Source: Pristiophorus japonicus (lineage: Eukaryota). From it: 64,000 nt of DNA. The DNA is taken from assembly GCF_044704955.1 (NCBI RefSeq), contig NC_091997.1:86118001-86182000 (forward strand), in the 5' to 3' direction. This document shows positions 1-64,000 of this stretch, piece after piece. How positions within the stretch are numbered: the first letter of the stretch is position 1; every line of letters starts with the position of its first letter. The notes beneath the pieces are model-generated. The model searched no databases and was not told the DNA's origin. It saw only the letters and a program-made list of their open reading frames with translations. A program made the position numbers and the translations under genes.

Positions 1-198
1 ATCCAACCCGAGAGGGCAGACGAAACCTTGGTTTAACGTCTCATCCGAAAGACGGCACCTCTGACATTGCAGCGCTCCCTCAGCATTGCACTGGAGGGCC
101 ATTCGAGATTTGTGTGCTCAAGTCCCTGGAGTGGGACTTGAGCCCGCAACCTTCTGACTCAGAGACAAGTGTGCTGCCCACTGAGCCACAGCTGACAC
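1..198 (-). mobile_element. SacSINE1/DeuSINE-like tRNA-derived SINE, 5' part
   Basis: Reverse complement of the head and Deu-domain (cggatgagacgttaaaccgagg) seen in the full copy at 61900-62372. Confidence 0.8.
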
Positions 199-429
199 AG
201 GAAGATTTTATTTCAGGGCTCAGTACTCTCAGGTAGGTACTGCCCAGATTCTGACTGAAGTCCCCTCTATCCCCAACATTTGTCTTAACTCCAACTTCAG
301 AAGACTACCCCAGTGCAGTGTGAACAGTTGTACTGCTGCCTCCAGCTGATTCTTACCATCAAGGCTTACCACCATCAACACAGGTGAGTAATAGTCAGGT
401 TCCAGAGCGTGCTCAGTGCCCATGGACCT

Positions 430-949
430 ATGTAAACTTGAGGTCATCCAAAACCCAGCTGCCCGTGTCCTAACTCGCACCAAGTCCCGATCACCCATCA
501 CCCCTGTGCTCGCTGACCTACACTGGCTCCCGGTTATGCAACGCTGACAATTTTAAAATTCTCATCCTTGTTTACAAATCCCTCCATAGCCTCGCCCCTC
601 CCTGTCTCTGTAATCTCCTCCAGCCTCACAACCCCACCCTAGATATCTGCGTTCCTCAAATTCTGCCCTCTTGAGCATTCCTGATTATAATCGCTCCACT
701 CTTGGTGGCCGTGCCTTCAGCTGCCTGGGCCCTAAGCTCTGGAAATCCCTCCCTAAACCTCTCCACCTTTCTTTCCTGCTTTAAGACGCTCCTTAAAATC
801 TACCTCTTTGACCAAGCTTTTGGTCACCTGCGCTAATTTCTTCTTATGTGGCTTGGTGTTATTTGTTTTGTTTTATAACACTGCTGTGAAGCGCCATGGG
901 ACGTTTTACTACGTTAAAGGCGCTATATAAATAAACGTTGTTGTTGTTG
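430..949 (+). mobile_element. L2 LINE 3' fragment
   Basis: HITPVLADLHWLP-type C-terminus, ggcgctatataaat end and (GTT)n tail. Confidence 0.85.
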
Positions 950-1374
950 GGGTGGGAGAGGGGGAGAGGAGGCAGGAAACAGAGCAATTGGCCTCAAGGA
1001 TGGGCCTAATCCCAATCTCGGAGGAACACTCCTGTCTTTGCACCAGTGATTTCATAGAATGGTTACAGCACAGAAGGAGGCCATTCAGCCTGTCGTGATG
1101 CGCCAGCTTTCTCCCACTCCCCAACCGTCTCGGTCTCTCCCCACACCAAACATCCTCATACCACCTCAGAATGCCAAAGCTGTTAAATTAGCTAGGAGAA
1201 AGACAAAACTTCCAATCTCAGCAGTCTGAGCTGGGTTCAAACCCAGGTCCCCAAAAAGCGAACTCGGAATATTTTAATCTTTCGCAATGCCTTGTCCCTG
1301 AGACAGTGAAATACTCGATAGGAAACCATTGTGATTTTATGGTAAACTAATTTGATTATAAATATATACTTTAC

Positions 1375-1534
1375 CTGCTCCCAGCATGACGGATGGATTA
1401 CAATTATTCGTACAGCTTATTACAGCGGCAATGACGACAGAGCCATGGGCGAGCTTATAATCTTTTCCTTCAAACTCAATGGCAACCATCTCCTTCTGCT
1501 TTTTTGGGAGAATCTGAAACCCTTTAAAACCGAC
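1375..1534 (-). CDS. IREB2: IREB2 internal coding exon (160 bp; approx. human exon 12)
   Basis: Encodes VGFKGFQILPKKQKEMVAIEFEGKDYKLAHGSVVIAAVISCTNNCNPSVMLGAG. SCTNNCNPSVML is the IRP2-type motif (IRP1/ACO1 has SCTNTSNP). Acceptor tttttgtacag, donor GCAG|gtaaag. Confidence 0.96.
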
Positions 1535-1641
1535 CTGTACAAAAAGCAATTAGAATACAGTTAGGCATAACTTGAGACAAATGGCACAGAACTGTACACA
1601 TCAGTGCATGGGATATGGAAAAGGTATCTTATTTCAGCTTA

Positions 1642-3600
1642 GGGGAACGGTAGCCTAGTGGTTATGTTACTGGACTAATAATCCAGAGACGTGAGTTCAG
1701 ATCCCGCTACAGCAGCTGGGGAATTAAAATTCAGTTAATTAAATCGAGAATAAAAAGCTAGTATGGTGCTAGCATGAAAGTACCGGAATGTAGGAAAGGA
1801 AATCTGCTGTCCTTACCTGGTCTGGCCTATATGGTTGACTCTGTCCTCTGAAATGGCCGAGCAAGCCAACAAACTGCTACAAGAAACAAGAATAGAACCG
1901 GACAACCACCGGGCAGTGACCTTGGCACCGGCTTTGGACACGGCAAATGCACACCCAGTCCGGTCGACCCGGCAAAGTCTTCCTCACTAACATCTGGGGA
2001 ATTTGTGCCAAAATTTGGAGAGCTGTCCCACAGACTAGTCACGCAACAGCCTGACATAGTCATAGTCACCAATCTACCTGTCGCAGTTGCATCTATCCAT
2101 GACAGATACCACTGCTCAAGTCCTTGTGAAGACGAAGTCCCATCTTCATACTGAGGACACCCTCCATCGTGTTGTGTGACACTACTGCCGTGCTAAATGG
2201 GATAGAACTGGGCATCCATGAGGCAGTGTGGGCCATCAGTAGCAGCAGAATTGTATTCTATCACAATCTATAACTTTCTGACCTGACATATCCCTCACTC
2301 TACCATTAAAATTAAGCCAGGCAACCAACCCTGGTACAAGGAGTGTAGAAGAACATGCCAGGAGCAGCACCAGGCATAAGTAAAAATGAGATGCCCAACC
2401 TGGGGAAGCTGCAACAGCTGAATTCCAGAGGGGAGGTGAGAGTGACTGCCCTTGACAGCAAGGCAGCATTTGACCGAGTGTGGCATCAAGGAGCCCTAGT
2501 AAAACTGAAGTCAATGGGAATCAGGGGGAAAACTCTCCATTGGCTGGAGTCATACCTAGCACATAGGAAGATGATTGTGGTTGTTGGAGACCAATCATCT
2601 CAACCCCAGGACATCGCTGCGGGAGTTCCTCAGGGCAGTGTCCTAGGCCCAACCATCTTCAGCTGCTTAATCAATGACCTTCCCTCCATCATAAGGTCAG
2701 AAGTGGTGATGTTCGCTGATGATTGCACAGTGTTCAGTTCCATTTGCAACTCCTCAGATAATGGAGCAGTCCATGCCCACATGCAGCAAGACCTGGACGA
2801 TATTCAGGCTTGGTCTGATAAGTGGCAAGCAACATTCACGCCACATAAGTGCCAGGCAATGACCATCTCCAACAAGCGAGAGTCTAAACACCACCCTTTG
2901 ACATTCAACGACATTAGCATTGCCGAATTCCCCAGCATCGCCGAATCCCCCAGCATCAACATCCTGGGGCTCACCATTGACCAGAAACTTAACTGGAGTG
3001 GCCACATAAATACTGTGGCTACAAGAGCAGGTCAGAGGCTGGGTATTTTGCGGCGAGTGTCTCACCTCCTGACTCCCCAAAGACTTTCCACCATCTACAA
3101 AGCACAATTCAGGAGTGTGATAGAATATTCTCCACTTGCCTGGATGAGTGCAGCTCCAACAACACTCAAGAAGCTCGACACCATTCATCACAAAGCAGTC
3201 CGCTTTATTGGCACCCCATCCACCACCTAAACATTCACTCCCTCCACCACCGACGTACCATAGATGCAGTGTGCACCATCTACAAGAGGTACTGCAGCAA
3301 CTCGTCAAGGATTCTTCGACAGCACTGCCTAAAACCACAACCTCTACCACCTGGAAGGGCAGCAGGCACATGGGAACACCATCACCTTCAAGTTCCCCTC
3401 CAAGTTACACACCATCCTGACTTGGAAATATATCGCCGTTCATCATCGCTGGGTCAAACTCCCTCCCTAACAGCACTGTGGGAGCACCTTCACTGCACGG
3501 ACTGCAGCGATTCAAAGTGGCGGCTCAAGAACAATTAGGAGAAGGGAAATAAATGCTGGCCTTGCCTGTGACACCCACATCCCAGGGATCAATAATAAAA
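1642..3600 (+). mobile_element. CR1-group LINE, internally deleted, with tRNA-like 5' head
   Basis: RT ORF 2355-3230 ([15 protein letters not shown]); A box TAGCCTAGTGG (1651-1661) and B box GAGTTCAGATCC (1693-1704); A-rich 3' end near 3600. Confidence 0.85.
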
Positions 3601-4429
3601 GGTCTAATAGTGTGCAGCCAATTAAACTATAATTATATGAGATATTAGTTCTCCAGCCACTGTAGCTCCAATTATCCCGGAAGAAATTAACCCCCCCCCT
3701 TGGTGGGTGCTGTGCTATGACTTCTTCAGTGGCCCAACTGGGCATTAATATGTGTGGGCCTCAACACTAAATGCCAGCTATTCAACTAAAGGTGGGGGGG
3801 GGGGGGGGGGGGGAGAACGAATTCATGGCCCAGCCCAATGCTGTCCTCTCTTGATGTACCCACAGGATCACTAGATACGGCGCTTAACCAGAGATGCCGA
3901 GGTTCAGTTTAGTACTTCATTCGCCATCCTCATAGAGATCAGCGACCTCAGCACAGGCTGCGGATTGAAACTGAAGTCTTCCTGCTCTGAGAGACTCAGT
4001 TACTCATTGCTGAACAAATACTTCGGAGCTGTGGGAGAGCTCGGACTGCACACTTCAGTGGCAGGATGGATGGAAGGCACGGCCGTCTTGAGAGCAGAGG
4101 AGGCAATTTTTTGGAGAAAATGATTCGTGAAAAATGGTATCTAATCAGCAAATAGTTATTCGTTCGAAGAGCAGTTCAGTCACAGGGGCTTGGTGGCAGT
4201 TCGGTTAAGGTGTCATCCAAAGATCGATAATGAATTTCTGACTTGTAATTCACTGCAAGTCAGTTTTACAATGTACACATTCACTCAAGTTTTCAAACTA
4301 AAATTTGCCCAATTTATTTTTTCCAATAAATACATCCGGCATAAACACAATCTCCACCCTTTCATCTTCAGCTGAAATTCAATTTGCACTTTGTAATTTC
4401 CTTCATTCATTTCCTCTTTCACCACTTGT

Positions 4430-4830
4430 TAAAAAAAAACTCTCCACTGTTACATCTGTCCTCTGTTTCCTCCTCACTGGATCCTGCAAGGTCCTCTACG
4501 CTGTCTTGGTGGGGCGGTAGTGTAGAGGGACTGATCGCTTGAATTTTAATTCTCCATCCCATTCTGACCTCTGTCTCCTACACTGTTTCAACGATGTGCA
4601 ATGCAAGCTTCAATCAGGCACATTACAGCCTTCCGGACTCAACATCAAATTCAACAATTTCAGATCATAACCTCTGCCCTCATTTTCGCAGACAGCGGGT
4701 GCTGGTTCTGACGAAAGATCATCGACCCGAAACGTTAACTCTGTCGCGCTCTCTCCACAGATGCTGCCTGACCTGCTGAGCGTTTCCAGCATTTTCTGTT
4801 ATTATTTCAGATTTCCAGTATTTTGCATTT
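4430..4830 (+). mobile_element. Penelope-like element 3' remnant
   Basis: Degenerate GIY-YIG C-terminus and terminal repeat (cacagatgctgcctgacctgctgag) shared with the copy at 5860-6675. Confidence 0.7.
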
Positions 4831-5790
4831 GATGAAGTAGTAGTTCAGGTTTGAGCCAGAATTTACTAGCACTGACAACACCTGACAGAGCGACTGCTCC
4901 CCAAGGTCCTAGTGCCCTCAAGGTTCAGAAAAACTATGTAATATTAACATGCAATGTTTAATATGTTGCACATAATCCCTTGCTTTTTGTTTTAATGGAA
5001 CTGTGAACTTGCTTAAGCAGGTGAATACTTCTGAAAACAGCAGGTCAATACTTCTGAAAACAGCAGGCTAGAGGAATTTCACAAACAGTTATCACATTGT
5101 GCTGCTTCACTCCGGAAAAAAATCTTCTACTAACCACCGGGCTTGAAACACTTTCAATTTGCTTGTTAAATTAGCAGTTTACTTTGGCAAGCCCCATGGC
5201 CGGAACATTGCTCATCCCAGAAGCTGCAAATAATACTCGGCGCTGATGGGGTGAAACGATCTTCAAACAAACCAGTTGTATTTTGGGTCCTTGATCTAGC
5301 ATCTCAATGAATAACCAGTCACGTGGTCTGGATTCTGTAGTGATTCGGCCAGATTTTGTGATTATAATTTATAATATACAGCTTCACACTAATGTGTGAA
5401 CAAATTTCTCTCTTTGATACGAATTTTGTATTGGTTCTGTGAAGCTATCCTGTGCTTATTTCTGCCAATTCTGCACCGAATGTGCCAAACATTAAGTACT
5501 GTGGATCAGATTGGATTGATCACAGAACACCATTACAAATAAAGTACAAAAAGCGATTTACTTTTTTTATAGTTAGTATCAGAGAGCACAGGAGGCGGCT
5601 AATCAGCCCATTGTACCTATGCCGGCTCTTTATAACAGCAATCCAATTAGTCTCAATATCCTGCTCCTTGCTCACAGCCCTGAAATCGTTTCCTTCTGTA
5701 AGTTACAATTGAATCAGATTCCGCCACCCTTTCAGACACTGAATTCCAGATAATAACTTGCTGAGTAAAAAAATCTCATCTTCCCCCATC

Positions 5791-6841
5791 TGTAATGTAT
5801 TTGCTTCATGGGTTCTCTGCTTAAGAATTCAGAGAAACACATTGCTATTAAGAACTAATACACCAGCAAAATACTGCCGATGCTGGAATCGGAAAAAAAA
5901 AACAGAGAATGCTGGAAATCTCAGCGGGTCAGGCAGCATCTGTGGAGAGAAACAGAGTTAATGTTTCAGGTCGATGACCCTTCGGCAGAACTGGCGATTG
6001 GTCGAAAGTACAGATCTTTAAGGAGCACAGAAAGGGGAAGGGGAGAAAAGAACAAAACGGAAGGTCGGTGATAGGGTGGAAGACAGGAGAGATTAGAGAC
6101 ACAAAAGGGATGATGGGCCGACTTGAGATGGTAATGGCAGAAGTTAGATAAATTAATATTTTGATAGGGAGTGAGTGGCGGGATAATTACCAGCTGCCAA
6201 GGGAAACACAGAGAAAAAATACATAAGAGCAAAATATGGGCAGAGAAATTGTTGAACTCGTTGAGTCCAGAAGGCTGAAAAGTGCCTAAACTAAATATGA
6301 GGTGCTGTTCCTCGAGCTTGCGTTGAGCTTCATTGTAACAATGCAGGAGTCTGAGGACGGAGAGGTCAGAGTGGGAGTGGAGCGGGGAATTAAAGTGACA
6401 GGCGACCGGAAGCTCGGGGTCACGCTTACGGACTGAACAAAGGTGCTCCGCAAAGCGGTCACCCAATCTGCCTTTGGTCTTCCCAATGTAGAGGAGACCA
6501 CAGTGTGAGCAGTGAATACAGTATACTGAATTGATAGTCCAAGTAAATCGCTGTTTCACCTGGAAGGAGTATTTGGAGCCCTGGAAAGTGGGAAGGGAGG
6601 AGGTAAAAGGGCAGGTGTTGCATCTCCTGCGCTTGCATGGGAAGAAGCCATGGGAAGGGGAGGGGCTGTGGGGAGTTTATTAACAATCAAACTACACCAT
6701 TACCAGTTCATCCACTAGGCTCACAACCACATGTCTCATCGTGGATGACCTAGACCCAAATGACTGGGATTTTATTGAGCCCTGTGAACATCACGTGACT
6801 GGCTAAGCCATTCACATTGCAACATCTCTACTGTGCATACA
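5791..6841. mobile_element. Solo LTR-like repeat interrupted by a Penelope element
   Basis: Starts TGTAATG; segments 5791-5857 and approx. 6677-6841 are collinear with the copy at 56800-58090. TSD unclear. Confidence 0.6.
5860..6675 (-). mobile_element. Penelope-like element (GIY-YIG endonuclease part)
   Basis: ORF 5966-6559: VYCIHCSHCGLLYIGKTKGRLGDRFAEHL...QPSGLN, plus terminal repeat. Confidence 0.9.
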
Positions 6842-6935
6842 TCCTTTATGAAGAAATTAAATCAATTATTTTCCGTGACCATTCAGAATTGCACAATGCA
6901 GTTTGCAGAGCTTCAATAATTCAAGCCACACTCAC

Positions 6936-7052
6936 CTTTTCATTCAGGCTGCTCTGGAAATCTTTCTTCATGTCGGTTACCACTACTCTGTCTTGTGGCC
7001 GTTTTGGTCCACTCACGTATGGCACAATAGCGGACAAATTTAGTTCTATAAC
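6936..7052 (-). CDS. IREB2: IREB2 internal coding exon (117 bp)
   Basis: Encodes [39 protein letters not shown] with the aconitase-family [10 protein letters not shown] motif. Acceptor ctgtccctcag, donor AAG|gtgagt; phase 0/0 fits both neighbours. Confidence 0.96.
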
Positions 7053-7611
7053 CTGAGGGACAGAAACAGAAGATGTCAGTATACACTGCTCACAGCCTTG
7101 AAATAAACTGTCAATTGAGAAAGAATAAGACGCAAGTTTTTATTTTGCTAAATTGCTTCGTACTGTCAACTGAAGAGGCCCTGTTCTTTATCAGTTGCCT
7201 CTTGCTAAGTGGTTTATGCTTTATTTTTCGAGTGGAAGCAAGTCTTCCTCGATTTCGAAGGACTGCCTATGATGATGATGCTTTAGAAGTCTGGTTAAAG
7301 TTGGGAGATATATCTTTTGCGTAAAAGACTTGTTTCTGCACTATCACAATGCACAACGGCAATGATGTAAGGAGTGGACAGCTCACAATCTCCATTATAA
7401 TCAGAGGAAGCTGCTACACAAAACATATGGTCCCCAGCTGTCTCGAACCAGCACCATAAAAACACAAATTGTAAACAGAGGCTTGGTAGATTACAAGAAA
7501 CCCACAAAAAAACCTGAAAAAATCTTCGTGCTCCCTCAGTATTGCAATGGAGTGTCAGCTAGACTTTTGTGCTCAAGTCTCTGTACACTATCTAACTTAC
7601 TGTTACTACGT

Positions 7612-9666
7612 AGAATCATAGAACGTTACAGTACAGAGCGAGGCCATTCGGCCCTTCTTGCCTGTGCCGGCTCCTGGAGCTATCTATCTAGTCCCACTGC
7701 CCTGCTCTTTCCCCATATCCTTGCAAATTTTTCCCCTTCCACTATTTATCCAATTCCCTTTTGAAAATTACGATTGAATTTGCTTCTACCACCCTTTCAG
7801 GCAGCGCATTCCAGATCACAACAACTGGATGAGAGAGATTTCTTTTTCTCATGTCGCTCTGGTTCTTTTGCAAATTACTTTGAACCTGGTTACCAGCCCT
7901 TCTGCCAGTGGAAGTTTCTCCTTATATACTCGTCATGATTTTTGAACACCTCAATCAAATCTACCCTTAGCCTTCTGTGCTCCAACAACAACTCGCATTT
8001 ATATAGTACCTTTAGTGTAGTAAAACTTCCCATGGTGCTTCACAGGAGTGTTACCAAACAAAATTTAACATTGAGCCATAAGAGGAGATATTAGGACAGG
8101 CTTGGTCAGAGGTAGGTTTTAAAGAACATTTTAAACAAGGAGGTTTAGTGAGGGAATTCCAGAGCTTAGGGCTTAAGACAGCTGAAAGTACAGCCGCCTA
8201 TGGTGGAGCGATTAAAAACGGGATGCGCAAGCGGTAGGAATTGGAAGAGTGCAGAGATCATGGAGGGCTATATGGCTGGAAAGGTTACAAAGATAAGGAG
8301 GGGAGAGGCCACGGAGGGATATGAAAAGGATGAGAATTTTAAAATCGAGGCGTGGCCGGACTGGGAGCCAATGTAGGTCAGCGAGTACAGGGGTGATGAG
8401 TGAACTGGACTTGGAGTGAGTTAGGATACAGGCGGCAGAGTTTTGGATGAGTTCAAGTTTACTCATGGGCGAAGATGGGCAATGGAAGAGGTCGGTGTCG
8501 GTGATGGAGCGGACAGGCGGTCGGCAGCTCGTCTGAGGGTCAAATATGACACTAAGGTTGCGAACGGTCTGGGTGACAGTGACCAGGGAGTGGGATGAAG
8601 TCGTTAATGAGGGAACGGAGTTTGTGGCGGGGTCCGAAGACAATGGCTTCCCAACATGTAGTTGAAGGAATTTCTGCTTATCCAGGACTGGATGCAAGAT
8701 AAGCAGTGTGACAAATCAGAGACAGTGGTGGAGAAGTAGAGCTGGGTCTCGTCAGTGTACATGTGGAACGTGACGCTGTTTTTGGATGATGTCGCCGAGG
8801 GGCAGCGTGTAGATGAGAAATAAGAGGGGGGGGGCCAAGGATAGATCCTTGGGGAACCCCAGAGGTAACAATGCGGGAAGAGGTGCCATTACAGGTGATT
8901 CTCTGGCTACAATTGGATAGATAAGAATGGAACCAGGCGAAGGCAGCCCCACCTAGTTGGATGACAGAGGAGAGATGTTTGAGGAAGATGGTGTGGTCAA
9001 CCATGTCAAAGGATGCAGAGGTCAGGAAGGATGAGGAGGGATATTTTACCACGGCTAGTCACACAAGATGTCATTTGTGACTTTGATAAGGGCCGTTTCA
9101 GCGCTGTGGTGGAACCGACACCTGATTGGAGGGGTTCAAACATGGAGTTGCAGGAAAGGTAGGCATGGATTTGGGAGGCGACAACACGTTCAAGGAATTT
9201 GGAAAGGAAAGGGAGGTTGGACGTGAGATAGTAGTTTGCAAAGACAGAAGGGTCAAGGGTGTTTTGTTTTTGAAAACAAGAGAACAATTCCAGCTTCTCC
9301 AGTCTCTCCACACAACCGAAATCCCTCATCTCGGGTACCATTCTAGTAAATCTTCTCTGCACCCTACACATGGCCTTGACATCCTTTCTAAAGTGTGTTG
9401 CCCAGAATTGGACACAATACTTCATCTGGGGCCTAACCAGTGATTAATAAAAGTTTAGCATAACTACCTTGCTTTTGTGCTCTAAGCCCTCTATTAATAA
9501 AGCCAAGGATCCTGTATACCTTTCCAACAGCCTTTTCAACTTGTCCCGCCACGATCAAAGATTGGTGTATGTGAACCCCCAGGTGTCCCTGTTCCTGCAC
9601 CCTCTTTAAAAGTGCACCATATAGATTATATTGCCTCGCCTCAATCTTCCTATCAAAATGAATCAC
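7612..9666 (-). mobile_element. 5'-truncated CR1 LINE starting at IREB2 intron base +1, split by an L2
   Basis: Begins VIHFDRK (CR1 CEVIHFGRKN); the two halves join as tgctccaa/gagaacaattccagc across the L2; TATGATTC-type tail near 7612. Confidence 0.85.
7986..9277 (-). mobile_element. L2 LINE fragment nested in CR1
   Basis: RT pieces SNLPFLSKFLE, SFDMVDH, GVPQGSILGP, PVLADLHWLP; (CAA)n tail at the left end. Confidence 0.88.
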
Positions 9667-9767
9667 CTGCGAATACTCCGGATCGTCTGATGGATTCTGA
9701 TAGTTTCTGAACAGTTTCACAGCTTTGAGATAGGTTTCCACAGCTTCAAGTTTCGCTTCACCATAAC
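9667..9767 (-). CDS. IREB2: IREB2 internal coding exon (101 bp)
   Basis: Encodes (G)YGEAKLEAVETYLKAVKLFRNYQNPSDDPEYSQ. Acceptor tttttaataacag, donor CAG|gtgatt; phase 1/0. Confidence 0.95.
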
Positions 9768-9863
9768 CTGTTATTAAAAAATAAAGTTTCAAAAAGTTGA
9801 AGGGGAGAAAAAAAAAATGCATGAAATTTGAGAAATTCTACATAGTCTCCAGTTCCCCCTCAC

Positions 9864-10035
9864 CTGTCTGTTTTAAATGCCTTAAAGTAACATCATCGAC
9901 TGGGAAAAAGCTCACGGTAGCACCATATTCAGGACACATGTTTGCGATTGTTGTTCTGTCCGCCACAGACAGTTGGGACACGCCTGGGCCAAAGAATTCA
10001 ACAAATTTTCCAGAGACGCCTACTTGTCGAAGATG
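9864..10035 (-). CDS. IREB2: IREB2 internal coding exon (172 bp)
   Basis: Encodes [57 protein letters not shown]. Acceptor poly-C+ag, donor CAG|gtgagg; phase 0/1. Confidence 0.96.
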
Positions 10036-10171
10036 CTGGGGGGGGGGGGGGGGGGGGGGGGAAAGGAGAGGTTAAAAGGGGGGGGGGGAATTAATTCACT
10101 TCTGTCTTTGCTTGAAATTTGATAAATGTTAGCTTGAAGCGCAAACGTGATTTTCCAAAACCTTCCCCTAC

Positions 10172-10311
10172 CTTTGTAACACTTAAAACAACATCGATCG
10201 AAGTGGCCAGATTGTTGGTGGTCCCCACCAGTTTACAGCCGACTACCTTGGGTAAAGTCAGTGTGACCGGCTGGCCCAGCATAACAGCTTCACTTTCTAT
10301 CCCGCCAACCC
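10172..10311 (-). CDS. IREB2: IREB2 internal coding exon (140 bp; approx. human exon 8), the most 5' IREB2 exon found
   Basis: Encodes (G)[46 protein letters not shown]. Acceptor tctgcttttcag, donor AAG|gtaggg; phase 1/0. Confidence 0.96.
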
Positions 10312-10839
10312 CTGAAAAGCAGACAAACACTCACTTTATTCATGCACGTGGGATAAAGACAAGGAGATCATTTACGGCAACGCGAGCAAGCGGTTTGCAA
10401 ATTTTTTTTGGAAATAACTGCCCGGTGTTCGTGCAACTTCAGCAGAATTCAGTCTATATTAACTGTTTAGCCAGGATCTAATAAACATTCCACATAATGG
10501 ACCCAAGTTTCCACACGCGCCTAGAACGGCGCAGTCCCGACCTGGACACCTGTTTTTCGCGCCACAAAGTGCGCCTAAAAAAATGTTCCGTATTCTCCAC
10601 CTACCTGCAGGTCCTCTGGCCCTCGGCGCAGCCAGTACGAGCTGTGGGGGGGCGGAGCCAGGTCCCTGCGCTGAAAACAGTGCCGGGACCTCTGCACATG
10701 CACGCTACAGTGGGCACGCAAGTGCAGTAGCTCCAGGCGCCCGAAGCACGCAGCCCCTAGCCCAGGCCGAATGGCCTCACTGGGGCTGCGTGAATAAGGC
10801 TCCTCCCACGGCCAGCTCCTGCATCCCCCCCCCCCCTGA

Positions 10840-11330
10840 CCAGACCCGACACCCGCTCCCCCCCCCCCCCGCCCCTGCCTCCGGACCCGACCCGACCCCC
10901 CCCGCCTGGACGCGACCCGCGCTCCTGCTCCCACTCCCCCGTCCCCCCGACTGGACCCGACCCGCGCTCCTGCTCCCCCGCCCCCCCCCCCCAACTGGAC
11001 CCGACCCGCGCTCCTGCTCCGCCCCCCCGACTGGACCCGACCCGAGCTCCTGCTCCGCCCCCCCCCCCCGACTGGACCCGAACCACGCTCCTGCTCCCGC
11101 TCCCCCGACTGGACCCGACCCGACCCGCGCTCCTGCTCTGCCCCCCCCCCTCCCCCCCCGACTGGACCCGACCCGCGCTCCTGCTCCCGCTCCCCCGACT
11201 GGACCCGACCCGACCTCCTGCTCCGCCCCCCCTGACTGGACCCAACCCGCGCTCCGGCTCCCGCTCCCACCCCCGACTGGACCCGAACCGCGCTCCTGCT
11301 CCCGCCCCCCCCGGATTGGATCCGACCTGA
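10840..11330. repeat. GC-rich degenerate tandem repeat
   Basis: Repeated ggacccgacccgcgctcctgctccc units separated by C runs; source of spurious long ORFs. Confidence 0.85.
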
Positions 11331-11493
11331 NNNNNNNNNNNNNNNNNNNNNNNNNNNNNNNNNNNNNNNNNNNNNNNNNNNNNNNNNNNNNNNNNNNNNN
11401 NNNNNNNNNNNNNNNNNNNNNNNNNNNNNNNNNNNNNNNNNNNNNNNNNNNNNNNNNNNNNNNNNNNNNNNNNNNNNNNNNNNNNNNNNNNNN
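11331..11493. other. Assembly gap (163 N)
   Basis: N run. Confidence 0.99.
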
Positions 11494-12700
11494 CTCCCAC
11501 CCCCCTCCCCCTCTCTCTCTCTCTATCCCTCCCTCTCTCTCTCCCCTCCCTCTCTCCTCTCCCTCTCCCACTCCCCCCTCTTCCCCTCCCCCACTCCCCC
11601 CTCCCCCTCTCTCCCACCCCCTCCCCCACTCTCTCCCACCCCCCTCCCCCCTCCCCCTCTCTCTCTCTCTCTCCCTCCCTCTCTCTCTCCCTCCCTCTCT
11701 CCTCTCCCTCTCCCACTCCCCCCTCTTCCCCTCCCCCACTCCCCCCTCCCCCTCTCTCCCACCCCCTCCCCCACTCTCTCCCACCCCCCTCCCCCTCTCT
11801 CCCACCCCCCTCCCCCTCTCTCCCACCCCCTCCCCCTCTCTCCCACCCACCNNNNNNNNNNNNNNNNNNNNNNNNNNNNNNNNNNNNNNNNNNNNNNNNN
11901 NNNNNNNNNNNNNNNNNNNNNNNNNNNNNNNNNNNNNNNNNNNNNNNNNNNNNNNNNNNNNNNNNNNNNNNNNNNNNNNNNNNNNNNNNNNNNNNNNNNN
12001 NNNNNNNNNNNNNNNNNNNNNNNNNNNNNNNNNNNNNNNNNNNNNNNNNNNCACTTCCCCCCCCCCCCCCCACACACACTTACACTTCCCCCCCCACACA
12101 CACTTCCCCCCCCCACATACACTCCCCCCCCCCCACACACACTTCCCCCCCTCCACACACACACTTCCCCCCCCCACACACACTTCCCCCTCCCCACACA
12201 CACTCCCCTCCCCACACACACTCCCCCCACACACACTCCCCCCCCCCCCCCCCCCCCACACACACTCCCCCCCCCCACACACACTTCCCCCCCCCCCACA
12301 CACCCCCCCCCCACACACCCCCCCCCACACACACCCCCCCCCCACACACACTCCCCCCCCCACACACACTCCCCCCCCCCACACACACTCCCCCCCCCAC
12401 ACCCCCCCACACACACACTCCCCCCCCCCCCCACACACACTCCCCCCCCCCCCCCACACACACACTCCCCCCCCCACACCACATCTCCACTCCCCCCCCC
12501 CCCACACACACTCCCCCCCACTCACACACCCCCCACACCACACCCCCCCCCCCCACACACTTCCCCCCCCCACCACTTCCCCCCACACTCCCCCCCCCCC
12601 CCCCCCACACATACTCTTCCTCCCACTCCTCACTCCCCGCCCCACCCCCACACACTCCCCGCCCCACCCCCACACACTCCCATCCCCTCCCCCTCCCCCG
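11494..12700. repeat. C-rich low-complexity CT/CA repeats
   Basis: Almost only C/T then C/A; flanks the gaps. Confidence 0.9.
11852..12051. other. Assembly gap (200 N, probably unsized)
   Basis: Round-number N run between low-complexity ends. Confidence 0.97.
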
Positions 12701-12702
12701 CC

Positions 12703-14215
12703 TTGTTGGATATATTCAAGAGGGAGTTAGATATGGCCCTTACGACGAAAGGGATCAAGGGGTATGGAGAGAAAGCAGGAAAGGGGTACTGAGGTGATGA
12801 TCAGCCATGATCTTATTGAATGGTGGTGCAGGCTCGAAGGGTCGAATGGCCTACTCCTGCATCTATTTCCTATGTTTCTATTATGCAATAAAAATTTGAC
12901 ACCGAGCCACATATATAGAAATTAGCGCAGGTGACCAAAAGCTTGGTCAAAGAGGTAGGTTTTAAGGAGCATCTTCAAGGAGGATAGAGAGGCGGAGAGG
13001 TTTAGGCAGGGAGTTCCAGAGCTTGGGGCCACCAATGGTTGAGCGATTACAATCAGGGATGCTCAACAAGGCAAAATTAGAGGAGCGCAGACATCTCTGG
13101 GGTTGGGGGGCGTGGCTGGAGGAGATTACGGAGATAGGGAGGGTTATGTTGATAGATTTAGATAAGGAAAGACGGGAGGCAGCTCTAGTGGAGCCTATTT
13201 CTGTGTCGTATATCCTGTGTCATCCTATGTATGTGTTGTTTTTGCCGGGATGGATATTGAGGGAGATCCAAACCTCGGATCCATATAATGATGAACCTTT
13301 ACAAAGCACTGGTTCGGCCTCAACTGGAGAATTGTGTCCAATTCTGGGCACTGCACTTTATAAGAAGAATGTAAAGGCCTTGGAGAGGATGCAGAAAAGA
13401 TTTACAGGAATGGTTCCAGGGATGCGGAGTTCAGTTACATGGATAGACTGAAGAAACTGGGGTTATTCTCCTTGGAGCAGAAAAGGCTGAAAGGAGATTT
13501 GATCGAGGTGTTCAAAATCATGAGGGGTCTGGACAGAGTAGATAGAGAGAAACTGTTCCCATTGGTGGAAGGGTCGAGAACCAGAGGACATAGATTTACG
13601 GTGATTGGCAGAAGAACCAAAGGTGACATGAGGAAAATCTTTTATGCAGCGAGTTAGGATCTGGAATGCACTGCCTGAAATGATGGTGGAGGCAGATTCA
13701 ACCATGGCTTTCAAAAGGGAGTTAGATAAGAAGCTTGAGGGAAAAAAATTGCAGGGCTACAAAGAAAGAATGGGGGAGTGGGACTAGCTGAACTGCTCTT
13801 GCAGCAAGCCGGCACGGGCACGACGGGCCGAATGGCCTCCTATTGTGCTGTAATGATTCTAACCATTAGGTGTTTCCCCAATGTCACCAGATAGAAGTCA
13901 GCCAACCCTTTCAGGATTGTTTTGGAGTCTGTAGGAAAGAAGCAAGAAAGAAAGACTTGCAAGTAATTGCTGGAAGGATTAGAGGGGAGTTGGGAACTTT
14001 CTCACCCAGTGTCTGGAACTCACTGCCTGAAAGGATGGTAGAGGCAGAAACCCTCATCGCATTTAAAAAGTACTTGGATATGCACTTGAAGTGCCGCAAC
14101 CTACAGGTCTACGGACCAAGAGCTGGAAAGTGGGATTTGGCTGGGTAGCTCCTTTTTAGGCCGGCACAGACACGATGGGCCAAATGGCCTCCTGTGTTGT
14201 AAATCTCTGATTTCT
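12703..14215 (+). mobile_element. Cluster of CR1 3' fragments with a minus-strand L2 piece at approx. 12881-13145
   Basis: RLKKLGLFSLEQKRLKGDLIEVFKIM and three CR1 3' tails. Confidence 0.8.
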
Positions 14216-14495
14216 ATAGCACCTTTCACGACCTCCCAAAGCACTTTATAGCCAATGAAATACTTTTAAAGTGCAGTCACTGATGTGATGTAGGAAACAC
14301 GGCAGCCAATTTGCACACAGCAAGCTCCCACAAACAACAATGTGATAATGACCAAATAATCTATTTTAGTGATGTTGATCAAAGGACAAATATTGGCCAG
14401 GACTCAAGGGAGAACTACATTGCTCTTCGAAATGGTACCATGGATCTTTTATGTCCACCTGAGAGGGCAGACAGGGCCTCGATTTAATGTCCGAA

Positions 14496-15518
14496 AGAAC
14501 ATAAGAAATAGGAGCAGGAGTCGGCCATTTGGTCCCTTGAACCTGATCCGCCATTTAATAAGATCATGGCTGATCTGATCCTGGCCTCAACTCCACTTCC
14601 CTGCCCGCTCCCCATAACCCTTGACTCCCTTATCGTTCAGAAATCTGTCTATCTTCACTTTAAATATATTCAATGACGCAGCCTCCACAACTCTGCAGAA
14701 TTCCAAAGATTCCTGACTCTGAGAGAAGAAATTCCTCCTCATTTCCCTTTTAAATGGGAAACCCCTTATTCTGAAACTCTGCCCCCTAGTTCTAGATTCC
14801 TCCACGAAGGGAAACATCCTCTCTGCATCAATCCTGTCAAGTCCCCTCAGACTCTTACAAGTTTCAATAAGATGACCTCTCATTCTTCTAAACTCCATTG
14901 AGTATACGCCCAACCTTTCTTCATAAGACAACCCTTTCATCTCAGGAATCAACCTTGTGAACTTTCTCTGAACTGCCTTCAATGCAAGTATACCCTTCCT
15001 TAAATAAGGAGACCCAAACTGTATGCAGTACTCCAGGTGCAGTCTCACCAATGCCCTGCAGGACTTCCCTACTTTTATACTCCATCCACCTTGCAATAAA
15101 GGCCATCATGCCATTTGCCTTCTTGATTACTTGCTGTACCTGCATGCTAACTTTTTGTGTTTCATGTACAAGGACCCCCAGATCCCTCTGTACGGCAGCA
15201 TTTTGTAATCTCTCTCCATTTAAATAATAATTTGCTTTTATATTTTTCCTACCAAAGTGGATAACCTCACATTTTCCCACATTATATGCCATCTGTCAAA
15301 TTTTTGCCTACTCACTGAGCCTGTCTATATCCCTTTGCAGATTCTTTGCGTCCTCCTCACAATTTGCTTTCCCACCTATCTTTGTATCATCAGCAAATTT
15401 GGCTACATTACACTCGGTCCCTTCATCCAAGTCATTAATATAGACTGTAAATAGTTGAGGCCCCAGCACTGATCCCTGTGGCACCCCACTAGTTACAGTT
15501 TGCCAACCTGAAAATGAC
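14496..15518 (-). mobile_element. CR1 LINE fragment inserted in a DeuSINE (SINE parts approx. 14215-14495 and 15519-15625)
   Basis: [35 protein letters not shown] motifs. Confidence 0.88.
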
Positions 15519-16044
15519 CCTCCGAGAGTGCAGCATTCCCTCATTACTACACTGGAGTGTCAGACTAAATTTTGTGCTCAAGTCTCTGGAGAGGGATTTG
15601 AACCCACAACCTTCTGACACAAAGACGCTGGAATTAAAGCTTATACCTCTGGTCACTGCTGTGAGCAAACCCGGGAGAAAAATCATAGGGACATTAAAAT
15701 AAATGAGTGTTTTTGTTCATTTTCTTTGTCCACTTTAATTTATTAATATTGGAGATGGCATAGAAGATTGTTTGCCTGGGCGGGGTGGTTGGACGCAGTT
15801 GGTCATGCATCCAACCAGAGTTGGCAATCTTATCGGCACCACAAGGGCCCCTATTACAACAACGTAACCAAAGATGCTTGAAATAAAACTAATAAAAGAA
15901 TTGAAACCTCAAGTCCGATTTCAACAGAACCAAAAGGCAAACGTCAACTAAATCAGAATACAAAAGCAAATCAGAATGTTGGGTGTGTCTACTAGACACC
16001 CTGGGAGTTGAAATTTGTCTTAGATAGCTGCACACACGCCTCTA

Positions 16045-16545
16045 TGTCAGAAGGTTGTGGGTTCAAGTCCCACTCCAGGGACTTGAGCACGGAAAATCGA
16101 GGCTGACACTCCAGTGCAGTGCTGAGGGAGTGCTGCACTGTTGGAGGTGCCGTCTTTTGGATGAGACGTTAAACCGAGGCCCCGTCTGCGCTCTCAGGTG
16201 GATGTAAAAGATCCCTATATAAATCCAAGTCTTTCTTAAATGGGCATTATCGCCTCAGTCGCCTGTAATTTGCCCCGCTTGTTATGCTGTTCTGTTGCAG
16301 TCAATGGAACTGGATATCGGCACTATTTCGAAAAAGAGCAGGGGAGTTAATATTTATCCCTCAATCAACATAACAAAAAAAACATTATCTGGTCATTATC
16401 ACATTGCAGTTAGTGGGAGCTTGCTGTGCGCAAATTGGCTGCTGACAACAGTGACTATACTTCAAAAAGTACTTAATTGGCTTTGTAAAGCGCTTTGAGA
16501 CGTCCGGTGGTCCTGAAAGGCACTATATAAATCCAAGTCTTTCTT
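16045..16545 (+). mobile_element. DeuSINE-like SINE containing a 106-bp templated insertion
   Basis: Matches the 61900-62372 copy except for the insert at 16215-16320. Confidence 0.85.
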
Positions 16546-16829
16546 AAATGGGCATTATCGCCTCAGTCGCCTGTAATTTGCCCCGCTTGTTACGCTGTTC
16601 TGTTGCAGTCAATGGAACTGGATATCGGACGGGGAGTACAACAGGTGTCTGATGTGAACCGCCCACTTTGTGCTGCTGCCTCTGACGAATTTCCGCCCCT
16701 CTAATCTCTGCCGTGCCCACCAGTGGTGCAAGGTCTCAAGCATACTGTTGGAGACGGTATAATTCCTCTCCAGACAAGGCTGAGGATGTGGGAGGAGGTT
16801 GGTTCGAGGATTTGCAGCTTGTTGTGTGG

Positions 16830-17007
16830 GGGTGGGGAGAGGGGCGGGCACGGTGACACGGGTCAATACAGAAAAGCCAATGGCCAGTTACATAACGTGG
16901 AGGTTAGAAAGGTGACCGGGAAAGAGGGTGGTGAGAGTACAACGATTAGATGCTGAACTTGTGTCATGTCTAGGAGTGCGAGAGCAGTGTTGGCAAAGCC
17001 TCCTCAG
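16830..17007 (+). promoter_or_regulatory. Candidate SLC25A44 promoter and non-coding first exon
   Basis: Non-repetitive segment with GC box GGGGCGGG (16841), CCAAT (16877-16881), D-box GTTACATAAC (16887-16896), then strong donor CAG|gtaagg at 17007/17008. Motif-based only. Confidence 0.4.
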
Positions 17008-17621
17008 GTAAGGAAGTCTGGCCAAGCCTTTGAATTTTATAAAGAGTGACAAGTTACTGAGGGGGAAAGAAGTGCTCAGCAGGAGGGTAAACAGCCTCTT
17101 AAAGGCAGCTTTAGCCGTGTGGTAAATTCACGCTGAGGTGCATTTAAAAAGGTAATCGTATTCAAATTAATTAACGGCTTTTGACAGTGCCTAAATTTGG
17201 AATGTCAGTGTTTTTTTAGTATTGTAGACTGTTACCATCCATATAACTGGCATGTCTGCAACTTTCTACAATATATAAACCCAGCACCAAAGGTTTGTTT
17301 GTTAAAAAAAGATTCACCTATTTCTAAGGTTTTCAGTTAATTTACCCCATCAACGGTGCAAACCTCAAGCTGTGTTCTCCCTCTTTGCTGTGCCTCCTAT
17401 TTAAATCATTCTAGAAATAGATGACTTGAAAATCCAATAGATTTTTGAGTTGTAACAGGATTATAGGTTTTCGTAGAATCATACAGCACAGTAGGAGGCC
17501 ATTTGGTCCATTGTGCCTGTGGCGGCTCTTTGAAAGAGCTAGTTAATTAATCCCACTCTCCTGCTCTTACCCCATATAGCCCTGCAAATCTTTCCTTCAA
17601 CTCAAGTGGAATCTTCTCTTC

Positions 17622-18910
17622 TTAGGCAGTCTCCCGGAGTTGAGAATGACTTACTTCCACACTAAAATGAGTTCTAAGGTGACTGATGAGACCAATGCAG
17701 GATCTACAGTCCCTGTCACAGGTGGGGCAGACGCTGGTTGAAGGGAAGGGATGGGTGGGTGGGGTGTTTGATTTTACACTCCTCCCGCTATTTGTCATCA
17801 TCATCATAGGCAGTCCCTCGGAATCGAGGAAGACTTGCTTCCATTCCTGAAGTGAGTTCTTTGGTGGCTGAACAGTCCAATATGAGTGCCACAGACTCTG
17901 TCACAGGTGGGACAGATAGTCGTTGAGGGAAGGGGTGGGTGGGACTGGTTTGCCGCACGCTCTTTCCGCTGCCTGCGCTTGACCTCTGCACGCTCTCAAC
18001 GCCCTCCCAGATGCACTTTCTCCACTTAGGGCGGTCTTCGGCCAGGGACTCCCAGGTGTCAGTGGTGATGTCGCACTTTATCAGGGAGGCTTTGAGGGTG
18101 TCCTTGTAACGTTTCCGCTGCCCACCTTTGGCTCGATTGCCGTGAAGGAGCTCCGCATAGAGCACTTGCTTTGAGTTTGCATGCCAGACATGAGATTCCC
18201 TAAACAATTGCTCTATGTGGAGCTCCTTCACAGCAAGCGAGCCAAAGGTGGGCAGCGGAAACGTTACAAGGACACCCTCAAAGCCTCCCTGATAAAGTGC
18301 GGCATCCTCACTGACACCTGGGAGTCCTTGGCTAAAGACCGCCCTAAGTGGAGGAAGTGCATCCGGGAGGGCGTTGAGCACCTCGTGTCTCATCACCGAG
18401 AACGTGAAGAGGTCAAGCGCAGGCAGCGGAAGGAGTGTGCGTCAAACCAGTCCCACCCATCCCTTCCCTCGGCAAATATCTGTCCCACCTGTGACAGAGT
18501 CTGTGGCTCTCGTATTGGATTGTTCAGCCACCAAAGAACTCACTTCAGGACTGGAAGCAAGTCTTCCTCGATTCCAAGGGACTGCCGATGATCCAACCCC
18601 CGCTATTTGCACTTCGCTTCCGCGTGCTCGCGGTGAAGCGTTCGGCGCCGCCTTGGATGCTCCGCCTCCACTTTGAGCGCTCTTGGGCCAGGAATTCCCA
18701 AGAGTTGTTGGGGATGTTAAATTTTTTGAAGGATGCTTTGAGGGCATCCTTGAAGCGTTTTCTCTGCCCTCCTGGGGCTCACCTGCCGTGAAGTAGCTCG
18801 GAGAAGAGTGCTTGTTACAGGAGTCTCGTGTCGGGCTTGCGGACAATATGGCCTGTCCATTGGAGCTGATCAAGTGTGGTCAATGCCTCGATGCTGGGGA
18901 ATGAGAGGTG
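17622..18910. mobile_element. Cluster of RTE-clade LINE 3' fragments in both orientations
   Basis: PKQLLYVEL..GGQRKRYKDTLK, C-terminal CPTCDR..GLFSHQRTH zinc finger, (ATG)n tails. Confidence 0.88.
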
Positions 18911-19880
18911 GGCGAACCTCACACTTGAATTGTGAAGGTGGATGACAGATTTTGCCCTTTCAAACTTGGGTTGTATCTGGAGATAAAGGCTGTCCAGCAC
19001 ATTGCAGTTGTGGAACTCACTCCTGCAATACCACATTTACCAGCAGAGAAGTTGTTGTGTGTGTGTCATATTTTAACATTTAACTTTACCACAGTTAAGG
19101 AAGTTGATAGCTATTTGTGTTATGCTTGACTTTGCCTCTTTTAATTTTACTTGGCCTTACAAAAAGTTCATGAATGAATTCCCAGTCTTGTCAATTAATA
19201 CAAAACTTTTGACTGTGGTAAATCAATTGATTGGAGCTTGTGTTTGCCTTTTGGAAGAAGCTGCGTTTGAGGGATTTTCGCACCAATAAGTGACATTGCC
19301 TTGTTGGAAAATGTGATTCATTTTTTTTAAAATATGCCTCAGAAAAATGCCCCATGTTTAAAATATTTTCACTGTAGTACACCTCTAATTGATCAACCTG
19401 CCATTTTGCTATTCTGTTCCCACAGCCGCAAGCAGCGTGGGATTGAACTGCAGTCTCCAGTGAGTTTAGTCCTGTGCCTGCACATTGTAATACAGCAGCC
19501 AGCTTGTGAAAAGTGGCTAAATAATGAGATTGTAGTGTTCCGCCTCTTTACAGAAAAGATTTGATGGGTGATGTACAGCAACAAAACTTTGCATTTGTAT
19601 AGCAGATCAAGAAATATGGAAAGAACAATATTCAGCTTGTTGCACTACCAAAACACGAGCTGAGTAAGAAATTACAGCTCAGCGGTTAGGTCAGATGCTC
19701 ATTTTCAAATAATATCCATCAAGCGGAGAGGTGGCACCTAATTAATCTCACCCTGAGCTTCCCCTGGACCACAATTGACAGTTGTCTCATTGGAGTAATA
19801 AGGACCGATCTTTTGTTCCTCTCTTTATGATGCATCAGCCTCACCAAATATTAATAAAGATGGCAGTTTCAGTATCACAG

Positions 19881-20961
19881 TGTCAGCTGTGGTTCACTTG
19901 CCTCTGAGTCAGAAGGTTGTGGGTTCAAGTCCCACTCCACGGACTTGTGCACAAAAATTCCAGGCATTCACTCCAGTGCTGAGCAAGTGCTGAGATGAGA
20001 TGTTGAACCGAGGCCCCGTCTGCTCTCAAGTGGATGTAAAAGATCCCACGGCACTATTTCGAAGAAGAGCAGTGGTGTCCTGGCCAATATTTATCCTTCA
20101 ATCAACATCACAAAAAAGCAGATTATCTGGTCGTTATCACATTGCTGTTTGTGGGAGCTTGCTGTGCGCAAGTTGGCTGCTGCGTTTCCCACATTACAAC
20201 AGTGGCTGCACTCCAAAAGTACTTCATTGGCTGTAAAGCGCTTTGAGACATCTGGTGGTCGATCACACTCGGCGCACCTTTCAAGCTCCAGTGGCAGGAC
20301 TCCGGAGAAAGAAAATCGAATGCAAAGGCGACTTCCCAGCTTCGGAGGCAGAACCCGGGGAGAAGAGGATCACCGCAGTCGACATCGTGGATGGAGGAAA
20401 GATGGCACCCGAGTCACGAGGTGATGCGCTGAAGAAAAAGATGGCGGCAGCCAGACCACGAGGTGCAGATCAGCTTCACTGGGCAGGCCACATAGTTTGC
20501 ATGCCAGACACGAGACTTCCTCAGCAATTATTCTATGCGGAACTCCTTCACGGCAAACGAGCCAAAGGTGGGCAGCAGAAACGTTACAAGGACACCCTCA
20601 AAGCCTCACTGGTGAAGTATGACATCATCACTGACACCTGGGAGTCCCTGGCCGAAGACCGCCCTAGGTGGAGAAAGTGCATCCGGGCGGGTGTTGAGCT
20701 CTTTGAATCTCAACATCGCGAGCGTGAAGAGGTCAGGCGCAGGCAGCGGAAGGAGCGTGTGGTAAATCAGTTCCCTCCCCCTTTCCCCCGACAAATGTCT
20801 GTCTCACCTGTGATAGGGCATTTGGCTCTCGTATTGGAGTGTTCAGGCACTAAACAACTCACTTGAGGAGTGGAAGCAAGTCTTCCTTGATTCCGAGGGA
20901 CTGCTTATGATGATATGATGATGACGGTCGTGAAAGGTGCTATATAAATCCAAGTCTTTCT
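19881..20961 (+). mobile_element. DeuSINE interrupted by a chimeric RTE insertion (20262-20925)
   Basis: TSD GGTCG at 20257-20261 and 20926-20930; RTE homology from approx. 20468 to the (ATG)n tail. Confidence 0.85.
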
Positions 20962-22342
20962 ATAGGTCTGTAGATACCATATGAAGAGCGATTTGTTACC
21001 ACCAGCTTCACATGCCATTGATTTGCACACTCGCAAGCAAGTGATCAAACTCTCACATGGAAGACATGGGTCTAAAGATCTTTGCTCTATCACACACCAA
21101 TCACACCTTTTCATTAAGAAGGGGACTGTGACTTCAAATTGGTGATGGCTCCAGCAGTTATTAGCTGTGCTGTTACTTAAACTAATTCATGCAGTTTAAT
21201 GGTATTTTTTTGATGGTTAATTCCCAGCATCCTCTGCAATTTGACTTAACACCTCTTTAAATACACCTGGTAGAGGCCAGAAACAAATTACCCTTGAGCA
21301 TCGTTGTAGATCACGGGACTACAAAAGATGGAACTATTTGATAGAAAAGAGCATCAGTTGATCTATCTGAGTGATACAGAAAGACAAGTGCTCTATTGAG
21401 CAGCCTTGAATTTATTTTTGATATTGGTAAGTGCATTAAAGGCCAATAATAATTTGCCCCTAAAGTCTGGAATACCCTTGCTAAACCTCTCTGCCTCTCT
21501 ACCTCATTCTCCTACTTTAAGATGCTCCTTAAAACTACCTCTTTGACCAAGCTCATGGTCATCTTTCCTGATGCCTCCTTCTGTGGCCCAGTATCAAAAA
21601 TTTTTACTGATATCACTTGTTAAGCGCCTTGGGACATTTTGCTGTGTTAAATGCACTCTGTAAATGTAAGTTGTTATTAAGGGCAAAGGAAAACAGTGGG
21701 GTGGGGTGGCCAAATCAGAATGAAGTACAATACAGCCTCTGTTTTAGGTAATGTAGGAGGAGATTCTTCACAAGTTTTGTTTCTTCTTTGTGAAAACACA
21801 CCATTAATGACCTACCCTCTCAGCTGGAACCCATTCAATCATGTTCCAACCACGGCAATGCACGACTGCATTTAAAAAACCTGAAGATTATTATCCTTTC
21901 CTGTCCTGACCTTGATCTGGACCAAGTGGCGTCTGCGCCAGTAAAATTAGTAGCTACCGACTATTGCTGTAGGGTTCAGCGGCGGGGAAAGGAGGAATGT
22001 TAGGAACAATGCTCGGGCGTGCTTGCTTTTGTATGAATACAAATGTTATTGGGATTCTCCAGATGGCGAGGAAGCAATTTATATTGGCCCAAGGTTGAAT
22101 CTGTCCGATTTGGAGGGCCTGATGGATGTGTCCGTTAGCTGGTGGAAGGACAGGACTGTTGCCTAGTAGTGGAGCTGATGTTTCATTCACTAGTCAGGTG
22201 TAAAACCCTTGTAGTAAGAACCCTTGTAGTAAGCACAGTTTATGTTCACATGCCCAGAGTTCTGCTTTTCTCTGATTTGAGAATGGTTGGAAGTGAGCTG
22301 CCAGGCGGAAATGAGCCTTAAGGACAGGGAAGTTTTTTTAAT

Positions 22343-22950
22343 GGGGGGGAAAATTCCGGTTGGAGGCTTCCTTCGGATGAACGGCTCCGATCCGAAAACA
22401 TTTTGCGAAAGTACCTGGTGGTCATGGAGGCGCCTTCAATTGCGGTCGGAGGCCTTCATTCGATGTGCAGCGTACGGGGAGATGACCTCCCTGTATGTAG
22501 GGAAATGCTGGAGTCATGTGGGCCTGGACCACCAATCACGGTGCAGTATTCTCATTGATAGTAATGGGAACTTCTCGGCATTCCCATTACTATCAATGAG
22601 AATAACCCCCAAAAACAAGAAACACAGCATAATAAATAAAAAAAACCTCATATATTTAAAATGAATTGAAATTAAAGTTAATTTTTAGGAAAAAAAATTT
22701 TTTTGGAATTTTTATAATATGTTTTAATAGGGTTTAAAATAAACTTGCCTTAATAGACAAGGTTTTTAACATAAAAATGTATGATTAAATTTAATTTTTA
22801 TATGTTTTAAAACTCTTACACTGGCAAAAAGTAAGCTATAAGCCTACTTCCGCACGAATGTCCTTCTGGGGATGCAGAGGATCTGTTAAGAGAAATCTAG
22901 GCAGATTGGAAAAGCAATTGTACGGACCCAGCGAGGCCGGAATTTTTGAC
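22343..22950. mobile_element. Non-autonomous DNA transposon/MITE-like element
   Basis: Inverted termini AAAATTCCGG (22350-22359) and CCGGAATTTT (22937-22946), AT-rich core, no ORF. Confidence 0.5.
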
Positions 22951-23074
22951 ACCATATATTATTATATATATAGATTTTATTTCAAGAGGAAAATCAAACA
23001 TTTAACAAACATCAGTCAAGGTGAGCATGTTTATTTGAAAATCCTTTTAAGGAATACATCATACACCAAAAAAA

Positions 23075-23537
23075 AAGACTTTCATTTATATAGCGTGTTT
23101 CACAACAACCGGACGTCCCAAAGCGTTTTATAGCCAATGAAGTACTTTTGCAGTGTAGTCACTGTTGTAATGTAGGAAACGCAGCAACCAATTTGCGCAC
23201 AGCAAGGTCCCAGAAACAGCAATGTGATAATGACCAGCTAATCTGTTTTTTAGTGATGTTGATTGAGAGATAAATATCGGCCAGGACACTGGGAGAATTC
23301 TCCTGCTCTTCTTCGAAATGGTGCCATGGGATCTTTCACGTCCATCTAAGAAAGCAGACGTGGCCTCGGATTAACGTCTCATCCGAAAGACAGCACCTCA
23401 GACAGTGCAGAACTCCCTCAGCACCGCACTGGAGTGTCAGCCTAGATTTTTGTGCTCAAGTCTCTGGAGTGGGACTTGAACCCACAACCTTCTGACTCAG
23501 AGGCAATGGTGCTACCCACTGAGCCACGGCTGACATC
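23075..23537 (-). mobile_element. Full-length DeuSINE-like SINE
   Basis: Reverse complement of 61900-62372 from tRNA head to L2-like tail. Confidence 0.88.
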
Positions 23538-23699
23538 CACTGGTTTACATATGGGTAAACATTTAATGAAATTTACAGGAGGGTACGCTAATGGCATAGT
23601 TGTACATATTACTTGCTTCAGGGTCAGAGTTGATAGTTGGACATGGGTGCAGAGGGCTTTTCTGAGGGCATGCGTGGGTTGGGTCACAGCGTTGTGCAC

Positions 23700-24120
23700 C
23701 AGCGAGAGGTTGGTGGTTTTTCTTCCATTATCTGTCTGACAGCAGCTGTGCAGGAATGTGTTGTGGGGCTGGTTAGACAGAGCTTGTGTGAGTCTCCTGA
23801 ATGAAGTTCCAGATTGCTTGGTACTTTCTGTTTTAGGCTAAGCCCTTTGTGCATTAGTACAGACGGTAATTGTCTTGATTCTGGCTCCCAAGGGCTTTTT
23901 AAAACTTTGTGTGAAGTCTCTCAATGTGCAGGTGAGTGTAGGGTACAAGAAGGAATATGTTTGTAGCTAAGGATTTGTAGCTCTGGGGTGGGAATCAGTC
24001 CTCACAGGAGTTTATGAAGGGTTGCTGGCTCTTCGAAAAAGTGTGTGATTTGGAGGTACCTGAACAGATCCTGCTGAGTGAGGTTACATTTGTCTGGTAG
24101 CTGCAGGACCATGTGTCCTG
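23700..24120 (-). mobile_element. Degenerate L1-type ORF2 fragment
   Basis: LPDKCNLTQQDLFRYLQITHF resembles the fish-L1 C-terminal motif KYxLPxxxFFRYLQIRHF. Confidence 0.55.
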
Positions 24121-24166
24121 TGGCGAAACTGGCCCAACCTGGTCGTCGTCTTCTTCGTATGGCAGT

Positions 24167-27100
24167 TGTTATGTATGTAAACCTCACCAATGTGTAAGAC
24201 TTGCCACCAGGGGGCACACCTGTGGGAGATCTAAAGGTCACCTGTGCACCCTGGGCAAGCAGGTATAAAAGGTAACCTACCATGCTGCTTCCTCACTCTG
24301 GAGTTACATGAAAGAGACCAAGGTCACAATAGTTTGAGCTTACAATACAATCTTGTGGAGTTATTCTGAACTTAATCACTGGCGACGAGTAACAGATCAA
24401 GAACTTTCACACGGTAATGGCTGCCGTTGGTATTCTTGAGAGATTTGTTGAGGGTGATGATTGGGAAGCCTTCATTGAGCGTCTCGACCAGTACTTCGTG
24501 GCCAATGAGCTGGACACAGCTGAGATGGCGGTCAAGCGCAGGGCGATTCTCCTCACCATATGTGGGTCTTCGATATATGGCCTCGTCTGCTGACACCGAT
24601 CAAACCAACGGACACGACTTACACAGACCTGTGCACGCTGGTTCGGGAACACCTCAAGCCAAAGGAGAGCATCTTAATGGCCAGGTATCGCTTTTACACG
24701 CATCATCGCTCCGAGGGCCAGAACGTGGCGAGCTATGTCGTTGACCTAAGACGCCTTGCGGGACAGTGCAAATTTGTCGGATCTTTGGGGAAATGTTGCG
24801 TGACTTTTTCATGCTTGGAATCGGCCACGAGGTCATTCTTTGCAAACTGTTGTCTGCCGAATCCTTAGATCTGAGCAAGGCCATCACAATAGACCAGGCT
24901 TTCATATCCACAAGCGATAACACGAAACAGATATCTTCACAGCATCGAAGCTCACCAGCAAGTACTGTGCATAACATAATGCCTTCAGCAGGCAGAACTG
25001 TACATGGCAGGGCCTACACGACCGCAGAGGCCAGGCCTAGGGTGACTCAGAGTCCGCTGTGGGGTATGAATGCTTATCATTAATACCATGTTGGCGCTGC
25101 GGGGGTAGCCATAGAGCTCATCAATGTCGATTCAAGCACTATGTGTGCAAGCGCTGTGGATCAATGGGGCACCTCGAGCAAATGTGCAAACGACCCGTGA
25201 CTCACCACTTGGCAGAGTCAGCAGAGGACGACCAATCCAGCGCGGATCACGCTGAACAAGCTGGAGAGGCAACTCAACTGCCAAAGCCCTCCGATAATGT
25301 TAAAAGTTAAACTTAACGGCATTCCAATCTCCATGGAATTGGACACAGGGGCGAGTCAATCAATCATGAGCCAGAAAGCTTTTGAGAAGCTGTGGGGCAA
25401 CAAGGCACAGAGGCCAAAACTGAGCCCGATTCACACAAAGCTGCGCACTTACACCAAAGAGCTCATACCTGTTATCGACAGTGCAGCAGTGAAGGTATCA
25501 TACGAGGGAGCTGTGCATGATTTACCACTGTGGATTGTACCATGCGATGGCCCAACGCTGTTCGGCAGAAGCTGGCTAGGAAAGATCCGATGGAACTGGG
25601 ACGACATCAAAGCACTGTCTTTGGAGGATGACGCCTCGTGCGCCCAGATGCTAAACAAATTCCCGGCACTATTTGAGCCAGGCATCGGCAACTTCATAGG
25701 TGCCAAGGTGCAGATCCATCTTGTTCCTGGGGCACAGCCCGTTCATCACGAGGTCTGAGCAATCCCATATATGATGCAAGAGAAAATCGAGATCGAGCTG
25801 GACAGACTTCAACGAGAGGGAATCATATCGCCAGTCGAGTTCAACGAGTGGGCCAATTCAATCATGCCAGTGCTAAAGAGCGATGGGACGGTCAAAATCT
25901 GTGGGGACTACAAGGTAACGATCAATCGAGTCTCGTTACAGGACTAGTACCCACTACCTAAAGTGGAGGACCTATTCGCAACGCTAGCAGGGGGAAAGTC
26001 GTTCACCAAGCTAGATCTAACCTCTGCTTACATGACACAGGAGCTGGCTGAACAGTCAAAGAAATTATCGTGCATCAACACATACAAAGGACTGTTTGTG
26101 TACCACAGATGCCTCTTTGGGGTTCGCTCGGCTGCGGCCATCTTCCAGAGGAACATGGAGAGTCTGCTGAAATAGGTTCCATGCACCGTGGTGTTTCAAG
26201 ACGACATCCTCATCACTGGTCGCAACACCACCGAATACTTGCACAACCTGGAAGAGGTTCTGAAGCGACTGGACAGAGTGGGACTCGGGCTGAAACGCTC
26301 CAAGTATGTTTTCCTGGTGCCAAAGGTCAAATTTCTGGGGAGAAAGATTGCGGTGGACGGCATCAGACCACGGACTCCAAGATGGAGGCCATCAAGAATG
26401 CACCAAGACCACAGAATGTGATGGAGCTGCGTTCGTTCCTGGGACTCCTCAACTATTTTGGTAACTTTCTACCGGGGTTGAGCACTTTGCTGGAACCCTT
26501 GCATTTATTGCTACGGAAGGGTGACGACTGGGTTTGGGGTAAATCTCAAGAGACAGCCTTTAATAAGGCCAGAAACCTGCTATGCTCTAACAAGTTACTT
26601 GTATTGTATGACCCAATTAAACATTTAGTGATATGTCGTCGTTTGGGGTCGGTTGTGTGTTACAACAAGCAAATGTGTCAGGCAAACTACAACCGGTTGC
26701 ATATGCGTCCACAAGTTTATCCAAGGCTGAAAGAGCTTTCAGTATGGTTGAGAAAGAAGCGTTAGCATGTGTATACGGGGTTAAGAAAATGCACCAATAC
26801 CTATTTGGTCTCCGGTTCGAGCTCGAAACCGACCACAAACTGCTTGCTTCACCGCTCTCAAAAAGCAAAGGTATCAACACCAATGCTTCATCCTGCAACC
26901 AAAGATAGGCAATAATATTGTCTGCGTATGACTGTGTAATCCGCCACAGACCAGGCACTGAGAACTGCACTAACGTCCTCAGTCGGCTACCATTGCCCAC
27001 CACCGGGGTGGAAATGGCACAGCCCACAGACTTGCTTCTGGTAATGGATGCTTTTGAGAGCGAGGGGTCACCTGTCACGGCTCGCCAGATCAGGACCTGG

Positions 27101-28613
27101 ACTAGCCAGGACCCTGTGCTATCACTAGTAAAAAGCTGCGTCCTTAATGGAAGCAGGTCGGTGGTTCCCAGGGAAATGCAAGATGAAATGAAGCCGTTCC
27201 ACCGACGCAAGGATGAATTGTCTATCCAATCGGATTGTCTCCGATGGGGGAATCACGTGGTTTTGGCAAAAAAGGCAGGGAAACGTTTATAAGCGACCTA
27301 CACAGTCCCCACCCAGGCATAGACATGATGAAGGCTATCGTCAGGTCACACGTTTGGTGGCCCGGCATTGACTCCCAATTGGAGTCATGCAGACACCAAT
27401 GCAACATTTGCTCACAGTTGAGCAATGCACCTAGGGAGGCCCCACTGAGCCTGTGGTCATGGGTCCCACATAGATTTTTCTGGCCCTTTTCTAGGAAAGA
27501 TGTTTCTAGTAGCAGTGGACACTTACTCTAAATGGATTGAATACATAATAATGTCATCATGTACGTCCACTGCCACCATTGAAAGCCTCAGGGCCATGTT
27601 CACCACCCATAGTTTGCCCGTCATCCTTGTTAGTGCCAATGGACTGTGTTTCACCAGCTCAGAATTCAACGAGTTCATGACCCATAATGGCATTAAGCAT
27701 GTCAGGTCTGCCCCATTTAAGCCTGCATCCAATGGTCAAGCGGAATGGGCAGTCCAAACCATCAAGCAGAGCTTGAAACGCGTAACGGACGGCTCCTTGC
27801 AGACCCGGTTATCTTGGGTCCTGCTCAGCTACCGGACGCGCCCGCACTTGCTCACCGGGGTTCCTCCTGCAGAATTGTTAATGAAGAGAGCACTCAGAAA
27901 CAGGCTCTCCTTAGTCCACCCGGATCTCAATGATCACGTAGAAACCCGGCGGCACTGGCATAACGCGTACCACGATCGCGCAGCTGTATCATGTGACATT
28001 GAGGTTAATGATCCTGTGTTTGTTCTCAATCATGGTCATGGTCCCAAATGGGTTGCTGGCAAGGAGGGAAATGGAGTGTTTGTTGTTAAACTGTTGAATG
28101 GACAAACATGCAGAAAGCACATGGATCAGACCAAACTGCAATTCACTGACAACCAAGAACAGTTTGAAGAAGACTTTACCATCTATGATCCACCAACACA
28201 CACCCAGCCAGCAATCGACCTCGCTGTCAACCACGAGGATAAACCCACCATGCCTGACAGTCCGATCAGACCAGCCGCGCTGCCGTGCAGCAATGATCTG
28301 ACAACTCCCCCATGCCAGGACTTCAACTTCAACTCAGGCAATCAGCCCGGGAACGCAGAGTGCCAGATCACCTCAACCTGTAAATAACTTGTACATAAGA
28401 CTTTTGGGGGGGATGGGGGGGGGTGATGTTATGTATGTAAACCTCACCAATGTGTAAGACTTGCCACCAGGGGTCACCTGTGCACCCTGGGCAAACAGGT
28501 ATAAAAGGTAACCTACCATGCTGCTTCCTCACTCTGGAGTTACATTAAAGAGACCAAGGTCACAATAGTTTGAGCTTACAATACAGTCTTGTGGCGTTAT
28601 TCTGAACTTAACA
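24167..28613 (+). mobile_element. Full-length degenerate Ty3/Gypsy (Mag-like) LTR retrotransposon
   Basis: LTRs 24167-approx. 24377 and 28427-28613; TSD GCAGT; PBS TGGCGACGAG (24380-24389, tRNA-Ser type); PPT before 28427; gag with two CCHC-type knuckles, protease LDTGAS, RT FQDD, RNase H and integrase, broken by stops and frameshifts. Confidence 0.95.
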
Positions 28614-29490
28614 GCAGTAGCAAAGCAAATCAAATGTCAGTATCTAAGTCAGATATCCAGGCCAAAGCTTCCAGTGTAACAGTGTGGATCTCCTGTAGGC
28701 TGCCTGTGAATTCCCTCTGAGGGCAGTGCTTGATGATGTGCTCCAGGGTCTGATTAGGAGCTCCACAGTCGCTTTAATCTTCCACCTATGGAGAAGGTGG
28801 CAGCATCGACTGTGACCAGTTCTGAGGCGGTTGATGGTTGTCCACTATTTGCGAGGAAGGTTTGACCCTTCAGGTTGTATTGGGGGTCCGCTAAGGAATC
28901 CATTCTGTATGTCACAGTTCTTCCAAGCATTTCGCCATCGGTCATCAAGGCTGAGAGGAGATCACTGAAGGGCTTCGGCGACGGTCCAAAATGGCCACCT
29001 AGATTTGAGATGGTTTGGTGGTAGGTTGTTCGAGTCGGCCTGGATTGGCATGTCTTTGCTGGTGTAGCGGTTGTATTCTCTGGATACTGCATATTCGTGG
29101 TGTGGGTGTGGTGGTGCGATGTTTGCCCAACCTGGTGATTTCCTTCTCGTGCCAGGTTTAGAACCACCAAGTAGACTTGGCAGGTCATTTTTACGCCAGT
29201 TTGGAGAAAAGAGTTGACAAACCTGATGTTTAGTGAAGTGCAGGCCTCTTTGCAGATCGACGTTAGTGTGATTATGAGATGTTTTGAGGTGTATGAAAGA
29301 CAAGTCTTCGGGTGGGCGTGGAGGAATTCGGCCTCCTTGCCCACCCATGCTTTCTGCTCAAGCTACAATTCCTCTAAGCTGGACTGCTGAATTGCCGCTA
29401 AGGTTTGAAAGGCCAAGGCGTCTCTTTAGGGATCAGATGCCTACCTGGAGGAATGCACCTACGCATCTATCAAGATCACGTAACCGTTGA
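28614..29490 (-). mobile_element. I-group (Vingi/Ingi-like) LINE 3' fragment; extreme 3' end at approx. 24141-24166 beyond the Gypsy
   Basis: ANIAPPH, LKSRWPFW, INRLRTGH..HRW, DCGAPNQTLEHIIKHCP, then stop; the tail CATACGAAGAAGACGACG lies on the far side of the Gypsy. Clade name is tentative. Confidence 0.7.
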
Positions 29491-29521
29491 GCCAAACCCC
29501 GGCAGCCACTATTTGGAACAG

Positions 29522-30640
29522 CAAAATTAAAGCACATAGGATTGGGGGTAATGTATTGGCATGGATTGAAAATTGGTTAACTGGCAGGAAACAGAGTAGG
29601 AATAAATGGGTCTTTTTCCGGGTGGCGGGCAGTGACTAGTGGAGCACCACAGGGATCAGTGCTTGGGCCCCAGCTATTCACAATATATATAAATGATTTG
29701 GATGAGGGAACCAAATGTAATATTTCCAAGTTTGCTAACGACACAAAACTAGGTGGGATTGTGAGTTGTGAGGAGGATGCAAAGACGCTGCAAGGCAATT
29801 TAGATAGGTTGAGTGAGAGGGCAAACACATGGCAGATGCAGTATAACATGGATAAATGTGAAATTAGCCATTTTGTTAGGAAAAACATAAGGACAAAGTA
29901 TTATTTAAATAGTGATGGCTTGGGAAGTGTAGATGTACAAAGGGACCTGGGTGTCCTGTATACCAGTCATTGAAAGCAAACATGCAGGTGCAGCAAGCAG
30001 TTAGGAAGGCAAATGGTATATTGCAAGAGGATTTGAGTAAAGAAGCAAGGATGTCTTACTACAGTTATACAGGGCCTTGGTGAGACCGCACCTGGAATAT
30101 TGTGTGCAGTTTTGGTCTCCTTACCTAAGAAAGGATATACTTGCCATAGAGAAAGTGCAGCGAAGGTTCACCAGACTGATTCGTGGGATGGCAGGACTGT
30201 CGTATGAGGAGAGATTGGGTCGACTAGACCTGTATTCACTAGAGTTTAGAAGAATGAGAGGGGATCTCATTGAAACATATAAAATTCTGATTGGGTTGGA
30301 TAGACTGGATGCGGGGAGGATGTTTCCCCTGGCTGGGAAGTCTAGAACAAGGGGTCACAGTCTCAGGATACAGGGTAGGAAATTTAGGACCGAGATGAGG
30401 TGACATTTTTTCACTCAGAGGGTGGAGAACCTGTGGAATTCTCTACAACAGAAGGCTGTGGAGGCCAAGTCACTGAATATATTTAAGAGGGAGATAGATA
30501 GATTTCTAGAAACAAAAGACATCAAGAGGTATGGGGAAAAAGCGGGAACATGGTGTTGAGATAGAGGATCAGCCATGATCAGATTGAATGGCGGTGCAGA
30601 CTCGAAGGGCCGAATGGCCTACTCCTGCCCCTATTTTCTA
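29522..30640 (+). mobile_element. CR1 LINE 3' fragment
   Basis: [31 protein letters not shown] motifs and CR1 tail. Confidence 0.9.
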
Positions 30641-30680
30641 TAAAGGAGCTGGGCCACCACATTGATCTGTGTTGTCGGAA

Positions 30681-31866
30681 TTGAATGTAATAGTTCCAAG
30701 TTTGCAGATGACACTAAGCTGGGTGGCAGTGTGAGCTGTGAGGAGGATGCTAAGAGGCTGCAGGGTGACTTGGACAGGTTGGGTGAGTAGGCAAATGCAT
30801 GGCAGATGCAGTATAATGTAGATAAATGTGAGGTTATCCACTTTGGTGGTAAAAACAGGAAGGCAGAATATTATCTGAATGGTGACAGATTAAGAAAAGG
30901 GGAGGTGCAATGAGACCTGGTGTCATGGTACATCAGTCATTGAAAGTTGAATGCAGGTACAGCAGGTGGTGAAAAAGGCAAATGGCATGTTGGCCTTCAT
31001 AACGAGAGGATTTGAGTATAGGAGCAGGGAGGTCTTACTGCAGTTGTACAGGGCCTTGGTGAGGCCACACCTTGAAAATTGTGTACAGTTTTGGTCTCCT
31101 AATCTGAGGAAGGACATTCTTGCTATTAAGGGAGTGCAGCGAAGGTTCACCAGACTGATTCCCGGGATGGCACGACTTACATATGAAGAAAAACTGGATC
31201 AACTGGGCTTATATTCACTGGAATTTAGAAGAATGAGATGGGATCTCGTAGAAACATAAAATTCTGATGGGATTGGACAGGTTAGATGCAGGAAGAATGT
31301 TCCCGATGTTGGGGAAGTCCAGAACCAGGGTGATATGTCCTTACTATACAGTATAAATGCACACGAGGCCCATACTTGAGAGAAGGTCACTCTGTGACCA
31401 GTTACCTTTATTACCAAGACCTCAAGTGATGAAGCTGGGTGGAGCTTCCCCTTTTATACCTGAAAGTCCAGGTTAGGAGTGTCTCCCACAAGTTCACCCC
31501 TTGTGGTCAATGTTCTCAAGGTGTACAACTTAGGTCAGCTTATACATGGGTTACAATGATAGTTGAATACATGACACAGGGGTCACAGACTAAGGATAAG
31601 GGGTAAGCCATTTAGGACCAAGATGAGGAGAAACTTCTTCACTCAGAGAATTGGGAACCTGTGGAATTCTCTACTACAGAAACTTGTTGAGATATATTCA
31701 AAAGGGAGTTAGATGTGGCCCTTACGGCTAAAGGGATCAAGGGGTATGGAGAGAAAGCAGGAATGGGGTACTGAAGTTGCATGATCGGCCATGATCATAT
31801 TGAATGGTGGTTAGGCTCGAAGGGCCGCATGGCCTACTCCTGCACTTACTTTCTATGGTTCTATGT
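30681..31866 (+). mobile_element. CR1 LINE 3' fragment carrying a solo LTR
   Basis: KFADDTK through the 3' tail; interrupted at agaaccaggg/gtcacag. Confidence 0.9.
31331..31576 (-). mobile_element. Solo LTR
   Basis: TG...CA ends, 5-bp TSD CAGGG; TATAAAA and AATAAA on the minus strand. Confidence 0.88.
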
Positions 31867-33489
31867 TTGCTCATTCAAGGAATGATATGGACAGGTTGTT
31901 TTCTCTTGGGTGCTGTATATACTGGCCATAAATGGGAGTAGTTCTTTGTATGCAAGGTCAAAAGTGCAGGGATTACTGATATACTAATTGGTATCTGAAT
32001 GCTATATCTGAGCGTTAAAGAGTCGAATTCTCTAAATGTGTTCAGGAATGTCTCGCGTAAGAGACATGTCCTCGATTGTTTCCTGGTTTGTAACCTGAGA
32101 GCTGATGTGGGAAATGATGGGTCGTGAAGTAGTGGGCCTGGTTATATGTATTAATATGTCATCTGCACACAGTGTGTTTTATGTTTGGCTCTTCCGGCTT
32201 GCATTCCATAGAGTTCATTATTATAGGTACTGCAGGTGGTCCAATGGCCAGAGCAAAGAGAAGGGGCCCCAAGGGACAGCTGTATCTGGCTGCTCTTTGT
32301 AAGTACAATGGGGGCACAAGGGGCAATTGGTGTATAATATAGATTAAAGGGTTCTGATTCAGCGGTATCGTCCTGGTTGGGGCATTAACTTTTGAGAAGT
32401 TGGAAGTTTAACACCAGGCGCAAATCAATCTCGCTGCCCGCTAAATTCGGTCTCGGCACTCAAAAGAGTGCAGGAGAGTGCTAAATCAGGCGCTAATGGT
32501 GCAGGTGAGTGGCATTAGGCTCCAAGTGATAATGAGTATGTGGTGTGTAATCGGGAGTGAGCCTTGGCAAAGGCGCCTTCCAGCCATTAAAGGGGAGGGT
32601 CACTGGAGTCTGCACACCAGTCCCCAATGATTCGGAGAGAGCAGAATGGCGATATGCTGTGGGATGAAATGCAAAGTCCTTTGACAGCCCACGACACTCC
32701 GGGGACTAAGCAGCCTTTATTTGCCTGCAGAACAATCCTGCGCTCTGCCACTCATAAATGACCTTTGGAACGGAAGTTTCTTGACAGCTGGTGTGCATTT
32801 CTCTAAGTAACGCCCCGCCCCGCCGGCCGGCTGGTTTAGACCTCCCCTCCTTGGTGCTGTCGACGTGAGGGCGAGGGCGTTGGCGCTACTGAGCTTTGCA
32901 TGCTCACTGACGTCACAGTCCTGCCGGGCGCTAACTAGGGGTGCTAACATGCCGAATTTCTCCCCCAGTGTCTTTACAAAGGCCATTCTCGATCATGGGG
33001 AGAAGGCAGTCCAATTCTACCCAATTAAATGCCTTCTCAGCACTAATTAAGGAAGAAATCACTACCTTAGTGGTGAACGTATGAAATATCTGCCTGATTG
33101 TCAATCGTGGATGAAGCATATTTGGCCTGGATGCTACAATCAGCTCCGGTATACGTGGGTTAGTGAGAGAAGAGATGGGAGCGGATTTCTGTTTCTGATT
33201 ACTATTCAGTGATGACCATAACCGTTGTGTTGGAAAATTCCTGAATTTTGACAAGACAGGCCTTGGCTATGATGCTCTTCCCAGTTGATGAGGCTGCTCT
33301 GCTGGCACTTGCTGTCTCAGTTCCCAAATTCAGACTGGCCACTTGAAAGAGATGCCACTAATGTTCATGGAACTTGCTGAGGCATGAATCACCGGGAGAA
33401 AATACTAGCGCTGGGCAGGTCTGAGGGGGCAAGGCAACATCTTTTTGCTTCAATTGATATAATGTGCTATTTAATGTTAATTTAAATTA

Positions 33490-33822
33490 CATGCCGTGAT
33501 GGAAGAGTTCATGTTCTAGAACTAAGGGGCATTGTCTCAGAATAAGGGGTCGCCCATTTAAGACGGAAATGAGGAAGAATTTCTTCTCTGAGGGTCGTGA
33601 ATCTTTGGAACTCTCTGCCCCAGAGAGTTGTGGAGGCTGGGTCATTGAATATATTTAAGGTGGAGATGGACAGATTTTCAGAGGATAAGGGAGTCGAGGG
33701 TTATGGGGAGAGGGCAGGGAAGTGGAGCTGAGTCCATGATCAGATCAGCCATGACCTTATTGAAAGGTGGAGCAGGCTCGAGGGGCCGAATGGCCGACTC
33801 CTGCTCCTATTTCGTATGTTCT
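33490..33822 (+). mobile_element. CR1 3' end
   Basis: Same subfamily as 43462-43935 (opposite orientation). Confidence 0.85.
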
Positions 33823-34018
33823 GGAGGGAGGAGCATTGTTGCGCCAAATGCCCTGCAGTGACACTGAATTTTAGATACATCTTGGGAAGAAAATGTGAAC
33901 TTTAGAACTTGTAAAGTGGATAAAGTCAACCTAATGACGTTAGTGGTTCTAAAACTGAGCACCCTTCCTGACCTTTTTTACAGATTACTGTGGACATTAG
34001 GTACAACCGCAGCCGGAA

Positions 34019-34640
34019 ATGCATGAAAAGCGAAACATTCAGATAATAGGATGGGAGGACCTGGACAAAACAAAATTCTACTCGTTTGGTATCTTAATGA
34101 ATCTGTCGCTGCGCCTTGGGCTGTATCCAGCCATGCTGATCAGGACCAGGCTCCAGGTCCAAAAGGGGAAGAGTCATTATGAAGGCACTTATGACGCGTT
34201 GTTTAAAATCCTACGGACTGAGGGCATGCGGGGACTTTACAGAGGTTTTTCCGTGAATGTATTCACCATCGTCGCTAGCCAAGCGTATATCACAACCTAC
34301 GAGCTGGTGCGCACATATGTGTCCAACTACAGCGATAATAATGCCATTAAGTCATTTGTGGCAGGAGGTTTGTCGGCACTCATTGCACAGAGCTTCGCCG
34401 TGCCCATTGATAACGTTTCTCAGCACATGATGGTGGCGGGCCACAGAGCGAATATTGGCAGGTTCAAGCTGTATGAAATCACAAGATCGTACAGACAGGC
34501 GTTTGGACTAACGCGGGAAGTTATCTCTCAGATTTTCAGAAATGATGGCCCAGGGGGGTTTTACAGAGGATATTTAGCCTCCCTGATGACGTACATTCCC
34601 AACAGTGCATTGTGGTGGCCTTTTTATCATTTCTTTGCAG
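34019..34640 (+). CDS. SLC25A44: SLC25A44-like mitochondrial carrier, first coding exon (622 coding bp)
   Basis: MHEKRNIQIIGWEDLDKTKFYSFG...YPAMLIRTRLQ...PNSALWWPFYHFFA matches the SLC25A44 N-terminus and carrier repeats. Candidate acceptors precede 33984 or 34001; donor CAG|gtatgt; ends in phase 1. Confidence 0.93.
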
Positions 34641-34643
34641 GTA

Positions 34644-35183
34644 TGTAAGATTTAGGATCACAGGTCACACACAGATACCCAAAGGGTCTTAGGAGTTCTA
34701 CGGCATTTATTAAGAGAGCGATAGTTCAAATATCGTCAAACATAACACACAATCAGGATAGGCATAGTAGACATACGACCATGACAAGTAGCTGGTACTA
34801 GTCCCGATTGGACAGACGGCTGGTGGTAAGAACACTGCTTATCTTCACCGCCTGCCCTGAAATTCCTTCTAGGTCTCTCTTTTATTCTCTTTTTAGGGGT
34901 GGGCCTGGTATAGGATATGGACAGGACTATTTAACCTGTGATATGTCGGGTTTTTTGTCTGAACTCTTGGGTGGAAACCCTCCTCTTCACATCCTCCCGA
35001 GCTGGAGTCAGTCAGGCCATTCTTGGCCTTCAGATGTTTGGAACTGCCCGTGATCAGTTATTTATTTTAACGCTGTTCAAGCCGCTTTAGCTATTGTACC
35101 ACGGAATGAATCTTCAATTCTAACACCAGTCTGAGGAGACTTTTTGGTCTCAAGTTACTTCTTCCAATTCACAATTTATTACA
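34644..35183 (-). mobile_element. Solo LTR (540 bp) inserted at +4 of the SLC25A44 intron
   Basis: Termini TGTAA...TTACA, 4-bp TSD GGTA (34640-34643 and 35184-35187), minus-strand AATAAA at 34706-34711. Confidence 0.8.
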
Positions 35184-35241
35184 GGTATGGAAGGCTGCAG
35201 TTGTTCTCTCTCCTTCCTGAGCTCAGCTTTATAATAAATGT

Positions 35242-35385
35242 CGAAAATGCTGGAAATCTCAGCGGTTCAGGCAGCATTTGAACTCTGTTTCTCTCCACAG
35301 ATGCTGCCTGACCAGCCGAGATTTCCAGCATTTTCTGTTTTTATTTCAGATTCCAGCATCTGCAGTATTTTGCTTTTGTGTCTAG
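35242..35385. mobile_element. Short Penelope terminal-repeat insertion with inverted 5' part
   Basis: 35244-35280 is the reverse complement of 35298-35334; 9-bp TSD AATAAATGT (35233-35241 and 35386-35394). Confidence 0.75.
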
Positions 35386-36420
35386 AATAAATGTGTTGGA
35401 CATCAAATAATTTGGGAAGGGGAGAGGTTTCCAACCACTTGTACATGAAAACTTGGCATTACTCTTGTTCAGAATGAATTTAGCAAAATCTAGAATAACT
35501 CCCGCTCTTCAGCAGATTCTACTTCATTGGAAAATTTAGTTTCAAGACTGTGGCCACGTTCTCAAACTTTGTGCTTCCTTCAGGGTTGATTTATAATAGT
35601 GCTTAAAGCAGTTACATATTACAGCTATTTGGTAATCACAGTACAATAAATTATATAAAATGAAGGACATAGCTCATGTATAAAAAGTGTAACAGTAATG
35701 GTTACAAGTCGGTGTGTAACATGTGTAACGGTTACATGTCAGTGTGTAACAGTCACATATTGGTGTGTAACGGTCACACGCCGATGTCGCAGTAACGGTT
35801 AAATGGCAGTTCCTCTTGTGTAAGACGATAAGGAATTTTAGGAACAGGAAAAGGCCATTTTACATCAACTCCAGTTATCCAACTTTTAACTATCTTTCAA
35901 TCACTTCTCTTCCCGACATGCATCCAGTTATCTCAACATATTTAGCTTGTCTGCTACAATGGCTTTCTCTAGTAACTTACTCCACAGGTCCTGTTATCTT
36001 CCAGGTGCAAACGTTCTGCCTGGATTTTCTTCTTTCTTTTAAGGCTGCGTCTATTTGTACTAACTGAAATGCAGCTGTTTCTCTGATTGGCTCTCCATTT
36101 TCACATGACCTATTGCTGATTGGTCCCCATGGAGGATAAGCCGCACCCTGAAGTTCCTCTGGAATGTGTAACTGGAACCGCCCAACCCAAGTTCTGAGTA
36201 ACTTTCCAATTTATAATTCGATCCATTTTGACTTCAGAAGCCACAGAAGATAGATCTGCCCAAAAGCCACCAAGTTCCAGCCGAAGTCCATTACCCCAGT
36301 GCAAGTGCATCCCTTCGCCATCTGAAGACCCTTACCCCAGCATATACTGCCTTCCACAGCTGAAGTCCCTTACCCAAACGCAAGATCTTATCTCCCCCGC
36401 CCCATAGATGGGGCATTGTG

Positions 36421-37610
36421 CAAGCTCTCTCTCTCTCTCCCCACAAGCTCTCTCTCCCCCCCAAGCTCTCTCTCTCTCTCTCCCCCCAAGCTCTCTCTCT
36501 CTCTCTCCTCCCAAGCTCTCTCTCCCGCTAAGCTCTCGCTCTCTCCCCCCAAGCTCTCTCTATCCCCCCAAGCTCTCTCTCTCCCCCAAGCTCTCTCTCC
36601 CCCCAAGCTCTCTCCCTCTCTCTCCTCCCTCTCCTCCCAAGCTCTCCTGCTAAGTTCTCGCTTCTCCCCCCAAGCTCTCCCCCCAAGCTCTCTCTTCCCC
36701 CCCCCCAAGCTCCCTCTATCTCTCTCCCTCAGGCTCCCCCAAGCTCTCTTGCTCTTCCCCCCTCCCCAAGCTCTCCCCCCCTCCCCAAGCTCTCCCCACA
36801 AGCTCTCTCTCCCCCCCCAAGCTCTCCCCCCCCCAAGCTCTCTCTCTCCCCACAAGCTCTCTCTCCTCCCAAGCTCTCTCTCTCCCCCCCCAAGCTCTCT
36901 CTCTCTCCCCCCAAGCTCTCTCTCTCTCCCCAAGCTCTCTCTCTCCCCCCCAAGCTCTCTCCCCCCAAGCTCTCTCTCTCCCCCCAAGCTCTCTCTCTCT
37001 CTCTCTCCCCCAAGCTCTCTCTCTCTCTTTCTCCTCCCAAGCTCTCTCTCCCGCTAAGCTCTCGCTCTCTCCCCCCAAGCTCTCTCTATTCCCCCAAGCT
37101 CTCTCTCTCCCCCCAAGCTCTCTCTCTCTCTCCCCCAAGCTCTCTCTCTCTCTCTCCTCCCAAGCTCTCTCTCTCCCGCTAAGCTCTCGCTTCTCCCCCC
37201 AAGCTCTCCCCCCAAGCTCTCTTCCCCCCCCCCCCCCTAAGCTCCCTCTCTCTCTCTCCCTCAGGCTCCCCCAACCTCTCTCGCTCTCACCCCCCCCAAG
37301 CTCTCTCCCCAAGCTCTCGCTCTCTCCCCCCAAGTTCTCTCCCCCCAAAAGCGCGATCTCTCTCTCCCACAGGCGCGCTCTCTCTTTCTCCCCCCCCCCA
37401 AGCTCTCTCTCTCTTTCCCCCCCCCAGCGCTCGCTCTCTTCCCTAAACTCTCTCTCTCCCCCCCCCCCCCAGCTCTCTCTCCCCCCCCCTCTCTCTCCCC
37501 CCCAGCTCTCTCTCTCTCTCTCCCCCCAAGCTTGCGCTCTCTCCTCCCAAGCTTGCTCTCTCCCCGCTTCTCACTCTCCCCGTTGCCCCGGGCTCTCTTC
37601 CCCCCCAACA
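36421..37610. repeat. Degenerate CAAGCT(CT)nCn tandem repeat
   Basis: Dozens of caagctctctctcccc units; source of spurious ORFs. Confidence 0.92.
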
Positions 37611-38137
37611 AGCAGATGTTCGCGGCACTGCGGGTGGCTCAGAGGCAACGTGGTGTTGGATGCATGCGCAGAAAAGGGTTATTGAGAATTGGGTGGGGTG
37701 GGGGGGGTGGGTGAGGCGCCGAGTCGGCGATATTTGTCCTAACTCTCGCTTCTGCGCATGTGTCAGAAGGGAGTTTAGCTTCCGTATATTTTGCGTGCCT
37801 CCCTGATATTTGAACTATTTTTGCATGTCTTTAATAATTTCCAATTCTCCTACCTACTTGTTTTGAAATACTTGTGCTTATCCTGCTACTGTTCTCGCCC
37901 TATAATCTGTTTCAATGGCCAGAATTAAGTTGGACTATTTCACTACCATTCCTTAAATATTCTGCACTCTCTCACCTTGGGTCTTCCAGCCATTTTAGTG
38001 TTGCATCTAATCTTATCTTCATTCATTTTGTTCTCCCTGGAAGTCCAAAGGTTTTTGTATCACAATCCTTTTGCAAACCCTGATGAACATTTCAGTTCCA
38101 ATGATCCTCGATGCTTCCTCACATCTAATATACGCAC

Positions 38138-41100
38138 TGTTACATCTTGAATATAGAGTCAGACCAGATACTGAAAGCTCAAAGTAAGAGTGCCTCTCCA
38201 GCCTCCTTATATACAGGTGCTCCCAAGGGATTGTGGGATCCCTTGTGACTCCAGGGGATAAGCCTTCTGGTGGTTAGACATGGTAATTACAGGTTTACAT
38301 ACATAACAACACTCCTCCCACCCAAAGTCAATAGTGTAACTATTTACAATGTGAGTCGATCTGGGGCCTTCCTTTCCCTGGTTGATCGTCTCGGTGCGGT
38401 GCAAATGCTGGTGTTGGTGAGTCGTTTGTTGGGCCTTTGCTCGACTGCTGCTCAGCTGGCCTTGCTAGACTGCTGGGGATGGTGAGTCTTGCTGGGCAGC
38501 TGCGGGTGATGGGTTCTGTTTTGTGGTCAACCGCTGGGTTGGTTGCCACTGGTATGTGTGTTGGAGGGTCAAAAAAGGTAGAGTCCATTGTGGGTTGTTC
38601 TGGATAGTCTGTAAATCTGAGTTTGGTTTGATCCAAGTGTTTTCTGCAGGTGAGTCCATTTGCGAGTTTGACCACAAACACTCTACTCCCCTCTTTGGCC
38701 AAAACAGTGCCAGCAAGCCACTTGGGATCGTATCCATAGTTCAACACAAATACAGGATCATTTACTTCAATTTCACGTGACACATTTGCACGATCATGAT
38801 ATGTATTCTGTTGAAGCTGCCTGCTCTCTACCTGTTCATGTAGATCAGAGTGGACTAACGAGAGCCTTGTCTTAAGTGCCCTTTTCATGAGCAGTTCAGC
38901 GGGAGGGACCCCGGTGAGCGAGTGGGTCTTGTGCGGTAACTAAGCAGGACTCGGGATAAGCGAGTCTGCAGTGAGCCTTCAGTTACCCTTTTCAAGCTCT
39001 GCTTGAATGTTTGAACTGCTTGTTCTGCCTGACCGTTGGACGCTGGCTTAAAAGGGGCAGACATGACATGTTTGATCCCATTGCGGGTCATGAATTCCTT
39101 GAATTCGGCACTGGTAAAGCATGGCCCATTGTCACTTACAAGGACATCAGGCAGGCCGTGCATGGCAAACATGGCCCGTAGGCTTTCAATGGTGGCAGCG
39201 GATGTGCTTGCCGACATTATCACGCATTCAATCCATTTGGAGTATGCATCTACAACCACTAAAAACATTTTTCCCAAGAATGGGCCTGCATAGTCGACAT
39301 GAACCCGAGACCACGGTTTGGAGGGCCAAGACCATAAACTTAGTGGCGCCTCCCTGGATGCATTGCTTAACTGGGAACATGTATTACATTTGTGCACACA
39401 GGATTCTAAGTCTGCATCGATACCGGGCCATGTGGGATCTGGCTATTGCTTTCATCATTACAATGCCTGGGTGGGTACTGTGGAGATCACTAATGAAAGT
39501 GTCTCTGCCCTTTTTTGGCACAATTACCCGATTACCCCATCGGAAGCAGTCTGCCTGTATAGACATTTCATCTTTGCGCTGCTGGTACGGCTTTATTTCT
39601 TCCTGCATCTCTAATGGGACACTAGACCAACTCCCGTGAAGCACACAGTTTTTTTTACTAAGGACAGTCAGGGGTCCTGGTTCGTCCAGGTTCTAATCTG
39701 TCGGGCGGTAACAGGCGATTGCTCACTCTCGAATGCTTCCATTACCATAACTAAATCTACAGGCTGTGCCATTTCCACCCCAGTGGTGGGCAATAGTAGC
39801 CTACTGAGAGCATCGGCACAGTTTTCTGTGCCTGGCTTGTGGCGGATGGCGTAGTTGTATGCGGACAACATGAGCGCCCATCTCTGGATGCGGGCCGATG
39901 CACTCGTATTTATCCCCTTACTTTCAGAAAAGAGGGATATAAGTGGCTTATGGTTGGTTTCCAATTCAAATTTGAGCCCGAACAGATATTGATGCATTTT
40001 CTTTACCCTGTAAATACACGGTAATGCTTCTTTTTCGATCATATTGTAGGCCCTCACGGCTTTAGACAGACTTCTGGATGCATAAGCAACCGGTTGCAAT
40101 TTCCCAAATTCATTGGCTTGTGGCAATACACGCCCGCCCCCGTACGACGACGCATCACATGCTAGCACCAAACGTTTACATGGATCATACAACACAAGCA
40201 ATTTGTTTGAACATAACAGCTTCCTAGCTTTGTCAATGGCATTTTCTTGGCTTTTACCCCATACCCCATTCATCTCCCTTATGCAGTAAAGAATACAGGG
40301 GTACTAACAATATGCTAAGACCCGGTAAGAAGTTACCAAAATAGTTCAGGAGTCCTAGAAACGACCGCAGCTCCGTCACATTCTGTGGTCTCGGTGAGTT
40401 CTTGATTGCCTCCGTCTTCGAATCAGTGGGCCTGATGCTGTTCATTGCGATTCTTCTCCCCAGGAACTCCATTTCAGTCACCAGGAAAACGCACTTCGAG
40501 CATTTTAGCCTGAGCCCCACACGATTAAGCCGACTAAGAACCTCCTTCGGGTTCTGCAAGTGCTCGACGGTATCCCGACCTGTAACCAAGATGTCATCCT
40601 GGAAGACCACGGTGCACGGGACCGACTTCAGCAAACTTTTCATGTTCCTCTGGAATATCGCCGCGGCCGATCGAATCCCAAACGGGCATCTGTTGTAAAC
40701 AAAAAGACCTTTGTGCGTGTTGATGCAGGTGAGGCCTCTCAAGATTTCCTCCAGCTCCTGCGTCATGTAGGCCGAGGTCAAGTCCAGCTTTGTGAACGTT
40801 TTCCCTCCCGCCAGCGTCGCAAATAGGTCGTCTGCCTTTGGTAGCGGGTATTGATCCTGCAGCGAGAAACGATTGATAGTTACTTTGTAATCACCACAAT
40901 TCTGACGGTGCCGCCTCCCTTGAGGACTGGAATGATCAGACTGGCCCACTTAGTGAATTCGATCAGTGAAATGATTCCCTCTCGTTGCAGCCTGTCCAGC
41001 TCGATCTCCACCCTCTCATCATGTAAGGTACTGCTCTCACCTTGTGATGGATTGGTCGCACCCCCAGAATCAAATGGATCTGCACTTTTGCTCCTTGGAA

Positions 41101-42622
41101 CTTCTCGATGCCTGGTTTAAACAGCAAGGGAAACTTGCTTAGGACCTGGGCACGTGAGGTGTTGTCGATGGACGAAAGCGCTCGGACGTCATCCCAGTTC
41201 CAGCGTATCCTTCCCAGCCAGCTCCTGCCGAACAGCGTGGGGCCATCGCCCGGTACCACCCAGAGTGGTAAATCGTGCACCGCTCCATCGTAGGAGACCT
41301 TTACGGTAGCACTGCCAATTACGGGAATCAGTTCCTTTGTGTACATTCTAAGTTTGGTGCAAATGAGAGTCAGGACTGAAGCCTTGTTGCACCACAACTT
41401 ATCGAAAGTCTTTTTACCATTATTGACTGGCTTGTACCTGTGTCCAGCTCCATGGACCACATTTAATTCAACCTTCAGCATTATCGGGGTACACTTTGTG
41501 GTAAATGCGTGCACCTCATATACCTCTGCCTCCTCGGTCTGAGGCTCTGGTTCGTCATGACCCACCGTGGATCTGTCCTCCTCTGAAACATGGTGGTTTG
41601 CAGGGTTTGCAGCTCGCCTGCACATACGTTGGAGGTGTCCCATTGTTCCACAGCCCTTGCAAACGTATCCTTTGAAGCGGCATGAATGTAATCGATGATC
41701 ACCCCCGCAGCGCCAACAAGGTGTTAATTGCCTTGTATTCACCACCCTTGATGGCGGACTCTGAGTCACCTGTGTACATGCAGCTGCAGGCGTGTAAGTG
41801 CTGCCATGTACATATCGATTCGAAAACAATGTTACTTTGTTCACAGTAGTTGCAGCAGCACTAGTGTGCTGGGAAATTTGTTTAGTATTGTCACTGGTGG
41901 CAATAAAAGCCTGGGCTATCGCTATGGCTTTACTCAATGTTGGGGCCTTTACAGTCAAAAATGAAGTATTACCTCACGGCCAATGCCAAGTACAAAGAAG
42001 TCCCTGAGCATGTGCTCCAAGTGTCCATCAAATTCGCAATGTTCTGCAAGGCGCCTTAGCTCGGCGACGTAGCTCGCCACTTCCTGGCCTTCAGACCTCT
42101 CGCATGTGTAGAAACAGTACCTCGCCATCAGAACGTTTTCCTTCGGGTTTAGATGCTCCCGGATCAGTGTGCACAACTCATCGTCCAACTTGTCTGTGGG
42201 TTTTGCTGGAACGAGCAGGTTTTTCATGAGGCCAAATGTTGATGCCCCGCAAATGGTGAGGAGGATCGCCCTTCGTTTGGCAGTGTTCCCTCCTCCTTCT
42301 AGCTCGTTGGCCATGAAGTATTGGTCAAGCCGCTCCACGAAGATTTCCCAATCATCTCCCTCCGAAAATTTCTCCAGGTTGCCCACAGTTCTCTGCATAG
42401 TTGCAGTGGGGTTCGGCGCCAGTTGTTACGTCTTGAATAAAGAGTCAGACTAGATACTGCAAGCTCAAAGTAAGTGTGACCGTAGTCCTTTATTACAGAT
42501 CTCAGAGTGCCTCTCCAGCCTTATATCCAGGTGCTCCCAAGGGATTGTGGGATCCCTTGGGACTCCAAGGGATAAGCCCTCTGGTGGTTAGACATGGTAA
42601 TTACAGGTTTACATACCTAACA
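38138..42622 (-). mobile_element. Full-length degenerate Ty3/Gypsy (Mag-like) LTR retrotransposon
   Basis: LTRs 42424-42622 (5') and 38138-38308 (3', internally deleted); TSD CGCAC; PBS TGGCGCCGAA at 42421-42412; gag MQRTVGNLEKF, CWRCGGDH knuckle, RT VVFQDD, RNase H CDASSYG, integrase HVDYAGPF/SDNG; frameshifted. Confidence 0.95.
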
Positions 42623-43461
42623 CGCACCATATCTGGATTATTCATAGAGTCGATGCAGAAAGTCACAGAGTACAAACATGAGTCGGGAAACGATCCAACT
42701 CCAACTCTACAAATGACTGTTTGGAAATAAAAAAGGCTTCTCTTTGGGGGAAAAAAACTGCAGGCGATAACAAACCATAAAGAGTCTCACGATTAATAAT
42801 CCTACTTTGTAACTGATTAATTTTTGAAAGGAGTCCTACTGGTAAAACGCTTTAGCTGGAAATTGGGTTGAAGGTTATTTAAGGCGTTAATGTCGGGCGA
42901 TCGCTAAATTTAGCGCCGGAAAATGGGTTGCGACGGCAGCCAAAAAATTAAGTGGAGCAGAGTGCTAAGTGATGCGTTCCACACCTGTCTCGGGGCGCTA
43001 GGCCAGGTGAGCAACTGAATATCCGTTGCTAAAGAGCCGGCTTCATAGAGCCCAAAGAGAAGCTTCCCTGCCAAAAAAAGAATCGGAACAAAAAACATTA
43101 CTCGCCCCAAATAAAGTTAAATTGCAAAAAAAAATGGATCCTACTTACTTCACGCAGTTATTCCTTCCATTAGCGCCCCAGGACAGCTCTGACCGGCAGG
43201 CTTTCTCTGGCGGGGTCACTACGGGGCGCTACAAGTGCAGCGCAAACCAAATGTTGGTTCCATGTTGATACCGGGGGCGTTGCACACCGGCGCTACGCTC
43301 CTCAGTGCCGCTGGTGCCGGCACACTGTAGTTACCGAGTAGAGCGAATGCCGGCGGTCACGTCTGCTCACCCTTTAGCGACCTATTACAATGTACAAAAT
43401 CACAGAGGGAAAACTATTGTGTGTTTGAGATACTAGAGTGGGATAGCTGAGTGGAGAATAA

Positions 43462-43935
43462 TAACATAAGAAATAGGAGCAGGAGTAGGCCATTCAGTCC
43501 CTCGGGCCTGCTCCGCCATTCAATAAGATCATGGCTGGTCTAATCATGGACTCAGCTCCACTTCCCCGCCCACTCCCCAGAACCCCTTATCCCCTTATCG
43601 CTCAAAAATCTGTCTATCTCCGCTTTAAATACATTCAATGACCCTCCACAGCTCTCTGGGGCAGAGAATTCCACAGATTTACAACCCTCAAAGAAATTCC
43701 TCCTCATCTCAGTTTTAAATGGGCAGCCCCTTATTCTGAGACTATGTCCCCTAGTTTTAGTTTCCCCTATGAGTGGAAATATACTCTCTGCATCCACCTT
43801 GTCGAGCCCCCTCATTATCTTAAATGTTTCGATAAGATCACCTCTCATTCTTCTGAACTCCAATGTGTATGGGCCCAACCTACTCAACCTATCCTCATAA
43901 GTCAACCCCCTTATCTCCAGAATCAACCTAGTGAT
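43462..43935 (-). mobile_element. CR1 3' fragment
   Basis: LEFRRMRGDLIETFKIM..TRGHSLR and tail. Confidence 0.88.
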
Positions 43936-43989
43936 CTTCTGATTGTGTGCATCTAACCATTGATGCCTGTTTATTTGTCTGAATTACAG

Positions 43990-44117
43990 AGCAGTTGTTC
44001 TATTGGGCTCCTGGTGACTGCCCTCATTTGGTCCTTCAAGGAATGGCCGCACCACTGGCTGCAGCCACAGCATCTACAATCACCAACCCGATGGATGTTG
44101 TCAGGGCTAGGGTTCAG
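43990..44117 (+). CDS. SLC25A44: SLC25A44-like second coding exon (128 bp; not in ORF track)
   Basis: ttacag|AG CAG TTG... encodes (E)QLFYWAPGDCPHLVLQGMAAPLAAATASTITNPMDVVRARVQ with carrier motif PMDVVR. Donor CAG|gtgagg; phase 1/0 links the flanking exons in frame. Confidence 0.94.
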
Positions 44118-44312
44118 GTGAGGATACTTTAAAAAAAAAATTCTCGGCATATCGGTGCCGCTAGCAAGTCCAGCATTTATTGCCCATTCCTTTTTGCCCA
44201 TGAGAAGTAGTGAGTAACCTTCGTGAACCACTGCAGACCGTAGGGTGGAGGTACCAGAGGGGGTTCCAGGATTTTGACTCATCGGTGGAATTGTGGAATT
44301 GACGTGTGTGTG

Positions 44313-44903
44313 TGTGGCAGGAGAAAAATCAGTGATGAGCAATCAGAAGCAGGAGCTCTGGTCGGTTCCCTTTCTCCCGCTAGCCCAGACACCAGCTCTA
44401 GGATCGCCACTGCCGCAGTTAGATTTGGCTAACAGCACAGGCAGGAACTGAATCTGGGACCTTACCTTCCGACCTGTGTGACTCAGTATGATGCTGTGGT
44501 TGACCTTGGATTTTGTATTGTAAAAGTAAAAGGAATGGATAAAATCTCATTTAAGCATTGCTTCCATTTTTATCAGGATTCAGACTTCAATAACTCGGAA
44601 CCAAGAGAAGGAAAGAAGTAATTTAGAAGTTTGACCAATGATACTTGTATTAATTGGGATTGGAATTCCTGTTTCTAAACACATCAACAGCCACCTGCAG
44701 CTCCGTGTGGCTCTATGGCTGAATGGGCTGTACAGTGTCATTCTGAGTCACACAGGTCGGAAGGTCAGGTCCCAGATTCAGTTCCTGTCCTGTGCTGTTA
44801 GCCAAATCTAACTGCGGCAGTGGCGATCCTAGAGCTGGTGCCTGGGCTAGAGGGAGAAAGGGAACTGACCAGAGCTCCTGCTTCTGATTTTTCTCCCGCC
44901 ACA
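44313..44903. repeat. Inverted repeat of a SINE fragment (arms 44313-44497 and 44732-44903)
   Basis: Arms are reverse complements with about 8 differences in the 157-bp core by eye. Confidence 0.9.
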
Positions 44904-45706
44904 AACTCCGATCCCTAGCCACTGACTCCATCCCTCTCCCTAGCATCTGTCTGAGACTGCACCAAACTGTTCACAACCTAGGCGTCATATTCCACCCTGA
45001 AATGAGCTTCCGGCCACATATCCGTGGCATAACTAAAACCGCCTATTTCCACATCAATAACATCGCCCGCCTCTGCCCCTGCCTCAGCTCATCTGCTGCT
45101 GTACCCTCACCTATGCCTTTGTTATTTCTAGACTTGACTACTCCAATGCATTCCTGGCTGGCCTCCCATATTCTACCCTACATAAGCTTGAGGTCATCCA
45201 AAACTCAGCAGCCCATGTCCTGACTCGCACCAAGTCCCGCTCACCCATCACCCCCTGTGCTCGCTGACCTACATTGGCTCCCAGTTAAGCAAGGCCTCGA
45301 TTTCAAAATTCTCATCCTTGTTTACAAGTCCCTCCATGGCCTTGGCCCTCCCTATCTCCGTAATCTCTTTCAGCCTGACAACCCCACGAGATGTCTGCAT
45401 TCCTCAAATTCTGCCCTCTTGAGCATCCCTGATCATAACTGCTCAACCATCGGTGGCCGTGCCTTCAGCTGCCAGGACTCTAAGCTCTGGAACTCCCTCC
45501 CTAAACCTCTCCACCTCGCTACCTCTCTTTCCTCCTTTAAGACGCCCCTTAAAACCTACCTCTCATCTGCCGTAATTTCTTCTTTTTTGGCTCGGTGTCA
45601 AATTTATTAGTTTTGTTTTCTAACACCGCTGTGAAGCTCCTTGGGACATTTTACTACGATAAAGGCGCTATATAAATAAAAGTTGTTGTTGTTGTTGTTG
45701 TTGTTG
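44895..45706 (+). mobile_element. L2 LINE 3' fragment
   Basis: LADLHWLPVKQ..FKIL, LWNSLP, (GTT)n tail. Confidence 0.88.
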
Positions 45707-46798
45707 AAAGTAGCTAGTCGAAGAGTCACATTTGGCTGAAACAGGCTCCATGGTTGAATAGCCTGCCGGCGTGTAGAATGGCTCCGTGGCCGAGGTACTT
45801 GAGATCCACTCTCATCCATTCGCTCATACCGAGGCACCTGTCACTACCGCGAGAAAATGTCAGGCGAAACATTATCGAATGGGAGAGGGGTAATGAGCAC
45901 TGTTTAATCAGTGTTCACAGAACTTAAAACTGCTTTTATATATTTATCCAATGTTCGGGCCCAGTATTGGTGATCTCGCTCCCGGCATTTTAGATGTTTA
46001 TCTCATCATCATAGGCCATTGACACAACTATTATTCAGCAAGATTTAGTAAACCTTCGTGTTTAGGCAGGGGATTTGCCAAATGACTTTAAACATAGGAC
46101 AATCTACAGATTACAATTAAGTATAAACTGAAGACATTTGACGACAAGAATCCGAGCAGGATTTGAAAGATTTAAAAATGTCATGGCACAACCATTACGA
46201 GGGACTGCCTAATACTTTACTATACAACCATTGTGCAATTAGTAAAAGGCGCACGATCATAAGAAATTTATTGCAAGGAATTAGTGCAGAGAGATAATGC
46301 AATCTGCTTGAACAGCAGACCTTAAACATCCACTCCCTCCACCATCATTGCACTGTGGCTGTAGTATGTACTAGCAAAGTGGTTAATTAGGGCAGATACC
46401 ATTTAACCATTGGTATGTTTCTCTCTTTATCTTAAATAAGCTCTCCATAATTTGTGGAGAGAGTAGCATTGAGAGCCAAGTGATGAACACAATCTCACAG
46501 TAATCTAAATGGATGCTCCACTTGCAGAGCAATGCCTAACCTTTAGGGAAACCTATTGAGCAGGACAAGTAACAGCAGGTTAATATTAAGGGAAAACACA
46601 GGAAAGAATTTGTTAAATATTATTGGAGAGATATCTAAATCCAAATATGATGAACCAAACAAACTATGGGGTGGGAAGGAGATGTGGTAATGAGTAGAGA
46701 ACGAGATCAGGACACAGCCGCCCAAGTCTATTAGGAACACCCTGGATTTCCCCCGAGTGCAGTAATTGGCTTGGTTCCATTCATGTTTTGTGTTTCAG

Positions 46799-46990
46799 GT
46801 GGGGGTGAAGTCCTCGATGATTGAAACGTTCCGGCAGCTTCTGAGAGAAGAGGGTGCCGGGGGCTTGACCAAGGGGCTGTCTGCCCGCATCTTATCCACA
46901 GCTCCAGCGTCTCTCGTCTTAGTGCTGTGTTATGAAACACTCAAGAGGATCAGTCTGAGGCCAGAACGAGTGGAATCTCGACACTGCTAG
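46799..46990 (+). CDS. SLC25A44: SLC25A44-like terminal coding exon
   Basis: tgtgtttcag|GTG... encodes VGVKSSMIETFRQLLREEGAGGLTKGLSARILSTAPASLVLVLCYETLKRISLRPERVESRHC-stop. Total CDS 622+128+192=942 bp, 313 aa, no frameshift. Confidence 0.94.
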   Translation: MGVKSSMIETFRQLLREEGAGGLTKGLSARILSTAPASLVLVLCYETLKRISLRPERVESRHC

Positions 46991-48564
46991 CTGCCTGGGA
47001 GCCTGTGGCTGATCGAAACAAACGGGTACAAATTTCCACTGCGGCTATTAACGCAAAGTTGGCAAATTTTGGTCATCTTATACATAAACTCACTGTTTGA
47101 CATTTTAAACTCCAGTGATGATGCAGGCATTGCACTTAAGCAAAGGACCTTTATTCTAGAAATGAATCTTTTCCATTTACTGGTTGTGCTTATAGTCCTC
47201 CCTCATTCAGAGTCACTTATAGTCTCTGATACTCTGTGATCATAAGAATGGGGTTTACTGTACGCTTGAGCTGGCAATCAAATCATTATGAACAGTGTAG
47301 TTAATTCAGCCGATGGATGGTGTAATATTCTCATGTTGTGTCCTCTCCAATTGTGAAAACTCCCAGCAGTACAGTGATAAATTTTAGCCTTCAAAACCTG
47401 GGATGTGTTTGGAGAGGATTTTAAGATGCAACAACAAAAGGCTGCAGCACCAACACTGGTGAGATAGTGAGTTTAGAAGATCTATTGTCGCCGTATGAAA
47501 GCATAGACTAAAGCTGCGTTCACAGTGTCGGATGTAAACAGAGTGAAGCGCTCCCGAGATTGTCTCAGATTTTGGTTTGTACTAAGTCTCCCTTCTCGGT
47601 GTACGTGGGTGCTGAAGCTGGTGTTCAAACGCACCATGGTGTATTGAGACACCTCTCACCATTTATTTTTAAAGACAGTTCTATTGGGTTCTGTGCCTTT
47701 AAAGGGACTCGTTTTGTATTTTATCCGGTGGTTAGTAATGTACTTGCGAGAAAGCAACTGCACAATTTTCATAAAGATTTTGCTTCTGACGCCTACAACC
47801 CAAAAAATGACAACTTCTAGATTTCTCAGTGCCATCTATTTCTCGGTGGCATTTTACACAGTGAGTCAAGACCCAGGTGAAATCCTCAGGTGACACAAGG
47901 TCAGATGGCAAGAAATATTGGACTGGAGTACGGAGATGTAATTCAGTCTCCATTTTAAAGCTAGACACTTTGCTCTGGTTTTTATTTTCATTTATAAATT
48001 CCGGTGCCCAGATTTATAATGGAAAGTACCCAAGCAAACTTGCCCCCGTGCAATTATACTCTCCTGCCAGTAGAATTTACAGCACAGTCATTCGGTCCGA
48101 CTGGTCGATGCAGGTGTTGATGTTCCACACCAGCCTCTTCCCTCTCTATTTCCTTCATCTCGCCCTGTCAACATATCCTTCTATTTCTTCCTCATCAAAC
48201 TTCCCCGTAACTGCAGAAAATGTTATGACAATGTGACAAGTTTACAAAGGAATTTATAACGGTAAAATGGCAGGAAATGCACGAGGCCATAACATTTTAT
48301 ATATATATATTATATATTAGTTGATCTTCTGTGGCATTGCACACAGGAAGTCAAGAGCAATTGTAGTCTTGGGTGAAGTGAGGGTATGGATGGGAGATTA
48401 ATAACCCGGGGCGTGCAGACCTAATTCATGTCGCCATTTTAAAGCCACACATTCTGTCCTTTTTTTACATTTCAATGATAGATTCCTGTGTCCATACTTA
48501 TAACAGAAACTGCTTCTGGAAACTTGGCCCACTGTAATTCCCCCAATTCCTCCTTCTTTCAATG

Positions 48565-51250
48565 AAGGATACAGCGACAAAGGAGGCCATTCAGCCCATC
48601 GTGCCTATTGTCAGCTCTTTGAAAGACCTATCCAATTAGTCCCCCGTCCCCACCCCCCCGCACCGTTCTGCTCTTTCCCCATAGCCCTGCAAATTTTTCC
48701 TTTTCAAGTATTTATCTAATTCACTTTTGAAAGTTATTGAATCTGTTTCCAGGCGATACATTTCAGATCATAACAACTTGTTACATAAAATAAACTCCTC
48801 ATGCCCCCTCTGGTTCTGTTGCCAATCACCTTAAATCCGTGTCCTCTGGTTACCGACCCTCCTGCCACTGGAAGCTGTTTCTCCTTATTTACTATATCAA
48901 AGCCGTTCATAATTTTGAACACTTCTGTTAAATCTTCCCTTGACCCTCTCTGCTCCAAGGAAAACAGCACCAGCTTCTCTAATCTCTCCATGGAACTGAA
49001 GTCTCTCATCCCTGGTATAATTCCTCTGCACTCAAGGTCTTGACATCCATTCTAAAGTGTGGTGTACCAGAATTGGCCACAATACTCCAGCTGAGGCAAG
49101 CCAGTGCTTTGTAAAGGTTTATCAACAACTTCCTTGTGAAAATTAGACGGTGGAAGACTTCTAGCTCGGTGAATGTGTTCCAATCCCTCCATGGCCTCAC
49201 TCCTCCCTATCTCCTCCAGCCCTCCGAGAAATCTGCACTCCTCCAATTCTGGCCTCCCCGATTTCTTTCCTCCACCATCGCTGACTTTTCCTTCAGCTGC
49301 CGAGGCCCTAAGCTCTGGAATTCCCTCCCTAAACATCTCTGCCTCTCTCGCTCCCTCCTTTAAAACCTACCTCTTTGACCAAGCTTTTGGTCACCTGTCC
49401 TAATCTCTCCTTATGTGGCTTAGTATCAAATGTTTGTCTGATTTTCGCTCCAGCAAAGCGTTTTGACTACATTACAGGCGCTATAGAAATGCAAGATGTA
49501 ATTGCCACTGCTGGGCCTCCCCCGGAGACCGGGCATAATTGCAACAGCCAAGTTAACATAGGCCGTTCCCATTATAAACGTCAACACATGAACATACAAT
49601 CAAAAAAAGTTCAGGGAGAGCACGCAAACTTGAAAATGATAGTCAGGAAAAGACCAGCTGGTCCTTCGAGCCCCTGCCCCACACTAATGATGCCTGGAGC
49701 ACCGTGACTAGACACTTCCGAATGCCCACCCCCGCTGCCACCCTCCTGTGAGAGGCAAAAAACCCAGGGCCACTAAGGGGGGGGTACAGCTGGTAACACA
49801 TTCCAGAGGCTCACTACTCCGGGCAAAGAAGAAGGGTCGAACATCCAGCCTCTTCCTACTTTCACACAGTTTAGCTGCATGTCCCCTGGCTTTCACCACT
49901 CGGAAGTAATCGATCAAGAGGCATGCAATCCGGCCCTTTCATTATTTTATGCACCTCTATCGGGTCGCCTCTAAGTCTGCACTGCTCTAGAATAAAAGAG
50001 ATCCAACTCTTCAAGCCGATCTGAGTAACTAAGGTTCTTTAAGCTGGGAATTATTCTCGCAGCTCTCCTCTGCACCTTTTCCAAGGCCGCTATATCGCCC
50101 ACCATGTGAGAGCTGTGCACAGTCCTCTCGATGTGGTCTAACCAATAACCTGTACAGCTCTCACCATTCCGCTCCCTCTACACTCAGACCTTTCTGAGCT
50201 TTTTATATTCGCACAAAGCCAGTTAATCTTAAAAGAGATCATTTGTATCTGTTGGTGCCTGTTCAGTCTGGAATGGTTACAGTTCAATCATTTACTGGAC
50301 ACAGTTCTTTAATACATTTACTAACATTCGAGTCTACTAACATTAAACATCTATGTATATAAAATAAAGCAAGATTCTAGATCTAGTTTACTTTTATGAC
50401 TACTATTTCACATACAATCTGATTTTCTAACGTCTCCACTGTCCAGGTCATTAATAAAAGCAGTGAACAGTAACAGGCCTAGGTCTGAGCTCGGGGAGAG
50501 GGTGGGTAGGTGGCGGAACATCACTAATAACTTGCCTCCTGGCTGATCCACATCCGTTAATTACAATTTTTTTCGATGCGCTGATTCCCACTGATACCAC
50601 AGATTCTACCTTGCAAAGTAACCTAGCGTGAGGTACCTTCCTGAAAGTCCAGGCAGACAACATCAACCAGATTACCTTCATCCACTAACTAGTAACTGGT
50701 TCAAAAAACTCCAGTTTGTAAGACATGACCTTTTCTGGAAGCTGTGCTGAATATTTCTAATGGCCCCTTTTTCCAATCATTAACGCAATCTCTTCGTATC
50801 CTTTCAAGCATCTTCCTAATGATGGGCGTCAGGCTAACGGGCCTAGTTCCCTGGCTCTGACTTGTCCCCTTTTTTGAAGGAACTACATAAACTAGCTTTC
50901 ACTGTAAAGGAACAATCCTTGACTCTCCTTCTTAGGCAGTCCCCCGGAGTCGAGGATGACTTGCTTCCACACTAACCTGAGTTCTCAGGTGACTAATGAG
51001 ACCAATGTGGAACCTACAGACTCTGTCACAGGTGGGGCACATGGTGGTTGGAGGGACGGGTGGGTGGGGTGCTTGATTTGTCGTACATTCCTTCCGCTGT
51101 TTGTATTTGGCTTCTGCGTGCTCCCAGCGAAGAGACTCAAAGTGTTTGGTGACTTCTCGGATGCTTCTCCTCCACTTTGAGCGGCCTTGGGCTAGGGATT
51201 CCCAAGAGTCGGTGGGGATTTTACATTTTTTTCAAGGAGGCTTTGAGGGT
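48565..51250. mobile_element. Cluster of CR1 (minus), L2 (plus, approx. 49170-49505) and RTE (minus, approx. 50930-51250) fragments
   Basis: RLEKLVLFSLEQR, VPHARLL and L2/RTE 3' ends homologous to other copies in the window. Confidence 0.75.
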
Positions 51251-52374
51251 GCTGACTCTATTGAACTATTGAAGATATGGGCAAGAGATTCACAGAACAC
51301 CCACCTGTCCCATCTCTTTAATACAGAGGCAAGATTTTTTTTAAAGTTATCTGTATGGGTTATATTCCACTGTCATGTGGATTGCAATTATTGATCAGCC
51401 CAAAACATGGTACAGGTACACCCTCCCCAATCCAGCAACCTCCGTGCCGGTTTTCGTGTTTTTCCGGACTTTGGAATGTGTTTCTGATGTCTGAAGTCCG
51501 GAAACGCCCGAGCCTAGGTTCGGGTATTTCTGGATTTCAGAACACCAGAAGCGTGTCCTGAGTCCGGAAATGCCTGGGCCCAGGTTGTGATTTTTCTGTT
51601 TTTTGGACGTCATCTTGTAGTTCTCCTCGCAGGCCTCGTAGTGCTCGCTTCTTCGCAATGATTGGTAAGCCTCCCTCTCTTGTTTTTGCAACGCAGTATC
51701 CTGTAACTACTTAATATGAGCTTCCCGGCCTGTATCTTTTGCTACCATCTTCAAATTTGAAAAGGAATGTACAGTACGCAATCTGCTTGAGGTGAGGTCA
51801 GATCAGCTCCGCTCGGAGTCATGGGGCGTGGCAATCCACTTTGTTCAGGCTAAAACTACTAGTCAGATTTATTTACAATAAGGCAGTTTACACAGTAGCA
51901 GGTGGCCAACTGCTGATGGCAGAAAACAATAAAGTTAGGATCAGTCCATGAGGGATTAAATGACCTTCCTACACCATCAATATCTGCAATACCTTCACAG
52001 AAAACAGTCTTCTGTAGACTTCCTTAGGTAAAACCTATAGTCTGTGAAGTGAGCAAAATTAAAGCGTCACTTCCAGAAACTGAACAGAAGATGTTGCAAA
52101 AAGCCTGTGGATTATTTTCTGGTTGAAAAGGCCCCTGAATAAATATTTGTCAACCAGTCAAATTCAGAGACAGAATGCTGCGAGCCACCACAGTATCAAA
52201 CAACTTGACACAGGAAGACTTTCTGGTTATTGGATGGACGATAGTGGTTTGGAACACACAAGGAGGACATTTGCCATACCTGATTAACTTTCCACAATTT
52301 GCATGGCCTTCCAAGGGACCACTAATTTGGTTAGCACCTGTAACCACATTTCTGCATCCTTATTTGCATAATGC

Positions 52375-53440
52375 CTATTTTGAAGAAGAGCAGGGGAGTT
52401 ATCTCCGGTGTCCTGGCCAATATTTATCCCTCAATCAACATCATTAAACAAATTATCCGGTCATTATCACATTGCTGTTTGTGGGAGCTTGCTGTGCACA
52501 AATTTTCTGTCACGTTTCCCACATTACAACAGTGACTACACTCCAAAAGTACTTCATTGGGTGCAAAGCGCTTTGAGACGTCCAGTGGCAATGAAAGGTG
52601 CTATCTAAATGCAAGTCTCCCTCCCTCTCTCATAATCAAGCACGCTCCCTGTGCTCTCACAGACAGCTTGGCTCATTGAAGATGTGGATGCGTTGGGACA
52701 GATTTGTGTATTGCAGCTCCCAACACACAGAAAGTAAATGCTTTTAACGATAACTTAAACGCACCTTTGCTGTATCTAATGTCGCATGTATTTAAGAAAA
52801 ACTGTATGATGATAATGATGGGCAGAATGGCCTCTTTCTGCCCTGTCAGTCCCCCTCAAAATCTTATATGTTTCAATGAGATTACCTCTCATTCTTCTAA
52901 ACTCCAAAGAGTATAGGCCCAATCTACTCAATCTCTCCTCATTGGACAACCCTCTCATCCCAGGGATCAATTTAGTGAACCTTTGTTTCACCATCTCTAG
53001 GGTAAGTTTGTCCTTCCTCAGATAAGGAGACCAAAACTGTGCTCAGTACTCCAGGTGTGGTCTCTGTCTTGCAATAAAGGACAACTTGCCATTTGCCTTC
53101 CGAATTGCTTGTTGTTCCTGTATGCTAACTCTCTGTGTTTCTTGTACGAGGACACCTAAATCTCTCTGAACACTATTTGTAATAGTTTCTCACTGTTTTA
53201 AAAAATATTATTTCTATTCTTCCTACCAAAGTGAATCACCTCACATTTCCCCACATTGTACTCCATCTGCCACCTTGCTGTCCATTCACTGAACCTGTCT
53301 ATATTCCTTTGCAGGGTCTTTGTGTCCTCCTCACAGCTTAATGTCCCACCTAGCTTTGTTTCGTCAGTAAACCATTACACTCAGTCCTTTCATCTAATTT
53401 ATTAATACAGATTGTAAATAAATGAGGCCCAAGCACTGCT
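52375..53440. mobile_element. DeuSINE 3' half (plus, 52375-52620) and CR1 fragment (minus, approx. 52845-53440)
   Basis: Homology to other copies; RLGLYSLEFRRMRG motif. Confidence 0.8.
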
Positions 53441-53743
53441 GCCTGCTAGTTACATTGCCCCACTTGTTTTACTATGTTCAAGGTGCAAATAAATGGAAGT
53501 TGTTGTGATATGTGCCGCTGGATATAGACTTTTAGGGAAACAATGATGCACTGCCACCAGGTGTCCACATTGTGCAATTACATGGTGAGTTTAGAAACAT
53601 TGCCAGAAATTCAGTATTGCCCCGATTGGGACGTTAACCTTTGAGACGTTAGAAGTTTAGCACCAGTCACTAATCAATCTCGCTACCTGCTAAATTCAGT
53701 CTCAGCGCTCAAAGAGTGCAGGGGAACGCTAAATCAGGTGCTA

Positions 53744-54120
53744 TCATCATAGGCAGTCCCTCGAAATTGAGGAAGACTTGCTTTCACTCTAAAAGTGAGT
53801 TCTCAGATGACTGTACAGTCCAATACGGGAATTACAGTCTCTGTCACAGGTGGGACAGACAGTCGTTGAGGGAAGGGGTGGGTGGGACTGGTTTGTCACA
53901 CGCTCCTTCCGCTGCCTGTGCTTGGTTCCTGCATGCTCTCGGCGACGAAACTCGAGGTGCTCAGCGACCTCCCGGATGCTCTTCCTCCACTTAGGGCGGT
54001 CTTTGGCCAGGGACTCCCAGGTGTCAGTGGGGATGTTGCATTTTATCAAGGAGGCTTTGAGGGTGTCCATGTGACGTTTCCTCTGCCCACCTGGAGCTCG
54101 CCTGCCGTGTAGGAGCTGTG
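53744..54120 (-). mobile_element. RTE 3' fragment inserted in an interspersed repeat
   Basis: DTLKASLIKC..CPTCDRDC..HLRTH. The host repeat (approx. 53600-54380) is collinear with an uninterrupted copy at approx. 32380-32760; short TSD TGCTA. Confidence 0.82.
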
Positions 54121-54456
54121 ATGCTAATGGTGTAGGTGAGGGTGTTAGGCTTCAAGCAGTGTGTAATCGGGAGTGAGCATTGGCGAAGGCATCTTCCAGC
54201 CATTAAAGGGGAGGGTGACTGGAGTCTGCACACCAGCCCCCAATGATTCGGGGAGAGCAGAATGGCGATATGCCGTGGGAGGAAATGCAAAGTTCTTTGA
54301 CTGCCCACAACACTCCGGGGATGAAGCAGCCTTCATCTGCCTGCAGAAAAATCCTGCGATCTCTGCCACTCATAACTGACACCAGTGGTGGAGTGATGGA
54401 AATCGGGGTTGCATAAGAGGCCAGAATTGGAGAAGCGCAGACATCTTGGGGGTTGT

Positions 54457-55271
54457 GGGGCTGGAGGAGGATACAGAGATAGGGAGGGGGCGGGGCTAGA
54501 GGAGGATACAGAGATAGGGAGGGGGCGGGGCTAGAGGAGGATACAGAGATAGGGAGGGGGCGGGGCTAGAGGAGGATACAGAGATAGGGAGGGGGCGGGG
54601 CTAGAGGAGGATACAGAGATGAGGGGGCGGGGCTAGAGGAGGATACAGATATAGGGAGAGGGTGGGGCTAGAGGAGGATACAGAGATAGGGAGGGGGCGG
54701 GGCTAGAGGAGGATACAGATATAGGGAGGGGGTGGGGCTAGAGGAGGATACAGAGATAGGGAGGGGGTGGAGCTAGAGGAGGATATAGGGAGGGGGTGGG
54801 GCTAGAGGAGGATACAGAGATAGGGAGGGGGCGGGGCTAGAGGAGGATACAGATATTGGGAGGGGGTGGGGCTAGAGGAGGATACAGAGATAGGGAGGGG
54901 GCGGGGCTAGAGGAGGATACAGAGATAGGGAGGGGGCGGGGCTAGAGGAGGATACAGAGATAGGGAGGGGTGGGGCTAGAGGAGGATACAGAGATAGGGA
55001 GGGGCGGGGCTAGAGGAGGATACAGATATAGGGAGGGGGCGGGGCTAGAGGAGGATACAGAGATAGGGAGGGGGTAGAGCTAGAGGAGAATACAGAGATG
55101 GGGAGGGGGCGGGGCTAGAGGAGGATACAGAGACAGGGTGGGGGCGGGGTTAGAGGAGGATACAGAGACAGGGCGGGGCTAGAGGAGGATACAGATAGGG
55201 AGGGGGTGGGGCTAGAGGAGGATACAGAGACAGGGCGTTGCTAGAGGAGGATACAGAGATAGGGAGGGGGC
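54457..55271. repeat. 35-bp minisatellite (about 23 copies) inside a minus-strand L2 fragment
   Basis: Unit GGGGCTAGAGGAGGATACAGAGATAGGGAGGGGGC; L2 sequence continues on both sides (approx. 54410-55330). Confidence 0.93.
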
Positions 55272-56347
55272 GAGGCCATGGAGGGATTTGAAAACAAGGA
55301 TGAGAATTTTATAATTGAGGCGTTGTGGAACCAAGTCCCACTTCAGAAATGTGAGCCTGCAATCACGGCTGTAAAGGGCTGTGGGACGTTCTGAGGGTCG
55401 TGAAATGCAAGTTTGTTTTTCTTTCTTGTCATTGACTGGAGAAAATAGTTTATTCTGCCTTTTTAAAGCTGTTATAGAGAGCAAAACAAAGACTGGGACA
55501 CTCACATGGGGAAAAGGCAAACCTGAAGTAAGACAATCATGGTAATTGTCAATATTAGAATTCCCTCCTCAACACCATCTCCGCAGGGATTGCAGCAATT
55601 CACAGGAAAAGCCCACCACTGCTCTCTCAGCGCGGCAATAATTGAGGCCCTGCCAACATCACCCAAAGCCCGAGAACAGGATTAAATACATAGCAAATAA
55701 TGACGCTTGTTGATAGAGTAAACATGGAGAAGTTGCTTTCACTGGAAGGTGGATCAGAAACTGGAGGTCACAGATTTAAGGTATTTAGTAAATAAAACCA
55801 GAGGGGCAACATTTTTACGCAGCGAGTTATGATCTGGAACGCGCTGCCTGAAAGGGCGGTGGAAGCAGATTCAATAGTGACTTACAAAAGGGAATTGGTT
55901 GAATTCTTGAAAAAGAGAAATGTGCAGGGGAGTGGGGAAAGAGCAGGGGAATGGAACTGATTGGATCGCTCGTCTAAAGAGCTGGCACAGGCCCTGTGGG
56001 CCGAATGGCCTCCCTGTGCTGTGTGATTCTATTCTATGATTCTATATACAAATCACAATGTAAAAATATATATATAATAAAGAACAAAATCAAAAAAAAA
56101 ACAACACACATATAATAACTGAACTTTATAAATCTCTGGTTAGGCCTCTGCTGGAGTATTGTGGAGTATTCTGGGCACCACACTTCAGGAAAGATGTAAA
56201 GGCCTTAGAAAGGTTAGAGAGGAGGTTTACCGGGATGAGGGATGAGGGACTTCAGTTATGAGGTGAGGTCGGAAAAGTCAGGCCTGATCTCCTTGGAGCA
56301 GAGATGGTTAAGAAGTGACCTAATAGAGGTTTTCAAGATGAGGAGAG

Positions 56348-56612
56348 TATTATGTATGTAGGCACTTTGTTAATGACTCCACAAGGCAGGGTATGATACT
56401 TGAGCTGTGTAGACTGTAGTCTTTTATTGCAGCTCCTAGAGTGAGGACACCAAGCTGTGAGCTCCTTTTTATACTGGGTTACCTGCAGTGTGCAGGTAAC
56501 CCTTAGGTCTCCAGCAGCAGCACCCTCTGGTATACAGGTAAGGTGTGTACAGGGTGAAGGTACATTCAATGTTACAGACATCATATAACAATACAAGCAT
56601 GCATACATAACA
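56348..56612 (-). mobile_element. Solo LTR in a CR1 fragment
   Basis: TA(TG-derived)TTATGTATG...CATACATAACA inverted ends, 5-bp TSD GAGAG; Gypsy-LTR-like layout. Confidence 0.87.
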
Positions 56613-56799
56613 GAGAGGTTTTGAGAGTGTAGATGGGGAAACGATTCCCTGTGGCGAGTGGGTCAACAACCAGAGGTCACAGATTCAAAACCTTTGGAAA
56701 ATATCTAGAGGGGAGGTGAGGGGAATTTTTTTCACTCAGAGAGTTGTCAGGATCTGGAATGCTCTACCTGAACAGTGGTGGTAGCCTTTTAAAAGACAC

Positions 56800-58090
56800 T
56801 GTAATGTATTTGCTTCATGGGCTCTTTGCATAAGAATGCACAGCAACACATTGCTATTAAGAACTAGTTGGTTAATTAGCAAAGGTTTAACAATCACACT
56901 ACACATTACCAGTTCATCCACCAGGCTCACAACTGCATTCCTCATTGTGGATAGAAACATAGAAAATAGGTGCAGGAGTAGGACATTCGGCCCTTCGAGC
57001 CTGCACCACCATTCAATATGATCATGGCTGATCATTCCCTCAGTACCCCTTTCCTGATTTCTCTCCATACCCCTTGATCCCTTTAGCCGTAAGGGTCACA
57101 TCTAATTCCCCTTTGAATATATCTAACGAACTCGCCTCAACAACTTTCTGTGGCAGAGAATTCCACAGGTTCACAATTCTCTCTGAGTGAAGAAGTTTCA
57201 CCTCATTTCGGTCCTAAATGGCTTACCCCCTATCCTTAGACTATGACCCCTGTTCTGGACTTCCACAACATCGGGAACATTCTTCCTGCATCTAACCTGT
57301 CCAATTCCATCAGAATTTTATATGTTTCTATGAGATCCCCTCTCATTCTTCTAAACTCCAGTGAAATAAAACTCTAGCCATTTGGGTCTTGGTCATCCTA
57401 GAATATTATCTGAATGGTGACAGATTAGGAAAAGGGGAGGTGCAATGAGACCTGGGTGTCATGGTACATCAGTCATTGAAAGTTGGCATGCAGGTACAGC
57501 AGGCGGTGAAGAAGGCAAATGGCATGTTGGCCTTCATAGTGAGAGGATCCAGTCTTTCTTCATATGTCAGTCCTGCCATCCTGGGAATCAGTCTGGTGAA
57601 CCTTCGCTGCACTCCCTCAATAGCAAGAACGTCCTTCCTCAGATTAGGAGACCAAAACTGTACGCAATATTCGAGGTACAGCCTCACCAAGGCCCTGTAC
57701 AACTGCAGTAAGACCTCCCTGCTCCGATACTCAAATCCTCTCGCTATGAAGGCCAACATGCCATTTGCCTTCTTCACCGCCTGCTGTATCTGTATGCCAA
57801 CTTTCAATGACTGATGTACCATGACACCCAGGTCTCATTGCACCTCCCCTTTTCCTAATCTGTCACCATTCAGATAATATTCTAGGATGACCTAGACCCA
57901 AATGGCTGGAGTTTTATTGAGTCTTGTGAACATCACGTGACTGGTTCATCCACCAGGCTCACAACCACCTCCCTCATCGTGGATCCCCCGAACCCACCTG
58001 GCTGGGATTTTATTGAGTCTTGTGAATATCATGTGACTGGCTAAGTCACTCCCAACTCAACAGCTCTACAAATCTGTGAGCATCCTCACA
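56800..58090. mobile_element. Solo LTR-like repeat containing a minus-strand CR1 (approx. 56953-57884)
   Basis: TG...CA; collinear with 5791-6841; CR1 inserted at ggat; host CR1 resumes at 58091. Confidence 0.7.
57365..57918. repeat. 184-bp inverted duplication (57365-57548 and 57735-57918)
   Basis: About 5 mismatches by eye; produces the mirror-image ORFs 57461-57814 and 57469-57822. Confidence 0.93.
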
Positions 58091-58684
58091 AGGAGTTGGA
58101 CAGGAACTTGAGGATGAAGAACTTACAAGGTAAGCAGGGATGTGGGACTGAGCAAAGAATCAGCACAGGCACGACGGGCCAAATGGCCTCCTTCTGTGCT
58201 GTAATTTTCTAAGTTTCTATAACGCTCACTAACACCCGAGAGAAAAGGGGAGCGGTGGGGAAAGCCAGAAAGAGAACAGGAGAAGGACAAGGAGTGGTGG
58301 GTGATAGAGAAGGAACAGAACCATAGTGTTGAGCCAGAGTGGAGAGAGAGGGACACACGTCGTATTGAGGGGGGAATCACGGGAATAGCGCAGGAGAAGC
58401 ACTGACTATTGAACTGGTTTACCTGCCAGCAATCCAACAGATCATCGTGAGTCGTTGTATGGTTGTAGTCTTTCTGTTAACGAGGGAAAAATTAAAAATT
58501 CACTGCTATATCTGAGGTTCAAATGATAGTGAGGCACAAATTCACTCGCTGTGGTGTTTATTCTGAGAATAATCGGGACACTGGTTACACACTGACTCTC
58601 ATTCAAACAGCGTTTAGAGCGACAGATAAACTGGACGAAGGCGACTGAGAAGTTTTCCCATTATTGCCAAATGCTTAAAATACC

Positions 58685-58701
58685 AGCACCAGAGGGCGCT
58701 A
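58685..58701 (+). promoter_or_regulatory. CTCF-like motif
   Basis: GCACCAGAGGGCGCT closely matches the CTCF core consensus, in non-repetitive sequence. Confidence 0.4.
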
Positions 58702-58734
58702 TAACCATGGTCTGCCTCACAGAAACCTCACTGA

Positions 58735-60995
58735 AAGAAAGACTTGTATTTATATAGCGCCTTTTACGACCACCGTACGTCTCAAAGTGCTTCACAGCCA
58801 ATGAAGTACTTTTGAAGTGTTGTGATGTGGGAAAAGCAGCAGCCAATTTGTGCACAGCAAGCTCCCACAAACAGCAATGTGATAATGACCAGATAATCTG
58901 TTTTTGCTATGTTGATTGAGGGATAAATATTGGCCCTAGGACACCGGGGATAACTCCCCTGCTTTTCTTCAAAATAGTGCCATGGGATCTTTAACATTCA
59001 CCTGAGAAAGCAGACGGGGCCTCGGTTTAACGTCTCATCCAAACGACGGCACCTCCGGCACTGCCCCGTTACCATAGTAATCCCGCAGTTTTGAAGCAAT
59101 CGGTGCCATTGTTTATCAAGATAGCGTCACACACAAGTGACCCGCTGCCACGTTTTGCAATGCAGTGAAATCCTGTCTGTCAGCTGAGGGAGAGCTGCTT
59201 TAGGAGATGGTGGCCAGGATTTCCTCCGAGCCATTTCCATTCTGGTGCCTGTGTGATCTTACCATGTACGGAGGGATTTTACACTGCAGTCATGGCAAAG
59301 AGTTCCCCGGCCTCGTCCTCGAAGGCGGTGGGGGGCTAAACCGGACACGGTATTCTAAACGAGGCCGTACACAGATCGTGCTCGAGGACAAGATCGTATT
59401 TCCTGTTCACAGAAGCATAGAAATTTACAGCACAGAAGGCAGCCATTTCGGCCCATTGTGTCCGTGCCGGCCGACAAAGAGCTATCCAGCCCAATCCCAC
59501 TTTCCAGCTCTTGGTCCGTAGCCCTGTAGGTTACGGCACTTCAAGTGCACATCCAAGTACTTTTTAAATGTGGTGAGGGTTTCTGCCTCTACCACCCTTT
59601 CAGGCAGTGAGTTCCAGACCCCCACCGCCCTCTGGGTGAAGAAATTTCCCCTCTAAACCTCCCCTCAGTTACTTTAATTCTATGCCCCCTGGTTATTGAC
59701 CCCTCTGCCAAGGGAAATAGGTCTTTCCTCTCCACTCTATCCGGGCCCCTCATCATTTTATATACCTCAATAAGGTCTCCCCTCAGCCTCCTCTGCTCCA
59801 AAGAAAACAAAGTTAGTGGCCATTGGTGAGTAGGATGGAGGTGCTGGAGGTGATGCCACCCATATGGTGGGGTGGAGGAGTCCAGAAAAAAGGGAGCAGA
59901 AACTTAAAATTAGAGCCAGGCCGTTCAGGGGTGATGTCAGGAAGCACTTCTTCACACAAAGGGCCGAGGGAATCTGGAACTCTCCCCTCCCAAAAAGCTG
60001 TTGGGGCTGGGGGGGGTCAATTGAAAATTTCAAAACTGAGTTTGATGGATATTTTTTGGGGAAGGGGATTAAGGGACATGGAGCAAACACATGTAAATGG
60101 AGTTAGAATAAAGATCAGCTCTGATCAAACTGAATGACGGAACAGCGTCGAAGGGCTGAATGGCCTGCTCCTGTCGTAGTTCATGTTATAAATTTAAAAA
60201 AGAAAGACTTGCATTTATATAGCGCCTTTCATGCCCACGGGATGTCTCAAAGCGCTTTACAGCCAATGAAGTACTTTTGGAGTGTAGTCGCTGTTGTAAT
60301 GTGGGAAACGCGGCGGCCAACTTGCGCACAGCAAGCTCCCACAAATGTGACAATGACCAGATAATCTGTTTTTTGTTATGTTGATTGAGGGATAATCATT
60401 GTCCCAGGACACAGGGGATAGCTCCCCTGCTCTGCTTCGAAAGATTGCCATGCGATCTTTTACGTCCACCTGAGGGGGCAGATGGGGCCTCGGTTTAATG
60501 TCTCATCCGAAAGACGGCACCTCTGACAGTGCAGCACTCCCTCACCACTGCACTGGAGTGTTAGCCAAGATTTATGTGCTGATAAGAACATTGGCTGGCG
60601 CAGATACGATGGTAAATACTGCAGGGAATCAAATACGGCTAGGTTGATCTCCTGGACTATTTTCGATTGTCTGGATGGGTCGGACAGGAATTTTTCCCAG
60701 ACTTTTCTCCCTAAATTGGCCTGGGGTTTTTATCTGTTTTTTGCCTCTCCCGGGAGATCACATGGCTCCGGTTGGGGTGGAGTGTAGAATGTTTCAGTGT
60801 TTTAGTGTCACAGTTGTGTGAGGCGGACTGGTTGGGCTGGGTGCTCTTTACCTTTCCGCCATTGTTCATTGTTCATAGGTTTATATGTAACCTTCAGGGC
60901 TGCTGACCGAGGGCCGTGCGGCTCTTTGTCGACTGGCGCGGACACGATGGGCCGAGATGGCCTCCTTCTGCGCTGTAAATTTCTATGTTTCTGTA
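58735..60995. mobile_element. Cluster of DeuSINEs (minus, 58735-59060 and 60200-60580) and CR1 3' fragments
   Basis: Homology to other copies; FSLEQRRLRGDLIEVYKMM; CR1 long 3' UTR at approx. 60590-60995. Confidence 0.78.
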
Positions 60996-61899
60996 AGAAA
61001 TAGGAGCAGGAGACGTCCATACGGCCCCTCCAGCCTGCTCATGGGTGATCTGATCTTGAGCTCAATTCCACTTCCCTGCCCGCTCCCCATAACCATGGTC
61101 TCCTTTCCATCCATCTCAATTCATTACGAGTACGAGAGACTCATTTGCTGTGTTAAGGATCTGTGGTTTCATAGTCGCCCCTTTAATCATGATCCCAGGA
61201 GCAGTTCTATGACTGCCAGCTGGACAAGGCCCCACCTCCAATCAGTCGGTGGCGATTTACGCAAATTATGCCGGTGTTTGTCAACCTGATGTTTTATTTT
61301 CTCCAGACAAAAGGCAGCTTGTGGAGCCGAGGCGCTGCAGCTGCCAAGTGACCTGACGTGGATGAAACTAACGTGACATTCGACCCCGGGTCACATTAGC
61401 GACAGCAAACAGCTCCCGGCGGCAGCATTCTCCTGCCAGGGGCGCGGCCCAAATTCGGAAAGAATAAACTGTGTCAAGGTCATTAAAAAAGCGTTAAGTG
61501 CAGGAGAGCGCATTTGCTCTGCTCTCTCGGTAAAGTGCAGCTTGATCAACCTCCTCATCGGCCCGTCTTATTAAGGGGCAAAGACCATCTCTGGGAGTGG
61601 TGGGGGTGGGTTGAGGACTCCGAAAGGACAGGCATTTTTGGGGGGGTTTTATTGCAGTTCACGTCGAACCCTCATTCGGGACAGGGTGAAGCTCGGCCCT
61701 GACCTCAATCATTGGCTGCATTTAATGGGAACATCGATAACGCAACAGCGAGTGAGCCTGAATCAGACTGACAGATGTCGGACAATATTGGCTCAACATT
61801 AAACTCACGGCTATGCCCCAATCGCAGCTTTTGCTGAAATACAAATTGTTAAACACCCTCCCCACAACAGAATTGTGCACGGCTCCTAATGTCATGTCG

Positions 61900-62372
61900 T
61901 GTCAGCTGTGGATCAGTGGGCAGCACACTCGCCTCGGAGTCAGAGAGTTGTGGGTTCAAATCCCACTCCAGGGACTTGAGCACATAATCCAGGCTAACAC
62001 TCCAGTGCAGTGCTGAGGGAGTGTTGCACTGTCAGAGGTGCCATCCCATCTTTCGGATCAGACGTTAAACCGAGGCCCCGTCTGCTCTCTTCAGGTGGAC
62101 GTAAAAGATCCCATGGCACTATTTGGAAGAAGAGCAGAGGAATTATCCCCGGTGTCCTGGGGCCAATATTTATCCCTCAATCAACATCACAAAAAAACAG
62201 ATGATCTGGTCATTATCACATTGCTGTTTGTGGGAGCTTGCTGCGCGCAACTTGGCTGCCGCATTTCCCACATTACAACAGTGACTACACTCCAAAAGTA
62301 CTTCATTGGCTGTAAAGCACTTTGAGACATTCGGTGGTCATGAAAGGCGCTATAGAAATGCAAGTCTTTCTT
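61900..62372 (+). mobile_element. Full-length SacSINE1/DeuSINE-like SINE
   Basis: tRNA head (GGTTCAAATCC B box), Deu domain (gatcccatggcact...ccccggtgtcctgg), L2-like tail ggcgctatagaaatgcaag. Confidence 0.88.
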
Positions 62373-62514
62373 TGTTTTTCAACCTTTCAGGGCACGTCAG
62401 TAGTCCTGTATTCCGTTTAGAAAATCTGTGAAAATAATGCTCCTCTTTATTTTTATTATTTTGTTTTCAATTCCTTCCCCTGTGTTATTCCAGTGTGTAT
62501 TTAATTGTAAGGAG

Positions 62515-64000
62515 TGTTGTGTATCTGTAAAGCATGCACTCCCATGTTCTGCCACCAAGGAGGGCATCCCCTGAAGTCCCAAGGGATCCCAGCATCCCTT
62601 GGGAGCACTGTATATAAGCCGGCCCCGAAGGCCTGTTCCTCACTCTGGAGTGTCTTAATAAAGACTGAGGTCACTGTTATTTTAACCTCCCTGTGTGCAG
62701 TCTCATCTGTGTTAGGAACACAATAACTGGCGCCGAGAATACGAATCCAACGCAAAGATGCAACAAACTGTGGGCATCCTGGAGAAGTTCTCGGAGGGTG
62801 AGGACTGGGAAGTCTATGTCGAATGGCTAGACCAGTATTTTGTAGCCAACGAGCTGGACGGAGAAGGAAGCACTGCAAAAAGGAGAGCGGTCCTCCTCAC
62901 AGTCTGCGGGGCACCGACCTACAGCCTCATGAAGAATCTTCTGGCTCCAGTGAAACCCACAGATAAGTCGTATGAGGAGCTGTGTACACTGGTTCGGGAG
63001 CATCTTAACCCGAGGGAGAGCGTGCTGATGGCGAGGTATCGGTTCTACACGTGCCAGCGATCTGAAGGATAGGAAGTGGCGAGCTACGTCGCCGAGCTAA
63101 GGTCACTTGCAGGACAATGTGAGTTTGATGGCTACCTGGAGCAGATGCTCAGAGACTTTTTTGTACTCGGCATTGGCCACGAGACCATCCTACGAAAACT
63201 TTTGACTGTACAGACACCGACCCTGGCGGTTATGTCCACCAGTGCTAACACCAAAACAAATCTCTCAGCACACAAGTGCTAGCAATGTTCATAAATTAAC
63301 TGGAACTGTGTTTGCGAGCAGAAATGTACAGGGCAGAAACCACGAGTCTGCAACTGCCAGCAGACCTCAGGTGACCCAGATGACTCAGAGTCCCCAACAA
63401 GGGATGAATGCAAGGCAATTCACACCTTGTTGGCGTTGTGGAGGCTTCCATTCAGCCTATTCATGCCGCTTCAAAGGGTATGTTTGTAAGAGCTGTAGAA
63501 CAATGGGGCACCTCCAACGAGCTTGATGACAAGCAGCGAGCTCTGCAAAACCTGCTAACCACCACATGGCAGAGGAAGATCGGTCCATGGTGGATCAAAG
63601 CAATTTCGAGCATCAGTAAATGTCAAATTGAATGGCTTACCCGTAGCCATGGAACAGGACACTGGTGCTAGCCAATCCATCATCAATAAAAAGATGTTTG
63701 AGAGACTGTGGTGCAACAAGGCATTCAGACCAGCCCTGAGCCCCATCCACACGAAACTGAGAACGTACACCAAAGAGCTTATCACTGTCCTGGGCAGCGC
63801 CATGGTCAAGGTCACCTACGAGGACACGGTGCACGAACTGCCACTCTGGATTGTCCCGGGCGATGGCCCCACACTGCTTGGAAGGAGCTGGCTTGGCAAA
63901 ATCCGCTGTCACATGTCGATGAGGCCTCATGTACCCAGGTTCTTAACAAATTTCCTTCCCTTTTTGAGCCAGGCATTGGAAACTTTTCCGGGGCGAAGGT
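62515..64000 (+). mobile_element. Ty3/Gypsy (Mag-like) element, 5' part, runs off the window
   Basis: LTR 62515-62725, PBS TGGCGCCGAG at 62728, gag MQQTVGILEKF at 62758 with stop and frameshifts, CCHC knuckles, protease remnant. Confidence 0.93.

What the first reader, a model, noticed from the sequence alone, without database searches (positions are those of the whole stretch)
34640..35190. Solo LTR inserted inside the SLC25A44 splice donor, rebuilding and duplicating it
Seen: a 540-bp element (34644-35183) with TGTAA...TTACA termini is flanked by a 4-bp duplication GGTA that spans the exon/intron boundary. Removing it gives the pre-insertion donor GCAG|GTATGG. The LTR's own TG replaces intron positions +4/+5, so the exon now ends in CAG|GTATGT, and a second donor CAG|GTATGG appears at 35184/35185. 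Use of the distal donor would include the in-frame TAA at 34646-34648. Inference: the insertion survived because it regenerated the donor, and it created a possible poison alternative 5' splice site. The LTR poly(A) signal points along the minus strand, antisense to SLC25A44. Established: 4-bp TSDs are typical of class I ERVs and some Gypsy lineages.
Basis: partly seen in the sequence, partly recalled or inferred. Interest (0 to 1): 0.7.

Follow-up and report, generated by a model that had tools for sequence, protein, structure and literature searches.

The report
Solo LTR copies a splice donor
An old 540-base retroelement remnant sits three bases into an intron of a sawshark mitochondrial-carrier gene and leaves a splice signal at each of its ends; the assembled transcripts seen use only the first signal, which likely matches the ancestral one, so this is likely a lucky, tolerated insertion rather than a new regulatory switch.

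Summary
The anatomy is real. 34644-35183 is a solo LTR of a high-copy family with shared termini and different 4-bp TSDs. PBS and PPT of paired copies put it antisense. All 3 other organisms laid lack exactly 544 bases here. Two corrections. (1) Joint geometry indicates the relatives read CAG|GTATGTAAG, so the LTR start (TGTAAG) likely restores the ancestral donor through +9 and the distal GTATGG is the changed, weaker copy (U1 pairing -9.9 vs -7.7). (2) The gene is the fast-evolving SLC25A44a/-like paralog; a second copy lies elsewhere. One spliced-contig run joins 34640 to 43990 (depth 40) and also skips exon 2 (depth 13). No contig joins 35184 to 43990. That is weak, because contigs drop rare and NMD-degraded forms. 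No target-site preference (15 of 247). One change among 9 distal donor bases is what neutrality predicts. Verdict: tolerated insertion with an idle duplicate donor; poison splicing unsupported, not excluded. The scan noted a similar donor-abutting retrotransposon elsewhere in this genome (e1-9962447).

The parts
33984..34640 (+). Exon 2 of SLC25A44a/-like (ATG 34019), 657 nt
   Evidence: contig of run X5 covers 33983-34640 and runs on into exon 3; PF00153; three-exon translation equals P0001
34640..34643 (+). Left TSD GGTA (exon -1, intron +1..+3)
34638..34649 (+). Proximal, used donor CAG|GTATGTAAG; +4..+9 come from the LTR
   Evidence: junction 34640-43990; U1 duplex -9.9; relatives' joint
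34644..35183 (-). Solo LTR, 540 bp, antisense to the gene
   Evidence: absent in 3 of 3 other organisms laid
34646..34648 (+). In-frame TAA reached if the proximal donor is bypassed
34706..34711 (-). AATAAA, likely the LTR poly(A) signal
   Evidence: kept in 28 of 29 copies
34875..34896 (+). Pyrimidine tract + TAG in the antisense LTR: candidate cryptic acceptor that could pair with the distal donor (288-nt cassette, stop after 5 codons)
   Evidence: prediction only, no transcript seen
35184..35187 (+). Right TSD GGTA
35182..35193 (+). Distal duplicate donor CAG|GTATGGAAG (CA from the LTR end; +6 G)
   Evidence: U1 duplex -7.7; no junction
43990..44117 (+). Exon 3
   Evidence: 3 contigs of X5
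46799..46990 (+). Coding part of exon 4

Best explanation
This is an old solo LTR of a high-copy, non-coding LTR-retroelement family, inserted antisense after intron base +3 of the SLC25A44a/-like gene; the transcripts seen splice at the first donor, and the insertion likely survived because its first bases likely restored the ancestral donor, leaving a second donor that is likely idle. Shown: the 4-bp TSD copies exon -1 and intron +1..+3 to the far side; the LTR's TGTAAG supplies +4..+9 on the left and its terminal CA supplies -3/-2 on the right; the proximal donor is joined to exon 3. Inferred: a two-LTR element inserted and collapsed to a solo LTR by recombination; the ancestral donor was GTATGTAAG; the distal +6 T>G arose afterwards by drift; the site was hit by chance and kept by selection's filter; the second SLC25A44 gene lowered any cost.
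For: Family and TSDs. Orientation by PBS/PPT. Empty site: single contigs of X6 and X8 skip 544 bases (34646>35191, 3 letters fit both sides) and X14 goes 34649 > 39 letters like 35194-35232 > 35386. Proximal junction at depth 40.4; its contig runs 29 letters into exon 3, so no path ending in AG or CAG converges there in that graph. Intact 313-aa ORF equal to P0001. No CA-NNNN-TG targeting: 15 of 247 LTR ends are followed by NNNN-TG against 7.5% background. The window is the only genome match to AGGTR + this LTR start. P(at least 1 neutral change in 9 donor bases) about 0.4 at half the LTR's divergence. Second paralog and long branch 0.49. Fixed elements near donors are mostly antisense (PMC3088655, passages).
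Against: RNA evidence is 1 run of unknown tissue and kind, as contigs; 2 sister runs laid nothing on exon 3. A distal-donor mRNA would be an NMD target and easily lost. The same run shows exon-2 skipping at depth 13.4 vs 40.4, which the LTR might cause. +6 T in relatives is read from joint geometry, not from a listed base (211 rows not shown). B, C and D share many differences from the window and may be one clade, so the direction of the T/G change is not fixed. The distal donor still has 8 of 11 U1 pairs.
Confidence: 0.78

Rival explanations
1. The insertion is a mild splicing mutation: the LTR or the competing donor weakens definition of the 657-nt exon 2 and causes the exon 1 > exon 3 skip, which removes the ATG and two thirds of the carrier.
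For: 58-nt contig joins an upstream exon to 43990 at depth 13.4 vs 40.4; that exon maps once in the genome, in a CpG island, followed by GTGAGG. LTR insertions at or near donors cause skipping in mouse, e.g. T-Wis (PMC6466679, passages). The gene has a long branch.
Against: The donor looks identical to the ancestral one through +9. Exon-2 inclusion also varies in human SLC25A44 (PMC11702838, passages; whether its exon 2 is the same exon was not checked). A large internal exon between long introns is skip-prone anyway (own knowledge). Contig depth is a poor measure of isoform share.
Confidence: 0.12
2. The distal donor, alone or with the LTR's cryptic acceptor at 34896, is used to make a poison isoform that tunes carrier level through NMD.
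For: CAG|GTATGG keeps 8 of 11 U1 pairs; in-frame TAA 536 nt upstream of the junction; 19 of 20 pyrimidines before TAG 34896.
Against: 0 of 3 contigs at exon 3 begin in the LTR; the distal donor is the weaker and the changed one; the acceptor TAG is a family trait (27 of 29 copies), not a local gain; no conservation signal.
Confidence: 0.08
3. The element's integrase prefers targets that resemble its own joined ends (CA-NNNN-TG), which steers it into CAG|GTATG donors.
For: The two junctions match at 11 of 12 bases, and the empty site likely reads TGTAAG after the cut, the same six bases as the LTR start.
Against: 15 of 247 ends are followed by NNNN-TG; 11.5-17.8 expected depending on how many ends are set aside. 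One donor-like context genome-wide for the pattern tried.
Confidence: 0.02

Closest known systems
Fixed antisense LTRs in the under-representation zone beside splice donors (Zhang, Romanish, Mager 2011, PMC3088655; seen: 12 passages)
   Same: Fixed intronic LTR very close to an exon, antisense, on the donor side, the tolerated class.
   Different: Here the element lies inside the donor motif and supplies +4..+9 itself; shark, not mammal.
Transposon insertion into AGGT duplicating splice sites (Yenerall and Zhou 2012 review, PMC3443670; seen: 6 passages; authors recalled)
   Same: A target-site duplication copies splice-site bases to both sides of the element.
   Different: That model makes a new intron (donor + acceptor) in an exon. 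Here GGTA is copied at an existing donor and gives donor + donor; no intron is gained.
Mouse T-Wis: antisense ETn in the splice donor of exon 7 (table row in PMC6466679; seen: passages)
   Same: LTR element inserted antisense into a donor; exon skipping among the transcripts.
   Different: A full element and a mutant allele with 8 aberrant transcripts; here a solo LTR with the normal junction dominant and the ORF intact.
Solitary LTRs of ERVs and non-autonomous LTR elements (PMC6466679, passages)
   Same: One LTR with TSD; siblings have two LTRs, PBS, PPT and about 2 kb of non-coding interior.
   Different: Undescribed-looking shark family; class not settled.

Membership tests
Solo LTR | Dispersed copies with the same TG...CA termini | tested here: met
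   25 of 29 copies start TGT, 26 of 29 end ACA
Solo LTR | Short TSD differing between loci | tested here: met
   11 of 21 loci without PBS/PPT flank have an exact 4-bp TSD; pair L026/L030 shares one
Solo LTR | Same sequence as paired LTRs with PBS and PPT elsewhere | tested here: met
   47 exact LTR-end+PBS matches. PBS matches the 3' end of a tRNA-Leu gene (1 of 5 loci called, anticodon TAG)
Solo LTR | Empty site in relatives | tested here: met
Ty3/Gypsy LTR retrotransposon | Gypsy-type gag/pol | tested here: inconclusive
   No Pfam family in 12 of 12 interior frames of 4 copies, none relevant in 6 frames of 2 sister copies; the RT remnant hit no retrotransposon RT in PDB
Class I (gamma/epsilon-like) ERV | Gamma/epsilon-like pol, env | tested here: inconclusive
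   No such hit; all 5 PDB hits are foamy-type Pol chains (foamy identity of these entries recalled)
Spuma-related / class III ERV-like | RT closest to foamy viruses | tested here: inconclusive
   62-aa remnant in a sister family sharing U5, PBS and interior segments, best E 0.002; 0 of 12 closest loci extend to the catalytic motif within 1.5 kb
Poison alternative 5' splice site | Distal donor used in vivo | tested here: inconclusive
   0 of 3 contigs at exon 3 in 1 informative run of 3; contigs show presence, not absence
Poison alternative 5' splice site | PTC more than 50 nt upstream of a junction | tested here: met
   536 nt; rule recalled
Poison alternative 5' splice site | NMD-dependent accumulation; conservation of the site | not testable with these tools
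   needs treated RNA and other sawshark genomes
Intron gain by AGGT duplication | Element spliced out as a new intron using TSD-made donor and acceptor | tested here: not met
   the transcript joins 34640 to 43990, the conserved intron

The most novel reading that the evidence does not exclude
Any TGT...ACA element with a 4-bp TSD that lands after GTR in a donor makes two working donors in one step. Here the second donor or the LTR itself drives an unproductive isoform (the roughly one-in-four exon-2 skip, or an NMD-hidden distal form) that turns down one of two SLC25A44 paralogs in the sawshark lineage. That would be a one-step route from retroelement insertion to splicing-based dosage control, recurring in large shark genomes.
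Probability: 0.12. Interest if true: 0.55.

Novelty: new member of a known kind. Interest (0 to 1): 0.24.

Why it matters
As it stands it is a clean example of how LTR ends plus a 4-bp TSD let an insertion survive inside a splice donor, a place normally cleared of such elements. A rough count expects several such cases per large genome (0.09 for this family, 3-17 for 100,000-500,000 insertions, assuming 200,000 donors). It would matter more if the exon-2 skip or a hidden distal isoform depended on the LTR, since that would show a single insertion creating regulated unproductive splicing.

Tried and rejected
No RNA holder was listed as such; X5 is taken as RNA because its contigs join exons at GT-AG borders. 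X17 and X18 laid nothing on exon 3: no information. X5 pieces on the LTR are paralogs with many other letters: not evidence of read-through. Target-site preference: rejected. Coding partner of the family: not found among 10 paired copies, 30 PBS loci, 10 sister loci and 12 RT loci; long ORFs there look like nested CR1 or Gypsy insertions (by motif, recalled). Lokiretrovirus assignment: PMC7947760 and PMC8922424 (passages) give no PBS or TSD to test; supplements not looked at. Exon 1 is not in the window; it lies on unplaced contig C1156. ESM Atlas gave no answer. No absolute age is given, as no shark rate was retrieved. Literature for a donor regenerated by an LTR end: 0 papers; 6 listings, none on this by title and abstract start; a limited library, so no proof of absence. 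Searches found no earlier scan note by sequence or words.

Full report
1. Observation. Exon 2 ends at G34640. GGTA stands at 34640-34643 and 35184-35187 around a 540-bp element starting TGTAA and ending TTACA. The left junction reads CAG|GTATGTAAG, the right CAG|GTATGGAAG, 11 of 12 bases alike. TAA 34646-34648 is in frame.

2. It is a solo LTR. A genome search gave 2535 candidates; of 40 scored, the 39 others are 86-90% identical. Among 30 loci fetched, 4 are flanked by a PBS, 5 by a PPT and 21 by neither; 11 of the 21 have exact 4-bp TSDs of different letters, 3 have one mismatch, 6 two, 1 three; none has an exact 5- or 6-bp duplication. Paired copies have about 2 kb between the LTRs, or more where other repeats are nested. 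PBS and PPT lie on the minus strand relative to the window, and AATAAA at 34706-34711 on that strand is kept in 28 of 29 copies, so the LTR is antisense to the gene. The PBS matches a tRNA-Leu 3' end (1 of 5 loci called). K2P distance from the window LTR to 29 copies is 0.093-0.129, and between LTRs of 7 paired copies 0.062-0.164, the two highest from partial alignments: an old burst.

3. Class. The interior is non-coding (0 families in 12 frames). A sister family shares the U5 end, the PBS and interior segments and keeps the first 60-odd residues of an RT. Its only PDB hits are 5 Pol chains, best E 0.002, which I recall as foamy-virus structures. This leans to a spuma-related ERV-like family over Gypsy or class I ERV, but weakly: none of the 12 closest loci extends to the catalytic motif.

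4. Empty site. Three other organisms were laid. In X6 and X8 one contig runs from exon 2 across a joint 34646>35191 that skips 544 bases (LTR + TSD) and on to 35610-35647. In X14 one contig runs to 34649, then 39 letters like 35194-35232, then 35386 on. The joint sits after GTATGT with only AAG fitting both sides. With G at +6 it would sit further left with CAGGTATG fitting both sides. So the relatives likely read GTATGTAAG, and the LTR start restores this through +9. The base itself was among 211 rows not shown, so this is inferred. The three share many differences from the window (about 87% identity over exon 2 and flank) and may be one clade.

5. Host gene. The three-exon translation (34019-34640, 43990-44117, 46799-46990; 313 aa) equals P0001, labelled SLC25A44-like of Pristiophorus japonicus. 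A second SLC25A44 lies on contig C32, 63% identical. In a tree of 23 rows (22 of the 120 listed hits plus that paralog, first 215 aa), the paralog groups with frog SLC25A44 (97/96); the window gene sits among the other sharks' 44a/-like proteins without starred support and has a long branch, 0.49.

6. Splicing. No run was listed as RNA, but X5 (same organism, other sample) has contigs joined at exon borders. At exon 3 it gives 3 contigs: exon 2 joined at 34640 (depth 40.4), exon 3-4 (41.2), and a 58-nt contig joining another exon to 43990 (13.4). That exon occurs once in the genome, on contig C1156, in a CpG island, followed by GTGAGG: likely exon 1, so exon 2 is sometimes skipped. No contig joins the LTR end to exon 3. 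The exon-2 contig reaches 29 letters into exon 3, as expected if only a path sharing one G converges there; a distal path ending CAG would have cut it at 27. Against over-reading: one run, unknown tissue, contigs drop rare forms, a distal mRNA would be an NMD target, and X17 and X18 laid nothing. U1 pairing with a recalled 11-nt motif gives -9.9 (proximal), -7.7 (distal) and -11.6 (intron 3 donor) kcal/mol.

7. Chance or targeting. 15 of 247 exact LTR ends are followed by NNNN-TG, against 7.5% TG background; some of the 247 are PPT-flanked or chance matches (32 control hits), and no adjustment tried makes it significant. The window is the only match to AGGTR + LTR start. Assuming 200,000 donors, one hit at this register is expected 0.09 times for this family and 3-17 times for 100,000-500,000 insertions. 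The extra AAG match beyond TGT is an unexplained coincidence of order 1 in 50. One change among 9 distal donor bases has neutral probability about 0.4, so neither selection against nor for that donor is visible.

8. Mechanism. Shown: TSD and LTR ends give two donors; the first is used; the ORF is intact. Inferred: a two-LTR element inserted after +3, recombined to a solo LTR, was tolerated because the donor was restored and the element is antisense, and the second donor drifted. Rivals: the LTR promotes exon-2 skipping (0.12); a poison distal donor or cassette (0.08); end-like targeting (0.02).

9. Known systems. Fixed LTRs near exons are depleted, less so at donors, and mostly antisense (PMC3088655, passages). 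TSD duplication of splice sites is the AGGT intron-gain model (PMC3443670, passages), whose defining new intron is not present here. An ETn in a donor with skipping is mouse T-Wis (PMC6466679, passages). Human SLC25A44 exon-2 inclusion varies (PMC11702838, passages; exon identity unchecked). Searches found no paper on an LTR end regenerating a donor; supplements were not read. An unreviewed scan note describes a similar case in this genome (e1-9962447), not checked here.

10. Verdict. Real, neatly explained and most likely harmless: a new member of a known kind, interest 0.24.

Noticed in passing
window 33984-34640; G000:C1156:37193-37221: Exon-2 skipping: a contig joins the likely exon 1 directly to exon 3 at depth 13.4 vs 40.4; it removes the ATG and 207 of 313 codons.
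   Followed up: partly
G000:C1156 (L063): The likely exon 1 and CpG island of this gene lie on an unplaced contig, not upstream in the window; the gene is probably split by the assembly.
   Followed up: partly
window 34019-46990; L066 (G000:C32): Two SLC25A44 genes; the window copy is only 63-73% identical to its counterparts in other cartilaginous fishes and has a long branch, suggesting relaxed or shifted selection.
   Followed up: partly
window 34415: The window has G (Val133); run X5 of the same organism and all 3 relatives have A (Ile): an allele or an assembly error.
   Followed up: no
window 35233-35385: A very high-copy short repeat absent in the 3 relatives lies 49 bp after the distal donor, with plus-strand AATAAA at 35233 and 35386, possibly its own TSD and a possible intronic poly(A) signal.
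   Followed up: no
window 34645-34650: A second GT at +5 (TAT|GTAAGA) forms a tandem donor 4 nt downstream, weak by U1 pairing (-4.3); likely present in the relatives too.
   Followed up: partly
L102-L111, L112-L123: Sister LTR family with a Leu PBS and a truncated RT remnant weakly like foamy-virus Pol; deleted at the same point in the copies examined; no complete pol seen.
   Followed up: partly
G000:C8:174.39-174.55 Mb: A tandem array with a period of about 1763 bp carrying a tRNA-Leu-type 3' end; 472 forward matches genome-wide, many here.
   Followed up: no
window 36326-37700 and 38343-42425: Intron 2 also holds a CT-rich minisatellite and a degraded minus-strand Gypsy-type element (type by recalled motifs).
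   Followed up: no
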